Shown here piece after piece: positions 1-64,000 of a stretch of 64,000 bases of DNA. The notes under the pieces were generated by a model that was given only the letters and a program-made list of their open reading frames with translations, did not search any database and was not told the DNA's origin. A program made the translations under genes and the position numbers. How positions within the stretch are numbered: position 1 is the stretch's first letter; every line of letters begins with the position of its first letter. The stretch is from Candidatus Desulfopertinax cowenii. Lineage in GTDB: Bacteria; Bacillota; Desulfotomaculia; Desulfotomaculales; Desulforudaceae. The DNA is taken from contig MPOA01000001.1 in NCBI GenBank assembly GCA_001899445.1, positions 148,564 to 212,563 on the forward strand, in the 5' to 3' direction.

Positions 1-972
1 GCCCAGGTCTTGAATCATTTGCCGGAGATGGAAGACGCCAAATTACTGGTCGGCATTGAAACCTCCGACGATGCGGGTGTTTACCTGATCAATGAAGAAA
101 CAGCGCTTTTGCATACCGTCGATTTCTTTACCCCGATCGTGGATGACCCGCGGCGCTTTGGTCAGATCGCGGCCGCGAACGCCCTGAGCGACATCTACGC
201 CATGGGCGGCCAGCCATTGACGGCAATGAACATCATCTGCTACCCCACCAGGGAGGGAAACCTGGAAGTCCTGGCCCAGATCCTGATGGGCGGCGCCGAA
301 AAAGTCAAGGAAGCCGGGGCGCTGATCGTGGGCGGGCACAGTGTGGAGGACAAGGAACCTAAGTACGGCCTGGCGGTCACCGGAGTTGTCGCCCCCGACC
401 AGCTCGTGCGCAACAGCACCGCCCGCCCGGGAGACCGACTGGTGCTCACCAAGCCTCTGGGTACCGGCATCGTTACTTCGGCGGTGAAAGCGAAAATGGT
501 ACCGCCCGGACTCGAAGAGGCGGTGAGTGCCCAGATGGCGGCCCTAAACGACCGGGCGGCGCGGGCAATGCGGGAGGCCGGGCCGTCGGCTTGCACCGAC
601 GTCACCGGGTTCGGCCTGTTAGGACACGCCATGGAAATGGCCCGGGGCAGCGGGGTCGGACTCATCTTCGAGGCCGCCGCACTACCGCTTATCGAACGCG
701 CCCCGGAGTATGCCTCGCTGGGACTGATTCCCCGCGGGGCCCATGCCAACCGCTGCTTTATCGGGGATGACGTATCATTTGAAGCAGGCGTACCCCTGGC
801 CATCCAGGACATCATGTTCGACCCGCAGACCTCGGGCGGCCTGTTGATCGCCGTTCCGGAGGTCCGACTGCAAACCCTGATGGACAAGCTGGCGGAATAC
901 GGGGTGCGGGAAGCCCGGGTGATCGGCCGCATCACCGACGAAATCCCCGCTGGGAAAATCCTGGTCCGCTAA
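1..972 (+). CDS. selD: Selenide, water dikinase (selenophosphate synthetase), 5'-truncated by the window edge
   Basis: The reading frame is open from base 1. It is collinear with E. coli SelD from about residue 40 (LLVG.ET.DDA.VY, TVDFFTPIVDDP..FG.IAA.NA.SDI.AMGG, GGHS, TDVTGFGLLGH, DPQTSGGLL). The N-terminal Cys/Sec active-site loop lies outside the window. Confidence 0.92.
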   Translation, partial: AQVLNHLPEMEDAKLLVGIETSDDAGVYLINEETALLHTVDFFTPIVDDPRRFGQIAAANALSDIYAMGGQPLTAMNIICYPTREGNLEVLAQILMGGAEKVKEAGALIVGGHSVEDKEPKYGLAVTGVVAPDQLVRNSTARPGDRLVLTKPLGTGIVTSAVKAKMVPPGLEEAVSAQMAALNDRAARAMREAGPSACTDVTGFGLLGHAMEMARGSGVGLIFEAAALPLIERAPEYASLGLIPRGAHANRCFIGDDVSFEAGVPLAIQDIMFDPQTSGGLLIAVPEVRLQTLMDKLAEYGVREARVIGRITDEIPAGKILVR

Positions 973-1685
973 TAAATCATCTCACCATGGATAAAAGCCT
1001 TGGTCCGCTCATCCCGCGGGCTACGGAAAACACCCGCCGCCGGGCCATCCTCCACCACCCGGCCCTCGTGCACGAAAACCACCGTGTCGGCCAGACGCCG
1101 GGCCTGGAACACGTTGTGCGTCACTAGGATCACCGTAGTGCCCCGCCGGCTGCTGGCGCTCCGGATCAGTTCCTCGAACAACGCCACGTTTTGCGGGTCT
1201 AGGTTGGACGTCGGCTCGTCCAGGAGCAGAACGTCCGGCTCCAGGACCAGCGCCCGCGCCAGGGCCACCCGCTGCGCCTCCCCGCCGGACAGGGTGCGGA
1301 CCCGCTCTTTCTCTAGTTGTTCCAGGCCGACGGCCCGCAGGGTGTCCGTCACTTTCTTCCGTATTTCCGGACCCCGGACCCCGCGTACCCGGAGGCCGTA
1401 GGCCACGTTATCATACACCGTACCGTCAAACAGGACCGGCTTCTGGAACACCGTAGCCATCCGGCGCTGCAGTTCCAGGCGTGGGCGGTGACGGTTCACG
1501 TCTCGTCCCCGGTACAGGATCCGGCCGGCCGTAGGGGTCTCCAACATGTTGAGCAGCCGCAGCAGCGTACTCTTCCCCGCACCGCTGGGTCCCATCACAC
1601 CGTGGACCTGTCCCCCGGTCAAAGACAACCGGTCGACACGGAGCACCTCCCGGGTACCATACGTTTTGGTTACTCCTTCTAGCAC
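969..1685 (-). CDS. tupC: ABC transporter ATP-binding protein, tungstate-type (TupC-like)
   Basis: Walker A GPSGAGKST, signature LSGGEAQR and Walker B LLLDEPTS are present. It is the last gene of a binding-protein/permease/ATPase operon. Its stop overlaps the selD stop by 4 bp (convergent genes). Confidence 0.8.
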   Translation of the reverse strand: MLEGVTKTYGTREVLRVDRLSLTGGQVHGVMGPSGAGKSTLLRLLNMLETPTAGRILYRGRDVNRHRPRLELQRRMATVFQKPVLFDGTVYDNVAYGLRVRGVRGPEIRKKVTDTLRAVGLEQLEKERVRTLSGGEAQRVALARALVLEPDVLLLDEPTSNLDPQNVALFEELIRSASSRRGTTVILVTHNVFQARRLADTVVFVHEGRVVEDGPAAGVFRSPRDERTKAFIHGEMIY

Positions 1686-1698
1686 AAAAACGGGCTCG

Positions 1699-2373
1699 CT
1701 AATCCTGGGTCACCCCCTGGAGACGGTACAATAACGCATTGATCAGAAAAGCCAGGGCCAACAAGACCATGCCCAGCCCAATGGCCATCTCGAAATTGCC
1801 CCGTCTTGTTTCCAACACGATGGCGGTGGTCATCACCCGGGTCTGGCCCTCGATGTTGCCGCCCACCATCATCACCGCACCCACCTCGGCCAGTGCCCGC
1901 CCGAGGCCGGCCACAACCGCGCCGACAATGGCCACCCGGGCTTCCCGTATTACGGTCAGCGCCACCTGCCGGCCGTTTGCTCCCAGGGAAACCGCCGTAT
2001 CCCTGATCTCCCGGTCCTTGCCGCGCACCGCGGTCATGGTCAGGCCGGCCACGATCGGCAGGGCGAGCATCGTCTGGGCGATGACCATGGCCGCCGGCGT
2101 AAAGAGCAGGTCCAACACGCCGAAAGGCCCCTGGGAGGAAATCAGCAGGTACACCAAGAGGCCCACCAGGACGGGCGGCAGCCCCATGAAGGTATAAATA
2201 ATCAGGGCCGGCCAACGCACCCGGTGTGCCGGCCGCATTCCCAGCCAGGTCCCCAAGGGAATGCCGCCCAGGGCGGCCAGCAAAATGGCCAATCCGGACA
2301 CCTGCAACGACAGCCAAATAATCTGCATCATGGCTGGGTCGCGGTTCACCACCAGGACGAAGGCCTGGACCAT
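1699..2373 (-). CDS. tupB: ABC transporter permease (TupB-like)
   Basis: Polytopic membrane protein with a BPD-transporter-like loop, sitting between the TupA-like and TupC-like genes. The start is moved to the internal Met (MVQAF...) so that it does not overlap the tupA stop at 2387. Confidence 0.75.
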   Translation of the reverse strand: MVQAFVLVVNRDPAMMQIIWLSLQVSGLAILLAALGGIPLGTWLGMRPAHRVRWPALIIYTFMGLPPVLVGLLVYLLISSQGPFGVLDLLFTPAAMVIAQTMLALPIVAGLTMTAVRGKDREIRDTAVSLGANGRQVALTVIREARVAIVGAVVAGLGRALAEVGAVMMVGGNIEGQTRVMTTAIVLETRRGNFEMAIGLGMVLLALAFLINALLYRLQGVTQD

Positions 2374-2386
2374 TCCGTCCCAGATG

Positions 2387-3244
2387 CTACCACTTCCCTT
2401 GCCGAACAGGGTGGGCGTTGGGCACGAACAGCCGTTCGCCGCCCCGCTCAAACCGGGCGATGAGTTCCTGGCCTTCCCCGGAGATCATAAAATCGATTAG
2501 GGCCGCCGCGCCTTGATGGTTGATGCGGGGGTGCTTTTCGGGATTCACGGCCATCACCCCGTACTGGTTGAACAGAACCGGATCCCCTTCCAACACAATT
2601 TTCAGGTCCAGCCGGTCCTTCATCGCCACCCAGGTACCGCGGTCGGCCAGCGTATACCCCTGCATTTCGCCGGCTATGCGCAGCGTATCACCCATCCCCT
2701 GGCCCACGGACCGATACCACGCGCCATGCGGTTCGATACCGGTTTGCCTCCAGATCGCAAGTTCGGCCCGGTGGGTGCCAGAATCGTCACCGCGGGAGAT
2801 GAATACCGCCCCGGCTTCCGCAATTTGCCGGAAAGCGGCCACCACGTCCCGGCCGCCCGCGATGCCCGCCGGGTCCGCCGGCGGCCCGACGAGTACAAAG
2901 TCGTTGTACATCACGTCGTGCCGGTCCACGAAATAACCCTGCCGGACCAATTCGAGCTCCTGCTCCCGCGAATGAACCAGCAGGACGTCGCAGTCCCCCC
3001 GTTTGCCGATTTCCAGCGCGGCACCGGTACCCACGGAAATGACCGACACTCGGTAGCCGTGTCTCTCTTCGAACACGGGAATAATCGCGTCCAGGAGGCC
3101 GGAATCATAAGTACTGGTAGTGGTAGCCAACCTAATCTCCCCGGCCCGGTGTTCCTTACCGGTGCCGCCGCACCCGGCGGCTAGCGCCAGAACCAGTAAC
3201 ACCGCCAGGACTAGATAACCCGTTTTCCCCCACCCTGTTTTCAA
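2387..3244 (-). CDS. tupA: Tungstate ABC transporter substrate-binding lipoprotein (TupA-like)
   Basis: Contains the TTTSTYDSGLLD motif (the TTTS anion-binding motif of the TupA family) and a lipobox, LALAAGC. The preferred start is TTG at 3244, with GGAGG 9 nt upstream. The ATG at 3307 would give a 46-aa pre-Cys leader. Confidence 0.8.
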   Translation of the reverse strand: MKTGWGKTGYLVLAVLLVLALAAGCGGTGKEHRAGEIRLATTTSTYDSGLLDAIIPVFEERHGYRVSVISVGTGAALEIGKRGDCDVLLVHSREQELELVRQGYFVDRHDVMYNDFVLVGPPADPAGIAGGRDVVAAFRQIAEAGAVFISRGDDSGTHRAELAIWRQTGIEPHGAWYRSVGQGMGDTLRIAGEMQGYTLADRGTWVAMKDRLDLKIVLEGDPVLFNQYGVMAVNPEKHPRINHQGAAALIDFMISGEGQELIARFERGGERLFVPNAHPVRQGKW

Positions 3245-3291
3245 GGCGCACAACCTCCGCAAATAAATCGGACCCGCTTGCCCCGGGGCAT
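3241..3291 (-). CDS. Candidate 16-codon upstream ORF (MPRGKRVRFICGGCAP) whose TGA overlaps the tupA TTG start (TTGA)
   Basis: AAGGAG lies 6 nt upstream of the ATG at 3291. The stop at 3241-3243 overlaps the TTG at 3242-3244. There is no homology evidence. Confidence 0.2.
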   Translation of the reverse strand: MPRGKRVRFICGGCAP

Positions 3292-3347
3292 AGAGACTCC
3301 TTTCCATGCGGAGGCAGAAATTCCTGCTTCGTGGGGAAGTAGGGATG

Positions 3348-6098
3348 CTACCGGCGCTTGGCCAGCGCTTCCGCCCGTTTGGCGATTACCACGCGCCGGA
3401 GAGCCTTTTCAGCCTCCACGGCTACAAGCACCGTAACCGCCACCGTGATCGCCACGGTCCAGTCGAACACGTTCAGCGGCACAGTCCGGAACACGAACTG
3501 GAGGGCCGGTACGTAAATGATGGCGATCTGGGCGATCACCGAAGCCACAACACCGAAGAAAAGGAAAGGATTCGACAAGAGCGGCATCCGGAGGATGGAC
3601 TCCGTTTCGGAGCGCACGTTGAACACGTTGAACAGCTGGAACAGTACAATGGTGGTCAGGGCGACGGTGCGGGCGTGCTCGATTGAGTAGCCTTGGTTTA
3701 GCGCCCACACGAACGTGAAAAGGGTGCCGGCGCCGATCACCACTCCGATGACCACCAGCCGTTCGACCATGAGCCGGGAGATCACCGGTTCTTTCCGTTT
3801 CCGCGGCCGCCGCTCCACGATGCCTTTTTCGCCTGGCTCAAAGGCTAGGGCGACGTCCTGGAGACCGTTGGTCGCCAGGTTCAGCCAGAGAATCTGCGCC
3901 GGCAACAGCGGCAGGGGTATAAACAGCATTAGCGCGGTGAGAATCAGGATGATCTGGGCCAAGCCGGTGGACAAGAGAAACAGGATCACCTTGCGGATAT
4001 TGTCGAACACGACCCGGCCTTCCTTGACGGCGGCGAAGATACTGGCGAAGTTGTCGTCGGTCACGATCATGTCCGAGGTTTCCTTGGCCGCGTCGGTGCC
4101 CCCCTTGCCCATGGCCACCCCAATGTGGGCGGCCTTCAGCGCCGGGGTATCGTTCACCCCGTCGCCGGTCACGGCTACCACTTCGCCCTGACGGATCAAC
4201 TGCTGCACAATACGGAGCTTGTGCAGGGGAGCCACCCGGGCAAAGATATTCACGTAGCGCACCTTTTGAAACAGTTCGTCATCGGACATTTCGTCCAGTT
4301 CCCGGCCCGTGAGCACAGGCACGTTTCCGCCCCCGACCATGCCTAGGCGGCGCGCGATGGCCACCGCCGTAACCTGATGATCGCCGGTGACCATGATCAC
4401 CCGCACCCCAGCCCTTTTCGCCTGGGCGATTGCCTGGAAAACCTCCTCCCGGGGCGGATCCATCATTCCCTGTAGTCCGATCAACGTGAGTCCCGATTCC
4501 AGGTTTTCCGGCTGTAACGCGGTAACCGTGTCCGGTTCCCGTCGGTAGGCCAGCGCCAGCACCCGAAGCCCGTCCTCGGCCATGCGCCGGTACTGTTCAA
4601 GGACTTGTTCCGGGTCCTCCAAGGGTGTCTCCTCGCCCCCGGGACCGGTCACCACCGCGGAACACATCTGCAGCACCCGCTCCGGAGCGCCCTTGACCAA
4701 AACCAGGTTTCCCCCGCCCTCCGGGTCGCGGTGCAGCGTGGCCGAGTACATCAGGTCCGATTCAAAGGGGATCTCGTCCAGTTTCGGGTATAGTTCGGCT
4801 TGGACCTCTGGGTCTAGACCAGCCTTGAGCGCTGCCACCATCAGGGCCACCTCGGTGGGGTCCCCCTGCGGGTAGTACCCTCGTTTCTCGTCAAAACCCA
4901 GGCGGGATTCATTGTTTAAAAGCCCGATGCGCAGGCACAGGGCAAGCGCCGGATGGCGCTTGAGTCTTACCGGTTCTTCGTCCGCGTCGACCAGATCCCC
5001 CTTCGGCTCAAAACCGGTGCCCGTCAAACGGTAGGTATTCCCGCCGACGGTAATCACTTGCACGGTCATTTCGTTCCTGGTCAGGGTCCCGGTTTTATCC
5101 GAAGCGATCACCGTGGTGGAGCCCAGTGTCTCCACGGCGGGCAGGCGGCGGATAATCGCGCGCCTGGCGGTCATCCGCTTGACCCCGATGGCGAAGGTGA
5201 TAGTCACCACCACCGGTAGGCCCTCCGGGATCACCCCCACGGCCAGGGCGATACCGGTCAGCACCATCTCAGGAAGCGGCCGGCCTAGCGCCAGGCCCAG
5301 CAACACGGCCACGCCGGAGATGGCCACGATGCCGTACCCCAGCCAGCGGCCGAACCGTCCGAGCTGCACCTGGAGCGGCGTGGGCGCCGGTTTCACCCGC
5401 TGCACCTGTTCGGAAATCTTACCCAACTCGGTGGCCGCCCCGGTGGCGGTCACCACGCCCTTACCCCTGCCGGACAGCACCAGGGTCCCCATGAAAGCCA
5501 TGTTGCGCAGATCCCCCAGGGCCGGGCGCTCCTCCCGGACCGGTTTCACGTCCTTGCGCACCCCCACGGACTCCCCGGTCAAAGCGGACTCGTTAACATC
5601 CAGCCGGGTCACCTCGAACAGGCGTAGGTCGGCGGGAACCCGGGCCCCTGAGGTCAGGGTAACCACGTCCCCCGGGACGAGCTGGCTGCTATCAACTTGG
5701 ATTTCCCGGCCGCCGCGGATCACGTGCGCCCGGGGCGCCGCTAGCACGGTCAGGGCACGGATGGCCTGCTCGGCACGCACCTCCTGGGTGAAGCCGATGA
5801 TCGCGTTGATGATCACTACGGCCAAAATGACCCACATATCAATGTAGTGCTGGATCAAGGCGGTGAAGGCGGCCGCCACCAGCAGGATGTAGATCAGGGG
5901 ATCGGTGAATTGGTGCAATAAAGCCTGCAGGGGGTTGAACCTGTCCTCGACGTCAAGGGTGTTGGGACCAGTTTCCCGGAGACGTCGGGCGGCTTCCTCC
6001 GGAGCAAGTCCACGGGGGCCGGAGTTCAATTCCCGGAAAACATCCTCCACTTCCCAGTGGTGAAACAGGTGGCTTTCCCCCCTTTCGCCCTGGTGCAC
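3348..6098 (-). CDS. P-type cation-transporting ATPase, P2 (Ca2+-ATPase, SERCA/PMCA-like)
   Basis: Carries DKTGTLT, the PEGLP transmembrane motif, TGDGVNDTPALK and about 10 TM segments over 916 aa. Confidence 0.9.
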   Translation of the reverse strand: MHQGERGESHLFHHWEVEDVFRELNSGPRGLAPEEAARRLRETGPNTLDVEDRFNPLQALLHQFTDPLIYILLVAAAFTALIQHYIDMWVILAVVIINAIIGFTQEVRAEQAIRALTVLAAPRAHVIRGGREIQVDSSQLVPGDVVTLTSGARVPADLRLFEVTRLDVNESALTGESVGVRKDVKPVREERPALGDLRNMAFMGTLVLSGRGKGVVTATGAATELGKISEQVQRVKPAPTPLQVQLGRFGRWLGYGIVAISGVAVLLGLALGRPLPEMVLTGIALAVGVIPEGLPVVVTITFAIGVKRMTARRAIIRRLPAVETLGSTTVIASDKTGTLTRNEMTVQVITVGGNTYRLTGTGFEPKGDLVDADEEPVRLKRHPALALCLRIGLLNNESRLGFDEKRGYYPQGDPTEVALMVAALKAGLDPEVQAELYPKLDEIPFESDLMYSATLHRDPEGGGNLVLVKGAPERVLQMCSAVVTGPGGEETPLEDPEQVLEQYRRMAEDGLRVLALAYRREPDTVTALQPENLESGLTLIGLQGMMDPPREEVFQAIAQAKRAGVRVIMVTGDHQVTAVAIARRLGMVGGGNVPVLTGRELDEMSDDELFQKVRYVNIFARVAPLHKLRIVQQLIRQGEVVAVTGDGVNDTPALKAAHIGVAMGKGGTDAAKETSDMIVTDDNFASIFAAVKEGRVVFDNIRKVILFLLSTGLAQIILILTALMLFIPLPLLPAQILWLNLATNGLQDVALAFEPGEKGIVERRPRKRKEPVISRLMVERLVVIGVVIGAGTLFTFVWALNQGYSIEHARTVALTTIVLFQLFNVFNVRSETESILRMPLLSNPFLFFGVVASVIAQIAIIYVPALQFVFRTVPLNVFDWTVAITVAVTVLVAVEAEKALRRVVIAKRAEALAKRR

Positions 6099-6210
6099 TC
6101 GGTGTTAGAGTATCTGAGCCCACCCAATAATATACGCGGCCCCAAAAACGTGGTCTTGTACCATCCGGGGACTAATAGCATTTAAACGAACGGAGCTATG
6201 GAGGCAACCG

Positions 6211-7554
6211 ATGGGAACAAAGACTATCCGGCCCAGAACGTTGTGGCTGGTACCGGTTATTCTATTGTTTCTGGGCCTGGTCTGGTGGCGGGAAATCATC
6301 CGGGTGAACCATTATCCGGACCACACTACCGTCAAGATCGTGTTTCTAGTACCGATGGACCCTGGTGACCTGGAAAGCAAACTGCACCTGGTTGCGGAAC
6401 AGCCCATGGTGATTCCCGATTATAAGGGCCGCTGGCTCAATCCTTTTACCCTGGTGGTGGAGATCCGCGAACCAGAACGTTTCCAGGGCCAGCAGCTGAC
6501 CGTCCGAATTGACCGGGCCGCCACCCGGATACCCTTTTTGAAAAAGTCGGCCACCGTCACCGTACGCCGTCCGATCCGGCCTGAGCTGTATCGCGTCGAC
6601 CCGGTGGTACCGTCCACGGGACCGTTGAAAATCTGTTTTAACACTCCCTTACAGCCCAAATCCGTAATGGGGAACATCCTGGTCACCCTGGACGGTAAAG
6701 CGGTGGACGGCAAACTGGAGCCGCGGCGCATCCCGGTCGGCGGTTCCGTGCTGGAAGACCGTGCCACCTGGCTGTTCCGGCCCACGAAACAGCTCCCACA
6801 CGATACCGACCTGGAACTGGTAATCCGTGGCGGATTAACCAGCGCCGGCGGCCTAGCGATGAATTCCGAGGCGCGGCGCACCGTCCGGACGGCCCCCGAA
6901 TTGCAGGTGGTCCGCACCAAACCCAGCCACGATGCCATCGGTGTCGATCTGCATCCAGAGATCCAGGCGGAGTTCAACCAGTCCCTGTCCTGGGGCTGGA
7001 TGGATATGGATGGTATTCAGGGGCGGGTTGAGGTCTGGGCAAATCACATCCAGTTTACGCCGCTCGAACCGCTGATGCCGGACCGCGAGTACACCGTACA
7101 CATCCGGGCTATTTCCCGGCTGGGCGAACAGGCCCGTACGGACTTGCGCTTCAAGACCCTGACCTTGGGAAATAAGATGTGGGTTGCGGTAGACCTGGAA
7201 GGGGAACACAACGTGACCATCTACCGGGGCAGTGAAGTGGTACGGGTATTCAAGGCCTCCGGCGGCAAAGTGACCTCTCCAACCCCCCTAGGCACCTATT
7301 TCCTTTACAACCGTGGCTACGCTTTCTGGAACCAGCGCCTGCAGGAAGGTGCTTATTACTGGGTGCAATTCTCCGGACCGTATCTGGTACACTCGGTCCC
7401 CTTCGACGATTCGGGGAAGCTGAAACAGGAAGAGCTGGGTAAGCTCGGACAGGCAGCCAGCCACGGGTGCATCCGGCTGAGCTTGGAGGACGCCAAATGG
7501 TTCTTCCACCACGTCCCCAACGGCACAATGATCGTGATTTACAACCAGCATTGA
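6211..7554 (+). CDS. L,D-transpeptidase (YkuD domain) with N-terminal signal anchor and Ig-like repeats
   Basis: The C-terminal catalytic motif HGCIRLSLEDAKW is present, with an N-terminal TM helix. GGAGG lies 6 nt upstream of the ATG. Confidence 0.85.
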   Translation: MGTKTIRPRTLWLVPVILLFLGLVWWREIIRVNHYPDHTTVKIVFLVPMDPGDLESKLHLVAEQPMVIPDYKGRWLNPFTLVVEIREPERFQGQQLTVRIDRAATRIPFLKKSATVTVRRPIRPELYRVDPVVPSTGPLKICFNTPLQPKSVMGNILVTLDGKAVDGKLEPRRIPVGGSVLEDRATWLFRPTKQLPHDTDLELVIRGGLTSAGGLAMNSEARRTVRTAPELQVVRTKPSHDAIGVDLHPEIQAEFNQSLSWGWMDMDGIQGRVEVWANHIQFTPLEPLMPDREYTVHIRAISRLGEQARTDLRFKTLTLGNKMWVAVDLEGEHNVTIYRGSEVVRVFKASGGKVTSPTPLGTYFLYNRGYAFWNQRLQEGAYYWVQFSGPYLVHSVPFDDSGKLKQEELGKLGQAASHGCIRLSLEDAKWFFHHVPNGTMIVIYNQH

Positions 7555-7593
7555 CCCGGAGTATTATTATAGTTGGTTAAGGAGAAGCGTGAA

Positions 7594-8382
7594 ATGGAGA
7601 ACAAAAACCAAGCCGTGGTTTCCCTGGAAGCAGTATGCGTAACTATCCGGGGGGTCCAGATCCTGAAAAACATCAGCCTCGAGGTAACCAAAGGGTCTTT
7701 CGCGGCCGTAATCGGGCCCAACGGGGCCGGGAAGACGACCCTGGTCCGGGTAATCTTGGGCCTCGTCCGGCCGGATTCCGGTACCGTACGTCTGTTCGGC
7801 AGGTCGCCGGCGGGACCGCAGAACCGAAAGCACCTGGTCGGATACCTGCCCCAGCGGCAGCAGTTCGACCCAGGATTCCCGGTTTCCGCCCACGACGTAG
7901 CCATGATGGGCCGGGTAGGCTGTATCGGCCTGTGCCGGTTCCCGTCGCGGGCCGACAAGGACGCTGTCACCGAAACCCTGCGCCGAATCGGGTTGCGGGA
8001 TGAACTGATTAGCAAACCGATCGGTGAACTTTCGGGCGGACAGCAGCAACTGGTGTTCCTGGCCCGGGCGCTATGCAGTCACACGCGGCTTTTAATCCTG
8101 GACGAACCGACCAACGGGCTGGATCTGATGGCCCAGCGTACCTTTTACCGGGTGGTGCGGGAGCTGCAGCGTGACCTGGGCCTAACCATCCTGGTGGTGT
8201 CCCACGACATCTCTACCCTGGCTGCTTGCGCCGACCGAATGCTTTGCCTGAACGGCACCATATACGCCGTGGGCGGCACCCGGGAGGTGCTCTCCAGTCC
8301 ACGGCTGGCCGAAGCCTACGGCGGCACTTTGTCTTTAGATCAACACCTGCGGGAGAAAAGCAATGGATATTCTGGCTTATGA
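7594..8382 (+). CDS. Metal (Zn/Mn) ABC transporter ATP-binding protein (ZnuC/TroB family)
   Basis: Walker A GPNGAGKTT, signature LSGGQQQ and Walker B LILDEPT are present. The start is set at ATG 7594, which has AAGGAG upstream. The ORF track's TTG at 7573 overlaps that RBS. Confidence 0.85.
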   Translation: MENKNQAVVSLEAVCVTIRGVQILKNISLEVTKGSFAAVIGPNGAGKTTLVRVILGLVRPDSGTVRLFGRSPAGPQNRKHLVGYLPQRQQFDPGFPVSAHDVAMMGRVGCIGLCRFPSRADKDAVTETLRRIGLRDELISKPIGELSGGQQQLVFLARALCSHTRLLILDEPTNGLDLMAQRTFYRVVRELQRDLGLTILVVSHDISTLAACADRMLCLNGTIYAVGGTREVLSSPRLAEAYGGTLSLDQHLREKSNGYSGL

Positions 8383-9199
8383 GTTTATGCAACGGGCCTT
8401 TGTCGCCGGAATCCTGGCCGGAGTTTTGTGCTCTTGCGTTTCCCTTTTCGTAGTGCTGCAGAGAATGGCCTTCGTGGGCGTGGGCGTCTCCCACTCCGCC
8501 CTCGGCGGGATCGCCATCGGGGTGCTCCTGGGGATCAACCCGGTGTTCTCGGCCGCCGTTTTCTGCACCTTGGTGGCGTGGGCGATCGGCCTGGTAAGCA
8601 AGAAAGGGCGGCTGCACGAGGATACCGTCATCGGAGTGTTCTTCAGCGCCAGCATGGCCTTGGGCATCGCCCTGATCAGCCTGGCACCGGGCTACCAACC
8701 AGAACTGTTCGGTTTCCTGTTCGGGAACATCCTGGCGGTCACCAAGGCGGACCTAGTCCTGCTGGCCGCCGCCGGGACGGTGATCCTGCTGTTCCTGGTC
8801 CTCTTTTTAAAGGAACTCCTGTTCGTCTGTTTCGATGAAGAGTCGGCCCGGGCGGCGGGGATTCCGGTCAGCTTTCTCTACTTCGCCCTGCTCACGGCAA
8901 TCGCCGTCACCGTGGTGGTCAGTGTGAAGATCCTGGGGATCGTCCTGGCCTCGGCGTTGCTGGTGATCCCAGCGATCACCGGCTACGAAACCTGCCGTAA
9001 CTTCCGGGGTATGTTGGTAGTATCGGTGTGCTGCGGGGTATTCTCCGCCGTGGCCGGGCTGTGGCTGTCCTACCTCCTGAACTTGCCCTCGGGTGCGACC
9101 ATCGTGCTCTGCGCAACTTCCCTGTTTTTTCTCGCCTTTCTCGTTTCGCCCCGCCGCGGCCGGTTGCAGCGGATCTTAACTGCTCTTGGAAGAAGCTGA
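8363..9199 (+). CDS. Metal ABC transporter permease (ZnuB/TroC family)
   Basis: A 278-aa polytopic ABC-3 type permease, translationally overlapped with the upstream ATPase gene. Confidence 0.85.
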   Translation: MDILAYEFMQRAFVAGILAGVLCSCVSLFVVLQRMAFVGVGVSHSALGGIAIGVLLGINPVFSAAVFCTLVAWAIGLVSKKGRLHEDTVIGVFFSASMALGIALISLAPGYQPELFGFLFGNILAVTKADLVLLAAAGTVILLFLVLFLKELLFVCFDEESARAAGIPVSFLYFALLTAIAVTVVVSVKILGIVLASALLVIPAITGYETCRNFRGMLVVSVCCGVFSAVAGLWLSYLLNLPSGATIVLCATSLFFLAFLVSPRRGRLQRILTALGRS

Positions 9200-9240
9200 A
9201 CAAGGAAAAAAGATAACAGCTCTTTTTGATTTGGATAGGG

Positions 9241-11082
9241 TTAGTGCACCCGGGTGAACCCGGCCCGCGCGCGCAGGTAGCGCCCCCGGGGAGTGTAGGC
9301 GGTGTGCAGGAGCTTCTTTGCCTTCTCGCTCAGCGGGTGGCCCAGGTACTCCTCATACAGCTTGCGCACCGCGGGGTTTTCGTGCGCCCGCCGCAGTTCC
9401 CGCTTGAGATCGATGCTGTAAAGCGCCTCAGCGCGCCTGCGCCGGCGTTCCCACGGGGAATCCTTGCGGCGGCCAGGACCCAAGATCGGCTGGCCCCCGC
9501 CACCGATACAGCCCCCGGGACAGCCCATGATCTCCAGAAAATGGTACTTCGCCCCGGCCTTAATCCGTTCCAGCAGGCGGCGAGCGTTCCGGGTGCCGTG
9601 GGCAACCGCCAGCTTCAACGTCCGGCCCCGCAGATGCACCTCAGCCTCTCGCACCCCGTTCAGCCCGCGGACCGCCTTGAAGTCCACCCGAGCCATCTCC
9701 TCCCCTTCGGTCAGGGCGTAGGCAGTGCGGATGGCGGCTTCCATAACCCCCCCGGTGGCCGCGAAGATCACGCCCGCCCCGGTAGCGATGCCCAGCGGGG
9801 CGTCAAACTCCCCCTCTTCCAACGCATCCCAGTCCAGCCCCGCCTGCCGGATCATCCGGGCCAGCTCCCGGGTGGTCAGCACAAAGTCGATGTCCCTTCG
9901 GCCCGCCTCGGACACCAGTTCCGGGCGAGCGGCCTCGAATTTTTTAGCCGTGCAGGGCATTATCGCCACCGTCACCAGCTGGTCTGGATCAAGACCTTCT
10001 TTTTCCGCGTAGTAGCTCTTGACCAGGGCGCCGAGCATCTCCTGCGGGGATTTGCAGGTGGAGAGGTTGTCCAGAAATTCGGGGTAGAAGTGTTCGCAGA
10101 ACTTGACCCAGCCCGGACTGCACGAGGAGATCAGGGGTAGTTCCCCTTTTCCCCCCAGGCGTTCCAGCAATTCGTGCGCTTCCTCCATAACCGTCAGGTC
10201 AGCCGCGAACTCGGTGGAAAACACGGTGTCGAACCCGATCGCCCGCAGGGCCGAAACCAGTTTGCCCGTAACCACTGTCCCGGCCGGCATCCCGAACTCT
10301 TCGCCCAGGGTGACCTGGATGGCTGGCGCCGTCTGGACCACCACCTGTTTCCCCGGGTCGTCGATCGCCTTCCAGACCTCGTGGATGTACTCGCGTTCGG
10401 TGAGTGCCCCGGTGGGGCAGGTCAGCAGGCACTGGCCACAGCTGATGCAAGCGGCCGCCTCCAGGTCCCCTTCAAAGGCAGGCCCGATCACCATCTCAAA
10501 ACCCCGGCCCGTCGCGGTCAGTGCATCCACGCCCTGAACCTTGCGGCACACTTCGACGCAGCGGCGACACTTGATGCACTTTTCCGGGTCGCGCACCATA
10601 AACGGATTGTTTTCGAGCATCTGGCGCCGGCGGCGCCGGTTGAAAAACTTTAAACGGTGCAACCCGACCCGGGCCGCCATCTGGCGCAGTTCACAGGTTT
10701 CCGCCCGGGGGCAGACCGGACAATCGGTGTGGTGCTCGGTAAGCAGTAGTTCAACCACCCGCCGACGCGTTCGCCGCACCCGCGGGGTATTGGTGCGCAC
10801 CACCATCCCTTCCCGCACCGGGGTGACACAGGCCGCCGGGAGAGTGCGCATCCCTTTCACCTCCACCACGCAGACCCGGCAGCAGCCGGGCTCGCTGATC
10901 CCCTTCAGGTAGCAGAGGGTGGGGACGTCGATGCCGTGGTCCCGGGCGGCGTCCACGATATTGGTACCCTCCTCAGCCGTCACCTCCCGGCCGTCAATGG
11001 TGAGCCGCACCCGGCGTTGATCCACTGATCTTACCGGATCGTGGAGCCGGGCATCCCTGTTTTCAGTCGTCTCCTGCTGCAC
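9241..11082 (-). CDS. hydA: [FeFe]-hydrogenase, monomeric multi-cluster type (2Fe-2S + 4Fe-4S domains + H-cluster domain)
   Basis: Has an N-terminal 2Fe-2S ferredoxin fold (CYL..GCCRVC) and two CxxCxxCxxxCP motifs. H-cluster motifs L2 (MPCTAKKFE) and L3 (EIMGCPGGCIGGGGQP) are canonical. L1 is deviant: SSCSPGW instead of TSCCPxW. The start is set at GTG 11082, with GGAGG 6 nt upstream. Confidence 0.85.
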   Translation of the reverse strand: MQQETTENRDARLHDPVRSVDQRRVRLTIDGREVTAEEGTNIVDAARDHGIDVPTLCYLKGISEPGCCRVCVVEVKGMRTLPAACVTPVREGMVVRTNTPRVRRTRRRVVELLLTEHHTDCPVCPRAETCELRQMAARVGLHRLKFFNRRRRRQMLENNPFMVRDPEKCIKCRRCVEVCRKVQGVDALTATGRGFEMVIGPAFEGDLEAAACISCGQCLLTCPTGALTEREYIHEVWKAIDDPGKQVVVQTAPAIQVTLGEEFGMPAGTVVTGKLVSALRAIGFDTVFSTEFAADLTVMEEAHELLERLGGKGELPLISSCSPGWVKFCEHFYPEFLDNLSTCKSPQEMLGALVKSYYAEKEGLDPDQLVTVAIMPCTAKKFEAARPELVSEAGRRDIDFVLTTRELARMIRQAGLDWDALEEGEFDAPLGIATGAGVIFAATGGVMEAAIRTAYALTEGEEMARVDFKAVRGLNGVREAEVHLRGRTLKLAVAHGTRNARRLLERIKAGAKYHFLEIMGCPGGCIGGGGQPILGPGRRKDSPWERRRRRAEALYSIDLKRELRRAHENPAVRKLYEEYLGHPLSEKAKKLLHTAYTPRGRYLRARAGFTRVH

Positions 11083-11155
11083 GGGGCACCTCCGCTTAAT
11101 GGACCAGAGTTGCTTCCTGGGCCTAGTCTTTGTCCTAGTGGCGGGTTTAATACCG

Positions 11156-11902
11156 TCACCGATGGTAAACTCCAATCCCCACCGCCCGGGCGAGGGCGGT
11201 TATCTCCTCCGGGCTCGGCCGCGGCCGCCGGTTATAGGCCGGATCCAGGCAGGTGCCCGGACGGAAGGGTTGCAGGCGAAACCGCACCGTGTCCTGCAAC
11301 TCCGGAAATTCGGCCAGCATTTCTTCCAGCAGCTCCTCGGTATGCAGCCCGGGAACCACCGTGGTTCGCACTTCCCCTCGCTCCCGCGCCAGGACCAGGC
11401 TGATGGTTTCCCGCACCTTTTCCGGTTCCGGGCACCCCAGCTTCGGGTAGTGCCGCAGCAGTATCTTGTAGTCCACTGCCACGTAGTCCACCAACCCCGC
11501 ATCCAGCAGGTGCGCCACCATGTCCGGCCTGGTGCCGTTGGTATCCAGTTTGACCAGGTATTCCATGGCCTTCACCCGCCACAGGAAAGCGGGCAACCCG
11601 GGCCACAGGGTCGGTTCACCACCGGTGGCCACCAGCCCGTCCAGGAAGCCCCGGCGCTGTGCCAAAAACTCGAGTACCCCTTCCACCGGTACCGTCTCCC
11701 CAAACAGGTTTGGATCCACGAGGTTCGGATTCTGGCACCACGGACAACGGAGGTTGCAGCCGCGGGTAAACACCACCGCGGCCACTTTCCCCGGCCAGTC
11801 CACTAGCGATAGTTTCAATAGGCCCGCTATCCCCGCTCTTGTTTTATCCACTCCGGCCCCACTCCATCCAGCACTAATAATGAAACATTCTCCGGTCGGC
11901 AT
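11156..11902 (-). CDS. nrdG: Anaerobic ribonucleoside-triphosphate reductase activating protein (radical SAM)
   Basis: Contains the CNLRCPWCQNP radical-SAM cluster motif and lies immediately downstream of nrdD. The true start may be the internal GTG near 11851, because the listed ATG overlaps the nrdD end. Confidence 0.88.
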   Translation of the reverse strand: MPTGECFIISAGWSGAGVDKTRAGIAGLLKLSLVDWPGKVAAVVFTRGCNLRCPWCQNPNLVDPNLFGETVPVEGVLEFLAQRRGFLDGLVATGGEPTLWPGLPAFLWRVKAMEYLVKLDTNGTRPDMVAHLLDAGLVDYVAVDYKILLRHYPKLGCPEPEKVRETISLVLARERGEVRTTVVPGLHTEELLEEMLAEFPELQDTVRFRLQPFRPGTCLDPAYNRRPRPSPEEITALARAVGIGVYHR

Positions 11903-14009
11903 ACTCGGCCTTCTTACCTTCGTTCCACTGGCTCACCGGCCGGTAGTAGCCGACGATGCGGGAGTAGACTTCGCACGCCTCCCCGCACCTGGGGCAGTAC
12001 CGGTGTTCCCCACTGATGTACCCGTCGCTCGCGCACACCGAGTAAGTGGGCGTGAGGGAAACATAGGGTACCCGGAACCTCCCGAGCACCCGGTTTACCA
12101 GGGCGGCGCTGCTCTCAGGATCAGGCAGCGCTTCACCCAGGAAAATGTGCGCCACCGTGCCCCCAGTGTACAGTTCCTGGAGTGGTTCCTGGTGCGTCAT
12201 CATTTCGAACACGTCGTCGGTGTGTGACACCGGAAGCTGGGTCGAATTAGTGTAGTACGGGGCAGCCCCTTTCTTCCAGGCCTCCTCGTTGGCCACCCGG
12301 ATGCCGGGGTATTTCATCTTGTCGAGCCGGGCCAACCGGTGTGAAGCACCCTCCGCCGGTGTCGCCTCCAGGTTGTACAGGTTACCGGTCCGTTCCTGCA
12401 CCCCGGCGATGAACTCCCGCAAGAAACCTAGAATCCGCAGGGCGAACTGCCGGCCGGCGGCCGTATCGATCCCTTCCCCGTACAGGTTAAGGGCCGCCTC
12501 GTTGCCGCCCACCAGTCCGATGGTCGAAAAATGGTTCGACCAGTAACGGCCCGAGCGCTGTTTGACACTCTGCAGATACCGCCGCGAGTAAGGATACAGG
12601 CCGGAAGCGGTTAGCCGCTCCAACACGCGGCGTTTGATTTCCAGGGAGGTGACCGCCAAGGAGGCCAGTTCGGCCAATCGGTCAAAGAACTCGGCCTCGT
12701 CCCGGCCGATATAGGCGAGGCGCGGGAGATTCAGGGTGACCACCCCGATGGATCCGGTAAGCGGGCTGGCCCCGAAAAGACCCCCGCCGCGTTTCAAGAG
12801 GTCGCGGTTGTTAATCCGCAGCCGGCAGCACATACTGCGCACGTCCTCCGGCTTCAGGTCGGAATTGATGAAGTTGGCGAAGTAGGGCGAGCCGTATTTG
12901 CCGGTAACCCGGAAGATTTTTCGGGATACCTCACCGTGCCAGTCAAAGTCGGCCGAAATATTGTAGGTTGGAATTGGAAAAGCGAAGCCCCGGCCGCGCG
13001 CATCCCCTTCCAGCAACACGTCGGCGAACGCCTGATTAATCAGGCTGACTTCTTCCTGGTAGTCCCCGTAGGTGTTGGAACTTGCACTCACCCCGCCCAC
13101 GATCGCCGGCTCGCGCTTCAAAAACCCGGGCACATCGATATCCATGGTGACGTTGGTAAATGGGGTTTGGTAACCAGTACGGGTCGGCACGTTTAGGTTG
13201 AACACGAATTCCTGCAACGCCTGCCGAACCTGAAGGTAGCTCAGGTTGTCCGCCCGCACGAAGGGTGCCAGGAGGGTGTCCACATTTGAGAAAGCCTGCG
13301 CGCCGGCGGCCTCCCCCTGCAGGGTGTAGAGGAAATTCACCATCTGGCCAAGCGCGGACCGGAAGTGCTTCGGCGGCCGCGATTCCACCTGGTTGGCCAC
13401 CCCGCCGAACCCCTCCTCCAGCAACTGCTTCAGGTCCCACCCCACGCAATAGACACTAAGGTAGCCTAAATCATGAATGTGGAAGTCGCCTTCACGGTGG
13501 GCGCGGCGCACTTCCGGCGGGTAAATCCGTTCCAGCCAGAAGTGAGCGGCCGCGGTGTTGGAAAGGTAGTTGTTAAGACCCTGCAGCGAAAAGGCCGAGT
13601 TGGCGTTCTCCGATACCCGCCAATCGGCTTGGTTCAGGTAGGACTCAACCAGGTCACAGCTCACCAGCGATTTCATGTCGCGCATCTGCCGGTGCTGCTC
13701 CCGGTACAGGATGTAGGCCTTGGCCGTTCGGTAGTAGCCCAGCTCCATCAGGGCAGTTTCCACCAGGTCCTGGACTTCCTCGACGGTGGGCAGCCTTTTC
13801 CCCCCGCGTTGCAGGGCCTCCAGCACCCGCTGCGTGACTGCCGGCGCCGCCTCCTCGGCCCACTTGGCCTCCCCCGTGGCCCGAAACGCCTTGAGAATCG
13901 CGTTGGTGATCCGGATGTCTTCGAAAGGTACCGTACGGCCGTCACGCTTTTGAATCGAATCAAAGATCAAGGGCGAACATCTCCTTGGCGCAAAGTAAAA
14001 GCCCGGCAT
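11874..14009 (-). CDS. nrdD: Anaerobic ribonucleoside-triphosphate reductase (class III)
   Basis: Has an N-terminal ATP-cone (IQKRDGRTVPF), a C-terminal Zn-ribbon (CPRCGEAC) and a glycyl-radical tail (SRIVGYYRPV). An alternative TTG start at 13970 has AAGGAG upstream. Confidence 0.93.
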   Translation of the reverse strand: MPGFYFAPRRCSPLIFDSIQKRDGRTVPFEDIRITNAILKAFRATGEAKWAEEAAPAVTQRVLEALQRGGKRLPTVEEVQDLVETALMELGYYRTAKAYILYREQHRQMRDMKSLVSCDLVESYLNQADWRVSENANSAFSLQGLNNYLSNTAAAHFWLERIYPPEVRRAHREGDFHIHDLGYLSVYCVGWDLKQLLEEGFGGVANQVESRPPKHFRSALGQMVNFLYTLQGEAAGAQAFSNVDTLLAPFVRADNLSYLQVRQALQEFVFNLNVPTRTGYQTPFTNVTMDIDVPGFLKREPAIVGGVSASSNTYGDYQEEVSLINQAFADVLLEGDARGRGFAFPIPTYNISADFDWHGEVSRKIFRVTGKYGSPYFANFINSDLKPEDVRSMCCRLRINNRDLLKRGGGLFGASPLTGSIGVVTLNLPRLAYIGRDEAEFFDRLAELASLAVTSLEIKRRVLERLTASGLYPYSRRYLQSVKQRSGRYWSNHFSTIGLVGGNEAALNLYGEGIDTAAGRQFALRILGFLREFIAGVQERTGNLYNLEATPAEGASHRLARLDKMKYPGIRVANEEAWKKGAAPYYTNSTQLPVSHTDDVFEMMTHQEPLQELYTGGTVAHIFLGEALPDPESSAALVNRVLGRFRVPYVSLTPTYSVCASDGYISGEHRYCPRCGEACEVYSRIVGYYRPVSQWNEGKKAEYADRRMFHY

Positions 14010-14098
14010 TTTCGGCCGGAACTTTATGGCAATTTCCTTAATAATTTGACGGTATTCGCAAAAACCCTGCCGGTTGTCTCAAGCTTTGCCGCAACTAT

Positions 14099-14569
14099 TC
14101 AGTCGGTAAGCAGGCAGCCCTTGCAGAAGCTCCGCTCGCCGCTTTCCACGTAGCGCATGAACCGTTCTAAAAACTGGACCTTCTCGTCCCGGCAGGAACG
14201 GATAAACTCAACCATCTTCATTATCCGTTCCCGGGCCTCTGGAGAAAGGTAGTGTTCCATCCGGCAGGCATCCTCCTCCGCCACCTTGGGATCCAGGCCA
14301 AGAATCTCACTGAAAAAAGCGTACAGCATCTGGTGCCGGGCGTAGATCTCCTTGGCCACCGCCTCGCCCTTGGCCGTCAGCTCGATATGTCCGTACTTCT
14401 CCTGTTCCGCCAGACCCTTTTCCGATAGGGTCCGGACGGCGGCCACCACCGAAGGCATGGTCACGTTCAGGGCCTGGGCCACGTCCTTAACCCGCACCAC
14501 TTTCTGTTCCAACCCGATCACGTAGAGGGCCTCCAGATAATCTTCCACCGACTGGGAGTACCCGGTCAT
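14099..14569 (-). CDS. DtxR/MntR-family metal-dependent transcriptional repressor
   Basis: Has an N-terminal winged-helix (EDYLEALYVI...VRVKDVAQALNVTMPSV) followed by a dimerisation/metal-binding domain. It is 156 aa with no SH3-like domain, and is the last gene of the feo operon. Confidence 0.85.
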   Translation of the reverse strand: MTGYSQSVEDYLEALYVIGLEQKVVRVKDVAQALNVTMPSVVAAVRTLSEKGLAEQEKYGHIELTAKGEAVAKEIYARHQMLYAFFSEILGLDPKVAEEDACRMEHYLSPEARERIMKMVEFIRSCRDEKVQFLERFMRYVESGERSFCKGCLLTD

Positions 14570-14647
14570 TTTCGCGCCTCCCGGCTTTTCTTCCCAGTAT
14601 AACCGATTCCCCGCGCACCGTAAATGCCTTCTGGGATTAACTTACAT

Positions 14648-14812
14648 TTACCTTTTTTGGCCTTCGCGGCAGGTCCGGCAGGCACGGCAGTATGCACACC
14701 CGGTTTCGACGAGTAGCCAGCAGCAGCGCGGACAACGCCATTCCCCGGCTATCGGATAGCCACAACGGGGACAGATCTGTACCACGTTGTTGTTGACTTT
14801 GGCCTTGCTCAT
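14648..14812 (-). CDS. Small Cys-rich protein (54 aa, 10 Cys: CPRC...CPRCC...CxxCxxCxxC)
   Basis: The start was moved to the internal ATG (MSKAKV...), which has GAGG 9 nt upstream. It sits between feoB and the DtxR-family gene on the same strand. I do not recognise a family. Confidence 0.45.
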   Translation of the reverse strand: MSKAKVNNNVVQICPRCGYPIAGEWRCPRCCWLLVETGCAYCRACRTCREGQKR

Positions 14813-14870
14813 TCTGTCTCGCCTCTGTATATCAGTTTCCGGGGCAAAAACCTGTGCCTCCCACCGCGGA

Positions 14871-16859
14871 TCAGGAATCCGCTCCCGCCGCCCCGACATC
14901 GAGCCTACCCGGACGTTTCACCAGTTTGCAGAGCAACACGATCGCGCCCCCAATACCCGCAAAGGCGGCCAGCACCAGGGCCACGTTGGGATCACCGTCA
15001 GGCCCGAAAACCCTGCTCAACTGCATCACGGTTCCACCGACCGTAAAGGCGATCAACCAGGTGCTGCCCCAGATCAGCGCGCCGTCTTTCCAGCTCCGTT
15101 CCTTGAAGATGATAAACACCGAGGCGATGCAGGGCACGAACAGCGTAATGGTGATCAGCGCCACCACGGTCTGCAGCGCTGTCAGCTCCAGGGTCAACAG
15201 GCCCGCGGCGCCGAAGTCGCGCCGGACGATGCCCATGATGAACGCCGTGGCCGTTTCCACGGGCAGGTTCAGCCAGCCCGCCGTAACCGGGGCCAGGCCG
15301 CGCTGGATAGCCGCCAGCGCGCCGGTCAGCTGCAGAACGCTGATCAGCACGGCGCCGAGCATAAACAACGGCGTGGCCTCTCTTAGAAAGCCGAAGGCTT
15401 TGTTCCCCGTTTTCTTCAAGACGTTGCCCAGCCGGGGCACCCGCAGCGGGGGCAGGTCGATCAGCAGGTGCGTGGAGGTGCCCGAAAAAACGGTGTTCAG
15501 TACCGTGCCGACAACCAGGAAAACCATCAGGATCACCAGTACGTACATCATCAGGAAGGCCGCACCCAGTCCAGCCAGCATGCCGGCAATCACGGCAAGC
15601 TGGGCGGAGCAGGGGATGGTCAGGCCGAGCAAGAAAATGGCGATCCGACGCTCCCGGTCGGTGTTCAGCATCCGGGTGGTGATAGTGGCCAAGGTTACGC
15701 AGCCGAAACCGAGGATGAACGGGATGATGGCCTTACCGTTCAAGCCAACTCCGGTCAGCACCCGGTCCGCCAGGGTGGCAATCCGCGGCAGGTAGCCCGA
15801 ATCCTCGAACAGCGCCAGGAAGAAGTAGAAGCCCACGATGAGCGGGAGCAACAGCCCCAGGATGTAGACCACGGTCATGGTGAGTACGCCGAACTCACCG
15901 ATCAGGATCACGCCCAACACCGAGTCCTCGGCAATGAAACGCCCAATGAAATCACTGACCGCCGGCTCGTAGATCCCGCCCATGATTTCGTCCTCGGTGA
16001 AACCAACCACGGTCTGGGCAATGAAAACACCGATTACCTGGTACATCACAAAAAGTGTCAGAAGCAGAATCGGAATCCCGGTCAGCGGCCGGATCATCCA
16101 CCGGCCCAGCACGGCACCGAACGGGCTTTCACGTTCGGCGATCCGGACCACGGCCCTGACCAGTTCGTTCACTCGTTCGCGCCGGCGACGGTAGATCTCC
16201 TCCCGTTCATCCCCCGGCTCGATGCCGTGGCGTTCGGCCACCGCCGGGTCGCCTTCTAGGATCAGCAGGGCGTCACCTTGTTCGCCCACTCGGTTCTGCA
16301 TCTCCCGAAGCCGGTCAGCCAGTCCGGGCGTCAGGTTACCTGGCTTCGCCCGGGAAAGGGCGGCCGCTTTTACCTCGTTGAAGCCCTGCTTCTTAACGGC
16401 CACGGTGGGGACAACGGTCACCCCCAGCATTTCGCTCAGCAGCCCGGTATCGATTTCAATGCCCTGAGCCGCGGCCTCGTCCACCATGTTTAGCGCGACC
16501 ACCACCGGCACCCCGGTATCGATGATCTGCTGGGTGAGAAACAGGTCCCGTTCCAGGTGCACGGCATTGACCACGTTGAGCACGACGTCGGCCGCCAGGA
16601 TGATGTCCCGGGCGATCCGTTCCTCGTCGTTAAAGGAGGAGATGCCGTAAACCCCGGGGGTGTCAATCAACACGTCGTCCCCCAGGTGGCCGTAGGAGAT
16701 TTCGAGCGTGGTACCCGGATAGTTGGAAACATCCACGTAAAGGCCGGTGAGAGCGTTAAAAAAAACCGACTTTCCGGCATTCGGGTTGCCGGCGAGCACA
16801 ATTTTCCGGGCATCCTTGGGGATTTTGATTTCCAGATCCAGGTTATGGTGATGCTTCAC
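14871..16859 (-). CDS. feoB: Ferrous iron transporter B
   Basis: Has an N-terminal G-domain (GNPNAGKS, DTPG) followed by the polytopic gate domains, 662 aa in total. Confidence 0.95.
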   Translation of the reverse strand: MKHHHNLDLEIKIPKDARKIVLAGNPNAGKSVFFNALTGLYVDVSNYPGTTLEISYGHLGDDVLIDTPGVYGISSFNDEERIARDIILAADVVLNVVNAVHLERDLFLTQQIIDTGVPVVVALNMVDEAAAQGIEIDTGLLSEMLGVTVVPTVAVKKQGFNEVKAAALSRAKPGNLTPGLADRLREMQNRVGEQGDALLILEGDPAVAERHGIEPGDEREEIYRRRRERVNELVRAVVRIAERESPFGAVLGRWMIRPLTGIPILLLTLFVMYQVIGVFIAQTVVGFTEDEIMGGIYEPAVSDFIGRFIAEDSVLGVILIGEFGVLTMTVVYILGLLLPLIVGFYFFLALFEDSGYLPRIATLADRVLTGVGLNGKAIIPFILGFGCVTLATITTRMLNTDRERRIAIFLLGLTIPCSAQLAVIAGMLAGLGAAFLMMYVLVILMVFLVVGTVLNTVFSGTSTHLLIDLPPLRVPRLGNVLKKTGNKAFGFLREATPLFMLGAVLISVLQLTGALAAIQRGLAPVTAGWLNLPVETATAFIMGIVRRDFGAAGLLTLELTALQTVVALITITLFVPCIASVFIIFKERSWKDGALIWGSTWLIAFTVGGTVMQLSRVFGPDGDPNVALVLAAFAGIGGAIVLLCKLVKRPGRLDVGAAGADS

Positions 16860-16923
16860 GTCTTTATCTCTCCCTTTAAAAAATCAACCCAGCAAGTGCA
16901 AAAGCCGGACTACCCGCTTACTA

Positions 16924-17142
16924 TTACTGGAGGTTAACCGTGATCTGCCTGGCCAGGCCCCGCCCCAACGCGATTTCCTGTTTGTTCTTACTGATAATGA
17001 TCGGGCCGGCCGGCACCACCTCCTCACAAAGGACCGTTTCGCCCTCTGCGATGCCGAAGCGAATGGCCTGCGCCCGGATCAGGGCGTCAGGAATGCTGAT
17101 GATGGTAAACGTCTGGCCTCTCCTTACCCGGTCCAAAGTCAT
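16924..17142 (-). CDS. feoA: Ferrous iron transport protein A
   Basis: A small SH3-like FeoA domain. The start is set at ATG 17142 (MTLDRV...), with GGGGAGG 8 nt upstream. Confidence 0.85.
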   Translation of the reverse strand: MTLDRVRRGQTFTIISIPDALIRAQAIRFGIAEGETVLCEEVVPAGPIIISKNKQEIALGRGLARQITVNLQ

Positions 17143-17309
17143 TGCGATACCTCCCCTAATCAACAAATATAACAAAGTTTATATTGAATAACTCTGTTAA
17201 CCCTGCCTAACTTAATTAAAATACCTTAGCTGCTCTTTGTCAAGCACTTTAAATAAAACTTAAAAAATTTCGCCGCCGGAGCACCAGTTTTGAACCACTC
17301 CCCCCTATA

Positions 17310-17324
17310 TGATGATAACTATCA
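17310..17324. promoter_or_regulatory. Fur-box-like 7-1-7 inverted repeat TGATGATAACTATCA
   Basis: Matches the Bacillus-type TGATAAT-N-ATTATCA consensus at 12 of 14 half-site positions. It lies in the AT-rich region upstream of feoA. Confidence 0.4.
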
Positions 17325-17331
17325 AGTTGGG

Positions 17332-17341
17332 GTTAGCTAAC
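17332..17341. promoter_or_regulatory. Perfect 10-bp palindrome GTTAGCTAAC (DtxR/IdeR-like half-sites)
   Basis: The half-sites GTTAG/CTAAC equal the core of the IdeR/DtxR box (GTTAG-S-CTAAC) but lack the central base. It sits 8 bp from the Fur-like box, upstream of an operon that ends in a DtxR-family gene. Confidence 0.35.
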
Positions 17342-17425
17342 TTTGTTATGCACAATAAACAAATGGCCGGCCCTTGTCAAGAGCCGGCACCCCAAAACCT
17401 AGATTTATTTCTTGTCAAACTTGAT

Positions 17426-18580
17426 TTAAGATTTAAGGCTTTCCGTTGGATACCGGGCCCGGGTCAACAGCAAAGCCCCCGCCAAGGCGGTAAGCGGAAC
17501 ACACAGAATCATCCCCATGCTCCCCGCTAGAGCCCGCACCACCTCGGTGGCGATCAGGTCAAGGTTGATAATTTTAAGGAGTGGTGTGTCATAGGCCATG
17601 AAAACCAGGAGCAACGGGATGGCCGCGCCGGTATAGGCCAGAATCAGCGTGTTGGCCATGGTGCCCATGATGTCACGGCCAACGTTCATTCCAGCGCGCA
17701 ACAGGCCCACCGGACCGATGGCCGGATTGGCCTTTTTCACCTCTTCCATGGCCGAAGCCACCGACATCCCGACGTCCATCACCGCCCCCAGCGCGCCAAT
17801 TATAATCCCGGCGAACAATAGTCCTCGAAAATCAAAATCGGTTTCCTGGGGAATATAAAGCAAGGCAGCGGCTTCTTCGCTGCCAAATCCGGTTAACTGG
17901 GCACCCGTTCCGACCAGGTAGGCGATCACACCGGCCACAATCACCCCGCCGACCGTGCCGATGGTGGCGGCCAGCGTCTTAACCCCGAGGCTACCGATAA
18001 CCACGAAGGTCACGACCACGACCACGGCCGAAACCAGCACGGCCAGCACGATGGGGCTGTAACCCTGCAGCATCAGCGGCAACAGGATTCCAGCAATGGC
18101 CAGTCCGGTGATTCCCAGGGTGACCACGGCCTTAACGCCCTTGAGGCCGCCGATGACCACCAGGGCCAGGACGAAGCCGCCGGCCAGGTAAACCAGGTGC
18201 TGATCCCGGGCATAGTCGGACAGGTAAGCATTGACGAGTCTGCCATCTGCCACTTCGGCCCAGACCAGGACGTTGTCCCCCGGCTCGAGGTGCAGGTCGT
18301 AGGCCGGGTGCCCGGTGTGGGCATCCTCCAATTCGAGGATCTGCCCCTTGAACGGTCCCCCGGTCACCTCGACGGTGAGCAGCTGACGTTCCATGGCGAA
18401 ACCGGGCGCTAGGGCCTCCTCGGCTTCGACTCTTTCCACGGTCAACACCCGGGCCCGGAACACCTCCTCGTCCAACTCTCCTTCCCCGGCCCGGGCTTCG
18501 CCCACCACTGCCAACCCAAACGCGGTGACAACCGTGACGAGGATGATGAGCCACATCACGCCCTTCTTGTTCACCGACAT
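17426..18580 (-). CDS. YibE/F-family membrane protein
   Basis: Has an N-terminal signal anchor plus an extracytoplasmic domain, then about 7 TM segments with the GAVMDVGMSVASAMEE motif typical of the YibE/F family. Confidence 0.75.
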   Translation of the reverse strand: MSVNKKGVMWLIILVTVVTAFGLAVVGEARAGEGELDEEVFRARVLTVERVEAEEALAPGFAMERQLLTVEVTGGPFKGQILELEDAHTGHPAYDLHLEPGDNVLVWAEVADGRLVNAYLSDYARDQHLVYLAGGFVLALVVIGGLKGVKAVVTLGITGLAIAGILLPLMLQGYSPIVLAVLVSAVVVVVTFVVIGSLGVKTLAATIGTVGGVIVAGVIAYLVGTGAQLTGFGSEEAAALLYIPQETDFDFRGLLFAGIIIGALGAVMDVGMSVASAMEEVKKANPAIGPVGLLRAGMNVGRDIMGTMANTLILAYTGAAIPLLLVFMAYDTPLLKIINLDLIATEVVRALAGSMGMILCVPLTALAGALLLTRARYPTESLKS

Positions 18581-18604
18581 TTGTTCTCCTCCTTAAAATC
18601 GGTT

Positions 18605-19774
18605 TCAAGAACACAGTCCCGACTCCCGGATCCGCCGGACGGCCTCTTCCAGGCGGCGATCGGCGCCCACCAGGGCAATCCGAACGTAACCCTCGCCGCG
18701 CGGCCCGAAGGCGACCCCGGGAACGACCAGTACCCCAGTGTGCCGGGCCAGCTCCCCGACGAATTCCCGGGATGATTCGTGCCCCGGAGGCAGAGGCGCC
18801 CAGATGAACATGGAGGCCCTAGGCACCGGCACCTCCCAGCCAGCCTCCCGCAGTCCCCGGACCAGGATGTCCCGGCGGCGCTGGTAAACCGCGGCCGCTT
18901 TGTGCACAGTGTCCTGTGGGCCGGTCAGCGCGGCAATCCCAGCCCTCTGCACAGCCAGGAATACCCCGAAGTCAATGTTGGATTTGAGCACCCGGAGCGC
19001 GTCCAACACCGCGGCATTGCCCACCATAAACCCCAGGCGGCAGCCGGCCAGGTTATAACTCTTGGACACCGAGTGCAACTCGACACCCACTTCCTTGGCA
19101 CCAGGAGCCTGCAGAAAACTGGGCGGCTGGTAGCCATCGTAGGCCAACTCGGAATAAGCGATATCGTGCACCACCACGATCCGATACTCCCGGGCGAACC
19201 CGACCACCGCGCGGAAGAACTCCAGATCGGCGGTAGCCGCCACCGGATTGTTCGGATAGTTCAACAGCATCACCCGGGCGCGCCGGGCCACGTCCGCGGG
19301 TATCGCCTGCAAGTCGGGCAAGAAGCTGTTTTCAGGCAACAGCGGCAACGGGAAGATTTCCCCCTCGGCCAGCACTGCGCCCGCGCGGTAAATGGGATAG
19401 CCCGGGTCAGGAACCAAAACGGTATCGCCCGGATTGACCAGGGCTAGATACAGGTGGGCCAGACCGTCCTGGGACCCCATCAGGGACAAGACTTCTCTCT
19501 CGGGGTCGAGGTCCACCCCGAAACGGCTACGGTACCAATCGGCTACCGCCTGTTTGAACTCCGGCAGTCCCTCGGTCAGGGCGTAGCGGTAAATACCCGG
19601 CTCGTCCAGGGCGGCCGCTAGAGCCTGTTTGATATGGGGTGCCGGCGGCAGGTCCGGGCTGCCCACGCTCAGGTTGATGATGTCCACGCCGCCGGCTCGC
19701 AATTCTCGGCCCAAATCGTCCAGCTCGGAAAAAATTGCCGAGGTCAGGTTTCGAATACGCCGTGCTGGCTCCAT
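18605..19774 (-). CDS. PLP-dependent aminotransferase, class I/II (LL-DAP/aspartate aminotransferase-like)
   Basis: Carries the NYPNNP and SVSKSYNLAGCRLG (PLP lysine) motifs over 389 aa. Confidence 0.85.
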   Translation of the reverse strand: MEPARRIRNLTSAIFSELDDLGRELRAGGVDIINLSVGSPDLPPAPHIKQALAAALDEPGIYRYALTEGLPEFKQAVADWYRSRFGVDLDPEREVLSLMGSQDGLAHLYLALVNPGDTVLVPDPGYPIYRAGAVLAEGEIFPLPLLPENSFLPDLQAIPADVARRARVMLLNYPNNPVAATADLEFFRAVVGFAREYRIVVVHDIAYSELAYDGYQPPSFLQAPGAKEVGVELHSVSKSYNLAGCRLGFMVGNAAVLDALRVLKSNIDFGVFLAVQRAGIAALTGPQDTVHKAAAVYQRRRDILVRGLREAGWEVPVPRASMFIWAPLPPGHESSREFVGELARHTGVLVVPGVAFGPRGEGYVRIALVGADRRLEEAVRRIRESGLCS

Positions 19775-19849
19775 CTACGCCCTTCCCCCTCTGCGCCAAA
19801 TATTTTTAGTAGGTTCCGGCACCGGGGATGAAAGCTGCTGCAAGTCGCT

Positions 19850-21121
19850 TCAGCGATTTTCCACCTCTGGTCCGGACTCCGACTTTCGACCCCTGACTTC
19901 TTCCATCCCGGGAGGTTCCGCTTTTTGTCCCCGCCCCACCGAAGCCAGGTATGCCAACAGGCCGGCCAGCGCCGCGCCGGCCGCCACTAGGTACATCCCG
20001 CTGTAGGCGAGAAACTGGGAAAACACCCCGAGCAGCACGGCCCCGCTGCCAACGCCCAGGTCGAAAGCCGTGGCGAAAGAGGCACTGGCCGCGCCCCGGC
20101 GGTTGGGCGGGCAGCGAGCGAAAGCCAGAGCCTGCAACGTCGGATGCGTCGCCCCCAGCCCAAAGCCGCCGAGCACCGCCGCCGCGAGAAAGCCGGTCAG
20201 ATCCGTGGCCAGCGCCAGAACCACGGCGCCCAGGGCGGTGGACAGCAACCCCGGAATCATCACGACCCGGTGACCCCGCCGGTCGTACACCATTCCACAA
20301 AGTGGGCGGACGGCCACCACCGTCAGGGCGAAAGCGGTGAAATACCATCCGGCGTTGGTGATACCGTGCCCGGCGGCGTGCAGGGCAATAAACGTGATCA
20401 CGCCCCCGTAGGTAAAGGTCACAAAAAACAACACCAACGAAGGTCCCAGCGCGGACCGCTCAAAAAGAGCTGGCCGGAGTCCGCCCCCGGCCGGTGCTAC
20501 CCGCGGCAGGCGCACAGCGCCCGCCAACAGCAAGGCGATCACCGAAAGCAGGCCGCAAGCCAAGAACAAAGTAGTGAAACCATAGTGATTGGCAATGAAG
20601 AAACCGGTCGCCGGACCGACCGCCATGCCCAGGTTGGCCCCGAGCCCGAAGTAACCCATTCCCTCCCCGCGCCGGGCCGGGGGAACGATGTCGGCCACCG
20701 CGGCCTGCGAAGCCGTGGTCACCATCCCCCAGCCTCCGCCGTGGATCACCCGCAAGGCCATTAGCAGGGGAACGGTTACCGCCCAGACATAACCAAACAC
20801 TGCCAGGACAAATATGGCCATGCCGACAAGCCACAAGCCCCGGCGCCCATTCCGGTCCAGGCCCAGGCCCGTCCACGGGCGAACGGCCAGGGCGGCCGAC
20901 GTAAATATGCCGTTAATTAACCCGACGACCAGCGGGGTGGCCCCCATCCGGTCCACGTATACCGGGATAGTAGGCATTAACATTTGGAAACTGGTAAATA
21001 TGGTGAGCGTGAACAGGCAAATCAGGCCAAAATCCCGGGTCCAGAGCACAGGACGCGCTGTTTCCGGGGCGGCCGCACCGGCGGCGGTCGGCATAGACGT
21101 AAGCACAGGTTCCACCCACAA
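19850..21121 (-). CDS. MFS transporter
   Basis: Has 12 predicted TM segments and MFS loop motifs (GLGLDRNGRR). Confidence 0.8.
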   Translation of the reverse strand: MWVEPVLTSMPTAAGAAAPETARPVLWTRDFGLICLFTLTIFTSFQMLMPTIPVYVDRMGATPLVVGLINGIFTSAALAVRPWTGLGLDRNGRRGLWLVGMAIFVLAVFGYVWAVTVPLLMALRVIHGGGWGMVTTASQAAVADIVPPARRGEGMGYFGLGANLGMAVGPATGFFIANHYGFTTLFLACGLLSVIALLLAGAVRLPRVAPAGGGLRPALFERSALGPSLVLFFVTFTYGGVITFIALHAAGHGITNAGWYFTAFALTVVAVRPLCGMVYDRRGHRVVMIPGLLSTALGAVVLALATDLTGFLAAAVLGGFGLGATHPTLQALAFARCPPNRRGAASASFATAFDLGVGSGAVLLGVFSQFLAYSGMYLVAAGAALAGLLAYLASVGRGQKAEPPGMEEVRGRKSESGPEVENR

Positions 21122-21304
21122 TTACGCAATTGATAGTTACAGTTCCCGGATCCTGGTTCAAGCAGGTTATTTCTCGTCACATCCCCGTAATACCTGCTCC
21201 CCGGCCCAGGATTGTTATTGACAAACCACGTCAAAACACTGCATAACCCGTTCCCGGGCGAAAGATACTGGGTTAGAACCGATTCTTTCCGGGAGGACGG
21301 AACC

Positions 21305-21673
21305 TTGGCCCACGGACGCGCACTCGCCCTGAAGCTGGGTTACACGACCCTGATTCTTTTCGCCGTGTTCGGTTTCTTCGGCCTGCTGTGGGTGACCAAT
21401 ATCCTGGTCACGGCCGTCATCGTCACCGGCCTCCTGTACGTAATCGGAGACCTCTGGATCCTGCCGAATTTCGGCCGCTGGGTGACCAGCGTAACCGACA
21501 TCCTGTTGACCGGCCTGATCATCTGGGCGACCGAATTGATCCTGGTCGGGTTCGGCCTTTCGGCTGCGGTTATCCTGACCTCAGCCGTACTGATCGGCGT
21601 CGCCGGGCACTTTTTCCACCTGTACGTAGAACAACGAATTCCCGTGGAGCACCTCGACGGTCAAAACAAGTAA
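21305..21673 (+). CDS. Small membrane protein, DUF2512/YndM-like
   Basis: Has three to four TM helices. The start is moved to TTG 21305 (GGGAGGA 7 nt upstream), because the listed start at 21212 lies inside a TTGACA -35-like hexamer. Confidence 0.5.
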   Translation: MAHGRALALKLGYTTLILFAVFGFFGLLWVTNILVTAVIVTGLLYVIGDLWILPNFGRWVTSVTDILLTGLIIWATELILVGFGLSAAVILTSAVLIGVAGHFFHLYVEQRIPVEHLDGQNK

Positions 21674-21801
21674 TCGTAAGATACCTCGCAAACAAGAAAG
21701 CCCGCCGCGGATAATCGGCGAGCCTGGCCACTGAAGTCCCCAGAAACTACTTTTTTCCAGTGCTAGCAAATGGTAATATACTGGCATAAATTCCTAAAGG
21801 A

Positions 21802-22098
21802 GTGAGGAAAATCAAGAAGCTCTTTTCTAGGAACACGCTAGTACTGGTATTGGCCTTCCTGGGAGGCGGAATTGTCGAAAACCAACTTCGGGTCTGGTCG
21901 GCCCTGACCGACAGTCTGGACGAACTGATTCGCCTTTTTGCGTTCCAGGTCTCGATTTTCTGGGCCCTGGCTTTCGCGGTAGCTGGTGCCTTCCTGATGT
22001 TGGTAGCTTCCAGGATTCCCCGGGGACAAAGGGCGGCCGCCACACCCCGAAACTCCCGCCTGGCCAGCCGGGTGGGCAAGCAGCAGCGGTCGGACTAG
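21802..22098 (+). CDS. Hypothetical small membrane protein
   Basis: Has two hydrophobic helices and a basic C-terminus. The start codon is uncertain and I recognise no homology. Confidence 0.3.
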   Translation: MRKIKKLFSRNTLVLVLAFLGGGIVENQLRVWSALTDSLDELIRLFAFQVSIFWALAFAVAGAFLMLVASRIPRGQRAAATPRNSRLASRVGKQQRSD

Positions 22099-22224
22099 CA
22101 CGTAAAGCAGAACACCGCTGCTTACTTAAAGCGCAAAAACGGCAAAAACCATCGCGCCGGGCGGCTTCTGCCTGGTTTCACCGCTGCTACAGGCAACGGC
22201 GCCCGGAATCCACCAGCACCGCGA

Positions 22225-23409
22225 TCACGAACCGGTATGTGCCGAGGCTGGCAGTCGCAGCCGTTCCACTTCTCGGGGCAGCACTTCAAGCACCCGCTCA
22301 ATTTCTTCCATGGTGGTACCCCGGCCCAAGCTGAACCGCACACAGCTATAGGCCCGCCGGTGGTTAAGGCCCATCGCCGTAAGTACGTGCGAAGGCTCTG
22401 ACTGACCGGAACTACAGGCCGAACCGGTGGAAACGGCAATCCCCCTGCGGTCCAGGTTCCGGGCCAACACCCTGCCGTCGACCCCGTCAAAGCCCAGGTG
22501 TAGGTTCCCCGGCAGCCGTTCCACCGGATGACCATTTAACCAGACCCCGTCCACGCTCTCCATAATCCCGCGCAGCAACCGGTCCCGTAACCACGCAACT
22601 TGCTGTGCAGACTCCGGCCCTTCCTCACTGATCAGGCGGACCACCCGGGCAAAGCCAATAATGGCGGCCACGTCCTTGGTACCAGCCCGTCGCCGGACAT
22701 CTTGCTGGCCCCCATTCATTATAGGTTCCAGCCGTACCCCCCGCCGGACGTAGAGTGCGCCCACTCCCTTGGGTCCGTGTATCTTGTGGGCTGAGAGTGA
22801 TACCAGGTCGGCGCCCAGTTCCCGGACCGCCAGGTGCAAGTGCCCTACCGTCTGGACTGCATCCACATGGAAACATACGCCGTGGCGCCGGGTAATCCGG
22901 GCGATTTCAGCCACGGGCTGAATAGTGCCTACCTCGTTGTTGGCGTGCATCACCGAAACCAGCACGGTGCGCGGCGTAAGCGCCCTTGCCACGTCCTTTG
23001 GGTCCACCCGGCCCTCGCGGTCCACCGGCAAGACGGTGACTTTAAAACCTTCCCGCGCCAGGAACCGTACGGACTCCAGCACGGAGTGGTGTTCCACCGC
23101 GGAGGTGACGATATGGTTACCCCGATAGCGGTTGGCGTACGCAAAACCCTTAATGGCCAGGTTATTAGCCTCGGTCCCCCCGCTGGTAAAAACGATTTCC
23201 CCCGGGCGGGCGCCGATAAACCCAGCCACCGCGCGGCGGGCTTCTTCCAGGGCGGCACGGGCCTCTTGCCCAAAGGAATGGTCGCTCGACGGATTACCGA
23301 AAACCTCACTGAAATAAGGCTGCATCGCCGTCACTACCTCCGGTAGCACCGGGGTGGTTGCCGCGTGGTCCAGGTAAACCCGTTTCGGGGCTGTGCCGGA
23401 CATTCTCAT
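22225..23409 (-). CDS. nifS: Cysteine desulfurase (NifS/IscS class V aminotransferase)
   Basis: Contains the SAHKIHGPKG PLP-lysine motif, the catalytic loop SSGSACSS and the N-terminal YLDHAATTP. Confidence 0.92.
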   Translation of the reverse strand: MRMSGTAPKRVYLDHAATTPVLPEVVTAMQPYFSEVFGNPSSDHSFGQEARAALEEARRAVAGFIGARPGEIVFTSGGTEANNLAIKGFAYANRYRGNHIVTSAVEHHSVLESVRFLAREGFKVTVLPVDREGRVDPKDVARALTPRTVLVSVMHANNEVGTIQPVAEIARITRRHGVCFHVDAVQTVGHLHLAVRELGADLVSLSAHKIHGPKGVGALYVRRGVRLEPIMNGGQQDVRRRAGTKDVAAIIGFARVVRLISEEGPESAQQVAWLRDRLLRGIMESVDGVWLNGHPVERLPGNLHLGFDGVDGRVLARNLDRRGIAVSTGSACSSGQSEPSHVLTAMGLNHRRAYSCVRFSLGRGTTMEEIERVLEVLPREVERLRLPASAHTGS

Positions 23410-23530
23410 CCCTCCTGATCTCCTGATATTGTCGGCGAACGATTGGCCGCCCCGATTCCCAAGTTTTTAATAGGCCCTAAACCAGTATACGGTGGCCCAA
23501 TCCAAACGGGTCGCCCGCACCGGGTGGCAA

Positions 23531-23566
23531 TAAAAAGAAAAACCGGCGGTTTTTAGTTCCCGCCGG
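23531..23566 (-). terminator. Rho-independent terminator after the 103-aa ORF
   Basis: On the minus strand, CCGGCGG-gaactaaaaa-CCGCCGG is followed by TTTTTCTTTTTATT. Confidence 0.7.
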
Positions 23567-23582
23567 CTTTGTCGGCCGTCAG

Positions 23583-23894
23583 TCAGTTAACCATCTTTTT
23601 CCCGGGAGAGATCGCCCAGTGATACCGCTTCTGCTTCTGCCTTTGCTTGCGCTTCCAGTGGGTGCGGGGCCGGACGGCCGGAACCTCTTTCGTGGAGGAA
23701 AGCTGCAAAATCCCACGCTTGGCCAGCAGCGGATTCACACCCTGGGTCTCACAAATCATCTCGAACAGGGGCGTGCGCAGAAAGCCCACGGCCGAAACGT
23801 AATGTGCCTTATTGGCACCGCGCGGGCCACCGCGGATATCTCGCACCACTTCTCTGAGAATGGCCGATCCCAGCCGGACATACGCCTCCGTCAT
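23583..23894 (-). CDS. Hypothetical protein with a strongly basic C-terminal tail (RPRTHWKRKQRQKQKRYHW)
   Basis: Has a good RBS (AAGGGGGA, 3-4 nt spacer). It lies between the Rrf2 regulator and nifS. I cannot name a family with confidence. Confidence 0.55.
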   Translation of the reverse strand: MTEAYVRLGSAILREVVRDIRGGPRGANKAHYVSAVGFLRTPLFEMICETQGVNPLLAKRGILQLSSTKEVPAVRPRTHWKRKQRQKQKRYHWAISPGKKMVN

Positions 23895-23950
23895 TTATCC
23901 CCCTTCTTTCTTCTAACAGCTCATCCAGTTGTCCCCGAAACGGCAGTGTA

Positions 23951-24361
23951 TCAGCAATTCCTCTTATGGATCAGGTCAGCCAACGTTGTGGACACCAACA
24001 CGCTCTCGACGGATTTCGAAACCCGCCGCCAGAAATCACGCACGCCGCACTCCCCAGACCGCGTACAGGTATCTGGATCTCTCACGCACTCCACGACTTC
24101 GGTTTCCCAACCAAGGGTGGCAACCACCTGCGCCATATTGATCTCGCCTGGATCCCGGGTCAGGAGGAAACCGCCACGCGCGCCTCGAACACTGCGCACG
24201 AAACCGGCTGCCTTAAGCAGCAAAATCAGTTGTTCGAGATACGGCTGGGAAACACCCTGCCTGCGAGCGATATCCTTCAAGCAAACCGGACCGTCATCGC
24301 AGTTTTCGGCGATATCCAGGAGTGCCCTGGTACCGTAACGAACGCGTGTTGAAATCCTCAT
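23951..24361 (-). CDS. Rrf2-family transcriptional regulator (IscR/CymR-like, three-Cys cluster motif)
   Basis: Has the N-terminal MRISTRVRYGTRALLDIA wHTH and the C-terminal CVRDPDTCTRSGEC motif. Confidence 0.9.
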   Translation of the reverse strand: MRISTRVRYGTRALLDIAENCDDGPVCLKDIARRQGVSQPYLEQLILLLKAAGFVRSVRGARGGFLLTRDPGEINMAQVVATLGWETEVVECVRDPDTCTRSGECGVRDFWRRVSKSVESVLVSTTLADLIHKRNC

Positions 24362-24527
24362 ATATCCATCCTGTCTCCCTCCGTTAACTGCTGATAAGCA
24401 GACGACAAAAACCTAAAAAACATAAATAATTAGTATTATACTTAAGATTATAGCACTCCAGTTAGGTAGCGTCAAACCCAAAATTGCATATGACCAAAAC
24501 AGTGCGAAACCAGAAACTAATTGGTGC

Positions 24528-24722
24528 TCATCCTTTTTTCAACCGGTCAAGAATCCGGTTAAGCACGAAAGTCAGGACTAAGTTTAACACGCCGACCACC
24601 AGAAACACCAGGGCGATCAGTTCCAGGATGCGGTTCCCATAAGATATGTTGTAAAACAGGGCCGCCGCCATCAGAAAAAGAACCCCAGTGGCAAACCGCA
24701 AGATAAGCTGTACCGTTGACAT
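24528..24722 (-). CDS. Hypothetical 64-aa two-TM membrane protein
   Basis: The internal ATG has a strong RBS (GAAGGAGG, 7 nt spacer). The upstream part of the 150-aa ORF looks non-coding. Confidence 0.45.
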   Translation of the reverse strand: MSTVQLILRFATGVLFLMAAALFYNISYGNRILELIALVFLVVGVLNLVLTFVLNRILDRLKKG

Positions 24723-24741
24723 TTCGCGACCTCCTTCCCCC

Positions 24742-24773
24742 ATTGTACAACCCAAATATTGTACAACCCAAAT
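24742..24773. repeat. Perfect tandem duplication of a 16-bp unit ATTGTACAACCCAAAT; each unit contains the 8-bp palindrome TTGTACAA
   Basis: Read directly from the sequence: 24742-24757 equals 24758-24773. It lies about 10 bp upstream of the RBS (about 20 bp upstream of the ATG) of the 64-aa membrane protein. On the minus strand each unit carries TACAAT. Confidence 0.9.
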
Positions 24774-25017
24774 AAGGATATTATAAATCTTTTCGCCCGG
24801 ATTTGTTACGAACGGCAGGAAATCGGCGATCGGCAATCGGCCCTGGAACTGGACACGCCCATCCACCTCCGGTAACAGCGGCAGCCCAGTACCTACTGGA
24901 TCATACCGGGCGGGTAATCGGAGGCGTGTTTGGGAGTTTTTCCGCCGGCGGTGAAACCCGAGGCCTCGCCCTGCCGGCAAACTCTGGGCGAGATTACGCG
25001 GTTAAGTACCGGTGGCC

Positions 25018-27045
25018 CTACCCGGCTGTCGCCGACGCCGTTTCGGCCGGTTTGGAGCGGCGGCGAATCCGTAGCTTGTGCAGCAGCAGCACCAGCAGGA
25101 TCAGGCCGATCCCGATCGCGTCGGTGTACCAGGATACATGCACCAGCACCATGGAGGCAGCGAAGAGCATCAACCGTTCCCAGATCCGATGGTAAGTCAA
25201 CAGGTAATTTTGGATGGCCGAGGTCAGGGCCAGGATTCCCAGCAGTGCGGCCGCAATGGCGTGCAGCACGCCGAGCCAGTCGGTGTCGATCAATAGCAGC
25301 GCGGAATTAGTGGCGAAGATGTACGGCAGCAGCAACGCGCCGCAGTCGTATTTAAATCCGGTGATCCCGGTCTGTATCGGGTTTGCCCCGGCGAGCCCGG
25401 CCGTGGCGTAGGCCGGCAGGTTGATCGGCGGCGTATCGTCAGCCAGAATCCCAAAATAAAATACAAACAGATGGGCCGCCAGCAAGGGTACCCCGACGTG
25501 CACCAGAGCCGGCGCGGTGATAGCCGCCAGAATGATGTAGGTGCCGGTGGTGGGCAAACCCATCCCGAGGATCATCGAGCCGAGCATGGTAAAGATCAGG
25601 GTGAGCCACAAATGCCCCCCGGCCGCCTGGACGATAATGCTCGATAACTTCAGTCCGAGCCCGCTCAAAGTGATGATGCCGATGATGATTCCAGCGGTGG
25701 CACAGGCCAGCGCCACGCCCACACAGTTCCGGGCGCCGATTTCGAGGGCCTGTACACCCAACCGCACGGCGGTCTTGAGGGCCGGCACCAGCAGGGCACG
25801 CCAGTTTTCCCGCACTTCCTTGTGGGCCAGTTTCAGGAGATTCGCGAGAATTGCCAGCCCGATGGTAAACAAGATCGTGTAGTACCCGGCCTTGAGGGGC
25901 GTGAAACCGATTACCATCATATAGATCAAGACGAAGAAGGGCAGAAGCAAGTACCCCCGCTCCAGCAGAATCCGCTTTACGGGAGGCAGTTCTTCCCGGG
26001 GCAGTCCCTTAATCCCCGCTTTCACCGCTTCAAGGTGCACCATGAACAAAATGGCGCAATAGCTTAGGATACAGGGAATGGCAGCCGCCTTGATGATTTC
26101 TAGGTACGGAATACCGGTGTATTCGACCATAATGAACGCCGCCGCCCCCATAATCGGCGGCATCAACTGGCCGCTTGACGAGGCGGCGACCTCCACACCG
26201 CCCGCCACGTGGGGCTTAAACCCCACCCTTTTCATCAGCGGGATAGTAAAAGTGCCGGTGGTGACCGCGTTGGCCACCGAACTGCCGGAAATCGAACCCA
26301 CCATCCCACTGGCCACCACGGCTGCTTTGGCCGGACCACCCCGCATCCACCCAAATAGGCCCAGGGCCAGTTCAATAAACATCCGCCCCGCACCCGTGAC
26401 CTGCAGAAAGGCACCGAACAGAATAAAGATCATGATATACGTAGCCGACACGCCCAGGGGAATACCAAAGATACCTTCGGTACCCAGGTACAGGTGGTCA
26501 ATGATCCGGGGCAAATCGGCGCCCCGGTGCGCAAACGGGCCCGGCATGTAGGGGCCGTAATAACCGTAAAGCAGGAACGCAACGGCCAGGATCACCAGGG
26601 GTTTCCCCACCACCCGCCTAGTCGCCTCCAGAACCAGTAAAATACAGATCCCCCCGACCACCAGGTCAATAGTGGTCGGCTTCCCGCCGCGGAGCATCAG
26701 CTCGTAGTAGTTGACAAAGATGTACAGGGTGGACGCCGCGGCCACCAGGGCCAGGAATAAATCGTAAACGGGGATGGTCTGCTGCCGCGGCCGTCGGGCG
26801 AAGGAAAAAGCCAGGAACGCCAGCACCAGGGCAAAGGCCAGGTGTAAACTCCGCTGCTTCATGGCCTCGGGCATGCCGAAACCGGCAGTATAAAGGTGGA
26901 AAAGAGACATGGCCACACAGACCGCGAAAATCAGCAGCGCGAAAATGCCACTGACCGACCGGCTGGAAGCCCCCACCGTTTCCTGGATCGCTTTAACTTT
27001 GATCCGGCGCTTGTCGGAGTTCTCCAGACCATGGCCGCCCGCCAT
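25018..27045 (-). CDS. TRAP transporter fused permease (TAXI-type, DctQM-like fusion)
   Basis: A 675-aa polytopic protein sitting downstream of a TAXI receptor and a DUF1850 gene. Confidence 0.88.
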   Translation of the reverse strand: MAGGHGLENSDKRRIKVKAIQETVGASSRSVSGIFALLIFAVCVAMSLFHLYTAGFGMPEAMKQRSLHLAFALVLAFLAFSFARRPRQQTIPVYDLFLALVAAASTLYIFVNYYELMLRGGKPTTIDLVVGGICILLVLEATRRVVGKPLVILAVAFLLYGYYGPYMPGPFAHRGADLPRIIDHLYLGTEGIFGIPLGVSATYIMIFILFGAFLQVTGAGRMFIELALGLFGWMRGGPAKAAVVASGMVGSISGSSVANAVTTGTFTIPLMKRVGFKPHVAGGVEVAASSSGQLMPPIMGAAAFIMVEYTGIPYLEIIKAAAIPCILSYCAILFMVHLEAVKAGIKGLPREELPPVKRILLERGYLLLPFFVLIYMMVIGFTPLKAGYYTILFTIGLAILANLLKLAHKEVRENWRALLVPALKTAVRLGVQALEIGARNCVGVALACATAGIIIGIITLSGLGLKLSSIIVQAAGGHLWLTLIFTMLGSMILGMGLPTTGTYIILAAITAPALVHVGVPLLAAHLFVFYFGILADDTPPINLPAYATAGLAGANPIQTGITGFKYDCGALLLPYIFATNSALLLIDTDWLGVLHAIAAALLGILALTSAIQNYLLTYHRIWERLMLFAASMVLVHVSWYTDAIGIGLILLVLLLHKLRIRRRSKPAETASATAG

Positions 27046-27562
27046 TTATCCCCCTCCAGAACGCAAATCTGTTTATCCCGACCACCCGTACCTCCAGCAA
27101 CCGCCCGTCCAGTTCGGGCCGGTCCAGGTTCAGGCGGTGGTTTTCGAATTCAAGGGCACACTCCGACAGGGCGGTGGGTTTAAGCCGCAGCACCTCCACC
27201 GGCCGTTCCAGGTCAGTCAGGATAAAGGTACCGTTTCCGGTGACGAAACGGCCTTCCGCCCCGTACGGCAGACCAGCACCAAAGGAGCTGAATTCAGTCT
27301 CCGTGAGTAAAATCCGGTAATCCTCCCCAATCCGGTAACGTTCGCAAACCACGGTCTGTTCCACCGAATGCACGTAGCGGTAAGTAAAAACTTCTCCGGG
27401 ATGTACCTGCCTGCGGTACAAGCAGCCGCCTTCCGGTTGTTGCACCTCGAGGAAGTGCACGGGTTCAAGCCCGTAAGCGAGGCCCCATAAGGCCAGGATC
27501 CCGGCGAGAAAAAGGGACAAGGCACCCCAGCTGGATGCCCGCCCCTTCTTGTCACCGGCCAT
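26993..27562 (-). CDS. DUF1850 domain protein (TAXI-TRAP associated)
   Basis: About 180 aa with an N-terminal TM helix. It occupies the position between the TAXI receptor and the fused permease, as is typical for this family. Confidence 0.7.
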   Translation of the reverse strand: MAGDKKGRASSWGALSLFLAGILALWGLAYGLEPVHFLEVQQPEGGCLYRRQVHPGEVFTYRYVHSVEQTVVCERYRIGEDYRILLTETEFSSFGAGLPYGAEGRFVTGNGTFILTDLERPVEVLRLKPTALSECALEFENHRLNLDRPELDGRLLEVRVVGINRFAFWRGINGGRPWSGELRQAPDQS

Positions 27563-27565
27563 GGG

Positions 27566-28558
27566 CTACAGGATACCCTGTTCCTTGTAGAACTTCTCCG
27601 CACCCGGATGCAGCGGCAGCGACATGGCCTCGAGCGCGGTGTCCAGGGTCAGGTCCTTGCCGCGCTGGTGCGCTGCGCCGAACTTGTCCAGGTTGTCGAA
27701 CAACGCTTTGGTCAGGTCATAGACGAGGTCCTTGCTCAACTCCGCCTTGGCCACGAGCATGGCCTTCACGGCCACGGTGGTGACGTCCTCTTCCACCTTT
27801 GTGTAGGTACCACCCTCGATGGTGAACGGGGCGTAAAACGCGTACTCGCTGGTCAGACTTTCGATCGCCGCGTCACTTAAAGAAATGATCTTGATGTCGT
27901 GGGTGGCGCCCAGATCCTGCACGGCCGCCGTAGGCAGACCGGCGGTGAGGAAGGCGGCGTCCACGTGGCCATCCTTCAGGTTGCCCACCGCCTCACCAAA
28001 CGACAGGAAGTCCGGCTGGATGTCATCGAAGGTCATCCCGTAGGCCGCCAAGATCTGGCGGGCGTTGGCCTCCGTGCCGCTGGCCGGCGCACCGACCGCC
28101 ACCTTTTTGCCCTTGAGGTCCTCGATGGAGTTAATCCCGCTATCCGCCAGGGTGATTACCTGGATGACCTCCGGGTACAGAGTGGCCACGCCGGCGATGT
28201 TCGTCACCGCCCCGCGGTCGGCAAACATCTCCGCGCCTTCATAAGCGTAGTAGCTGATGTCGTTCTGGATGAAGGCCAGCTCGGCTTTGCCTTCTTCAAG
28301 AAGGCTGATGTTGGCCACAGACGCATTGGTTGTTTCAGCAGTGGCGTTAACTCCCGGAACGTTGGCGTTAAAGATTTCCGCCATGGCTCCGCCTAGCGGA
28401 AAGTAGGTACCCGCCTGCCCCCCGGTAGCGATGGAGATGAACTGGGTTTTCGGCTTCGGATCGTCGGCAGCCTGCTCACCGTCCCCGCAGCCAACTAACA
28501 TGGCACCTACTAACAACAAGCTCATCAGCACAGCTAACAACTTGGACCGCTTTTTCAT
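27566..28558 (-). CDS. TAXI-family TRAP transporter solute receptor (lipoprotein)
   Basis: Has the lipobox LVGCGDG and the TAXI motifs (IATGGQAGTYFPLGG, NATAETTNASVANI). The start is set at ATG 28558, with AAGGAG upstream. Confidence 0.9.
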   Translation of the reverse strand: MKKRSKLLAVLMSLLLVGAMLVGCGDGEQAADDPKPKTQFISIATGGQAGTYFPLGGAMAEIFNANVPGVNATAETTNASVANISLLEEGKAELAFIQNDISYYAYEGAEMFADRGAVTNIAGVATLYPEVIQVITLADSGINSIEDLKGKKVAVGAPASGTEANARQILAAYGMTFDDIQPDFLSFGEAVGNLKDGHVDAAFLTAGLPTAAVQDLGATHDIKIISLSDAAIESLTSEYAFYAPFTIEGGTYTKVEEDVTTVAVKAMLVAKAELSKDLVYDLTKALFDNLDKFGAAHQRGKDLTLDTALEAMSLPLHPGAEKFYKEQGIL

Positions 28559-28596
28559 CAAGCTCTCTCCTTCTTACCCGAATAAATCTGCTAATG

Positions 28597-28629
28597 ATTT
28601 TTGCGGATTTTTGCGGACGATTTTTGCGG
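28597..28629. repeat. Three direct copies of ATTTTTGCGG (two abutting, the third after a 3-bp spacer)
   Basis: The copies are at 28597-28606, 28607-28616 and 28620-28629, which is 39-71 nt upstream of the TAXI start codon. An inverted near-copy, CCGCAAAAT, lies at 28873-28881. Confidence 0.85.
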
Positions 28630-28911
28630 CAAGTCGATCTGTTGCGCTACCACCTCCCCGTACCGTTTTCCGGCAGTCCACCCAAAACAGGCCCGATACG
28701 ACAGCGTTTTGGGCAAGCCAAAATCCCAAGAGAAAACCCGACTCGTATTCCCGAATAGGGGTGAATGAGTCTTGGAAATTAAAGCCTGGTACAGGGTACC
28801 GCCTGTCCCAAGTCATACTATTTTCTAATAAACTCAAAAATCCTGCCTGGAGGGGTGGAAAACTTTAAATATCCGCAAAATACCACCTGTCCAGCAGGAC
28901 AAAAATAATAA

Positions 28912-29694
28912 TTACTCCACTTTTTGGGGATTTTTAAGACTGCTTTCCAGATTTAAGCGGCAGAAATTGTAGGGCGGCCACGGACCGGAATAGCGGAATT
29001 CCAGCACTTCGGCATACGGCACAAACAACTGGTTTGCCAACCGGTCGAAATCCTCTTCCTTTTCCTTCGGCACCAGGAAGGCGGCATTGAACACCATGCG
29101 TTCCGTAAGAATGTCATTTAGGACCGACTCGGCCGCCATCTGGTTCAGGGGTTCGTAAAGCAGTTTGATGTATTCCCGGCGCTTGCGGTCAGCCGCTTCG
29201 GCCATCAGCTGTCCCAGTTGCATGGCTTCATCGTAGGAGACCGGACCGGACTTCTCGTTCAGCGCCGCCTTGGCCTGTCGAACCCGGCTATCGGCGCCCT
29301 CTAGGTCCGTCTCAAACGCTTCCCGGCGCCAGAGAACCTTGAGCCCCAGTTCAACCTTGTCCCGAATGCGCTCCAGGGTGTTTTTCAGCAACTCATAATT
29401 CCCAACCAGAACGGTTTCGATGGGCACCCCCGGGACGGCTACGATGCCGAAGCGCACGGGGATCACCGGATGGCGCCGCATGACGAACGAGATCACCCGT
29501 TCGTGCGCCAGGGCCAGCTCCCGGGTCGGCTCCAACTCAGGCTGCGGCAAGTCACTTACCACCGCGGCCAGATCACGATACGGCACCGCCCGCACCGGGG
29601 CCCGGTACAAGCCGGTCGTTTCAAGCCGTACCGGGGCGGAGATCTCGATCACCCCGTAAAGGTAAACGCCGCGGGGTTCCTCTCCGGTGGTCAA
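28912..29694 (-). CDS. GvpL/GvpF-family gas-vesicle-related protein (orphan)
   Basis: The N-terminal GVYLYGVI...YRDLAAVVS pattern, the central coiled region and the C-terminal FRYSGPWPPYNF are characteristic of GvpL/F. There is no gvpA or gvpN in the window. Confidence 0.75.
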   Translation of the reverse strand: MTTGEEPRGVYLYGVIEISAPVRLETTGLYRAPVRAVPYRDLAAVVSDLPQPELEPTRELALAHERVISFVMRRHPVIPVRFGIVAVPGVPIETVLVGNYELLKNTLERIRDKVELGLKVLWRREAFETDLEGADSRVRQAKAALNEKSGPVSYDEAMQLGQLMAEAADRKRREYIKLLYEPLNQMAAESVLNDILTERMVFNAAFLVPKEKEEDFDRLANQLFVPYAEVLEFRYSGPWPPYNFCRLNLESSLKNPQKVE

Positions 29695-29785
29695 CCACCC
29701 CCACCTCCTGAAAATTAGACTGATTAATCAATAGCCCCCGTGATCTATCAGTCATAGTATGAAAAAACCCGGTAAATAGTGCCCT

Positions 29786-29818
29786 GAAAAGAAAAACCTG
29801 CCAGAATTGCAGGTTTTT
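29786..29818 (-). terminator. Rho-independent (bidirectional) terminator after the MCP gene
   Basis: AAAAACCTGC-cagaatt-GCAGGTTTTT is flanked by T-runs on both strands. On the minus strand, TTTTTCTTTT follows the stem. Confidence 0.8.
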
Positions 29819-29853
29819 CTTTTGAAAAATTATAAACTGCAAGCAAGGGCAAG

Positions 29854-31053
29854 CTAGTGTCGGAATTTCTGCCCCATCTGGCCAAGTTCTTCGGCCATAC
29901 GGCTAAGACTCTCGGCCAGGGCGCTCATTTCTTCCATCATCGCCGTCTGTTCCTCGGTGACCGAGGCCAGGCTTTGCACCCCTGAATTCAGCTGCTCCGC
30001 AGCCAAGGCCACTTCCTGCGCCTGCTGCACCAGGTTATTGACCGCCGCCGAAATCCCGGAGAACGCCTCGGTAGTTTCCCGGGTCAACTTCACCCCGTCC
30101 GCAATAGTTTTCAAATTGCTTTTCATGTTTTTGTTAGCCGTTTCCGCTTCTTCTCCTATGCCTCGGGCGATGATCAGAATCTCATCGGCCGTTTGGGCCG
30201 ACTGCTCGGCCAACTTGCGAATTTCTTCGGCCACTACCGCGAACCCCCGGCCGTGTTCTCCGGCCCGGGCGGCCTCGATGGCCGCGTTCAGGGCCAGGAG
30301 ATTGGTCTGGTCGGCGATATGGGTGATGGCATCCACGAATTCAGTGATCTGGTGCGCCCGTTTGCCAAACGCCAACACGTACTTGGCCGCCTGGGCGTTG
30401 GTGCGGTTGATGGAACCCATTTGGTTGCGAACCGTCTCGATGATGCTCTCTCCGTTGCTGGCGATTTCGGCGGCCCGGCGGGCGTTGTCGGCCACCCCCT
30501 GAGCCAGTCCGGCTAGGTTTTCAACCGTGCCGGCCATTTCATTGGCCGTCTCGGCGGTACTGGTGGCAGACACACTGTAATCCTGAGCGTTGTCGGCCAA
30601 TTGCCGGGATGTTTTCCGGACTTGGTCGCCTGTCTTGGCGGCCGTCTGCAATGCTTCGTCCAGCCGCTCAATCAGCAGGTTGAACCCCCGGGCTAACTCT
30701 CCGATCTCGTCATTACGTTCCACTTTCACCCGGACCGTCAGGTCACCGTCAGCCGCCTGCAGCACCTTTTCCCGAAGCCGGTCCAGGCCGCGAGTACCCC
30801 GGCCCGAAGCCGCGAGACCCAGACCGACGGTCAAGGCCAGCAGCACCCCGCCGCCAACAAGGGGGTCGGCCATGTGGTGCCAGTATCCCAGATAAGCCAG
30901 TCCCCCCACAATGGCCGTCACCACGACCACCGCTACGCCCACCGTTTGCAGTCTATACCGCCACCGCATTCGCATTGCCCTCCCCGTCGAGAATTCTGTA
31001 CTTAGTTGACTTCGCCCAGGCTTGTCAAAAACTGCTGCTTTATAATAACCCAT
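29854..31053 (-). CDS. Methyl-accepting chemotaxis protein (two TM, minimal periplasmic loop, HAMP + MA domain)
   Basis: Contains the conserved signalling hairpin [39 protein letters not shown]. The start may be the internal Met near 30975. Confidence 0.9.
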
Positions 31054-31227
31054 CTTATTTTATCGTCGGTTTTGGATGACTCTTGACCCCCCACAGTAAA
31101 AACGAACCCAGGTCGTAGCGTCCGGCTTTGCTGCCGGCCGGCGTATATGTTAAATTGAAGATGATTGGCGATACCCAAGGGGCAGACGGGTTCATTCCCG
31201 CAGCCATCGTTCAGGGGGGTGAGCGTT

Positions 31228-32199
31228 ATGCCGGCAAATCTCACGCCTCAGTACTATGCCGCCGAGGAAGCCTTTAAACAGGCGAGTACCGTTGAAGAAA
31301 AGATCGCGGCGCTGCAGGAAATGCTGGCCGTGATTCCCAAGCACAAGGGCACGGAAAAGATCCAGGCCGATCTTAAGCGCCGGCTGTCCCGGTTGCGCCA
31401 GGAAAGTCAGAAGAAAAACAAAGTCAGCCGCCACGACCCGTTCAACGTGGAACGGCAGGGCGCGGGCCAGGTCGTGCTTACCGGTTACCCCAACACCGGT
31501 AAGTCCGCCATAGTGGCCGCCCTTTCCCGGGCCAAGGTGAAAGTGGCCGAGTACCCGTTCACTACTACCGTTCCCGAGGCCGGAATGATGCCCTTCGAGG
31601 AAATAATGATTCAGCTGGTTGACACCCCGCCTTTTACTCTGGAAATGGTGCCCCCGGGACTGGTGAATACCCTGCGCAACAGCGATGTTCTGGTCGGGGT
31701 CATCAACCTCGGTACCCCGGAATGCCTGGAGCAACTGGAGGGTACCCTTGAGTTTCTAAGGCAGAAGCGGCTCCTGGGAGAAACGGCGGCTCCGGCAAAA
31801 AGAATCAGCCCAGACCGGTTCCTGCTTATTGGTACCCACGCCGATCAAAGGGAAAGTGCGGAAAACCTGGAGGTGCTGCGGGAACTGCGCCCCGATCTGA
31901 ACATCCTGCCCGTGTCGGCCGCCGGCGGGCACAACCTGGAGAACCTGCGGCACCGGATTTTCCGCGCCCTGAACATCATCCGCATCTTCAGCAAATCTCC
32001 CGGAAAACCACCGGACTTGCAGGCCCCCTTTGTGCTGCCAGCCGGAAGCACGGTGCTGGATCTGGCCGCAGCGATCCACCGGGATTTTCCGCGGCAGTTG
32101 AAAACAGCCCGCGTCTGGGGTTCGGCTCGTTTCGACGGCCAATCAGTGCCCCGGGATTACCCGTTGCAGGACCGGGACATTGTGGAGATTCAGATTTAA
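31228..32199 (+). CDS. OBG/DRG-family GTPase-like protein with C-terminal TGS domain
   Basis: Has G1 GYPNTGKS, G2 YPFTT and a C-terminal TGS-like region (IFSKSPGKPPD...VWG...DGQSVPRDYPLQDRDIVEI), collinear with eukaryotic/archaeal DRG. The G3 position reads DTPP, not DxxG. The start is set at ATG 31228. Confidence 0.7.
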   Translation: MPANLTPQYYAAEEAFKQASTVEEKIAALQEMLAVIPKHKGTEKIQADLKRRLSRLRQESQKKNKVSRHDPFNVERQGAGQVVLTGYPNTGKSAIVAALSRAKVKVAEYPFTTTVPEAGMMPFEEIMIQLVDTPPFTLEMVPPGLVNTLRNSDVLVGVINLGTPECLEQLEGTLEFLRQKRLLGETAAPAKRISPDRFLLIGTHADQRESAENLEVLRELRPDLNILPVSAAGGHNLENLRHRIFRALNIIRIFSKSPGKPPDLQAPFVLPAGSTVLDLAAAIHRDFPRQLKTARVWGSARFDGQSVPRDYPLQDRDIVEIQI

Positions 32200-32232
32200 T
32201 TGTGACCGGTCCGGGGTGGTTGATGACCTGCC

Positions 32233-32667
32233 TTACATTGCAATTTTTGGGAGAACACGGTCAAGCTGCAGGAGTAACCAAAGGGCATCTTCCCTCTTAA
32301 CCACGCCACTGATGTACTCGTTCTCCTGCATAATCGATTCGGGACGTTCGATTTCATCCGGGCTGTAACGCCCCACCTCCTGCACCCGGTCAACGATCAT
32401 ACCTACGCTGGTCTCGTTGTGCTCCACGACGATGATCCGCGTATCCCGGGTATTTTCCGAGCGCTTCAGATTCAAGCGCTTGTGCAGATTGATGATGGGC
32501 ACGATCCGACCCCGGAGGTTGATAACTCCCTCGATAAAGTCCGCGGATCGGGGTATCGGGGTAACGTCCACCATTTTGATGATCTCCTGGGTCTTCAATA
32601 CCGGAATGGCGTATTTTTGCCCACTCAGGTCAAAAATAACCAGCTGCTCACCGGCGGTGGATGCCAT
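32233..32667 (-). CDS. cheW: Chemotaxis coupling protein CheW
   Basis: A 144-aa CheW domain (LVIFDLSGQKYAIPV...VINLRG.IVPII.L). Confidence 0.9.
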   Translation of the reverse strand: MASTAGEQLVIFDLSGQKYAIPVLKTQEIIKMVDVTPIPRSADFIEGVINLRGRIVPIINLHKRLNLKRSENTRDTRIIVVEHNETSVGMIVDRVQEVGRYSPDEIERPESIMQENEYISGVVKREDALWLLLQLDRVLPKIAM

Positions 32668-32680
32668 TATGCCGTCCCCC

Positions 32681-34267
32681 CTAGCTTTTTCTCAAAGATT
32701 TCACGATTTCATCCAGTTCGTCGGCCATCTTGGCCAGATCGTTGGCGTTCGCGGCCATTTCTTGAACCGTACTGCTGACCTCCTCGGCCGAGGCCGCCAG
32801 GTTTTGCACGCCCTGGCTGTGCTGTTCAAACGCCTTGGCGATTTCCTCGGCCAGGTCAGTGCTCCTACCGGCATGTTTACGGATGTTTTCGAGGGCTTCC
32901 CCGGCCTTCTTGATAATCCGGACCCCTTCCTCGACTTCACCGGCCCCGGACTGCATGGATTCCACCGCCTTCACGGTATTTTTCTGGATCGCCAGGACAA
33001 TCTCCTCGATCTCCTTGGTGGCCCCGGAAGACTTCTCGGCCAGCTTGCGCACCTCTTCGGCCACCACCGCGAATCCCCGCCCGTGCTCCCCCGCGCGCGC
33101 CGCCTCAATGGCCGCGTTCAGGGCCAGCAGGTTGGTCTGGTCGGCAATGTCGTTGATCACGCGGATAATCTCGCCGATCTTTTCGGATTGCTGGTGTAGG
33201 TTTTGCACCGACTTGGCGCTCGAATCCACCGTGTGCTGGATGGCGGTGATCTTACTCACCGCCTGCAGCACCGCTTGGTTGCCAGCTTCGGAGGCGTTCT
33301 CGGTCGCCCTGGCCGCCTCCGCCGCCTGGGCGGCGTGGGCCGTAGCCTGCTCCGTGGAAGCGGCCAGTTGGCTGGAGGTGGCGGTCACGTTCTCCACGGC
33401 CGCGCTGACTTCCTCGGCCGCCGCCGAGAGTTCCTGGCTGTGGGAGGCCAGCTGGTAAGAGTTCTCCTGGACCTTGTCCACCAGGTTCTTCAGGTTTTCC
33501 CCCATCTGGTTGAAGGCGGCACCCAGCCGGCCGATCTCATCCCGGGTCCGCACTTCCACCCGGTAATCCAGCTCCCCGGCGGCCATTTTCCCGGCCGCCA
33601 CCTCCAGGCGGTTCAGCGGGTTGACCAGGACGCGGTTGGAAAAGAACATCAGCACCACCTGGGACACCGCCAGCACCAGGGCGGAAACCCCGAGCGTGGT
33701 GGCCCAGCCCCGGGCGATGAGCGCGTCCACAAAACCCTTGGGCACAGCCACGGCCCAGATGCCGACGATTTCGCCGGTGGCGTCCCGGAGGGGCTTGTAG
33801 GCCGTCAGGTATTGCTGGCCAACCACTTCGGCCACCCCGTAGAACTCCTCCCCGCGGTGCAGCACGGTCTGGGCCACTTCGTCGCTAACCCGGGTCCCCA
33901 CGGCGCGCTTGCCTTCCGCCGTGCGCACGTTGGTGGCAATGCGGGTGTCCCAACGGAAAATAGTAACCGTACTCCCCGCCAGTTCGCCGAGGTAGTCCAC
34001 CACTTCGAAGTTGTTGTTCATCAGGACGTCACCCTTGTAAAGCCGGTCTCCTTGCGCCCGCCAGGGCCCCGGGTACATTTGGTCGATGATGGCCTCGCTC
34101 AAGGCCAGGTCGCCCCGGGCCTTCTCGGTCGCCGCCTCTCTGGCAGTGGCCACGACCAGGTTGTTAACTACCAACAACAGGGCCCCCGCAAACAGGACCA
34201 AAATCACCGCAAACAATAAGGCCAGCTTGAACTTAAGCGATATAGATCCAAAGCGTTTAAACTGCAT
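32681..34267 (-). CDS. Methyl-accepting chemotaxis protein with extracytoplasmic Cache-like sensor, HAMP and MA domains
   Basis: Has two TM segments flanking a sensor domain of about 170 aa, and the same conserved signalling hairpin as the other MCP. The start is set at ATG 34267, with GGAGG 8 nt upstream. Confidence 0.9.
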
Positions 34268-34480
34268 CAAGCTTTCCTCCCCCAAAACATTCTTCAAAGC
34301 CAGCAGGTTGCAGTTGTTGCCCTACGAACCATCCGCTGGCCGAACCCTGAAAAAGCCAGGTGATCCGTCTACATTCCCCCTAGTGGTTTCTTTTCGGCAT
34401 AATTACAGGGAAGTTTTAGGGCAATACGCAATAAATCTTGCCAAAATACTTTGCAATTCTATTCCCCGAAGACCCACCCC

Positions 34481-35128
34481 TCAGGCCCGGGCCCGGATAT
34501 TGGCCAGGGCGTCAAGCGCCACCGCGCCCACGGTACGCTGCCATAGCTTGCCCGCTTCATAGATGGTGACCGTCTCGTGGTCAGAACGTAGATCACCCAG
34601 GGCCGAAGCCGCCTCCTGCGCCGCAATCTCCCCCAGCGACCAGGCCGCGAATCCCCTGATCTCAGGGTCGGGTTCTTCCAGCGCCCTGATGAGCAGCGGA
34701 AGTGCGGAAACCACCAGGTCGGGGCGCCGCTTTCCGATTCGGCCCAGAGCCCAGATTACGCCGCGGCGCAGGCGCCTATCTTCGTACAGAGAGATCAACT
34801 CTGGCACATACCCCGCAAAAAGTTCGGGGCGGTTCCGGATAATCTCACCGATCACCTCGGGTGCACTCCCGCCGAGCGGGCCCGCCTCGCCGCGCAAAGA
34901 CTCCAGCAGATGTCCCATGATCTCCCGGCCCACTTCCGGATCCCGCTGCGCAAGGCCTCCGGTCACCCGGCCCAGCCCCTCAATCGCCCGCCACCGCAAG
35001 AGACCGTCCCCGGCATCAAGAAAGGCTAACAGCTGCCCGATCACGTCCCGGTGCTCCTCCTCCGCGAGTCGCAACAACCGGTCGTACTGCCGTCCCCCGA
35101 GCAATCGCCGTACTTCTTCTTTCGTCAA
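34481..35128 (-). CDS. HEAT-repeat (PBS-lyase-like) protein
   Basis: Shows repeated ...R..A.WALG.IG... units (RWRAIEGLGRV, RRGVIWALGRIG, IRGFAAWSLGEIA). Confidence 0.7.
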   Translation of the reverse strand: MTKEEVRRLLGGRQYDRLLRLAEEEHRDVIGQLLAFLDAGDGLLRWRAIEGLGRVTGGLAQRDPEVGREIMGHLLESLRGEAGPLGGSAPEVIGEIIRNRPELFAGYVPELISLYEDRRLRRGVIWALGRIGKRRPDLVVSALPLLIRALEEPDPEIRGFAAWSLGEIAAQEAASALGDLRSDHETVTIYEAGKLWQRTVGAVALDALANIRARA

Positions 35129-35590
35129 CCAGTTCCGCCTCCTAAGGAGATTATTTCTAAATCTTTGCTACCTCAAATATATTTTACACCTTTTTCCCGC
35201 GACAAACACCGATTTCGTAGGACCCTCTCTCCTCATTACCAGACCACCCATTTCGCCAAAAAAATTTTACGCAAATGCCTTAGCCTGTCCCGGGCAACCT
35301 AGAACCTTAACGGCCCCTGCCACTGTGGTTTTCGGTGCTGGTTCAAAGCACGGGAAATCCTGGGTGCATGCGGGTAATCTTTCAAAAACGGTTGCCCGGC
35401 CCACGAGGCAGGCTTAATTCTTGATCATTATGGTACAAGACGAATCAAATGTGCTAGTTAATTAAAGTCCGAGTTGTATTCTGCGCGCTTTTTTGGTAGC
35501 ATAGGTTTAACATATACAGTATACAAAATACAATCGCGGCCGGTTCGTCAATAATTTTATTCGCCTGGATTTTTGGAAAGGAGTACCAAC

Positions 35591-37162
35591 ATGCACCCTT
35601 TTCGTCGCCCCGTGGAGGCGCGCAACATCATCAACAACCCCTCGGCGGCCGAACTGCGGGAAATGGCCCGCCGCGAGGAAATTACAACCGAATATGGAAG
35701 CGCCAGTTACGTTACAAAGGTGCGAAACCGCAGCGCCAAGCAGACTTTCATCGTGGATGACGCGCTTAAACTCGGTGTCGACCAACAGGGAATAGCCCTC
35801 GAAAAAGCCGACGCCATCGCCCGGGCCGTACACCAATATCTGCGAGACCGGGACTTGATCCGCCTGGACCGGCAAATGGGGCAACACCGGGATTTTTGCC
35901 TGCACTGCCGGCTATACATCACCAGGGACTATGCGCGTATCCCCCTGCAATGGCATAATATGCTTTTTGAGCCGAAAAACCGGGATGACGAACCGGATCT
36001 GGTTTCGATCTACGTTCCCGAGTGGCCGGAGCGGATCATTTTCTGCCACCCGGTCGCCGGCGTCACTTACATCCTGGGCACCGATTACTTCGGAGAGTGC
36101 AAAAAGTCTTTCCTGCGCAAAGCCATGTACCGGGTTAAGCAGCAGGGCTGCCTGGGCTTTCACGCCGGCAGCAAGGTGTTGCGAGTGCTGGATAGCCACG
36201 GCGGCCTGAAGGAAGTGGGTTTTATCCTCTTTGGCTTGAGCGGCACCGGTAAGACCACTCTAACCATGCACGATCACGGGTTGACGGGCAAAGAAGGCGT
36301 AGCCATCCGACAGGACGACGTGGTGATGATGCACCCGTCGGGCTATTGCTACGGCACGGAAAACGGTTTTTACATTAAAACGGAGGGACTGGACGAATCG
36401 CAGCGGGTCCTGTACCAAGCCGCCGTCTCGCCCAACGCCATTTTTGAGAACATCTACGTTGACGACAAAGGACGGATCCGGTTCGATAACAGCGCATATA
36501 CCGCTAACGGACGCGGCGTAATCCTGCGTTCCGAGGTGCCTGGTACCGACGATCAAATCGACCTCGACCGCGTGCACCGGATCATCTTTATCACCAGGCG
36601 CGACGACGTGGTCCCGGCCGTGGCCAGGTTGAACCCGGAACAAGCCGCCGCCTACTTTATGCTGGGCGAATCCATCGAAACCTCGGCCGGGGATCCCACC
36701 AAAGCGGGACAACCGAAGCGGGTAGTAGGAACTAACCCGTTCCTCGTCGGGCCGGAAGCGGAAGAGGGGAACCGCCTGCTCGACATGCTCCAGACCAACC
36801 CGGAAATCGAGTGCTACCTCCTTAACACTGGGAGCGTAGGCAAGCGGAACGGTCACCCGGGAATCAAGATCACCGTCCGGGATTCAACCCAGATCATGGC
36901 CCAACTGGCTTACGGCAATATCCGCTGGATCCAGGACCCGGACTGGAACTACCTGGTCCCCGTCGAAATCCCGGGAATCAACGTGCGGACGCTTGATCCG
37001 CGGCAGTATTACTCCCGGGAGGAGTACGCCCGGCGCGTCGCCCAACTACGGGAGGAACGCCGCGCCTGGCTGGCCAAATACCCCAGCCTTAAACCGGAAA
37101 TCGTAAGGGCGATTGAACCACCACGCCCGCTGGCAACAGCCGCCTCCGCCGGAGCCCGGTAG
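35591..37162 (+). CDS. pckA: Phosphoenolpyruvate carboxykinase (ATP)
   Basis: Has the kinase-1a motif GLSGTGKTTL plus the PEPCK-ATP family motifs. The start is set at ATG 35591, with AAAGGAG 7 nt upstream. Confidence 0.9.
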   Translation: MHPFRRPVEARNIINNPSAAELREMARREEITTEYGSASYVTKVRNRSAKQTFIVDDALKLGVDQQGIALEKADAIARAVHQYLRDRDLIRLDRQMGQHRDFCLHCRLYITRDYARIPLQWHNMLFEPKNRDDEPDLVSIYVPEWPERIIFCHPVAGVTYILGTDYFGECKKSFLRKAMYRVKQQGCLGFHAGSKVLRVLDSHGGLKEVGFILFGLSGTGKTTLTMHDHGLTGKEGVAIRQDDVVMMHPSGYCYGTENGFYIKTEGLDESQRVLYQAAVSPNAIFENIYVDDKGRIRFDNSAYTANGRGVILRSEVPGTDDQIDLDRVHRIIFITRRDDVVPAVARLNPEQAAAYFMLGESIETSAGDPTKAGQPKRVVGTNPFLVGPEAEEGNRLLDMLQTNPEIECYLLNTGSVGKRNGHPGIKITVRDSTQIMAQLAYGNIRWIQDPDWNYLVPVEIPGINVRTLDPRQYYSREEYARRVAQLREERRAWLAKYPSLKPEIVRAIEPPRPLATAASAGAR

Positions 37163-37193
37163 CCAACCCTGGTTGCCACGCATTCACTAAGAG

Positions 37194-37234
37194 CTGGGAA
37201 TCCTTGTTCCCGCAAGGGTTCCCAGTTTCTTTTC
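37194..37234 (+). terminator. Rho-independent terminator after pckA
   Basis: A 13-bp stem, CTGGGAATCCTTG / CAAGGGTTCCCAG (one G-U pair), with loop TTCCCG, followed by TTTCTTTTC. Confidence 0.85.
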
Positions 37235-37236
37235 CG

Positions 37237-39144
37237 TTAAAGACCTTCTACCCGGAAAGCTACGGCCGTGAGCTTTTGCAGCCGCGAAACGGCCAGCAAA
37301 GCGTCCTTGAGAACAGCCAGTTCCCGCCTAGTCAGTTCCCGCGGATTGAGGTAATCGCAGGGCTTTTTGCCCTCGGCGATCCGCCGCAGATTCTCCCGCA
37401 AACGCAGCATCAGGATACTGTCGTACGCCACCGCGAAGGCTTCCGCGTCGTCCTTCGGTAGCACTTCCTTGTCAACCAGCTGGCGCAGCCGACCCGGGGT
37501 GGAGGTTTCCAGGAGCTCTTCCCGCAGGGCAAACAGCCGAACTGAATCCACGATGTGAATCAACGCGGCCCGCTTAAGGTCGAGCTCATCTTTGTGGGGC
37601 CCCGACCTCTCGGTCACCACCTGGCGGAAGGGGTTCAGGGGTACCCTCCTGGACAGGGTGTCCCGGGTCATAAAGTGCAGCACGGCGGGAGCCTGTTTCA
37701 GGCGCTGGTAAAAATAGCGCCGCAGGGAACGGGCCATCGCAAACTGACCGTACACCGGCCGGAAATCCAGGAAAATATTCATCAACCGCAGCACCTGCGG
37801 GTTTAAGTCCAGGGTCCACCTCGTAAGAGCAAGGAACCATTCCCGCATCGGTTTACACCACTCCGGGGAACTAGCCACCACCTGGTCCCGGCAGAGTTCA
37901 AACCCGCACTGCTCCAGTCCGGAAACCACCCGGCGCCCTAAATCCAAGAAAAAGGCAGCCGTTTTCTCCTCCTCCCCGGGTTGGGGGTCGTCATAGATCA
38001 GGGCACTGTCCTGATCGGTCCGTAGAATCTGCTCCCGCCGGCCGCCGCTGCCCATGGTCAACCAGCAGTAACTGGTGGGTGGGCGGCCCTTTCCTTCCAG
38101 CAACATCTCTTCTTCCGCCAGCCGGATCAGCCGGCGGGTAATGCAGTCGTAAAACTCGGTGACCAGCGTGCAGATCTCCTCGGCCGAGGCGTCCCCGAAC
38201 ACCAACTCGGTAATAATCCGGTCGATGTCGGTCATATGAGCCGCAATGGCCTTTACATTCGGCGCCCGGTTCACGGTGTCAACGATCCGCAGCACGTCCA
38301 GGTGTTGGGCGCGGACCAGGTCGCCCATGGTGACCATGCCCAGAAGCAGCCCCTGACTCTCGACCAACACGTGCCGCACCTGGTTGCGGACCATGCCCAG
38401 CAGCGCTTCGTAAACGTGCGCCTCCGGAGGCAGCGTCACCAGCTTCTCGGTCATTAACGCCGCTGCGGTCTGGCTTAACCGGTTTTTGAAATCACTGGCA
38501 CCCAGAACCCGGCGTACTAAGTCTTTGGCTGTAAGTATCCCCCGGGGGGTGCCGCTCCGGTCCAGGATCACCACCGAGCTGATGTCTTGCTGCTCGGCAA
38601 ACAATTGGGCGACCTCGGTGATCCGATTATCCTTCAGACAGGTCACCACCGGGGAAGACATTATCTCGTAGAGACGCCTCCGGTAGTGTCGGGGTTCCCA
38701 TGGCACCAGGCAGCTTTGCTCCCGCGCCACTTCCTGGTACACGTACCGCATCCGTTCCGCCAGCGCATGGCTGAAAAAGCCAATAAAATCGGGGTCGGAC
38801 TTCAATTCCTCGAAGCACACTTCCGGAATCAGGAGACAATGCGTGTCTTCCACCGTCTTCGAAGTGGTCGGGTAGGAGTCGGTAAATAGTAGGCATTCCC
38901 CAAAGAAATCACCGGCCTTTAGAAGGCCCACCGTCCGCTCCTCGCCGTCTTCACCCACCAGCAAAATTTCCACCAGCCCCGAAAGCACAAAGAACAGGTA
39001 TTCCAAGTGGGGCTCACCCTGCCGGAAGATATAGGTACCCTTCGGGTAAGTCCTGGTCGACAGGTGGGGCACGCATTCCCGTAATTGCTCGCCCCTCAGA
39101 TTTGAAAAGGGGGGCGTATGCTTTAGCAGTTCATAAAAATCCAT
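37237..39144 (-). CDS. Signal-transduction protein with cNMP-binding, tandem CBS and DUF294 nucleotidyltransferase domains
   Basis: The domain order, read from the sequence, is an N-terminal cNMP-binding fold (FFGE...), two CBS repeats, then the DUF294 and DUF294_C regions (GSGGRREQ..TDQD). Confidence 0.8.
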   Translation of the reverse strand: MDFYELLKHTPPFSNLRGEQLRECVPHLSTRTYPKGTYIFRQGEPHLEYLFFVLSGLVEILLVGEDGEERTVGLLKAGDFFGECLLFTDSYPTTSKTVEDTHCLLIPEVCFEELKSDPDFIGFFSHALAERMRYVYQEVAREQSCLVPWEPRHYRRRLYEIMSSPVVTCLKDNRITEVAQLFAEQQDISSVVILDRSGTPRGILTAKDLVRRVLGASDFKNRLSQTAAALMTEKLVTLPPEAHVYEALLGMVRNQVRHVLVESQGLLLGMVTMGDLVRAQHLDVLRIVDTVNRAPNVKAIAAHMTDIDRIITELVFGDASAEEICTLVTEFYDCITRRLIRLAEEEMLLEGKGRPPTSYCWLTMGSGGRREQILRTDQDSALIYDDPQPGEEEKTAAFFLDLGRRVVSGLEQCGFELCRDQVVASSPEWCKPMREWFLALTRWTLDLNPQVLRLMNIFLDFRPVYGQFAMARSLRRYFYQRLKQAPAVLHFMTRDTLSRRVPLNPFRQVVTERSGPHKDELDLKRAALIHIVDSVRLFALREELLETSTPGRLRQLVDKEVLPKDDAEAFAVAYDSILMLRLRENLRRIAEGKKPCDYLNPRELTRRELAVLKDALLAVSRLQKLTAVAFRVEGL

Positions 39145-39346
39145 TTATGTAAAATCAAAATCCCTCCAGCCAAACGTTAGAAAAAAAACCATAGCGGCAA
39201 CCTGTCCTGACCCGTACAGAACATTCGCTCGTCCATGGTTTGCATGCCGACCTGCAGATCGCCGGACTCTTGGGGAAAACCCCGCCGGCAACTTCTTTGT
39301 CTACCCGGCGCCAACCTGATCCCGGGATTCAGCCCGGATTGCGGTC

Positions 39347-41338
39347 TTAGGATTCTTCTCCCTCGTACCGCTCCTTCAGTTCCTGGATGACTGCCGGATC
39401 GGCCAGGGTGGTAGTATCGCCCAACGCCCGACCTTCGGCAATGTCCCGCAACAGGCGGCGCATGATCTTGCCGCTTCTCGTCTTGGGCAGTTCCGTGGTG
39501 AAGAACACGTCGTCCGGCCTGGCGATCGCCCCGATTTTCTTAACCACGTGGGCCTTCAGTTCGGACGTGAACTCCGCCCGGGACTTAGAGCCGGCCTCCA
39601 GCTCCTTGAAGTACTTGCCCTTCAGGGTAACAAACACCGAGATAGCCTGACCCTTGATGTCGTGGGACTTGCCAATCGCCGCCGCTTCGGCCACCCACGG
39701 ATGGTCCACCAGCGCGCTCTCGACCTCCATGGTGCTCAACCGGTGGCCGGCCACGTTGATCACATCGTCCACCCGGCCCAGGATCCAGAAGTAGTTATGG
39801 TAGTCCCGGCGGGCGCCGTCCCCGGAGAAGTAAAGGGTCTGGCCGGGAATCTTGCTCCAGTACTCGCGGACGTAACGCTCGTCATCCCCGTAAACGGTCC
39901 GCAGCATGGCCGGCCAGGGCTCCCGGATCACCAGGAAGCCGCCCTTGCCCAGCATCACGGAGTTGCCTTCCTTGTCCACCACGTCAATTTCCACCCCAGG
40001 AATAGGCACCGAAGCCGAACCCGGCTTTTGGGAAATTATTCCGGGCAGGGCGCTGATCATGATCATCCCAGTCTCGGTTTGCCACCAGGTGTCCACAATC
40101 GGACAGCGTTCCTGCCCGATGTGCTTGTAATACCACATCCAGGCCTCCGGGTTGATCGGCTCCCCGACCGTACCCAAAAGCCGCAGATTGGAGAGGTCGC
40201 GCCGGGCGGGCCACTGTTCACCCCACTTCATGAACGCCCGGATCGCCGTGGGCGCCGTGTAGAATACGTTCACCCCATAGCGCTCGCAGATCGCCCAGAA
40301 ACGGTCCTGTTCGGGAAAATCCGGCGCCCCTTCGTAAATTAGAGTGGTCGCCCCGTTAGCCAGCGGCCCGTAAACCACGTAACTGTGCCCCGTGATCCAG
40401 CCGACGTCGGCCGTGCACCAGTACACGTCACTGTCCTTGATGTCGAACACCATGTGGTGGGTGGTAGACACTCCGGTCAGGTAACCCCCGGTGGTATGGA
40501 CTACGCCCTTGGGCCTGCCGGTCGTGCCGCTGGTGTACAAGATGAACAACATATCCTCGCTGTCCATCTCTTCACACGGTCCGCCCACCGTGACGCCAAC
40601 CACCAGGTCGTGGTACCAGTAGTCGCGGCCCTCTTTCATAGGCACTTCCTGGCGGGTGCGCTCCACGACCAGCACTTTCTCCACGGAAGGGCACTGCTCC
40701 AGGGCCAGGTCGGCGTTCCGCTTGAGGGGTACGATCTTGCCGCGCCGCCAGCCGCCGTCGGCGGTGATCAGGAGTTTCGCCCCCGCGTCGTTGATCCGGT
40801 CACGGAGCGCTTCAGCGCTGAAGCCGCCGAATACCACGCTGTGCGGGGCCCCGATCCGGGCGCAGGCCAGCATGGCAATGGCCGCTTCGGCGATCATAGG
40901 CAAGTAGATCGCCACCCGGTCGCCCTTCTGCACGCCTAGCATCCGCAGCACGTTCGCGAATTGGGTAACTTCGCACCAGAGATCCCAGTAAGTGAGAATC
41001 CGGCTGTCTCCGGGTTCACCCTCGAAAATGATTGCCGCCTTGTTCTTGCGCCAGGTGTTCAGGTGCCGGTCAACACAGTTGTAACAGGCGTTCAGCTTTC
41101 CGTTCACGAACCACTTGGCGAACGGCGGATTCCAGTCCAGCACCTGGTCCCATTTCCGGAACCAGTCCAGACGCTCGGCCTGCCGCGCCCAAAAAATCTC
41201 CCGGTTTGCCCGGGCCTCGGCGTAAATGTCCCGGTTTTTCACGTTTGCCTGCTTGGTAAACTCCTCGTCAGGGTGGAAAATTCGGCTTTCCTCCAGTAAG
41301 GTATTTATAGTCTCTTTCTTGACAGCCATGGAAGCCAT
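39347..41338 (-). CDS. acs: Acetyl-CoA synthetase (AMP-forming)
   Basis: Carries the [14 protein letters not shown]-binding motif, the C-terminal [11 protein letters not shown] motif with the regulatory lysine, and the typical Acs N-terminus, over 663 aa. Confidence 0.95.
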
Positions 41339-41651
41339 CCCCCTTTAATGATCTGGTTTGCACAAAAATATAAAGTTACTTTTGGTGAAATTGTAGCGGG
41401 TAAACGGGAACCAAAAAAAGAAAAAGAACGCGAAAAGTCAAATGTTACGGTTCACCGGAGAATAGCGGTGGTCAGCGGCCGCCTCCCGCCCGCCACCGGT
41501 ACATATCCGGGGTGAACGGCTGTTCGCCGGGGTTGAAAGAAATACGGGTCCGGCATCCGACCGGGTAAATCGGCACCAACCGGCAGGAACGGGCCTCCCA
41601 TTGGCGAAATATTTACCGTATGCGGCCGTCAGTAATTGCTTTATTAGTTTT

Positions 41652-41854
41652 TGCTGAAAAAGTCTACTTGCGCGCTGTCTGTTGTGCTGAGGCATTATCT
41701 CCGGCTACTCGAGTCCGCGCTAAGGAATGAACTCGCTCGCCTCGGGCGGCGTTATCGGTCGCCGCTTTTCCTCGGCTTCGCTTGTTCGTTCTTTGAATAA
41801 GCTCCCAATGTGACCTCCGATAATCCTCAGCACAGCAGACTGAGTTTTTCAGCA
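41652..41854. repeat. Long imperfect inverted repeat (arms 41652-41699 and 41819-41854) enclosing about 120 nt; unknown element or structured RNA
   Basis: TGCTGAAAAA...GTCTGTTGTGCTGAGGCATTATC on the left matches GATAATCCTCAGCACAGCAGAC...TTTTTCAGCA on the right. The left arm carries an insertion of about 12 nt. Confidence 0.6.
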
Positions 41855-41862
41855 GACCTCCA

Positions 41863-41880
41863 TGCCGCTCATGAGCGGCA
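41863..41880. repeat. Perfect 18-bp palindrome TGCCGCTCATGAGCGGCA
   Basis: Read directly from the sequence. It lies immediately 3' of the long inverted repeat. Confidence 0.9.
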
Positions 41881-42256
41881 CCACGAAGGATGAAAAGTGA
41901 TCTACTTCCGGGACGTGTTCCCGCCCCGGGTGGTGCCCCCGGCCGCGGCTATTGCGCAGCGCCGGTAACGGCCAGCCGGCGCAAGTGAGGTTGGCGCTGC
42001 CGCCGACGAGGACGCGGCTGGACCGGTCAAAAAGCGCTGGCGGAGATCGATCCGGGAAGGCATCTAGAACCGTGCCTTCCAAAGGGCGACGGCCGCAATC
42101 CGCAGGAGGCGCAGCAGCGCCCCGAACGAGCCGTGCTGCCGTCGGCGCGGAGCACCGGCCGCGCAGGGGACACCACCCGAGGGGGGACATTATCGAGAAA
42201 GTCTATTTTCAGGGCAGAATCTAACCAGTTTACCAGGTAACGGAGTTGAGGAATTA

Positions 42257-43552
42257 ATGATCTGGGACAGAACGGAGACCTTGCCGCGGGAAGATATGGA
42301 GCTTTTACAACTCGAACGACTGAAGGCGGTCGTACGCCGCGTTTACCAAAAGGTTCCCTTCTACCATGAACGCTTTCAGGAGCGGAGGTTGAAGCCGGCG
42401 GACATCCGGAGCCTTTCTGATCTGCAGAAGCTACCGTTCACCGTGAAGGACGACCTGCGGGAGAACTACCCGTACGGGTTCTTCGCGGTGCCGTTGGAGA
42501 AACTGGTGCGGATGCATGCCTCCTCGGGCACCACCGGACGGCCGACGGTGGTCGGCTACACGAAAAAGGACTTGCGCACCTGGTCGGAACTGGTCGCCCG
42601 GGTGGTGGTCCAGGCCGGGGTCAAACCCCGGGACGTGGTCCAGATCTGCTTTAGCTACGGCCTGTTCACTGGTGGCTTCGGTCTGCACTACGGATTGGAG
42701 CGGGTCGGCGCCACGGTGATTCCGGCCTCGGCCGGGAATACTCAGCGGCAGATCAGGCTGATGCAGGACTTCAACACCACGGTGCTGGTCAGCACCCCCA
42801 CCTACGCCCTCTATATCGCCGAGATCGCCCGGGAAATGGGTGTCGACCCCGCCGGGTTGGGTCTGCGGTTGGGCCTTTTCGGTTCCGAACCCTGGTCGGA
42901 AGGCATCCGCCAGGAGCTGGAGGCCGCCTGGGGGTTCAAAGCCACCGACAACTACGGCATGAGTGAATTGATCGGTCCCGGCGTCTCCGGAGAATGCCAC
43001 ATGCAGAACGGATTGCACATCTCGGAGGACCATTTCCTGCCGGAGATTATCGACCCCGAAACCGGGGAACAACTCCCGCCCGGTGAAAGAGGAGAGCTGG
43101 TGATCACCACCCTGACCAAGGAAGGACTGCCGCTCATCCGGTACCGCACCCGGGACGTAACCTCTCTGGATTACACCCCGTGCCCCTGTGGGCGGACCAC
43201 CGTGCGGATGCGGCGGGTCTCGGGACGCACCGACGACATGTTGATCATCCGCGGGGTAAACGTTTTCCCGTCGCAGGTAGAAGAAGTGCTCATGGACATC
43301 GCGGGTGTCGGTCCCCACTACCAGATCATTGTCGACCGGCAGGGATACCTGGATGAGTTTGAGGTACAGGTGGAGCTGGCCGCCGATTACTTTACCGGGA
43401 AGTTCCGGGACCTGGAAACCCTTGAAAAAACCATTCAGGAACGGCTACAGAACGTTCTGCAGATCACCCCGAAGGTAAAACTGGTGGAATACCGGTCCCT
43501 GGAACGAACCACCGGCAAAGCTAAACGCGTAATAGACAAACGAACACTATAG
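42257..43552 (+). CDS. paaK: Phenylacetate-CoA ligase family protein (PaaK-like), copy 1
   Basis: Has the N-terminal LQLERLK..V.RVY..VPFY motif, the SSGTTG.PTVV AMP-binding motif and the C-terminal GKAKRV.DKR. Confidence 0.88.
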
Positions 43553-43597
43553 CTGTTCATAAGCTCGTTCGCGAGACTAAGGAGGATGTGGAACACA

Positions 43598-44920
43598 ATG
43601 TACTGGAACCAGGAAATGGAGTGTATGCCCCCCGAACAGCGGCGGAAACTGCAGTTGGAACGCCTGCAGAAACTGGTCCGGCGGGTTTACGAAAACGTAC
43701 CGCACTACCAGCGGGTGTTCCGGAAGGCCGGCATCCGTCCGGACGACGTCCAGTCCCTGGACGACCTGGCAAACCTGCCGTTCACCACCAAGGACGATCT
43801 GCGCCGGACATACCCGTTCGGTCTGTTCGCCACGCCGCTCAAAAACACGGTTCGGGTGCATGCCTCGTCCGGCACTACCGGCAAGCCCACCGTGGTGGGC
43901 TATACCCGCCAGGACGTAGACACCTGGTCCGAGGTGATGGCCCGGACCCTGAGCTGCGCCGGCGTAAAGCAGGACGACATCATCCAGATCGCCTACGGTT
44001 ACGGTCTGTTCACCGGGGGTCTGGGAGTGCACTACGGCGCCGAAAAAATCGGGTGCACGGTGGTGCCGGTCTCGGTCGGCAACACCAAGCGCCAGATCAT
44101 GCTCATGCAGGACTTCGGCACAACCGTGCTGGCCTGCACCCCGTCCTACGCGCTACATCTGGCCGAGGTACTCGAGGACCTGAACATCGACCGCTCCCGC
44201 ATCCGCCTGCGGGTCGGCGTTTTCGGGGCCGAGCCCTGGACCCGGCAGTTGGGACGTGAAATTGAGAACAAACTGAACATCGTCGCCATCGACATCTTCG
44301 GCCTTAGCGAAATCATCGGTCCGGGAGTCGCCAGCGAGTGTCTCTATAACACCGGTCTACACATCTTTGACGACCACTTCCTCCCCGAGATCATCGATCC
44401 GCAAACCGGAAAACAACTGCCGCCCGGCCAGGAGGGGGAATTGGTGATCACCACCCTGACCAAGGAGGCCTTTCCCCTGATCCGCTACCGCACCCGGGAC
44501 ATTACGGCGCTCCACGAAGAGTCCTGTCCCTGTGGCCGGACCCACGTCCGGATGTCCAAAATCATGGGGCGTACCGACGACATGCTCATCATCCGCGGCG
44601 TCAACGTCTTTCCATCGCAGGTGGAAAGCGTGCTCCTGGAAATCGGACACGCCGAGCCGCACTACCTGCTGGTGGTCGACCGCCGGGGCCCGCTGGACCA
44701 ACTGGAGGTCTGGGTCGAGGTTTCGGAAAAAGTCTTTGCCGACGAAGTGCGGCGCCTGGAGACCCTGGAAAAAACCATCCAACGGGAAATTGAAGGCACC
44801 CTGGGCATCAGCGTTAAGGTCAAGCTGGTGGAACCCAAAACTATCGAACGCAGTCAGGGCAAGGCCAAGCGCGTAATCGACAAGCGGGATCTACATAATT
44901 TACATAATAAAACAAAGTAA
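43598..44920 (+). CDS. paaK: Phenylacetate-CoA ligase family protein (PaaK-like), copy 2
   Basis: Shows the same motifs as copy 1. The start is set at the second ATG (MYWNQEME...), which matches the copy 1 N-terminus. Confidence 0.88.
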
Positions 44921-44940
44921 GGCCGAAGGAGGAATATGAA

Positions 44941-45372
44941 ATGTGGGTAAAACAGATTTCCATCTTTCTGGAAAACAAATCAGGCCGGCTGGCCGCCGTA
45001 ACCAGACTCTTGGCCGACCACGGGTTTAACATCCGGGCGCTTTCGATCGCCGACACGTCCGACTTCGGCATCCTGAGACTCATCGTCAACGACCCCGCCC
45101 GGGCCTACCAGGTGCTCAAGGACGCCGGGTTCACGGTCAGCGAAACGGAGGTCCTGGCCGTCGAGATGCCCGACCGGCCGGGAGGTCTGGCGGGGGTGCT
45201 GGATCTGCTCAACGAGGCGGGGATCAACATCGAGTACCTTTACGCCTTTGTGTCCAAATCGGCCGAAAACGCCCTGGTGCTCTTAAAGGTCGAAAACCTG
45301 GAAAAGGCAGCCGGGGTGCTCACCGCCAACGGCGTCACCATCCAGGGTCACAACATAGTCCACCAGATCTAG
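44941..45372 (+). CDS. ACT-domain protein
   Basis: Has two ACT-like beta-alpha-beta-beta-alpha-beta units (QISIFLENKSGRLA..., VEMPDRPGGLAGVL...). It occupies the usual position as the partner of paaK-like genes in anaerobes. Confidence 0.8.
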   Translation: MWVKQISIFLENKSGRLAAVTRLLADHGFNIRALSIADTSDFGILRLIVNDPARAYQVLKDAGFTVSETEVLAVEMPDRPGGLAGVLDLLNEAGINIEYLYAFVSKSAENALVLLKVENLEKAAGVLTANGVTIQGHNIVHQI

Positions 45373-45416
45373 TACCGACAGAGCCGCCGCCCGGTTCCGG
45401 GGCCCCCAGCATCATC

Positions 45417-45455
45417 CCTGCGCCGGCGATCTCCGCCGGCGCAGGTGGATTTTAT
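45417..45455 (+). terminator. Rho-independent terminator after the paaK-paaK-ACT unit
   Basis: A perfect 12-bp stem, CCTGCGCCGGCG / CGCCGGCGCAGG, with loop ATCTC, followed by TGGATTTTAT. Confidence 0.7.
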
Positions 45456-45461
45456 GGGGAG

Positions 45462-46712
45462 TTAATCATACAAATGCTGGCGCGTCAGGGGCAGGTCGTT
45501 GTTCAGCCCCTTGGAAAAGAGAATCTGGTGGATGTCGAGGCCGCTGACCCTAAACGAGGCGGCGCAGGAATGGAGATAAAGCCTCCACATCCGGGCGAAC
45601 CGCTCGCCGAACTGTTCCACCACCCGCGTGTAATTCCGGTCGTAGTTTTCAGCCCACCGTTCCAGGGTCATGGCGTAGTGCAAGCGCAGGCTTTCCACGT
45701 CCAGCACGTGAAAATCGTACTCGGGCAACAGCCAAATCGTTTCCCGGAGCGAGGGAATATAACCCCCGGGGAAAATGTACTTTTCGATCCACGGGTTTAC
45801 CGGGTCCTCGGTCATATGGGTGATGGTGTGCAGCAAGGAGAGGCCGCCGGGCTTCAGCATCTTCGCCACCGCCGCCATGTACACCGGGAGATTGGCCCGC
45901 CCCACGTGTTCAAACATCCCGACGCTGACCACCCGGTCAAAGGTGCGCCCACTGTCAGCCAGGGTACGGTAATCCATCAATTCGGCCTCGACCTGGCCGG
46001 TCAGGCCCAGGTCAGCGATGCGCTTCCTGGTTTCGGCCACCTGTTGCTCGCTGAGGGTGATCCCCAACGCCCGCACTCCATGCTGCTGGGCCGCCCGGAC
46101 GATCAGCCAGCCCCAACCGCTTCCGATGTCCAGCAGCGTGTGGCCGGGTTTAAGCTGCAGTTTCCTCAACGTATGGTCGACTTTCTGTAACTGGGCCTGG
46201 TGGAGGCTGTCGTTAGGTGATTTGAAATAGGCACATGAGTAACTCATGGTTTCGTCAAGCCAGAGGCTGTAAAACTCGTTGCCGATATCGTAGTGGTACT
46301 GCACGTCCTTCTTTTGCCGCGCCGGGGAATTGCGCCAGGGCAGCATCTGCGCCGCTTTCAGGGCAAACAGCGCCTTCCTGGACTCGCCCAGGGCATTGCG
46401 GTATTCGATCGCCGTCCGCACCAGTTCCCTGAGGTCACCCTCCACCTCGACCCGGCCTTCCATGTAGGCCTCGCCAAATCCTAGTTCCGGTTCCTTCAAT
46501 ACCCGCGGCAATACGGCCGGATCCCGGAGAATAAGCTTGAACCTGGGTGTTCCCCGCCCAAACCGGTCCGTTGTGCCGTCCCAGTACTGCACCGAAAAGC
46601 CCTTCCCCTGAACGCGCTCGAACAGTTTTCGAACCAGAGTCTTCTGCAAAATTGTCACCCCCCTGGATAAACGGGGCCGGGCCCAAAAGCCCCGGGATAT
46701 GATAACCCGCAA
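45462..46712 (-). CDS. cfa: Cyclopropane-fatty-acyl-phospholipid synthase family methyltransferase
   Basis: Has the SAM-binding motif LLDIGSGWG and the Cfa family C-terminal region. The true start is probably downstream of 46712, because a 10-bp-stem hairpin (46702-46730) overlaps the listed start. Confidence 0.85.
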   Translation of the reverse strand: MRVIISRGFWARPRLSRGVTILQKTLVRKLFERVQGKGFSVQYWDGTTDRFGRGTPRFKLILRDPAVLPRVLKEPELGFGEAYMEGRVEVEGDLRELVRTAIEYRNALGESRKALFALKAAQMLPWRNSPARQKKDVQYHYDIGNEFYSLWLDETMSYSCAYFKSPNDSLHQAQLQKVDHTLRKLQLKPGHTLLDIGSGWGWLIVRAAQQHGVRALGITLSEQQVAETRKRIADLGLTGQVEAELMDYRTLADSGRTFDRVVSVGMFEHVGRANLPVYMAAVAKMLKPGGLSLLHTITHMTEDPVNPWIEKYIFPGGYIPSLRETIWLLPEYDFHVLDVESLRLHYAMTLERWAENYDRNYTRVVEQFGERFARMWRLYLHSCAASFRVSGLDIHQILFSKGLNNDLPLTRQHLYD

Positions 46713-47002
46713 GATAATACTTGCGGGTTAGTGACAAAACTAGCCGCTGGTTCGTTGGCGCAGTCCGGCAGTTTATCCTGGCGGGTTTAGAACTGGCAGT
46801 GTACTTGGTCTTTCCAGCCCCGATTGCGAATAATTGTACCGCCAACAGGCCTGTTTGTCAAGCAATAGCCCTAATTCGTAGTTGTCAAAGACAACTAGGG
46901 CTCTCAAGCCAGCCATCCGAATTTGAGTAGGGTTTGCGTAAACCGCCATCCGGGGATTATACGTACGGCAGTACCGGGGCCGAGCGGCGGCTCTGCCGGC
47001 AT

Positions 47003-47034
47003 GAAAAACCGGGAGGCGGTGATCCGCCTCCCGG
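47003..47034 (-). terminator. Rho-independent terminator ending the [NiFe]-hydrogenase operon
   Basis: On the minus strand, a perfect 11-bp stem (CCGGGAGGCGG-atca-CCGCCTCCCGG) is followed by TTTTTCAT. Confidence 0.9.
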
Positions 47035-47065
47035 TCGGTGGTTTTTGACCCGAACCGCGGACCGT

Positions 47066-48262
47066 CTATCCCTGCACGGTGGCCGGCGTGGTCGCGGGCT
47101 TCTCCGCGGTCTCCACGTCGGACACACCCTCTAGCACCCGGAAGTTTTCCACGAAGAACAGGATGACCAACAGCGCGCCGAAGATCAGGCCGAAGAAACC
47201 CACCCACTCCATCCAGGTCGGGAAGTAGGTCTGCGTGTAGGCCGGTGCCATCCCGGTGAAGATCACGTTCGTCCGGTTCAGGATCACGCCCACACCGGTC
47301 AGGATCGAAGCGGTAACGATCCCGCCGACCGAGTTCCGGATGGACGGGATAAGGAACATCACCAGCGGCACAAGCAGGAATACCACGTGCTCCAGCAGGA
47401 ACATGTTGCCCTGCAGGGTACCGTTGAAGACGTAATCCCAGGCACCGCGCGCCGTCAGGTCCCAAACCTTGAGCGCCACGTAAAACACCATCAGGGCAGC
47501 GCCCACCAGACACAGGCTGGCCAGCGACGGCATCAGGTCACTGAAGTTCTTGCCGTAGATCCGGCATAGCGCCCAGCAGGAGAAAGTCACCACCGCCGGA
47601 CCGACCATCAGCGAGGAGATCATGAAGAACCACGGAATCCACAGCGACCACCAGGCCGGGTACAAGTGGGTGGTGGCGATAAACAGCCCGCCCAGCGAAG
47701 CCTGGTGTAGGGTCGGGAGCATGATCCCGAAGCAGATCAGCACCGGCATCGCCTTATCCAGTGCCTTATAGATTAACGGCGCGTCGATCCGCTCAAAGGC
47801 GATGTGCCCGAACTCCAGGATCTGAATGGTCCAGTACAGGGTCATACACCAGAGCACTTCAAACAGGATCGAGGTGTAACCCCAGTAGACGAACGGACGC
47901 CAGAAGTTGTAGTACACGGTAATATCGAATAACAGTCCGACCATCGCAATGCTGTAACCCAAAAGCGAGACAACCATGGCTACCCGGACCACCGGGTAAA
48001 AACGCTTAATGTGCAGCACGTGCGCCAGAAACACGGTCCCATAACCACAGCCGGCGATCGCGACCGCCGGGAACACCAGATACTTCCATAGACCCCACGT
48101 CCACTGGTCGTTCAGGTTGGTCACCGGTCCCAGGCCGAAGGCGAACCGGTATCCGGCCACCGCCAGGAACAAGACCATAAAGGCCAGCATAGCCCAGCGC
48201 AGCGGGGTCAGCCGGAATCCGAATCTGGAAGTGTACCTCTCGTCGTACGCCACTTTTCGCAC
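47066..48262 (-). CDS. NrfD/HybB-like integral membrane subunit (quinone-interacting)
   Basis: A 398-aa protein with about 10 TM segments of the NrfD/PsrC family type, immediately downstream of the HybA-like ferredoxin. Confidence 0.8.
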   Translation of the reverse strand: MRKVAYDERYTSRFGFRLTPLRWAMLAFMVLFLAVAGYRFAFGLGPVTNLNDQWTWGLWKYLVFPAVAIAGCGYGTVFLAHVLHIKRFYPVVRVAMVVSLLGYSIAMVGLLFDITVYYNFWRPFVYWGYTSILFEVLWCMTLYWTIQILEFGHIAFERIDAPLIYKALDKAMPVLICFGIMLPTLHQASLGGLFIATTHLYPAWWSLWIPWFFMISSLMVGPAVVTFSCWALCRIYGKNFSDLMPSLASLCLVGAALMVFYVALKVWDLTARGAWDYVFNGTLQGNMFLLEHVVFLLVPLVMFLIPSIRNSVGGIVTASILTGVGVILNRTNVIFTGMAPAYTQTYFPTWMEWVGFFGLIFGALLVILFFVENFRVLEGVSDVETAEKPATTPATVQG

Positions 48263-48291
48263 CCTCCTCTTTCCTTAATTATCCGCGCTGG

Positions 48292-49128
48292 TTAGTGACC
48301 GTCCTCATCGCCGCTGCGCTTCTTGGTATACACGTAAAGCGCCGCAAAGGCAACCGGCAGGCTCACCGCCAGGAACGGCGCCTTGGACATGTACTTCCAA
48401 GTATACTTGGGAATACTCTTGTCAATGATGTCCTCACTGAAACCGAGTTCCTCGAAAGGCACGCTCGAGATATACAAAACAGAAGTGCCGCCGACTTCTT
48501 TCTCCCCGAAGATGTGATCCACGTACTGGTCCGGATTCTTGTTGATCCGGTCCCGGGCCTTTGCCAACAATCCGCCGCGCTTGCCGAACTCCAGGGCCTT
48601 GGTCGGGCAGGCCGCCACACAAGCCGGCTGCTGCCCCTCTTTTACCCGCTCGTAACACATGGGGCACTTGCTTATCCGGGAGAATACCTCTTCCCACTCA
48701 ACCTGGATCGTAAGGAACGGGCAGGCCAGTTGGCAGTACCGGCAGCCAACACAGATCCCCGGATCCATATACACCACCGGGCCTTCCGGCGTCTTCCGGT
48801 AGGCGTGCACGAAACAGGCCTCGAAGCAGATCGGCTCCACGCAGTGCATACAGGCCCGGCGCACGTGCCGCCACTTCGTTTCGCCGTCCTTGCCTTCAGC
48901 AAGGTAGGCATTCATCACCAGGTAGTCGTAGGGGGTCAGGTGCGGCGTATTCCAATTCCCGGCCTCCCCGCGCGGCCGATGCGGCTGGTTCAGGGGCACG
49001 TAAGGCAGGTTGTGCGCCTGCTTGCAGGCCATCTGGCACGCCCGGCAGCCGATACACCGGTTCACATCGAACAGTATTCCGAACAACTCACTGGGATCTC
49101 GCTTGGCGGTCCGTTCAAGTAATTCCAT
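48292..49128 (-). CDS. 4Fe-4S ferredoxin-type electron-transfer subunit (HybA-like) with C-terminal TM anchor
   Basis: Has several CxxCxxCxxxC(P) motifs (CIGCRACQMAC, CMHCVEPIC, CVGCRYCQLACP, CPMC...CVAACP) and a hydrophobic C-terminal helix. Confidence 0.85.
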   Translation of the reverse strand: MELLERTAKRDPSELFGILFDVNRCIGCRACQMACKQAHNLPYVPLNQPHRPRGEAGNWNTPHLTPYDYLVMNAYLAEGKDGETKWRHVRRACMHCVEPICFEACFVHAYRKTPEGPVVYMDPGICVGCRYCQLACPFLTIQVEWEEVFSRISKCPMCYERVKEGQQPACVAACPTKALEFGKRGGLLAKARDRINKNPDQYVDHIFGEKEVGGTSVLYISSVPFEELGFSEDIIDKSIPKYTWKYMSKAPFLAVSLPVAFAALYVYTKKRSGDEDGH

Positions 49129-49211
49129 TCGCCTAGCACCTCCTTGGTATCACCAAACTCACGTCTTACGCAAGACCACTCCGACACTCTCGACCCAGCT
49201 GGAACAGAGTG

Positions 49212-50660
49212 TCAGGAAATCACAAAGTCAGCAATGCGGGAACCACGGCGGACCTCGATCACGTGTACGGCGCAGGCGATGCACGGGTCGAAAGCCCGCA
49301 CGATCCGCACCAGTTCGATCGGGTTGTCCGGGTCGGCCACCTGGACACCGATCAGCGCCTCTTCCAGCGGACCCCTGACTCCCTTGTCGTCCCGCGGGCC
49401 GATGTTCCAGGTGCTGGGCACCACGGCCTGGTAGTTCTTGATTACGTGGTCCTCAATTTCGATCCAGTGCCCCAGGGCACCACGCGGCGCCTCGGTCAGT
49501 CCGAATCCCCGAGCTTGACGCGGCACGTCGTAGGCTTCAAAGGCCGGTTCGCCGGGAACCAGTTCCTGGAGCCAGTCCAGCATGGCGTGGGCGGTCACCG
49601 TCGTTTCCACGGCCCGAGCAAAGTGCCGGCCCATCACCGAAAAGGCCTTGTCCCCAAGCCCGGTCACCTGTGGGTTCTTGCCGACCCACATCCTAGCCAG
49701 CGCCCCGACCTCGCAGGGATGATCCTGGTACCTGGGCGCCTTGATCCAGGAGTAAGCGCCGCGCTTGTCCACCTCGGGTACGGTTTCGCCCTCGAAGGGG
49801 TGCTTCCCGGTGCCCGACTTATACCACGAATAGGTCACGTGCTCCTTGATCTGGTCGGCGTCCACCGGCACGTACCGGCCGTCGACGTAAGCCCCCCGGG
49901 TGAAAAACTGGTTCGCTCCGTTGGGATCTTTTTGGTCAGTTAACGGATAAGCACCGTAAGACAACAGGTTCTTGCAGCCGGTCCCGATCTCGAACCAATC
50001 CTCGTAAGCGCCGGCCACCGCTAAAACGTCGGGCACGTACACGTTGTCGATGAAGGAGATCAACTCGCGGAGCTTACTCTCGTAGGCTTTGATCAGTTCC
50101 TCCGTGACCTCGGTGGTCACCCCGCCCGGCAGGAACACCGTGGTGTGCGGTAACCGGCCGCCGAATACGGCCCCCATTTCGTGTGCCTTGCGCCGCATTC
50201 CCAGCGCTTGAATGTAGTGTTCTACGACCACCGCCGTCACGTCCGGCGGGAGACGGTAATCGCCCTCGTACCGCGGTACAAACGGCGCGGTTTCGGGTCC
50301 TTTGACGTAGTCCAGGGCGGCCAAGTGGTAAAAGTGCAGAATGTGAGACTGGATCAGGTTCGCGCCTTGGATCAGGTTTCTGATGATCCGGGCGTTTCTT
50401 GGCGGCGTAATCCCGAAAGCATCTTCCAAGCATAGCACCGAACTGATGCCGTGGGAGATCGGTCAGACACCGCAGATGCGCTGCGTGATATGTTGCGCAT
50501 CGCGCGGGTCGCGCCCCTTCAGGATAATCTCCAGACCGCGGAACAATGCCCCGGTGGTTTTTGCATCGCGCACCCGGTTCCCATCCAGCTCAACCTTCAC
50601 CTTGAGGTGGCCCTCGATCCTGGTTACCGGATCGACGATTATGGTACGTGCGCTACTCAC
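49212..50660 (-). CDS. [NiFe]-hydrogenase large subunit with one in-frame UGA (50463-50465) at the second Cys of the N-terminal RxCGxC motif; candidate selenoprotein (alternatively a pseudogene)
   Basis: Two ORFs in the same frame are separated by one TGA. Read through, the sequence is ...[22 protein letters not shown]..., which is collinear with RxCGVCxxxH. The C-terminal DPCIACAVH plus a cleavable extension are present. GGAGGTGAGGAG precedes the GTG start at 50660. Confidence 0.75.
50418..50450 (-). promoter_or_regulatory. Candidate bacterial SECIS-like hairpin downstream of the UGA
   Basis: On the minus strand, GGCAUC-(21 nt with internal UUC/GAA and GC/GC pairs)-GAUGCU begins 12 nt after the UGA. 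The apical loop lies about 30 nt from the UGA. Confidence 0.35.
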
Positions 50661-50678
50661 AACTCCTCACCTCCGCGA

Positions 50679-51629
50679 TTATCCTTTGTTTCCGGTCACC
50701 GGCATACCGCCGTAAAGCGGCGAGCAGCCGTCCGGGAAGGTCGCCTCCGAGCAGGCCTGGCACGGCGCTCCGGCCGCGATACACCAGTTGGTGTTGTTGT
50801 TCCAACCCCGCTTGGGACAATCCGACATGGCAATAAAACCTTTGCAGCCCAGGTACTGCAGGCAACCCTCGTCGCCGATCCGCTTGGCAAACCGGCCCGC
50901 CTCAAAGTCTGGGCGGCGCGGACAGTTGTCGTGAATGGGAATCTCGTAGAACATCTTGGGCCGCAGGTAACGATCTAGGGCGGGGATCTCATTATAGGTG
51001 AGCACATAAGTCAGGGTGCCCAGGAAGTGATCTGGATGCATCGGACAATTGGAAATGTTAATCACGTTGTGTGCTCGCCGCCAGGGCTGATCGTTCAGCA
51101 CCGCATCCACGCCCAACACCCCGGTCGGGTTCGGGGCGGCGCCGGGGATACCGCCATATGCCGCGCAGGAACCAGCGGCGATAACCGCCTTCGCCCGCTT
51201 GCCGAGACTCAGGAGCGCCTCGTGCATGGTGAGCTCCTTGTGGCCGATCTCACCGATGAAGCAGTACTTACCCTTGTCGTTCACAGGAATACCGCCTTCG
51301 ACCACCAGGAAGAACTCACCGGCGAACCGGTCGGCGACCTCTTCCAGGGTGTGCATTCCGAGGTGTCCGGAGGCGGCCATTATATTGGGATGATAGCGCA
51401 GGCTGATTACGTCCAGGAGCACCTTTTCAATGGATGGATCCACGGTGTTCAAGAGCGAAACCGAGCACCCGGTGCAGCTTGCGCCCTGAATCCACAGCAC
51501 GGGGACCTTATCCTCGACGGCTTTGGCCAGCGCGTGGGTAATCTGGGGTCCCAGCAATGACATCAGGCTTAAGCCCGCGGCGGACATCCCACACAACTTT
51601 ACGAATTCCCGCCGGGTAAGCTTGCGCAC
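50679..51629 (-). CDS. [NiFe]-hydrogenase small subunit with Tat signal peptide
   Basis: Has the twin-arginine signal MRKLTRREFVKLCGMSAAG and the proximal-cluster motifs (CTGCSVS, GSCA..GG). The GTG start has GGGAGGGAG upstream. Confidence 0.92.
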   Translation of the reverse strand: MRKLTRREFVKLCGMSAAGLSLMSLLGPQITHALAKAVEDKVPVLWIQGASCTGCSVSLLNTVDPSIEKVLLDVISLRYHPNIMAASGHLGMHTLEEVADRFAGEFFLVVEGGIPVNDKGKYCFIGEIGHKELTMHEALLSLGKRAKAVIAAGSCAAYGGIPGAAPNPTGVLGVDAVLNDQPWRRAHNVINISNCPMHPDHFLGTLTYVLTYNEIPALDRYLRPKMFYEIPIHDNCPRRPDFEAGRFAKRIGDEGCLQYLGCKGFIAMSDCPKRGWNNNTNWCIAAGAPCQACSEATFPDGCSPLYGGMPVTGNKG

Positions 51630-51751
51630 CTAAACTCCCTCCCTACACTCTAAGATTTTCCGAACCATAACGGAGACAACTAACAGAGATCAAGCCGCAG
51701 AATCGGGAAAAGTGCCGCTTTCACACGGCGCCCACTCCGGGCGCCGGAGCC

Positions 51752-51854
51752 CAACCCCCGGATCCGCAACCAAGGGACTGCCCCGCCGCCAAGACCCTCC
51801 ACCGCGCACCGTAAATTGGCAGGGGAAATCCTTTAGTTGCGGATCGGGGGGTTG
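51752..51854 (-). promoter_or_regulatory. 19-bp inverted repeat (18/19 complementary) forming a long stem-loop in the hydrogenase operon leader
   Basis: CAACCCCCGGATCCGCAAC (51752-51770) pairs with GTTGCGGATCGGGGGGTTG (51836-51854), enclosing a 65-nt loop. Confidence 0.6.
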
Positions 51855-51947
51855 AGCGTTAGCCAAAGTCCCTTTTCTCACCTCCTCTATTGTGACTAAT
51901 GGGACAAGATCATAATAAATTTTATGATGGGGAGTTAATTTAATATT

Positions 51948-51976
51948 ATTTATCATGATAGCATAAGGCCTGTCAA
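51948..51976 (-). promoter_or_regulatory. Sigma-A-type promoter candidate for the hydrogenase operon
   Basis: On the minus strand, TTGACA (51971-51976) is followed by a 17-bp spacer and ATAAAT (51948-51953). This would give a leader of about 310 nt. Confidence 0.5.
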
Positions 51977-52158
51977 CATAGTAGGGCTCTTCTAAAATAA
52001 CTTCGTAAAATATATTTAGATGATTTAGATGATCTTTCCTAGAAACAAAGGTAAATGTAAGCCGGTCAGCAAAGCAGTAGCCTTGATAATAAAGTTGTAT
52101 TGACAGAAGACAAATGGCAACCTCCGAACTGTTTGAAGTTTAAGGTAAAGAGAGAAAA

Positions 52159-52647
52159 TCAGGGCAAGCAAAGTCTTTTTTTTGCCTCCTCAAAGGCCAG
52201 TTCAACGGCTTCTTCCGGGGTGCCGGCCGCCAGTATCCCGGCTTCCAGGCCCCTGCCAGAAATCAACCGCCAGGTATCCAGACCGACAACCGGCTTTTCC
52301 ATTTTTAGCGCCAAACCGATCTCCGAAAGAGTGCCGTAGCCGCCGTCGATCGCAATCAGGACGTCGCAGGCGCAGGCGATCACCGCGTTACGGGCGTCCC
52401 CCAGGCCGGTGGCCAGGGCCACTGACAGGTACGGGCTGCCTTGCCGCCGATCTCTGCCGGGTAACACGCCCACCACCAGTCCACCTTCCCGCCGGGCACC
52501 GCGGGCCGCACCCTCCATTACGCCCCCCCGGCCCCCGCAGACTAAAATCCCGCCGCGCCGGGCGATTTCCATCCCGACCTCCTCGGCCCGTTTCTCCACC
52601 GTCGCAGAGCACGAAGCCGCGCCAATCACCCCGATGTAAAACACGCT
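52159..52647 (-). CDS. TIGR00725/LOG-family (Rossmann-fold nucleotide-binding) protein
   Basis: Contains the VCGGRGGVMEGAARGA and GGYGTLSE motifs. The start is set at the internal Met (MSVFYIGVIGA...). Confidence 0.7.
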   Translation of the reverse strand, partial: SVFYIGVIGAASCSATVEKRAEEVGMEIARRGGILVCGGRGGVMEGAARGARREGGLVVGVLPGRDRRQGSPYLSVALATGLGDARNAVIACACDVLIAIDGGYGTLSEIGLALKMEKPVVGLDTWRLISGRGLEAGILAAGTPEEAVELAFEEAKKRLCLP

Positions 52648-52714
52648 CATACCCCTCTTCGGAACCATAATCCCGGCACCTTACCGCCGGGCCGTCCAGT
52701 AGCGGGCCGCTCAT

Positions 52715-52738
52715 TGAAAAAAGACCGGGGACCCGGTC
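52715..52738 (-). terminator. Rho-independent terminator after rex
   Basis: On the minus strand, AGACCGG-gtcc-CCGGTCT is followed by TTTTTTCAAT. Confidence 0.75.
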
Positions 52739-52748
52739 TTTGGTCAAT

Positions 52749-53393
52749 TTACAGCGCCGAATGCAGCTCCTTAAACACCAGATTAAAGGTCAGGATCTCC
52801 AGCTTCACCGCCAGGTCCACGTTCCGAACCACCACGTCGTTCGGAACTTCAACTACCACCGGACCGAAAGTAAGTAACGCCCGAATCCCGCACTCGACCA
52901 GCTGATTGGCGGTATCCTGTACCGCACTCAATGGAACGGCGATCACCCCAATCTTCACGTCGAACTCGCGAATCACCTCGGGCAGCCGCTCCAACGACAG
53001 AACCTCCAAATCCTGAACCCGCTTACCGATTTTGGTCAGGTCGTTGTCAAAGATCCCCACGATGTTGAAGCCGCGGTCCTTGAAGCCCCGGTAAGTACAA
53101 AGGGCCGTCCCCAGATTGCCAGCCCCGACCAATACCATCGGCCACGCCCGGGTAAGCCCCAGGATTTTCAAAATATAATGAATCAAATCCTTGACGTTGT
53201 ACCCGACCCCGCGCGTGCCAAACTCGCCGAAATAAGCCAGATCCTTGCGCACCTGCGCCGGACTGACGCCCACGCCCTTTGCGATTTCGCTGGACGAAAC
53301 CGTGTTGATCCCCCGACGTTCCAACCGCTCCAAAAAACGGGAGTAAATCGACAGGCGGGTGACCGTAGCCTCCGGAATCCTTAAAGCTTTCAT
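52749..53393 (-). CDS. rex: Redox-sensing transcriptional repressor Rex
   Basis: Has the N-terminal [16 protein letters not shown] and [16 protein letters not shown] motifs plus the Rossmann motif GAGNLG. Confidence 0.92.
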
Positions 53394-53527
53394 CCCTTGA
53401 GCCCCCCCCTGTGTCACTGTTGGTTGTCAGTTGCCATGAATAATTCCGAAAAGTTAAACAACTTCATTTGAATCATTATACAGTGGCCTTTTGAAGGGGT
53501 CAATTATTTTTGTTAAAAATATCACTT

Positions 53528-54190
53528 TCATTTTTTATTTGCCGTGGCCGCCCTTAATTCCCGCACGGCCGCCGCCACGCTCGCGGCACCGAAAACGGCC
53601 GAACCGGCGACCAGAACGTTTGCCCCGGCCCCGACCGCCACGGCCACCGTCTCCGGACCGATGCCCCCGTCCACCTCCAGGTCCAGCGGAATCCCGCGCC
53701 GGTCCAACAGGCGCCGGAGACTTGCAATTTTTGGTACAACCTCCGCCAGAAACCGCTGCCCGCCGAAACCGGGGTTCACCGTCATCAATAACACCTGGTC
53801 CACCAGGGGTAGCACGTATTCAATGGCGCTTAAGGGTGTGGCCGGGTTTAAGGCCACTCCGGCCCGCATACCCTTTTCCCGGATCAGCCGTATAGTCCGG
53901 TCCAGGTGTCGGGTAGCCTCGGCGTGCACGGTTAGGATGTCAGCCCCCGCCTCGGCAAAGGAGATTACGAAACGCTCCGGGGCTTCGATCATCAGGTGCA
54001 CATCAAAGACCAGCGCGCTGCGAGGCCGCAGGGCTGCCACCACCGGCGGGCCCAGGGTAATGTTGGGTACAAAATGTCCATCCATCACGTCAATGTGCAG
54101 GTAATCGGCGCCGGCATTTTCCACTTTTTGGATTTCTTCCGCCAGCCGGGCGAAGTCGGCCGATAGAATGGACGGGGCGATCTTGATCAT
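53528..54190 (-). CDS. rpe: Ribulose-phosphate 3-epimerase
   Basis: Contains IAPSILSADFA, HIDVMDGHFVPN and VNPGFGGQ. Confidence 0.95.
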   Translation of the reverse strand: MIKIAPSILSADFARLAEEIQKVENAGADYLHIDVMDGHFVPNITLGPPVVAALRPRSALVFDVHLMIEAPERFVISFAEAGADILTVHAEATRHLDRTIRLIREKGMRAGVALNPATPLSAIEYVLPLVDQVLLMTVNPGFGGQRFLAEVVPKIASLRRLLDRRGIPLDLEVDGGIGPETVAVAVGAGANVLVAGSAVFGAASVAAAVRELRAATANKK

Positions 54191-55089
54191 GGTTTGCGCT
54201 TTTCCTCCCGAACCATAATTTCGCGTAAGAACCCCAAATAGTGCGCATAGCGCGAACGGGCCACCGCCCCGGCTGCTACGGCTTGTCTAACCCCGCAATC
54301 CGGCTCCTGGTAGTGCAGGCAGTCCGTAAATCGGCACGGACGGGCTTGGCGGCGCAACTCCGGGAATAAACCGGCCAACTCCTCACGGGTGATCCCGTCC
54401 AGGCTTAACGCGGAAAAACCGGGCGTATCGGCCACCCAGCCCCCCCCGTCCAGGGGCAGCAGTTCAACGTGCCGGGTGATGTGCCGTCCCCGCTTCAATT
54501 TCCGGCTGATCTCTCCGGTGCGCAGGGCCAGCCCGGGCTGAACCGCGTTGACCAGGCTGGATTTCCCCGCCCCGGACGGTCCGGCCAAAACCGTGACCCG
54601 CCCCAAAAGGGATTCCCGAAGTTCCGAAACGCCCAGCCCGGTTACCGCGCTGGTAATGTAGGTGGGATAACCGGCGTCCAGGTAAACCCGAAGCCAGGGA
54701 CTCTGAAGTTCGCCCGAATCGGCCAGGTCGGCTTTATTGACGCAAATAACCGCACTGATTCCAGCCGCCTCGCAGTGTACGAGAATCCGGTCCAACAGGT
54801 TGAGTGACGGGGCCGGATCCCGGAACGCGATCACCACCAGGACCCGGTTGGCGTTGGCGATCGGCGGACGGCGCAACTCGGAACGCCGCGGTCGAACCTC
54901 CTCGATCACGCCCCGGCCGCCGGACAAAGCCCGCAACACGACCCGATCGCCGACCACCACCCTCCCCCTGGTCTTCAATCGGCCCCGGATGGTACACTGC
55001 CGGATTGTTCCCTCGTGGTAGACGAAAAAATAGCCGCCGTAGGCCTTTACAACCAACCCCTCGGGCATCCGGTAACCGCCCCTATTCAA
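54187..55089 (-). CDS. rsgA: Ribosome small-subunit-dependent GTPase A
   Basis: Has an OB-fold N-terminus, a circularly permuted GTPase (NKADL...GPSGAGKSSL) and a C-terminal Zn-finger (CRFTDCLHYQEPDC). The start may be the Met at 55068. Confidence 0.92.
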   Translation of the reverse strand: MNRGGYRMPEGLVVKAYGGYFFVYHEGTIRQCTIRGRLKTRGRVVVGDRVVLRALSGGRGVIEEVRPRRSELRRPPIANANRVLVVIAFRDPAPSLNLLDRILVHCEAAGISAVICVNKADLADSGELQSPWLRVYLDAGYPTYITSAVTGLGVSELRESLLGRVTVLAGPSGAGKSSLVNAVQPGLALRTGEISRKLKRGRHITRHVELLPLDGGGWVADTPGFSALSLDGITREELAGLFPELRRQARPCRFTDCLHYQEPDCGVRQAVAAGAVARSRYAHYLGFLREIMVREEKRKP

Positions 55090-56905
55090 AAGTCTGTTCG
55101 TTTACCAGATTGCCATCGATATAGGAACTGATCGTCGCCCGGCCGTAGTAGCGCACGGACCGGGAAACCCGCTCTCCCGACTCGTGTTCGCCGCTGTACG
55201 CTTCACGTTCGCCCTGGGCATCCCGGACCACAATTACCAGCGTATGGGGCTGTCCATCGTTGGGAATGTTGTTGTAAACCGTCACGGACCGGGCCTCAGG
55301 CCCCGGCCCCTCGCTAACGGTGAGTTTTACCACGGTGTCCTCCTGGACCTCGTCCCCACCCCGGGGATCCTGGGCGATGACCCGGCCCGCGGGGTATTCA
55401 CGACTCACTTTTTTACTCACCTCCGGCACAGTCAACAGGCCAGCTTCGGCGAGTTTGGCCCGGGCCGCGCTTTCCTCCAGGCCGATCAGGTTGGGAACCG
55501 CGATCAAATCCGGCCGGGGCGAACGGGCGCTGACGAACAGCCGCACCTTGTCGCCCTTGGGGTGGACCGTGTTTGGCCCCGGCTCGGTCCGCACCACCGT
55601 TCCCGGCGGGGAGAATTCGTCGGTGACCGCTTTCTCCTCCCCGATTTCAAAACCACTCGCCCGCAGCCGCGACCGGGCCTCGGCCAGGGTTCGGCCGATG
55701 ACGTCTGGTACCCGGACCATCTCCGGCCCGCGGCTTACGGTGAGAAAAATGACCCGCTGCTGCTTCACCCGGCTGCCTGGCTCTACGTCTTGCTTGATCA
55801 CCACGCCCAATTCCTCGGAACTGTATTCCTCGGACACCGAAGTCCGCAAGCCCAAACTCTCCAGTTCGCGTTGGGCATCGGCCAGGAGCAAGCCCTCAAC
55901 CGGGGGCACGACCACCTCCGGGACCTGCATGTAGCTTTGCAGGCCGAAGAACCCACCGATGGCTAGGCCGACCACAGCCAGAATGATCGCCACCAGCGCA
56001 CCGCTACTCAGCCGTTTCCCGGAGGACCGGGCCGGCTCGTAAACCATAGTTGCCGAGCTAACCGTCTCCTCATCTTCCCCGTTGAGCCTGATCGCTTTCA
56101 GTTCTGCGGCCATTTCCCGGGCGGAGGCAAACCGGTCGGCCGGGGTTTTAGCCATTGCCCGGCGGATAATCCGATCGAACTCGGGGGACACCTCCGGGTT
56201 GCGCTCCTGGAGGGGCGGTACTTCGTCCTGGATATGCTTAAGGGCAATGGAAACCGGATTGCCCCCGTTGAAAGGCACCGTTCCGGTCAGCATCTCGTAC
56301 AGCACAACCCCCAGCGCGTAGATATCCGACTGGGCGTCAGCCGTGTCGCCCCGGGCCTGTTCCGGGGAAATGTAGTGCACCGAACCCACCAGGTTCTTGG
56401 TTTGCACCAGGGTCGCGGCCGTGCTCTCCCGGGCAATACCAAAGTCGGCCAGCTTAGCCTGGCCATTTTTAGTAATCAGTATATTGTACGGCTTCACGTC
56501 GCGGTGAATGATTTTGTGGTAGTGGGCGTGTTCAAGGGCGTCACAGACCTGGCAAGCAATGGCCACCACGCGGGCGGGTGTCAGCCGGCCCTCGCGCCTG
56601 ATCACGCTTTTCAGGTCTTCACCGTCAACATACTCCATCACCAGATAGTGCACGTCCCCCTCCTGTCCGACGTCATAAACGTTGACGATGTTGGGATGGG
56701 ACAGACTGGCCACCGCCCGCGCCTCCCGGTGAAAGCGCGTCACAAACTCCTCGTCGGTGCTGAATTCGGAACGCAGCACCTTGATGGTGACCGACCGCTG
56801 CAACAGCGAATCGTGGGCCTTAAAAACCTCCGCCATCCCGCCGACGCCCAGTTTTTCTGCTATTTCATAGCGGTTTCCCAAAACTTTGCCGATCATGTCG
56901 CTCAA
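55082..56905 (-). CDS. prkC: Ser/Thr protein kinase with PASTA repeats
   Basis: Has a Hanks kinase domain (HRDVKPYNIL, DFG), a single TM and three PASTA repeats. Confidence 0.92.
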   Translation of the reverse strand: MSDMIGKVLGNRYEIAEKLGVGGMAEVFKAHDSLLQRSVTIKVLRSEFSTDEEFVTRFHREARAVASLSHPNIVNVYDVGQEGDVHYLVMEYVDGEDLKSVIRREGRLTPARVVAIACQVCDALEHAHYHKIIHRDVKPYNILITKNGQAKLADFGIARESTAATLVQTKNLVGSVHYISPEQARGDTADAQSDIYALGVVLYEMLTGTVPFNGGNPVSIALKHIQDEVPPLQERNPEVSPEFDRIIRRAMAKTPADRFASAREMAAELKAIRLNGEDEETVSSATMVYEPARSSGKRLSSGALVAIILAVVGLAIGGFFGLQSYMQVPEVVVPPVEGLLLADAQRELESLGLRTSVSEEYSSEELGVVIKQDVEPGSRVKQQRVIFLTVSRGPEMVRVPDVIGRTLAEARSRLRASGFEIGEEKAVTDEFSPPGTVVRTEPGPNTVHPKGDKVRLFVSARSPRPDLIAVPNLIGLEESAARAKLAEAGLLTVPEVSKKVSREYPAGRVIAQDPRGGDEVQEDTVVKLTVSEGPGPEARSVTVYNNIPNDGQPHTLVIVVRDAQGEREAYSGEHESGERVSRSVRYYGRATISSYIDGNLVNEQTFE

Positions 56906-57615
56906 AGCACCACCAGAATTAGGGTAATGTTGTCAGTTCCGCCCCGGTCCAAGGCCAACCGCAGAAGGTCCTGGACTCTCTGTTCGGGATCGTCCACACT
57001 CTCGATCAGGGCCCGAATTGTTTCGTCCGGCACCTGGTTGGTCAACCCGTCGGTACAAAGCAACACCCGGTCGCCGGCCCGGACCGCAACCTGACGCAGA
57101 TCAACCTCCAGTTCGGCCTCTGTTCCCAGAGCCCGGCTCAACACGTTACGGTAGAGATGCAACGGAACATCCTCGGCCCGGATGCGGCCCTCATTCAGGA
57201 GCTCCTGGATCACCGAGTGGTCTTCCGTTAGCTGTAACATTTCCTCGGAGCGCACCAGGTAAACCCGGCTGTCCCCTACATGGGCCAGAAACAGGCGGTC
57301 CCCCCGGATGACACAGGCCGAAAGCGTGGTACCCATACCGTTATACGTTTCATTTCGGGATGATTCCTCAAATACCTGTCGGTTAGCCTCTTTCACTGCC
57401 TGCAGGAGTGAATTGCCAACGTCTCCGCTCTCGTCAACAAGTCGCTGAAACTGCTGGTTGAGCACCGCTAGGGCCAGCCGGCTGGCCACCTCCCCGGCCT
57501 GGTGACCACCCATGCCATCGGCCACGGCGAACAACCCGTACTCGCCGTTTACGCAAAGGCCATCCTCGTTTTTGGCCCGCACAAGGCCGGCACTGGTCAC
57601 AGAACTCCAACGCAT
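56902..57615 (-). CDS. stp: PP2C-family Ser/Thr phosphatase
   Basis: Contains the motifs NEDG, ADGMGGH and GGTDNIT. It is translationally coupled to prkC. Confidence 0.92.
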   Translation of the reverse strand: MRWSSVTSAGLVRAKNEDGLCVNGEYGLFAVADGMGGHQAGEVASRLALAVLNQQFQRLVDESGDVGNSLLQAVKEANRQVFEESSRNETYNGMGTTLSACVIRGDRLFLAHVGDSRVYLVRSEEMLQLTEDHSVIQELLNEGRIRAEDVPLHLYRNVLSRALGTEAELEVDLRQVAVRAGDRVLLCTDGLTNQVPDETIRALIESVDDPEQRVQDLLRLALDRGGTDNITLILVVL

Positions 57616-57621
57616 TCCCTT

Positions 57622-58671
57622 TCACTCCCTGCGGCGCGGTGGCCGGTATCGCCGCCGGAGCTGACCGCATGCCGCCCCGATATCGGCCCCCATCTCCCGG
57701 CGGACTGACACCGGAATTCCCCGCGCCTCAAGTACCCGCCGGAAGGTTCCGACAGCCGCGGCGGTCGGTGCTGTGAAATCGTATTCCGGCACCGGGTTAG
57801 CCGGAATCAGGTTTACGTGGCCGCGCGCGTGCGCCAGCAGTCCGGCCAGTTCCATGGCCAGCTCCGGCGTGTCGTTGATGCCGCCCAAAAGGGCGTACTC
57901 GAAAGAAACTCGCCGCCCCGTCCGGCGGGCGTACTCCACGCAGGCCGGAATCAACTCTTCCAGGGGATATTTCCGGTTCACCGGCACCAAAATGTCCCGC
58001 AACTCGTTGTTGGGTGCGTGCAGGGACACCGCCAGCGTCAGGCCATAATCTCTCCGGGCCAGGTCCCGGATCCGGGGCACCAGGCCACACGTGGACAGGG
58101 TGATCCGCCGCTGGCTGAGGTGCAAGCCGTAAGCGGCGCTCACGTTGTCGATGAACCTCACCGTATTCCCGTAATTGTCGAGGGGCTCCCCCATCCCCAT
58201 GAGCACAACGTGGGTAACATTTTCCCCGCTCGCCCGTTGGACGCTCAAGAGTTGCTCGTAGATCTCCCCGGCCCGAAGGTGACGCACCCAGCCCCCCAGG
58301 CCCGAGGCACAGAACCGGCAGCCCATGCGGCAACCGACCTGGGTGGATACGCAGACCGTCCGGCCGTAATCGTGGCGCATCAGTACCGTCTCCACGGAGT
58401 TGCCGTCGGCTAGACCCAGGAGGTACTTAACCGTATCGCCCTTCGCCGACACCCGGGAGTCGATAATCTCCAGGCGGCCGATCATAGCGTCCCCGGACAG
58501 GTAGTCGCGTAAACGCGCCGGCAGGTTGGTCATCTCCCCAAAGGAAGAAACCCCTTTTTTAAACACCCACTCCGCCAGCTGCCGCGCCCGGTACCGGGGC
58601 TCGCCATAGGTGGCAACCAGAGCTTCCAGTTCTTCTAGGGTCAGATCTTTGAGGTCAACGATAACAGTCAC
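57622..58671 (-). CDS. rlmN: 23S rRNA/tRNA (adenine-C2)-methyltransferase, radical SAM
   Basis: Contains CVSTQVGCRMGCRFCASG and the C-terminal GADIGAACGQL. Confidence 0.93.
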   Translation of the reverse strand: MTVIVDLKDLTLEELEALVATYGEPRYRARQLAEWVFKKGVSSFGEMTNLPARLRDYLSGDAMIGRLEIIDSRVSAKGDTVKYLLGLADGNSVETVLMRHDYGRTVCVSTQVGCRMGCRFCASGLGGWVRHLRAGEIYEQLLSVQRASGENVTHVVLMGMGEPLDNYGNTVRFIDNVSAAYGLHLSQRRITLSTCGLVPRIRDLARRDYGLTLAVSLHAPNNELRDILVPVNRKYPLEELIPACVEYARRTGRRVSFEYALLGGINDTPELAMELAGLLAHARGHVNLIPANPVPEYDFTAPTAAAVGTFRRVLEARGIPVSVRREMGADIGAACGQLRRRYRPPRRRE

Positions 58672-58696
58672 CTCATCACTTAGCCCCTAACCTAGC

Positions 58697-60052
58697 CTAC
58701 ATGTATTTTCGCCGCAGTCGCGCGATGAAGAAACCGTCCATCGCGTGGGTGTGCGGGTAGATCTCCAGATAGCCCTGCGCCATTTCTTTTGCCCCCAACC
58801 CGGCGGGCAGGAAAGGACGCAGGTCCTCGAAAACGAAGTCGTGATGGTGCGCCAGGAACCCTTGCACCTGTCCCAGGTTTTCCTCGTAGGTGATGGTGCA
58901 GGTGCCGTACACCAGGACCCCGCCGGGGCGCACGCACTGGGCGGCCCCGGCCAGAATCGACTCCTGGAGACGCACCAGCCCGGTGATTTGCCCCGGTTCT
59001 TTGCGCCAACGGGCGTCCGGCCGCCGCCGCAGAACGCCCAGTCCGGAACAGGGGGCGTCCACCAGCACGTAATCCGCCCAGCCAGCAAACGGACCCGGCA
59101 GATCCCGGGCATCCAAAAGCATGGTTTCCACGTTCGTGATTCCGAGCCGACGGCAGTTTTCCGCCACCAAGTCGAGCTTATGCGGGTGGATGTCCATGGC
59201 CTTGATGACCCCTTCGTTCTGCATCAGTTGGGCCATGTGGGTGGTCTTACCCCCCGGCGCGCTGCAAACGTCCAAAACCCGGGCGCCGGGCGCCGGATTC
59301 ACGGCGTGGGCGACCAGCATGGAACTCTCATCCTGGATTTGGAACAGGCCTTCCTGGAAGGAAGACAGGGAACGTATGGAAAGAAATCCGTCGATTTGCA
59401 GGCCATCCGGGGCAATCTCCGTCCGCCGGACGGTAAGCCCCTCCTGCACCAACCGGTGCATCAGCGTGTTCCGGTCCACCTTGAGGGTATTCGTCCGGAT
59501 GGTATTGGGCGGAATGGTGTTGTTCGCCTGGCACAGGGCAATGGTGCCCTCCGGCCCGAACTCGGTCAGCCACCGCTCCACCATCCAGGTGGGATGGGAA
59601 TACTTCAGGCTAATGTGGTCCACCGGATCCTCTTCCAGGTCCGGAAACACAATCTGGTCCTTTTGCCGGGCAATGTTGCGCAGCACACCGTTCACGAACC
59701 GGGCAGCCCCCGGCGTGCCAAACTTCTTGGCCAGTTCTACCGCTTCGTTGCAGGCAGCCCCGGGAGGAACCTTGTCCATGTAAAACAGCTGGTAAACCCC
59801 CAGGCGCAGAATGTTGCGGATCCACACGGTCTGGGCCCCCAGCGGTTGCTTCAGGTAACGGGCAGTGATCCAGTCCAGGGTGTTCAGGGTGCGCAACGTG
59901 CCGTAAGCCAGCTCGGTGGCGAAAGCGCGGTCCAGCTTGGTGGGGCGATATTCCTCTAGCGCCCGGTTGAGTGCCAGGTTGGCGTAAGCCCCGTCGGACT
60001 CCACCGCCTTCAAAATGTGCAAGGCGATCTCGCGTGCTGCTACTACCGTCAA
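58697..60052 (-). CDS. rsmB: 16S rRNA (cytosine967-C5)-methyltransferase
   Basis: Has an N-terminal NusB-like domain and the catalytic motifs DAPCSG and TCT. Confidence 0.92.
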   Translation of the reverse strand: MTVVAAREIALHILKAVESDGAYANLALNRALEEYRPTKLDRAFATELAYGTLRTLNTLDWITARYLKQPLGAQTVWIRNILRLGVYQLFYMDKVPPGAACNEAVELAKKFGTPGAARFVNGVLRNIARQKDQIVFPDLEEDPVDHISLKYSHPTWMVERWLTEFGPEGTIALCQANNTIPPNTIRTNTLKVDRNTLMHRLVQEGLTVRRTEIAPDGLQIDGFLSIRSLSSFQEGLFQIQDESSMLVAHAVNPAPGARVLDVCSAPGGKTTHMAQLMQNEGVIKAMDIHPHKLDLVAENCRRLGITNVETMLLDARDLPGPFAGWADYVLVDAPCSGLGVLRRRPDARWRKEPGQITGLVRLQESILAGAAQCVRPGGVLVYGTCTITYEENLGQVQGFLAHHHDFVFEDLRPFLPAGLGAKEMAQGYLEIYPHTHAMDGFFIARLRRKYM

Positions 60053-60084
60053 TTAGATCCCCTCGTTAAATCCCGCATGTCTTT

Positions 60085-61047
60085 CTACCTAGATTCTCCC
60101 AGTAGGATACCCGGGGCCAGCGGATGGCCGCGCAAAAAGTCCTCGGCGCGCATCCGCTTGCGTCCCGCCGGCTGCAACTCGTGAATCTTCAAGGCCCCCG
60201 CACCAGTCCGGACTACCAGGCCCTGTTCTGGGTCCGCCAGGAGCAGCCGTCCGGGCCGCATGTCCCCGCCTTCGAAATCTACGGCCTCGGCGCGCCACAC
60301 TTTCAGTTCCCGGCCGCCAAGCAAAGTGTAGGCGCCGGGCCAGGGATCCAGGCCCCGGACCTGGTTCTTGATCGCAGGCGCCGACCGGGTCCAGGCAATC
60401 AGTTCGTGCTCCCTGCGGATAGGCGGGGCATAGGTTGCCCGGGCTTCGTCCTGGGGACGGGCGGTAAGTTCACCCGCGGCGAGCCGGTCCAGGGTCTCCA
60501 CCAGCAGGGCGGCCCCCAGTCGGGCCAGGCGGTCGTGAACCAGGCCCATGTTATCGTCCGGCCCGATTAGAAGCGTCTTCTGCAGGAAGATGTCTCCGGT
60601 ATCCAGCCCCTCATCCATCAGCATGGTGGTGACACCGGTTTCCGGTTCCCCATTCATCACCGCCCAGTGAATGGGGGCAGCCCCCCGGTAGCGGGGCAAC
60701 AGTGAAGCGTGCACGTTGACGCATCCCAAGCGCGGAATCTTCAGGATTTCAGGCGGCAAAATCCGCCCGTACGCCACCACCACGATGACGTCCGGATTCA
60801 GGGCGCAGAGCAGCTCAATGAAGGCGGGGTCCTTCAACCTGACAGGCTGCAACACCTCCAGCCCCTGCTCCAGGCTGTACTGCTTCACCGGACCGGGGGT
60901 GAGTTTTCGCTTCCGGCCCCGCGGCCGGTCAGGCTGAGTCACCACCCGCAGGACCGGATACCCGGCTCCAACCAGAACCTGGAGCACGGGAACCGCAAAC
61001 TCCGGTGTACCCATATATATCAGACGCAGATTCCGGAAGCTGCTCAC
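60085..61047 (-). CDS. fmt: Methionyl-tRNA formyltransferase
   Basis: Contains FMGTPEFAVP and NVHASLLPRYRGAAPI. Confidence 0.95.
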   Translation of the reverse strand: MSSFRNLRLIYMGTPEFAVPVLQVLVGAGYPVLRVVTQPDRPRGRKRKLTPGPVKQYSLEQGLEVLQPVRLKDPAFIELLCALNPDVIVVVAYGRILPPEILKIPRLGCVNVHASLLPRYRGAAPIHWAVMNGEPETGVTTMLMDEGLDTGDIFLQKTLLIGPDDNMGLVHDRLARLGAALLVETLDRLAAGELTARPQDEARATYAPPIRREHELIAWTRSAPAIKNQVRGLDPWPGAYTLLGGRELKVWRAEAVDFEGGDMRPGRLLLADPEQGLVVRTGAGALKIHELQPAGRKRMRAEDFLRGHPLAPGILLGESR

Positions 61048-61505
61048 TCCTTCTTATAGACCCGCACCGCGCGGTCAAGGAACAAGATCCCGTCCAGGTG
61101 ATCGATTTCGTGCTGAAAAACACGCGAGGCCAAACCCTCCGCACTGTACGCCACCGGTTTACCTTTCAGATTGTAACCGCGCACGGTCAACCGCGGCGCC
61201 CGTTCCACCTGGCCCCAGATCCCGGGAACGCTCAGACAGCCTTCCTCGCCCAGTTCCGGGTCTCCTTCCAAGCGTACGATCTCCGGGTTGATGAGCACGA
61301 TCAAATTGTTCCCCAGATCCACCACCACCACCCGCTTTGAAACCCCGATCTGGGGCGCGGCCAGACCGACGCCGCCCGCATCATACATGGTCTCCACCAT
61401 GTTGGCGACCAGCTTTTCGATCTGGGGGGTAATTTTTTTGACCTCCCGGGCTTTCTCCCGCAGGATGGGGTCGGGATGCCGGACAATCTGGAAAACGGCC
61501 AAAAT
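61044..61505 (-). CDS. def: Peptide deformylase
   Basis: Contains GVGLAAPQIG, EGCLS and HEIDHL. The start is set at TTG 61505 (MAVFQIV...). Confidence 0.93.
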   Translation of the reverse strand: MLAVFQIVRHPDPILREKAREVKKITPQIEKLVANMVETMYDAGGVGLAAPQIGVSKRVVVVDLGNNLIVLINPEIVRLEGDPELGEEGCLSVPGIWGQVERAPRLTVRGYNLKGKPVAYSAEGLASRVFQHEIDHLDGILFLDRAVRVYKKE

Positions 61506-61536
61506 CCACACTCCCAAAACTAGAATGTATCCGAAA

Positions 61537-63756
61537 TCAGGTGAAATGCCGCGGGTCCATGTCCACGCTTACCACTACCCGGTCCCGGCTTTTGATGCCC
61601 TCGAACCTGTCCAGGGCTTCCCGCAGAACGTTACGTAGCACTTTCCGTTTTGGGGACTTTAAAATCAGCTGCCGGCGGAAATAGTCCTTTATTTTCGAAA
61701 CTGGTGGCGCTGCCGGACCCATCACCTGAACCTGTTCATCCCCCACCACCGCCAGGAGATCTCGGAGATCCCGGGCAGCGCGCTGCAACTGTGGCTCCCG
61801 CTTCCCTCTGAGGAGCACCCGGGCCAGCGTGGTAAAAGGCGGATAGCCCAATTCCCGGCGCAGGCTCATTTCCCGGATAAAAAACTGGGCGTAGTCCTGG
61901 TTGACAGCCGCCTGGATACTATAGTGTTCCGGGCGATAGGTTTGCACCACCACCTCACCCGGCACCGGGCCACGACCCGCCCGGCCCGCCACCTGGGTAA
62001 TCAACTGGAAAGTACGCTCCGCCGCCTGGTAATCGGGAAGCAGGAGGGTGGTATCAGCGTTAACCACGCCCACCAGCGTCACCCCGGGTAAATCAAGGCC
62101 CTTGGCGATCATCTGGGTGCCGATCAGAATGTCGGCGCGTCCTTCGCGAAACTCCGCCAGCACCCGATCGTGGCTCCGTTTCCGGGTCACGGTATCCCCG
62201 TCCAGCCGGAACACGCGCGCCTGCGGAAACAAACGGCGCGTTTCCTCCTCGATTCTTTGGGTGCCGGTTCCGAATCTGTTCAATTGTGTGCTCCCGCATT
62301 CCGGGCAAGCATCCGGCAGCGGCCGGCGGTACCCGCAGTAGTGACAACGCAGGAAACCGTCGTTATGATAGGTCAGGCTGATGGCGCAATGGTAGCAGCA
62401 CAACGCTTCACCGCACGCCCGGCACAACACAATGGTTGCGTAACCGCGCCGGTTCAAAAAAAGAATCACCTGTTGCCCCTCACGAAGCCTCTCGCTTATT
62501 TTGCCCGCCAGGTAGCGGCTAAAGACATGCCGGTTTCCGGCCTGAAGTTCTTCCCGCAGGTCCACCACCCTGACCGAGGGCAGGGCCCGGCCGTCCACCC
62601 GCCTAGTAAGCTTTAAGAGCCGGTAACGATTACCGGTCAACGCCCCGGCGTAAGTACGGAGGGCCGGGGTGGCGGACCCCTGAATCACCACCGCCCCGAA
62701 AAAGGCAGCGCGGGCCCGGGCCACTTCACCGGTCGAATACCGCGGACTCTCCTCCTGTTTATAACTGGGCTCGTGCTCCTCATCAAGCACAATCAGGCCG
62801 ATGTTCTGCAGCGGGGCAAAAACGGCGGAACGGGCGCCGACCACCAGCGGCGCTTCGCCCCGGAAAATCCGGTACCACTCGTCGTAGCGCTCTCCCGCCC
62901 CCAGACGGGAGTGCAGAATGGCCACCAGGCTGCCAAAGCGGGCCTTAAACTGGTGAATCAACTGGGAAGCAAGCGTAATCTCCGGCACCAGCACCAGGGC
63001 CTCGCGACCCCGCGCCAGGGTGGAGGCGGCGGCGCGCATGTAGATTTCGGTCTTGCCGCTCCCGGTGATCCCGTGCAGCAGAAACATTTCCCGCCGCTCT
63101 GACTGCAACCCGCGCTCAATATTCTCCAGGGCCACCATTTGCTCCGCCGTGAGACGGGGAAGCTCGGCGCCGGCTGCCACCTCTGGGTAGGGATCCCGCA
63201 CCACCACGCGCCGCGAGGTGGTCAGCACCCCCTTGTCCAGTAACCGGCTCACTACTCCGGGGGTGACGCCGGCCTGCGCCGCCAACTGCGTCCGGGTCAG
63301 ACCAGGGCGTTCCCCGGCGGTAAGCCAGGCCCGCCGCTGTTTCGGCGTCAGGCTGGCCTCGTCCGTAAGCGGCGCGGGCACCGCCCAGATCCCCTCTTCA
63401 AAACGCGGTCCCCTAGATGAGCGGGAAGGGGCGACGATACACTGCAGGGCCTGGGCCGTGGTACACAGATAGCGTCCAGCCATCCAGCGGGCCAGGGCGT
63501 AAAGCTCCGGCGTGAACGCCGGGCGGGAATCCAGTATCTTCACGATATCCTTGACGGGATCCACCGCGGCGTGGGAACGGAAACCGACCACGTATCCGGA
63601 AAGCTCCCGCCGCCCGAAGGGCACCAGTACGCGTGCCCCAGGGCACAGCTCCGCCTGCAGGTGCTTTGGCACCCCGTAGTGATAGACTTGATCCACCCGC
63701 GAGAGCGGCAGGTCCACCACGATCTCGGCGTAACACCGCTCAGGCACCGGCTCCAC
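61537..63756 (-). CDS. priA: Primosomal replication protein N' (PriA helicase)
   Basis: Has Walker A GITGSGKT, a DEEH box and the Cys-rich Zn-binding insertion (CRACG...CYHC...CHYCG...CPECG). Confidence 0.95.
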   Translation of the reverse strand: MEPVPERCYAEIVVDLPLSRVDQVYHYGVPKHLQAELCPGARVLVPFGRRELSGYVVGFRSHAAVDPVKDIVKILDSRPAFTPELYALARWMAGRYLCTTAQALQCIVAPSRSSRGPRFEEGIWAVPAPLTDEASLTPKQRRAWLTAGERPGLTRTQLAAQAGVTPGVVSRLLDKGVLTTSRRVVVRDPYPEVAAGAELPRLTAEQMVALENIERGLQSERREMFLLHGITGSGKTEIYMRAAASTLARGREALVLVPEITLASQLIHQFKARFGSLVAILHSRLGAGERYDEWYRIFRGEAPLVVGARSAVFAPLQNIGLIVLDEEHEPSYKQEESPRYSTGEVARARAAFFGAVVIQGSATPALRTYAGALTGNRYRLLKLTRRVDGRALPSVRVVDLREELQAGNRHVFSRYLAGKISERLREGQQVILFLNRRGYATIVLCRACGEALCCYHCAISLTYHNDGFLRCHYCGYRRPLPDACPECGSTQLNRFGTGTQRIEEETRRLFPQARVFRLDGDTVTRKRSHDRVLAEFREGRADILIGTQMIAKGLDLPGVTLVGVVNADTTLLLPDYQAAERTFQLITQVAGRAGRGPVPGEVVVQTYRPEHYSIQAAVNQDYAQFFIREMSLRRELGYPPFTTLARVLLRGKREPQLQRAARDLRDLLAVVGDEQVQVMGPAAPPVSKIKDYFRRQLILKSPKRKVLRNVLREALDRFEGIKSRDRVVVSVDMDPRHFT

Positions 63757-64000
63757 CGTCCCTGATTCTCAGCACCTCGTCCAGGAGACGCCAGGCCACC
63801 TCGTACTTGTCCATCTTGGGCAGCCGGAGAAGCTGGCCGTCCGGAAAAGCAAACACCACCGCGTTGGTTTCCACGTCAAACCCGGCGTCCGGTCGGGTAA
63901 CATCGTTGCCGACCACCAGGTCGGCGCCCTTTCTCCGAGCCTTATCCAGCGCTCGTTCCCCCGGGTCACCGGTTTCGGCTGCAAAACCGATCACCACCTG
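63740..64000 (-). CDS. coaBC: Bifunctional phosphopantothenoylcysteine decarboxylase/synthetase, C-terminal end (truncated by the window edge)
   Basis: The C-terminal CoaB region is present (IGFAAET....A..K...K..D.VV.NDV). The frame is open to the window edge. Confidence 0.8.
   Translation of the reverse strand, partial: QVVIGFAAETGDPGERALDKARRKGADLVVGNDVTRPDAGFDVETNAVVFAFPDGQLLRLPKMDKYEVAWRLLDEVLRIRDGGAGA

Follow-up and report, generated by a model that had tools for sequence, protein, structure and literature searches.

A probable nest of three small non-coding mobile elements in the acs–paaK spacer of a Desulforudis-like genome

The segment 41647–42221 of the window (the whole 64 000-nucleotide stretch of DNA that was analysed) is very probably a lineage-specific insertion of three nested non-coding mobile elements. 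The outermost, A, is a MITE with the ends of an insertion sequence (IS) of the ISNCY family; its right terminal repeat is split by a second element, H, which in turn holds a foldback element, the rod. Repeat membership, an empty site in relatives, terminal inverted repeats and target duplications, an autonomous IS with the ends of A and the junctions between the elements were all observed directly. A non-autonomous mobile-element remnant was one of the explanations offered by the original prediction for this region, and it is the one that found support, refined here to a three-layer nest. The abundant secondary structure of the block is the palindromic architecture of these elements, two of whose families are undescribed; our search of the literature for Desulforudis MITEs found none. 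Nested small mobile elements that encode no protein are ordinary in bacterial genomes.

The insertion lies in the 918 nt spacer (41339–42256) between acs, carried by the minus strand (39347–41338; NF001208, 1028.7 bits), and a PaaK-family ligase gene, paaK, carried by the plus strand (42257–43552). The latter is the first of two tandem paralogues (the second at 43586–44920), both of which score below the TIGR02155 cut-off of 646.3 (566.9 and 600.7 bits, respectively). The spacer had been described as devoid of any credible ORF, and this was borne out: its four ORFs, of 55–113 aa, have no Pfam match at E ≤ 0.1. It had also been described as being as GC-rich as the coding sequence, which holds for 41800–42200 (GC content of 0.62–0.70) but not for 41500–41800 (0.50–0.52). 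Similarly, the structure predicted all along 41440–42256 exceeds that of dinucleotide-shuffled sequences at 41643–41856 (z = −6.09) and at 41857–42224 (z = −6.01), but not at 41440–41642 (z = −0.28, with 68 of 200 shuffles as good). The excess is therefore confined to 41647–42221.

Within these limits, several of the proposed folds are real. The long hairpin at 41652–41854 (−88.6 kcal/mol) is matched by none of 200 shuffles, the 18-bp palindrome is present at 41863–41880, and the tight hairpin at 42057–42082 is the apical tip of the rod. The pairing of 41928–41935 with 42171–42178 is the base of a rod-like fold spanning 41857–42224 (−194 kcal/mol), and other copies maintain it through compensatory change (GTGTTTCC/GGAAACAC versus GTGGTGTCCCC/GGGGACACCAC), but the mutually exclusive CACCAC/GTGGTG alternative that had been proposed for it is not kept in those copies. 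The three-way junction is not kept either: both it and the alternative pairing need an extra segment, at about 41898–41926, that is specific to the window.

The block is far from unique. Its own 1.78-Mb, six-contig Desulforudis-like assembly (G000), when searched for further copies, gave 27 other matches, which group in modules. Module A (41645–41856) is present in about ten copies, and module B (about 41850–42218), which comprises H and, in its long copies, the rod, was found with nhmmer in seven long copies and in short forms of 70–170 nt. All copies are intergenic, often only a few bases from a gene end, and in the seven co-directional gene contexts B/H is oriented four times sense and three times antisense. 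A consensus B copy has no match in the plasmid and phage collections that were searched.

The spacer of the closest relatives lacks the block. By PaaK protein, these are the MAG UBA3572 (L022; 90% identical) and Desulforudis sp. Kmv41 (L023; 87%), in both of which acs and paaK are divergently oriented neighbours separated by only about 310–360 nt. The synteny comparison showed that window positions 41643–42224 have no counterpart in these two spacers, whereas 41339–41520 and 41558–41614 do align. Two other sites occupied by long B copies (C5:31119 and C6:59470) are also empty in genomes of the same genus (G001 and G002), in alignments where the spacers are too diverged to place the exact insertion point.

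On the acs side, the native spacer (41339–41646) is outside the insertion and comprises an AT-rich promoter region next to acs and a block that is conserved in the relatives; it is 77–81% identical to the UBA3572 and Kmv41 spacers. The conserved block, in the aligned parts of this region, reads GTGAAAAGTCAAATGT.GCGGTTCA..GG..AATAG... and shows no excess folding; it is probably a control region of acs/paaK with protein-binding sites. A simple promoter scan of 41250–42350 returned no sigma-70-like site. On the other side, a residual native paaK leader can be read from the sequence at 42222–42256 (plus strand), with the ribosome-binding site (RBS) GGAG at 42242–42245 and the ATG at 42257. The RBS-proximal bases (TAACGGAG... 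up to the start codon) resemble those of the two relatives, with BLAST matches there beginning only at 42254/42258. The insertion ends 35 nt before the start codon and leaves only the RBS region, and we therefore infer that paaK would be transcribed either through about 575 nt of strongly folding DNA or from inside it.

Element A occupies 41647–41855 on the plus strand. It begins with the left terminal inverted repeat GTTTTTGCTGAAAAAGTC (41647–41664), continues as the long hairpin body described above and ends with the inner part of the right repeat, GAGTTTTTCAGCAG (41842–41855); the last four nucleotides of this repeat, AATC, are found at 42218–42221, displaced by the insertion of B. Intact right repeats of A end in ...TTTTTCAGCAGAATC. 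The approximately ten further A copies are 77–80% identical to that of the window and align end to end (termini GATTTTGCTGAAAAAGTC ... GACTTTTTCAGCGGAATC); relative to them, the window copy has an internal deletion of about 32 nt. Target duplications of 6 bp flank six of these other copies, five being perfect (TGATTA, TCATTA, TAACTA, TAAATA and TATCTA) and one matching at five of six positions. The hexamers flanking the window copy, TTATTA and TAACCA, match at only two of six positions, in a spacer too diverged to place the insertion point.

The termini of A are those of a 1704-bp ISNCY-family IS present in at least two copies in a sister-genus genome (G004): the ends GTTTTTGCTGAAAAAGTC ... 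GAGTTTTTCAGCAG/AATC match the IS repeat GATTCTGCTGAAAAACTC. This IS is bounded by a 46-bp perfect inverted repeat beginning GATTCTGCTGAAAAAC, is flanked by the duplication TATCTA and encodes a 464-aa DDE transposase (NF033593, 498.7 bits for a cut-off of 325; Pfam DUF772 and DDE_Tnp_1 also match). In our reading, the DDE transposase of such an IS mobilised A in trans, by cut-and-paste with duplication of a 6-bp target. No intact ISNCY transposase was found in the own genome, where only fragments are present (C2:276260–276551 and C6:487855–487974), so that the A copies would now be immobile relics.

Two side observations concern these termini. At the right end of the G004 IS (L163 1935–1997, contig C1), the terminal 17 nt or so (GCTTTTTTCAGCAGAATCTATCTAG) are found again internally, in direct orientation, just inside the 46-bp right inverted repeat and about 44 nt upstream of the terminal copy; this second copy may be an extra transposase-binding site or the trace of an earlier end. 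In the own genome, an opuA-like glycine-betaine ABC operon (ATPase of 417 aa, permease of 282 aa and binding protein of 290 aa) lies between inverted termini of the ISNCY/MITE-A type (C6:743887–747582; L021 1388–5083), with flanking hexamers TAATTA/TGATTG that match at four of six positions and a long B copy about 600 nt to the left. It could be a cargo unit that inverted repeats delimit.

The innermost layer, the rod (41892–42210, plus strand), is a foldback that stands in place of the second hairpin of H (GAAAAG...ATTTTC). It is built of a closing stem (approximately 41921–41949 with 42157–42187) and a conserved core (41951–42157) topped by the apical hairpin, together with extra arms specific to the window (approximately 41898–41920 and 42188–42203). 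In the long B copies generally, the second hairpin of H is such a rod-like foldback of about 290 nt, and across the seven of the own genome 14 of 93 predicted rod pairs show compensatory change.

The rod core, of about 200 nt, is also multi-copy, without H, elsewhere in the order, in other genera and other families. In genome G018 the rod is a free 287-nt MITE with the inverted repeat (T/C)AAGYATTCAGTAAACC and 9-bp target duplications, which among nine copies are perfect in four (CAAAACTAG, GTATTCTAG, AAAAATAGG and TATTTGCCG), imperfect in four and not seen in one, the copy boundaries being read by eye from multi-copy alignments. The 14-nt core of this inverted repeat, RYATTCAGYRAAMC, occurs 129 times in G018 compared with 0 in the control. 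Repeat pairs in this genome are 80–290 nt apart and represent a very extensive MITE superfamily; the rod-bearing form of 287 nt is only one of its members. The rods of G007 and G032 have other termini, with duplications of 8–10 bp still readable. These copies point to a foldback MITE that would transpose alone in other genera, with inverted repeats and 9-bp target duplications; in the lineage of the window it would have taken the place of the second hairpin of H, and H and rod would then have spread as a unit (seven copies). No parent IS of the rod was found: among the matches listed for six genomes, there are no repeat pairs 1–3 kb apart.

We may wonder whether the rod core has a function of its own. 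Over at least six genera of several families it is approximately 65–85% conserved, in multiple copies, whereas the closing stems and termini vary. In a set of 19 copies from seven genomes, 94% of the positions in its 34 pairs are paired and 16 pairs show compensatory change, compared with 8.1 ± 1.7 for shuffled sequences, and the score for covariation is 0.273, compared with 0.120 in shuffles and at most 0.075 when the partners are slid. The internal loops are asymmetric, with motifs that are not mutual inverted repeats (GCAAGTGAGG, CGAGGACGC, GCAATCCGCAGG and CCGAAC.AGCCG) and that are kept under different termini. The core at 41951–42157 could accordingly be read as a functional structured RNA or single-stranded-DNA module hitch-hiking on various MITE shells, a reading compatible with arrival by transposition. 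However, in a foldback MITE a single transposase has to accept both arms, which can therefore co-vary without any RNA, so the covariation alone does not prove one. Moreover, the strands are not distinguished (G·U in 19 cells versus A·C in 13, with similar minimum free energies for both), there is no bias in orientation relative to genes, the block is Rfam-negative and no protein gene consistently adjoins the rods. A metagenome scan with a 19-nt pattern from the core was unspecific, with only one or two true rods among 80 fetched loci. The conservation of the core across families exceeds what a transposase-binding end needs, and it may have its own function; we nevertheless regard the functional module as unlikely, although it is the strongest of the alternatives. 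It is with similarly low probability that the core would be an undescribed structured module (an RNA or single-stranded-DNA fold) with conserved internal loops, kept by selection, for which unrelated MITE shells in several families of this order of Bacillota would serve as vehicles. The reading of the rod as a foldback MITE remains the preferred one.

Between A and the rod stands H, whose own sequence is limited in the window to its two ends. The 5′ module (41856–41897, plus strand) reads ACCTCC, then the hairpin TGCCGCTCATGAGCGGCA (41863–41880), then CCACGAAGGATGAAAAG; the 3′ terminal motif, CTATTTTCAGGGCAG (42203–42217, plus strand), is kept at the right end of all H/B copies. The general layout is (Y)AG / AC(C/A)CCC, a GC hairpin (ATGCCGC-loop-GCGGCA) and CCA.CG(G)AAGGATGAAAAT on the left, followed by a variable second hairpin and by ATTTTCAGGG(C/T)AG on the right. 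The 5′ module occurs in the own genome in seven long and at least ten short copies, and of the 20 motif sites fetched in G007 at least 12 carry the full module, in H copies that are nearly identical. Allowing at most one mismatch, ATTTTCAGRGYAGA is found 13–28 times in G001, G007, G018 and G036 (28 times in G007), compared with 0–2 times in the control.

The 17 copies of the own genome and the 12 of G007, together with the fold, show H to be an element that lacks both terminal inverted repeats and target duplications and carries a hairpin close to either end. It is preceded on the left by YAG in 14–15 of the 17 own copies and by AG/TAG in all 12 copies of G007. Its 3′ end is ...GGGYAG, and in the own genome the left flank is often the longer GGGYAG, repeating this 3′ end. 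In the window, H sits exactly between ...TTTTTCAGCAG and AATC of the right inverted repeat of A, four nucleotides from its tip. The same junction between H and an IS repeat is seen in a copy on contig C2 and, in G001, where a decayed ISNCY IS ends, and it follows from this recurrence that H lands in an IS repeat tip resembling its own 3′ end. H would have inserted at TTTTTCAGCAG^AATC within the right repeat of A, a site that mimics its 3′ end TTTTCAGGGCAG.

Insertion 3′ of a short motif resembling the end of the element itself is how single-strand Y1/HUH transposition works, for example in IS200/IS605 and their non-autonomous derivatives. For H, both the enzyme and the mechanism are what we infer from this likeness: H may tentatively be assigned to Y1-type single-strand transposition, a possibility that has appreciable weight without being favoured. 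The sole candidate enzyme in the own genome would be the product of a single RAYT-like Y1 gene (NF047646, 80.7 bits for a cut-off of 80); G001 and G007 also have one such gene each. None of the Y1 genes at 14 loci scanned in six genomes has H ends. Strand-specific insertion of the IS200/IS605 type would predict an orientation bias, and H shows none with respect to GC skew, with 7 of 17 copies on the G-rich strand (the long copies are distributed 6:1 but are too few to count). It is because the Y1 genes are not flanked by H and H has no GC-skew bias that we keep the mechanism conditional. That H would be a new hyper-parasite, of Y1 type or of a kind otherwise unknown, homing to ISNCY repeat tips is a separate proposal, to which we give a rather low probability.

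The Y1 gene of the own genome (C6:630145–630906; L102 1204–1965, minus strand) lies directly downstream of a gene pair that, as far as its ORFs can be read, resembles a HepT/MNT toxin–antitoxin pair. Its 3′ flank contains a hairpin, TTAGCACT...AGTGCTAA, unrelated to H. A TnpB/ωRNA element was ruled out, with no match to PF07282 in G000.

H could also have moved through a circular intermediate, by a site-specific recombinase or an IS110-type DEDD transposase rather than by Y1, with AG (CT on the other strand) as the core. Its asymmetric ends without inverted repeats and the AG/YAG dinucleotide on both sides would suit such a model, as would the frequent duplication of its 3′ end at the left flank in the own genome, which looks like a recombined circle junction. 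However, an IS110/bridge-RNA element has no candidate gene here: PF01548 (DEDD) has no match in G000, G001, G007 or G018, even though G007 has its at least 12 near-identical H copies. This absence weighs little, since MAGs can lose multi-copy IS elements; on balance we consider the circular route improbable, and Y1-type transposition is the mechanism that we retain provisionally for H.

The remaining explanations do not involve mobility, and both fare poorly. The block lies directly upstream of the paaK RBS and is predicted to fold strongly, as would a riboswitch or structured 5′ leader specific to paaK, or a large ncRNA gene in its own right. Yet it is absent upstream of paaK in the closest relatives, the same sequences recur, in either orientation, between genes at more than 20 unrelated sites and the alternative pairing that a switch would use is not kept. 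The Rfam search of the window block and of seven other copies, on both strands with E values up to 10 and 1, returned no real match but only noise, the best match of the window block having an E value of 1.9 and 17.6 bits compared with a gathering score of 64.5. The riboswitch-like leader or structured ncRNA of the original prediction is consequently very improbable. Even less credible is a decayed protein-coding gene, also part of that prediction: ORFs of 85–113 aa are present, but they are Pfam-negative, the only ORFs common to the copies overlap the repeat itself and the substitutions between copies preserve base pairs rather than the reading frame.

Reading the block as three nested mobile elements removes a false riboswitch/ncRNA candidate, the excess folding energy of the spacer coming from the palindromes of which this mobile DNA is built. 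It also puts on record three repeat families (an ISNCY-type MITE, H and the rod) in the little-studied Desulforudis lineage, which are useful for genome annotation and for reading differences in presence and absence between strains, and it provides an example of a small element that repeatedly lands in the inverted-repeat tip of another. If the rod core proves functional, a minority possibility on present evidence, it would be a new multi-copy structured module. Two further features of the own genome should be noted. The longest exact repeat of the assembly is a 1211-bp sequence present twice at 100% identity (C4:17394–18604 and 32857–34067). On contig C6, at about 700–740 kb, the GC skew switches sign, from about −0.06 to +0.07, marking a replication origin or terminus; around this switch lie two long B copies (704818 and 742935) and a rod fragment (718992).

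Among known systems, A and the rod are most like the MITEs of DDE insertion sequences, such as Correia of Neisseria and Nezha of cyanobacteria: both are short intergenic elements without coding capacity, present in multiple copies, bounded by terminal inverted repeats and by target duplications of fixed length (6 bp for A and 9 bp for the rod) and folding as long hairpins, and the termini of A are also those of an autonomous ISNCY-family IS. They differ in that A has only the terminal 17–18 nt or so in common with the IS, and in that it is the internal core of the rod, not its termini, that is conserved across genera, with no parent IS found. H, for its part, recalls the PATEs of IS200/IS605 and the REP/REPIN sequences associated with RAYT. 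Like these, it has neither inverted repeats nor target duplications, each of its ends is accompanied by a hairpin, and it inserts on the 3′ side of a short motif that looks like its own 3′ terminus; REP systems also usually come with a single RAYT-like Y1 gene, as in the own genome. Here, however, the Y1 gene is not flanked by H, H has no replication-strand bias, and its modular design includes a variable second hairpin that is able to hold a 300-nt rod.

As a whole, the block resembles the BIMEs of E. coli (mosaics of REP and linker sequences) and ERIC, which are likewise nested mosaics of small palindromic repeats, intergenic and often located just past gene ends, with hairpins kept by compensatory changes. 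The sequences are unrelated and belong to another phylum, and the layers described here can be assigned to separate mobile families. Finally, the behaviour of H parallels that of repeat-targeting IS, namely IS1397/ISKpn1 in BIMEs and IS110-family elements in REPs. Although H differs from these IS in being itself non-autonomous, with a candidate enzyme only, it lands as they do at a fixed position of a repeat, in this case the end of an ISNCY-type repeat.

Follow-up and report, generated by a model that had tools for sequence, protein, structure and literature searches.

To our knowledge, selenium is a terminal ligand of nickel in all [NiFeSe] hydrogenases that have been characterised biochemically or structurally, and the ideas on its role (in O2 tolerance, in the bias towards H2 production and in Ni insertion) have been built on that terminal position. 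In HydDB those of D. vulgaris Hildenborough and Desulfomicrobium baculatum are placed in subgroup 1a. A selenocysteine (Sec) at the position that bridges Ni and Fe has, as far as we know, been reported from sequences and never been studied in a natural enzyme. Baltazar et al. (2011) are cited in a later paper (PMC13582414) for an N-terminal CXXU motif in three sequences, two of Group 1 and one of Group 3, and that later paper, a survey from 2026, reports 27 CXXU-type Group 4 enzymes from nine phyla, Bacillota not among them. Evans et al. (2021) referred to the natural bridging-Sec cases as 'purported examples' (PMC8020662). An engineered Hyd-1 of E. coli (C79U) was found to mature and to have 13% of the native activity, the best of four Sec variants; its KM for H2 was lower, and it gained neither O2 tolerance nor H2 production (PMC8020662).

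The locus described here lies in a stretch of 64,000 nt (the window; all coordinates below are window positions of the full stretch) from an uncultured, anaerobic member of the Bacillota and encodes a Group 1 hydrogenase in which a bridging ligand is very probably Sec.

An in-frame UGA codon in a hydrogenase large-subunit gene

The large subunit of a [NiFe]-hydrogenase is encoded on the minus strand at 49212..50660. In the ORF list the gene is broken in two pieces in the same frame, 50463..50660 (65 aa) and 49212..50438 (408 aa). The complete frame (50660..49212) holds 482 codons and a single internal stop, a TGA at 50465..50463 on the minus strand, which we read as Sec66 of one continuous gene. 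Both pieces matched PF00374, the N-terminal one with E 1e-9 over profile positions 1-25 and the C-terminal one with E 9e-130 over positions 124-508. Read through the UGA, the N-terminal motif becomes RICGVU, and the QRICGVCP region could be aligned without gaps to the large subunit of the [NiFeSe] hydrogenase of D. vulgaris Hildenborough; the TGA column therefore corresponds to the second Cys of the RxCGxC motif, the predicted Ni-Fe bridging ligand. A strong Shine-Dalgarno sequence (GGAGGTGAGGAG) is found upstream of the start GTG at 50660, and none was found upstream of the internal GTG at 50438. The C-terminal metal-binding motif DPCIACAVH (49263..49289, minus strand) has TGC for both Cys residues (the first at 49281..49283) and is followed by an extension of 16 residues (49215..49262, minus strand) that is presumably removed by a maturation endopeptidase. 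On each of these points (the split by a single TGA, its position exactly at the second Cys, the lack of a Shine-Dalgarno sequence before the downstream GTG, and the C-terminal motif with its cleavable extension) the earlier note, made from the sequence by itself, was borne out. Since TGA terminates many ordinary genes of the window, the large-subunit gene among them, a genome-wide reassignment of the codon does not apply. A scan of the window for other TGA-interrupted genes left the hydrogenase as the only convincing case, the remaining flags being ordinary gene boundaries.

The neighbouring genes on the minus strand are intact, as the earlier note had described them. They encode the hydrogenase small subunit (50679..51629; PF01058 and PF14720) with the twin-arginine signal LTRREFVKL, a HybA-like multi-[4Fe-4S] electron-transfer subunit (48292..49128; PF13247 Fer4_11 and related families) and an NrfD/HybB-like integral membrane subunit (47066..48262; PF03916), presumably the quinone-side anchor. 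The synteny of the HybA-like gene is conserved in seven related loci (L001-L006 and L010), and the NrfD-like gene follows it in L001-L004. The presence of both metal-binding motifs, the PF00374 matches, the PDB matches to Group 1 enzymes (down to E 1e-148), and the adjoining Tat-signal small subunit with FeS domains and Fer4_11/NrfD partners all place the enzyme among the Group 1 membrane-associated/periplasmic [NiFe]-hydrogenases. A search for a Rex operator upstream of the operon gave one site with two mismatches, which is not above chance.

Conservation of the UGA codon

The TGA was found at the same codon in 11 distinct genes (that of the window and 10 further ones), whose products share 59-90% amino acid identity (mean 70%). 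TGA occupies this column in L001-L012, L015, L079, L086 and L087 as well as in the window, and TGC or TGT does so in 68 other genome loci. The alternation at this column that the earlier note had asked about thus exists: TGA is confined to one Bacillota group, and Cys codons occur in the 68 loci, including L088 and L089. The assemblies that carry the TGA are independent of each other (JGI, Logan and NCBI MAGs), which answers the concern about an assembly error. Among them are DFNH01 (UBA3572), DBEH01 (UBA911), QZIR01 (Desulforudis sp. SURF_60), JACDOK01 (Peptococcaceae GB_MAG19_121) and a JGI contig of 363 kb, Ga0314848_000009. In all seven protein clusters truncated by gene callers for which DNA was examined (P0001, P0002, P0003, P0005, P0108, P0120 and L015, which is P0121), the truncation was due to a TGA split. 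The C-terminal motif is retained as DPC[IL][AG]CA[VI]H in every Sec-type relative, with DPC in 11 of 11.

None of the Sec-type gene copies contained a further stop or a frameshift. The dN/dS ratio was 0.05-0.12 for the N-terminal fragment and 0.06-0.24 for the C-terminal fragment, at a pS of 0.36-0.80, and pN was 0 over the eight codons that separate the UGA from the internal GTG; both halves of the gene are under strong purifying selection. Two relatives with a Cys codon, L088 (P0019) and L089 (P0017), were nested within the TGA group in a neighbour-joining tree. The tree is distance-based and carries no support values, and the picture of a near-monophyletic Sec group that encloses two Cys forms is accordingly provisional. 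No named cultured organism was seen among the close homologues, and a protein search for a cultured carrier, seeded with the copy of Desulforudis sp. SURF_60, returned only further truncated clusters.

An invariant block and a putative SECIS element

Downstream of the UGA, at +13..+33 counted from its U (50433..50453, minus strand), we found a block of 21 nt (CACGGCAUCAGUUCGGUGCUA) that is invariant in the 11 Sec-type genes. No invariant run elsewhere in the gene is longer than 6 nt, and the seven-codon window HGISSVL was the unique minimum of 435 such windows (0.0 against a median of 6.25). The block contains the proposed SECIS hairpin at +16..+32 (50434..50450, minus strand), with the stem GGCAUC/GGUGCU (6 bp, two of which are G-U pairs) and the 5-nt loop AGUUC that includes G23-U24. 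The conserved hairpin that the earlier note had proposed to look for is therewith present. Folded alone the block has an energy of -6.6 kcal/mol, and the hairpin was part of the MFE structure in four of five Sec-type contexts. [quoted passage not shown]

This hairpin is short, and its stability is only moderate. For the stretches of 86 nt and 41 nt that follow the UGA, folding was no better than for shuffled sequences (z 0.74 and -0.25, respectively), and we therefore used comparative constraint as evidence and not thermodynamic stability; because the stem is invariant, compensatory changes cannot support it either. Of the nested Cys forms, L088 has TGT at the column and three synonymous changes in the block, C18U and G27U among them, while encoding the same 10-residue peptide as the Sec types, and L089 has TGC and six changes; the energy of the hairpin is -1.6 and -1.1 kcal/mol in these two, respectively, against -6.6 in the Sec type. 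The two genes form a natural control, in which the invariance of the block relaxes once the UGA has become a Cys codon. In addition, the loop nucleotides G23-U24 derive from the AGU codon of Ser73, a position that is Ala in 158 of the 168 Cys-type homologues, and the RNA therefore shapes the protein.

Two other structures were discarded. An alternative fold with the loop UCGGU, which is the MFE structure in the window's own context, depends on pairs to UAUGC, which L006 and L009 lack (they have AAAU/AAAC), and neither of its first two loop positions is a G. The RNAalifold consensus was a third, long-range structure that relies for the most part on columns kept constant by the conserved LDDAF peptide; it lacks compensatory changes and disrupts the invariant block. 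No Rfam match was obtained for the whole window at the gathering threshold, nor for 50380..50500 at E <= 10.

selD and the selenocysteine machinery

At the beginning of the window (1..972, plus strand) lies selD, encoding selenophosphate synthetase; the part at 10..972 scored 353.9 bits with TIGR00476, for which the cut-off is 125, and the N-terminus falls beyond the window edge. The earlier statement that selD is encoded in the same window thus holds for the part that the window covers, and the evidence for a Sec-type selD lies just outside it, on an identical contig (L084; 100% identity to the window over 5000 nt) that carries the missing N-terminus. On this contig selD has an in-frame TGA at the active-site motif GGG[U]AAK, followed by a hairpin (GGGCCGGA-GGU-UCUGGCCC) that starts at nt 16, the same offset as in the hydrogenase gene. 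SelD of the same genome is thus predicted to be a selenoprotein itself. In the window, ARAGORN found no tRNA, and hence no tRNA-Sec, and no selA or selB was present among the ORFs scanned by motif regex and NCBIfam; neither selA, selB nor selC was found in the window or on L084.

Interpretation and alternative explanations

We consider it very probable, and the best explanation of the data as a whole, that the large-subunit gene is one intact selenoprotein gene in which UGA66 specifies a bridging Sec. This was the main proposal of the earlier note, including the retention of Cys at both positions of the C-terminal pair, and the codon alternation, the hairpin and the independent assemblies support it. 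SelB carrying Sec-tRNA(Sec) would bind the hairpin at +16..+32 (GGCAUC-AGUUC-GGUGCU, with G23-U24) when the UGA occupies the A site of the ribosome, and Sec would be incorporated at residue 66 to give R-I-C-G-V-U. Next, Fe(CN)2CO and Ni would be inserted in a Hyp-dependent manner, after which the C-terminal extension would be cut off behind the His. In the predicted active site Cys63 would be a terminal ligand and Sec66 a bridging one, with the Cys pair of DPCIACAVH providing a terminal and a bridging ligand, so that the selenolate would be one of the two atoms that bridge Ni and Fe. The large subunit would be exported together with the Tat-signal small subunit, and electrons from H2 would travel by way of the clusters in the small subunit to the HybA-like FeS protein, and from there to the NrfD-like membrane subunit, a path that would make this a membrane-anchored uptake-type Group 1 enzyme.

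The same SECIS/SelB route might instead insert Cys, constitutively or when Se is scarce, through a tRNA(ReC)-type Cys-accepting tRNA or through Cys-tRNA(Sec), and the enzyme would then be an all-Cys [NiFe] hydrogenase. In favour of this, Cys is clearly functional at this column, being present in the 68 loci and in the nested relatives L088 and L089. We nevertheless regard Cys insertion as improbable. The genome has kept a Sec-type selD, which would be pointless unless selenophosphate, and with it Sec, were produced, and it would be hard to explain why a costly UGA with its SECIS element was maintained over about 40% protein divergence when a one-base change to TGC or TGT would do, as witnessed by L088 and L089.

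More improbable still is a truly split gene, in which the 65-aa peptide and a 408-aa protein started at the GTG at 50438 would assemble, as modelled on the separate VhuU peptide of Methanococcus voltae. Gene callers annotated two ORFs in every assembly and the GTG is in frame eight codons past the UGA. Against this, the GTG has no Shine-Dalgarno sequence, the eight intervening codons (PISHGISS) align to the homologues with a pN of 0, the bridging ligand would be absent altogether, and a reinitiation signal does not predict an invariant hairpin block that relaxes with a Cys codon. Finally, the TGA might be a mistake of sequencing or assembly, or a nonsense mutation in a pseudogene. It could be said for this reading that TGC/TGT to TGA is a single substitution and that most homologues have Cys, but it deserves almost no credence and is already refuted by the comparative data: the codon is identical in 11 or more distinct sequences, which come from independent samples and different assemblers, dN/dS is far below 1 on either side of the UGA at near-saturated synonymous sites, and no copy has a second stop or frameshift.

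Comparison with known hydrogenases

The canonical [NiFeSe] hydrogenases were the closest solved structures for both subunits, before the standard [NiFe] enzymes. The structures compared were those of HysAB of D. vulgaris Hildenborough (2WPN/5JSH) and of the enzyme of Desulfomicrobium baculatum (1CC1/4KL8), with E 1e-148 to 1e-141 for the large subunit and 1e-79 to 1e-74 for the small subunit (best match 2wpn_A). The enzymes have in common the Ser of the QSH motif, presumably the canopy residue, as well as a Cys at the NWC position of the small subunit (NWCI in the window, aligned with NWCV), presumably an additional Cys to the medial [4Fe-4S] cluster. A substitution of the canopy Asp by Ser has been described for [NiFeSe] hydrogenases (PMC8020662). 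Both signatures of the canonical clade, the canopy-type Ser and the extra Cys, are thus found in the alignments. Further shared features are the Tat-signal small subunit, the C-terminal extension and the specification of one Ni ligand as Sec by a UGA with a SECIS element. The position of this Sec differs. In the canonical enzymes it is the first residue of the C-terminal DPUxxC motif, a terminal Ni ligand, where the window enzyme has TGC; DPUxxC is found neither in the window enzyme nor in its Sec-type relatives. Here the Sec takes the place of the second Cys in the N-terminal motif, as a predicted bridging ligand, and because of this the SECIS element is located close to the gene's 5' end. 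A further difference concerns the redox partners, which are HybA-like/NrfD-like membrane subunits that look like those of the Hyb type here and soluble cytochrome c3 in the Desulfovibrio type (PMC8020662). The window enzyme is closest to the canonical [NiFeSe] hydrogenases, but with Se predicted at a different ligand.

One possible reading, to which we give slightly less than an even chance, is that this group represents an independent and evolutionarily stable origin of Se ligation within the canonical [NiFeSe] structural clade, bridging and not terminal, maintained over about 40% protein divergence in Bacillota of the deep subsurface and of sediments, where it would now and then have reverted to Cys. 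If so, the Sec type and the nested Cys type P0019 would form a natural matched pair for the role of the bridging Se. A natural bridging-Se enzyme would allow a test of whether the effects of Se depend on its position, and the present one is a good candidate for heterologous expression, being of the same structural clade and having a conserved SECIS element and close natural Cys-type relatives. Annotation systematically breaks the Sec-type genes into two fragments (65 aa and about 405 aa), so that a functional uptake hydrogenase goes unseen in metabolic reconstructions of subsurface Bacillota; the selD of these organisms is affected likewise.

The hairpin resembles the SECIS element of the E. 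coli fdhF type in its location directly 3' of the UGA, inside the coding sequence, and in the G-U of the apical loop, where G23-U24 (counted from the U of the UGA) presumably matches the fdhF numbering. Compared with that type, it is shorter (6 bp with two G-U pairs), has no bulged U and has an unconserved lower stem.

The earlier note knew of no described precedent for Sec at the bridging position, and this has to be corrected in view of the CXXU sequences of Baltazar et al. (2011), as cited in PMC13582414, and of the 27 Group 4 enzymes. The window enzyme shares with the reported CXXU type the C-x-x-U in the N-terminal motif with a Sec predicted to bridge Ni and Fe. [quoted passage not shown] The evidence is of the same kind as in PMC13582414 (UGA read-through, a downstream stem-loop and a G at loop position 1 or 2), and the Cys relatives described there lose the loop G through synonymous or conservative changes, comparable to what is seen in the present group. 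The enzyme is thus a new and well-supported addition to a kind that is known but uncharacterised, and it differs from those of the 2026 survey, which covers Group 4 only, in belonging to Group 1 and to uncultured Bacillota. The identity of the two Group 1 sequences of Baltazar et al. was not found in the literature searched; if these sequences fall elsewhere, the group of the window enzyme would be undescribed.

The engineered Hyd-1 C79U is likewise a Group 1 enzyme with Sec at the equivalent bridging position. It is artificial, with Sec inserted at a UAG via EF-Tu in an O2-tolerant background (PMC8020662), and as it showed no gain in O2 tolerance or H2 production it leaves the natural retention of Sec unexplained. 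Were the independent origin to hold true, the bridging selenolate would confer in its native scaffold a selectable catalytic or maturation advantage that is unseen in Hyd-1 C79U.

An in-frame TGA in the large-subunit gene

The gene encoding the large subunit of the [NiFe]-hydrogenase (50660..49212, minus strand) forms one frame of 482 codons with a single internal stop, a TGA at 50465..50463 (minus strand). The alignment with the [NiFeSe] large subunit of D. vulgaris Hildenborough is ungapped through QRICGVCP, and the UGA therefore corresponds to the second Cys of the N-terminal motif, in line with the RxCGxC position assigned to it in the earlier note. This Cys, equivalent to Cys68 of D. gigas and C79 of E. 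coli Hyd-1, is an established bridging ligand between Ni and Fe, in agreement with PMC13582414 and PMC8020662. The expected C-terminal motif DPCIACAVH and extension are indeed present, with both Cys encoded by TGC and 16 residues after the motif. The reading of the UGA as Sec is strongly supported and in our view very probable, on unusually clean evidence, namely the invariance of the SECIS block, the existence of natural Cys revertants and a selD that is itself of the Sec type.

A conserved block and predicted hairpin downstream of the UGA

Eleven distinct Sec-type genes, i.e. with TGA at this codon, were found (pairwise protein identity 59-90%, mean 70%). In their alignment (gene length about 1450 nt) the longest invariant nucleotide run is 21 nt, CACGGCATCAGTTCGGTGCTA (50453..50433, minus strand; +13..+33 from the U of the UGA), and the next longest only 6 nt. 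The codons HGISSVL constitute the unique minimum of 435 seven-codon windows (summed pairwise differences 0.0 versus a median of 6.25), and synonymous positions in the codons flanking the block vary freely. The block folds as a hairpin (GGCAUC-AGUUC-GGUGCU, -6.6 kcal/mol) with G23-U24 in the loop and 18 nt from the UGA to the apical loop, and in four of five Sec-type contexts this hairpin belongs to the MFE structure. It fits the bacterial SECIS features quoted in PMC13582414, with G as the first or second base of the loop.

Two Cys-codon genes, L088 (protein cluster P0019; 3001-4455) and L089 (P0017; 3001-4434), nest inside the Sec group in a neighbour-joining tree. L088 has TGT, an identical block-region peptide and three synonymous changes in the block (hairpin energy -1.6 kcal/mol); L089 has TGC and six changes, among them the loss of G23-U24 (-1.1 kcal/mol). 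These changes and the weak hairpins indicate that the nucleotide invariance tracks the UGA and not the protein, and both genes look like Sec-to-Cys reversions. Beside the invariance that goes with the UGA, a reverse effect can be seen: Ile72, Ser73 and His287 are the only residues that do not vary among Sec types yet are rare in 168 Cys types. The first two lie inside the 21 nt, and Ser73 (AGU), where Cys types have Ala in 158 of the 168, provides the loop G-U. The data thus show the recoding signal with its conservation and the selection on it, while the insertion of Sec, the bridging geometry and the physiology are inferred.

The selD gene said to lie in the window was recovered as its first gene (1-972, plus strand; TIGR00476, 353.9 bits), cut at the window edge. 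The missing N-terminus (L084:11677-11760, minus strand, continuing in 1-972) lies about 100 nt outside window position 1 and is supplied by L084, a contig that matches the window at 100% identity over 5000 nt. Within its active-site sequence GGG[U]AAKIG this N-terminus has an in-frame TGA. Behind the TGA comes a clean 8-bp hairpin whose loop is GGU and which starts at nt 16, just as the hydrogenase hairpin does; gene callers begin selD at a downstream TTG, which yields a truncated product of 320 aa. Judged by this N-terminus, selD is itself a selenoprotein gene. TGA ends many ordinary window genes, the hydrogenase included, so that the code is not reassigned. We found no selA, selB or tRNA-Sec in the window and L084, and no other selenoprotein gene was evident in a scan of the 64-kb window. 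Insertion of Cys and not Sec at the UGA would likewise be SECIS-dependent; next to a selD of the Sec type, we regard it as highly improbable.

With Sec as the inserted residue, SelB with Sec-tRNA(Sec) would bind the +16..+32 hairpin and Sec would enter at residue 66. Once the metals have been inserted and the C-terminus processed, Ni and Fe would be bridged by the selenolate of Sec66 and by one thiolate, with two further thiolates as terminal ligands. Together with its small subunit the enzyme would be exported by the Tat route, and it would pass electrons to the HybA-like and NrfD-like subunits.

Conservation of the TGA among relatives

In the ORF list the gene stands as two entries, 50463..50660 (65 aa) and 49212..50438 (408 aa), as would be expected of a truly split gene. 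Only the GTG at 50660 has a strong ribosome-binding site (GGAGGTGAGGAG), and none was found upstream of the internal GTG (50438), as the earlier note had reported. Both halves are intact, as it had also held, and match PF00374 (nickel-dependent hydrogenase family; profile positions 1-25 and 124-508, respectively). The eight codons from the UGA to the internal GTG show zero non-synonymous change, and we consider a split gene very improbable.

Without exception, the closest proteins in the database are annotated in truncated form, with lengths of about 405-411 aa (P0001-P0005, 79-100% identity; P0072, P0108, P0112 and P0120, 65-68%), and the next tier of matches is full length with Cys. In all seven truncated clusters with DNA retrieved, an N-terminal fragment of 63-67 aa is followed by TGA at the same codon and the remainder in frame. 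The proposed alternation of this column was borne out by a motif scan of one genome per GTDB species: TGA occurs in 4 of 72 related loci (Firmicutes bacterium UBA3572, UBA911, Desulforudis sp. SURF_60 and a Guaymas Peptococcaceae MAG) and TGC or TGT in the other 68. Three more loci came from JGI metagenomes scanned for the exact pattern. The protein searches yielded no named cultured organism among the close relatives. In comparisons with the window copy, the sequence upstream of the UGA has a dN/dS of 0.05-0.12 and that downstream one of 0.06-0.24 (0.36-0.80 synonymous differences per site), and no Sec-type copy has another stop. Judging from these alignments the TGA is neither an error nor a mark of a pseudogene, an explanation to which we give practically no weight. 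In these genomes annotation routinely renders the hydrogenase and selD as fragments, and it should be read with caution.

Gene neighbourhood

The flanking genes are intact, as claimed before: a small subunit (PF01058 and PF14720, LTRREFVKL at the N-terminus), a Fer4_11 HybA-like multi-FeS protein (48292-49128, minus strand; N-terminus MELLERTAKRDPSELFGILF) and an NrfD-like membrane protein. A twin-arginine signal is not obvious at the start of the HybA-like protein, unlike E. coli HybA, which carries one; this bears on the side of the membrane that the protein occupies and with it on the direction of electron flow. The L088 and L089 operons have HycI and TatA/TatC neighbours in place of HybA/NrfD. 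The NrfD-like gene is followed by a cyclopropane-fatty-acid-synthase-like methyltransferase gene (45462-46712) in the window but by an FdhE-like gene in an 81%-identical relative (L004:6527-7218), so the operon end is not conserved.

In the 530-nt intergenic region 5' of the small-subunit gene (51630-52158, minus-strand sense), an AT-rich part contains a promoter-like TTGACA-N17-ATAAAT and a Rex-operator-like site (51890-51907, two mismatches, not above chance). It gives way to a GC-rich leader, about 200 nt long, that matches no Rfam family. Just upstream lie genes for a SLOG/LDcluster4 protein (52159-52668) and a Rex-type repressor (52749-53417), a synteny found again in four related loci (L001, L002, L004 and L005), with Rex alone in L006.

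Elsewhere, a group A6 NADH-dependent [FeFe] hydrogenase (9241-14009, minus strand; NF040763, 847.6 bits) adjoins the anaerobic ribonucleotide reductase genes NrdD and NrdG; its listed ORF is extended at the N-terminus by about 55 aa that are probably untranslated. At least two types of hydrogenase are thus encoded within 40 kb in this organism. A solitary ORF (28912-29694, minus strand), whose weak match to GvpF/GvpL (gas vesicle protein) falls short of the curated cut-off, adjoins TRAP-transporter and chemotaxis genes, and a 384-aa ORF (17426-18580, minus strand) with a predicted N-terminal membrane or signal segment matched no NCBIfam family.

Relation to known selenium-containing hydrogenases

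Among solved structures, both subunits best match the canonical [NiFeSe] enzymes from D. vulgaris Hildenborough and Dm. baculatum (E 1e-148 to 1e-141 for the large and 1e-79 to 1e-74 for the small subunit), ahead of standard [NiFe] enzymes. Alignments show that the window enzyme shares with them QSH, which we take to be the canopy position, and NWC in the small subunit, whose Cys presumably stands for Pro and gives a medial [4Fe-4S] cluster. In [NiFeSe] enzymes the canopy Asp is replaced by Ser (PMC8020662). Structure matches, QSH and NWC together place the enzyme in the [NiFeSe] structural clade. In contrast to canonical members, it lacks their defining feature, Sec in DPUxxC: this codon is TGC, as in all Sec-type relatives.

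We know of no characterised natural enzyme with CXXU, i.e. Sec as second ligand of the N-terminal motif. Because they come with matched Cys relatives, these genes are of value as a well-defined natural system in which to ask what selenium does in the Ni-Fe bridge. The earlier note knew of no precedent for Sec at a bridging position, which does not hold, since the concept is already in the literature: as stated in PMC13582414 (2026), Baltazar et al. 2011 found CXXU in two Group 1 and one Group 3 sequences, with Sec predicted to bridge Ni and Fe. Evans et al. 2021 (PMC8020662) called natural bridging-Sec cases 'purported examples'; their engineered E. coli Hyd-1 C79U kept 13% activity, with a lower KM for H2 and no gain in O2 tolerance. 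Of 47 Group 4 Sec-type enzymes in PMC13582414, 27 have CXXU; they are described there with the same kind of SECIS evidence as the window group, and their Cys-type relatives, like ours, lose the loop G.
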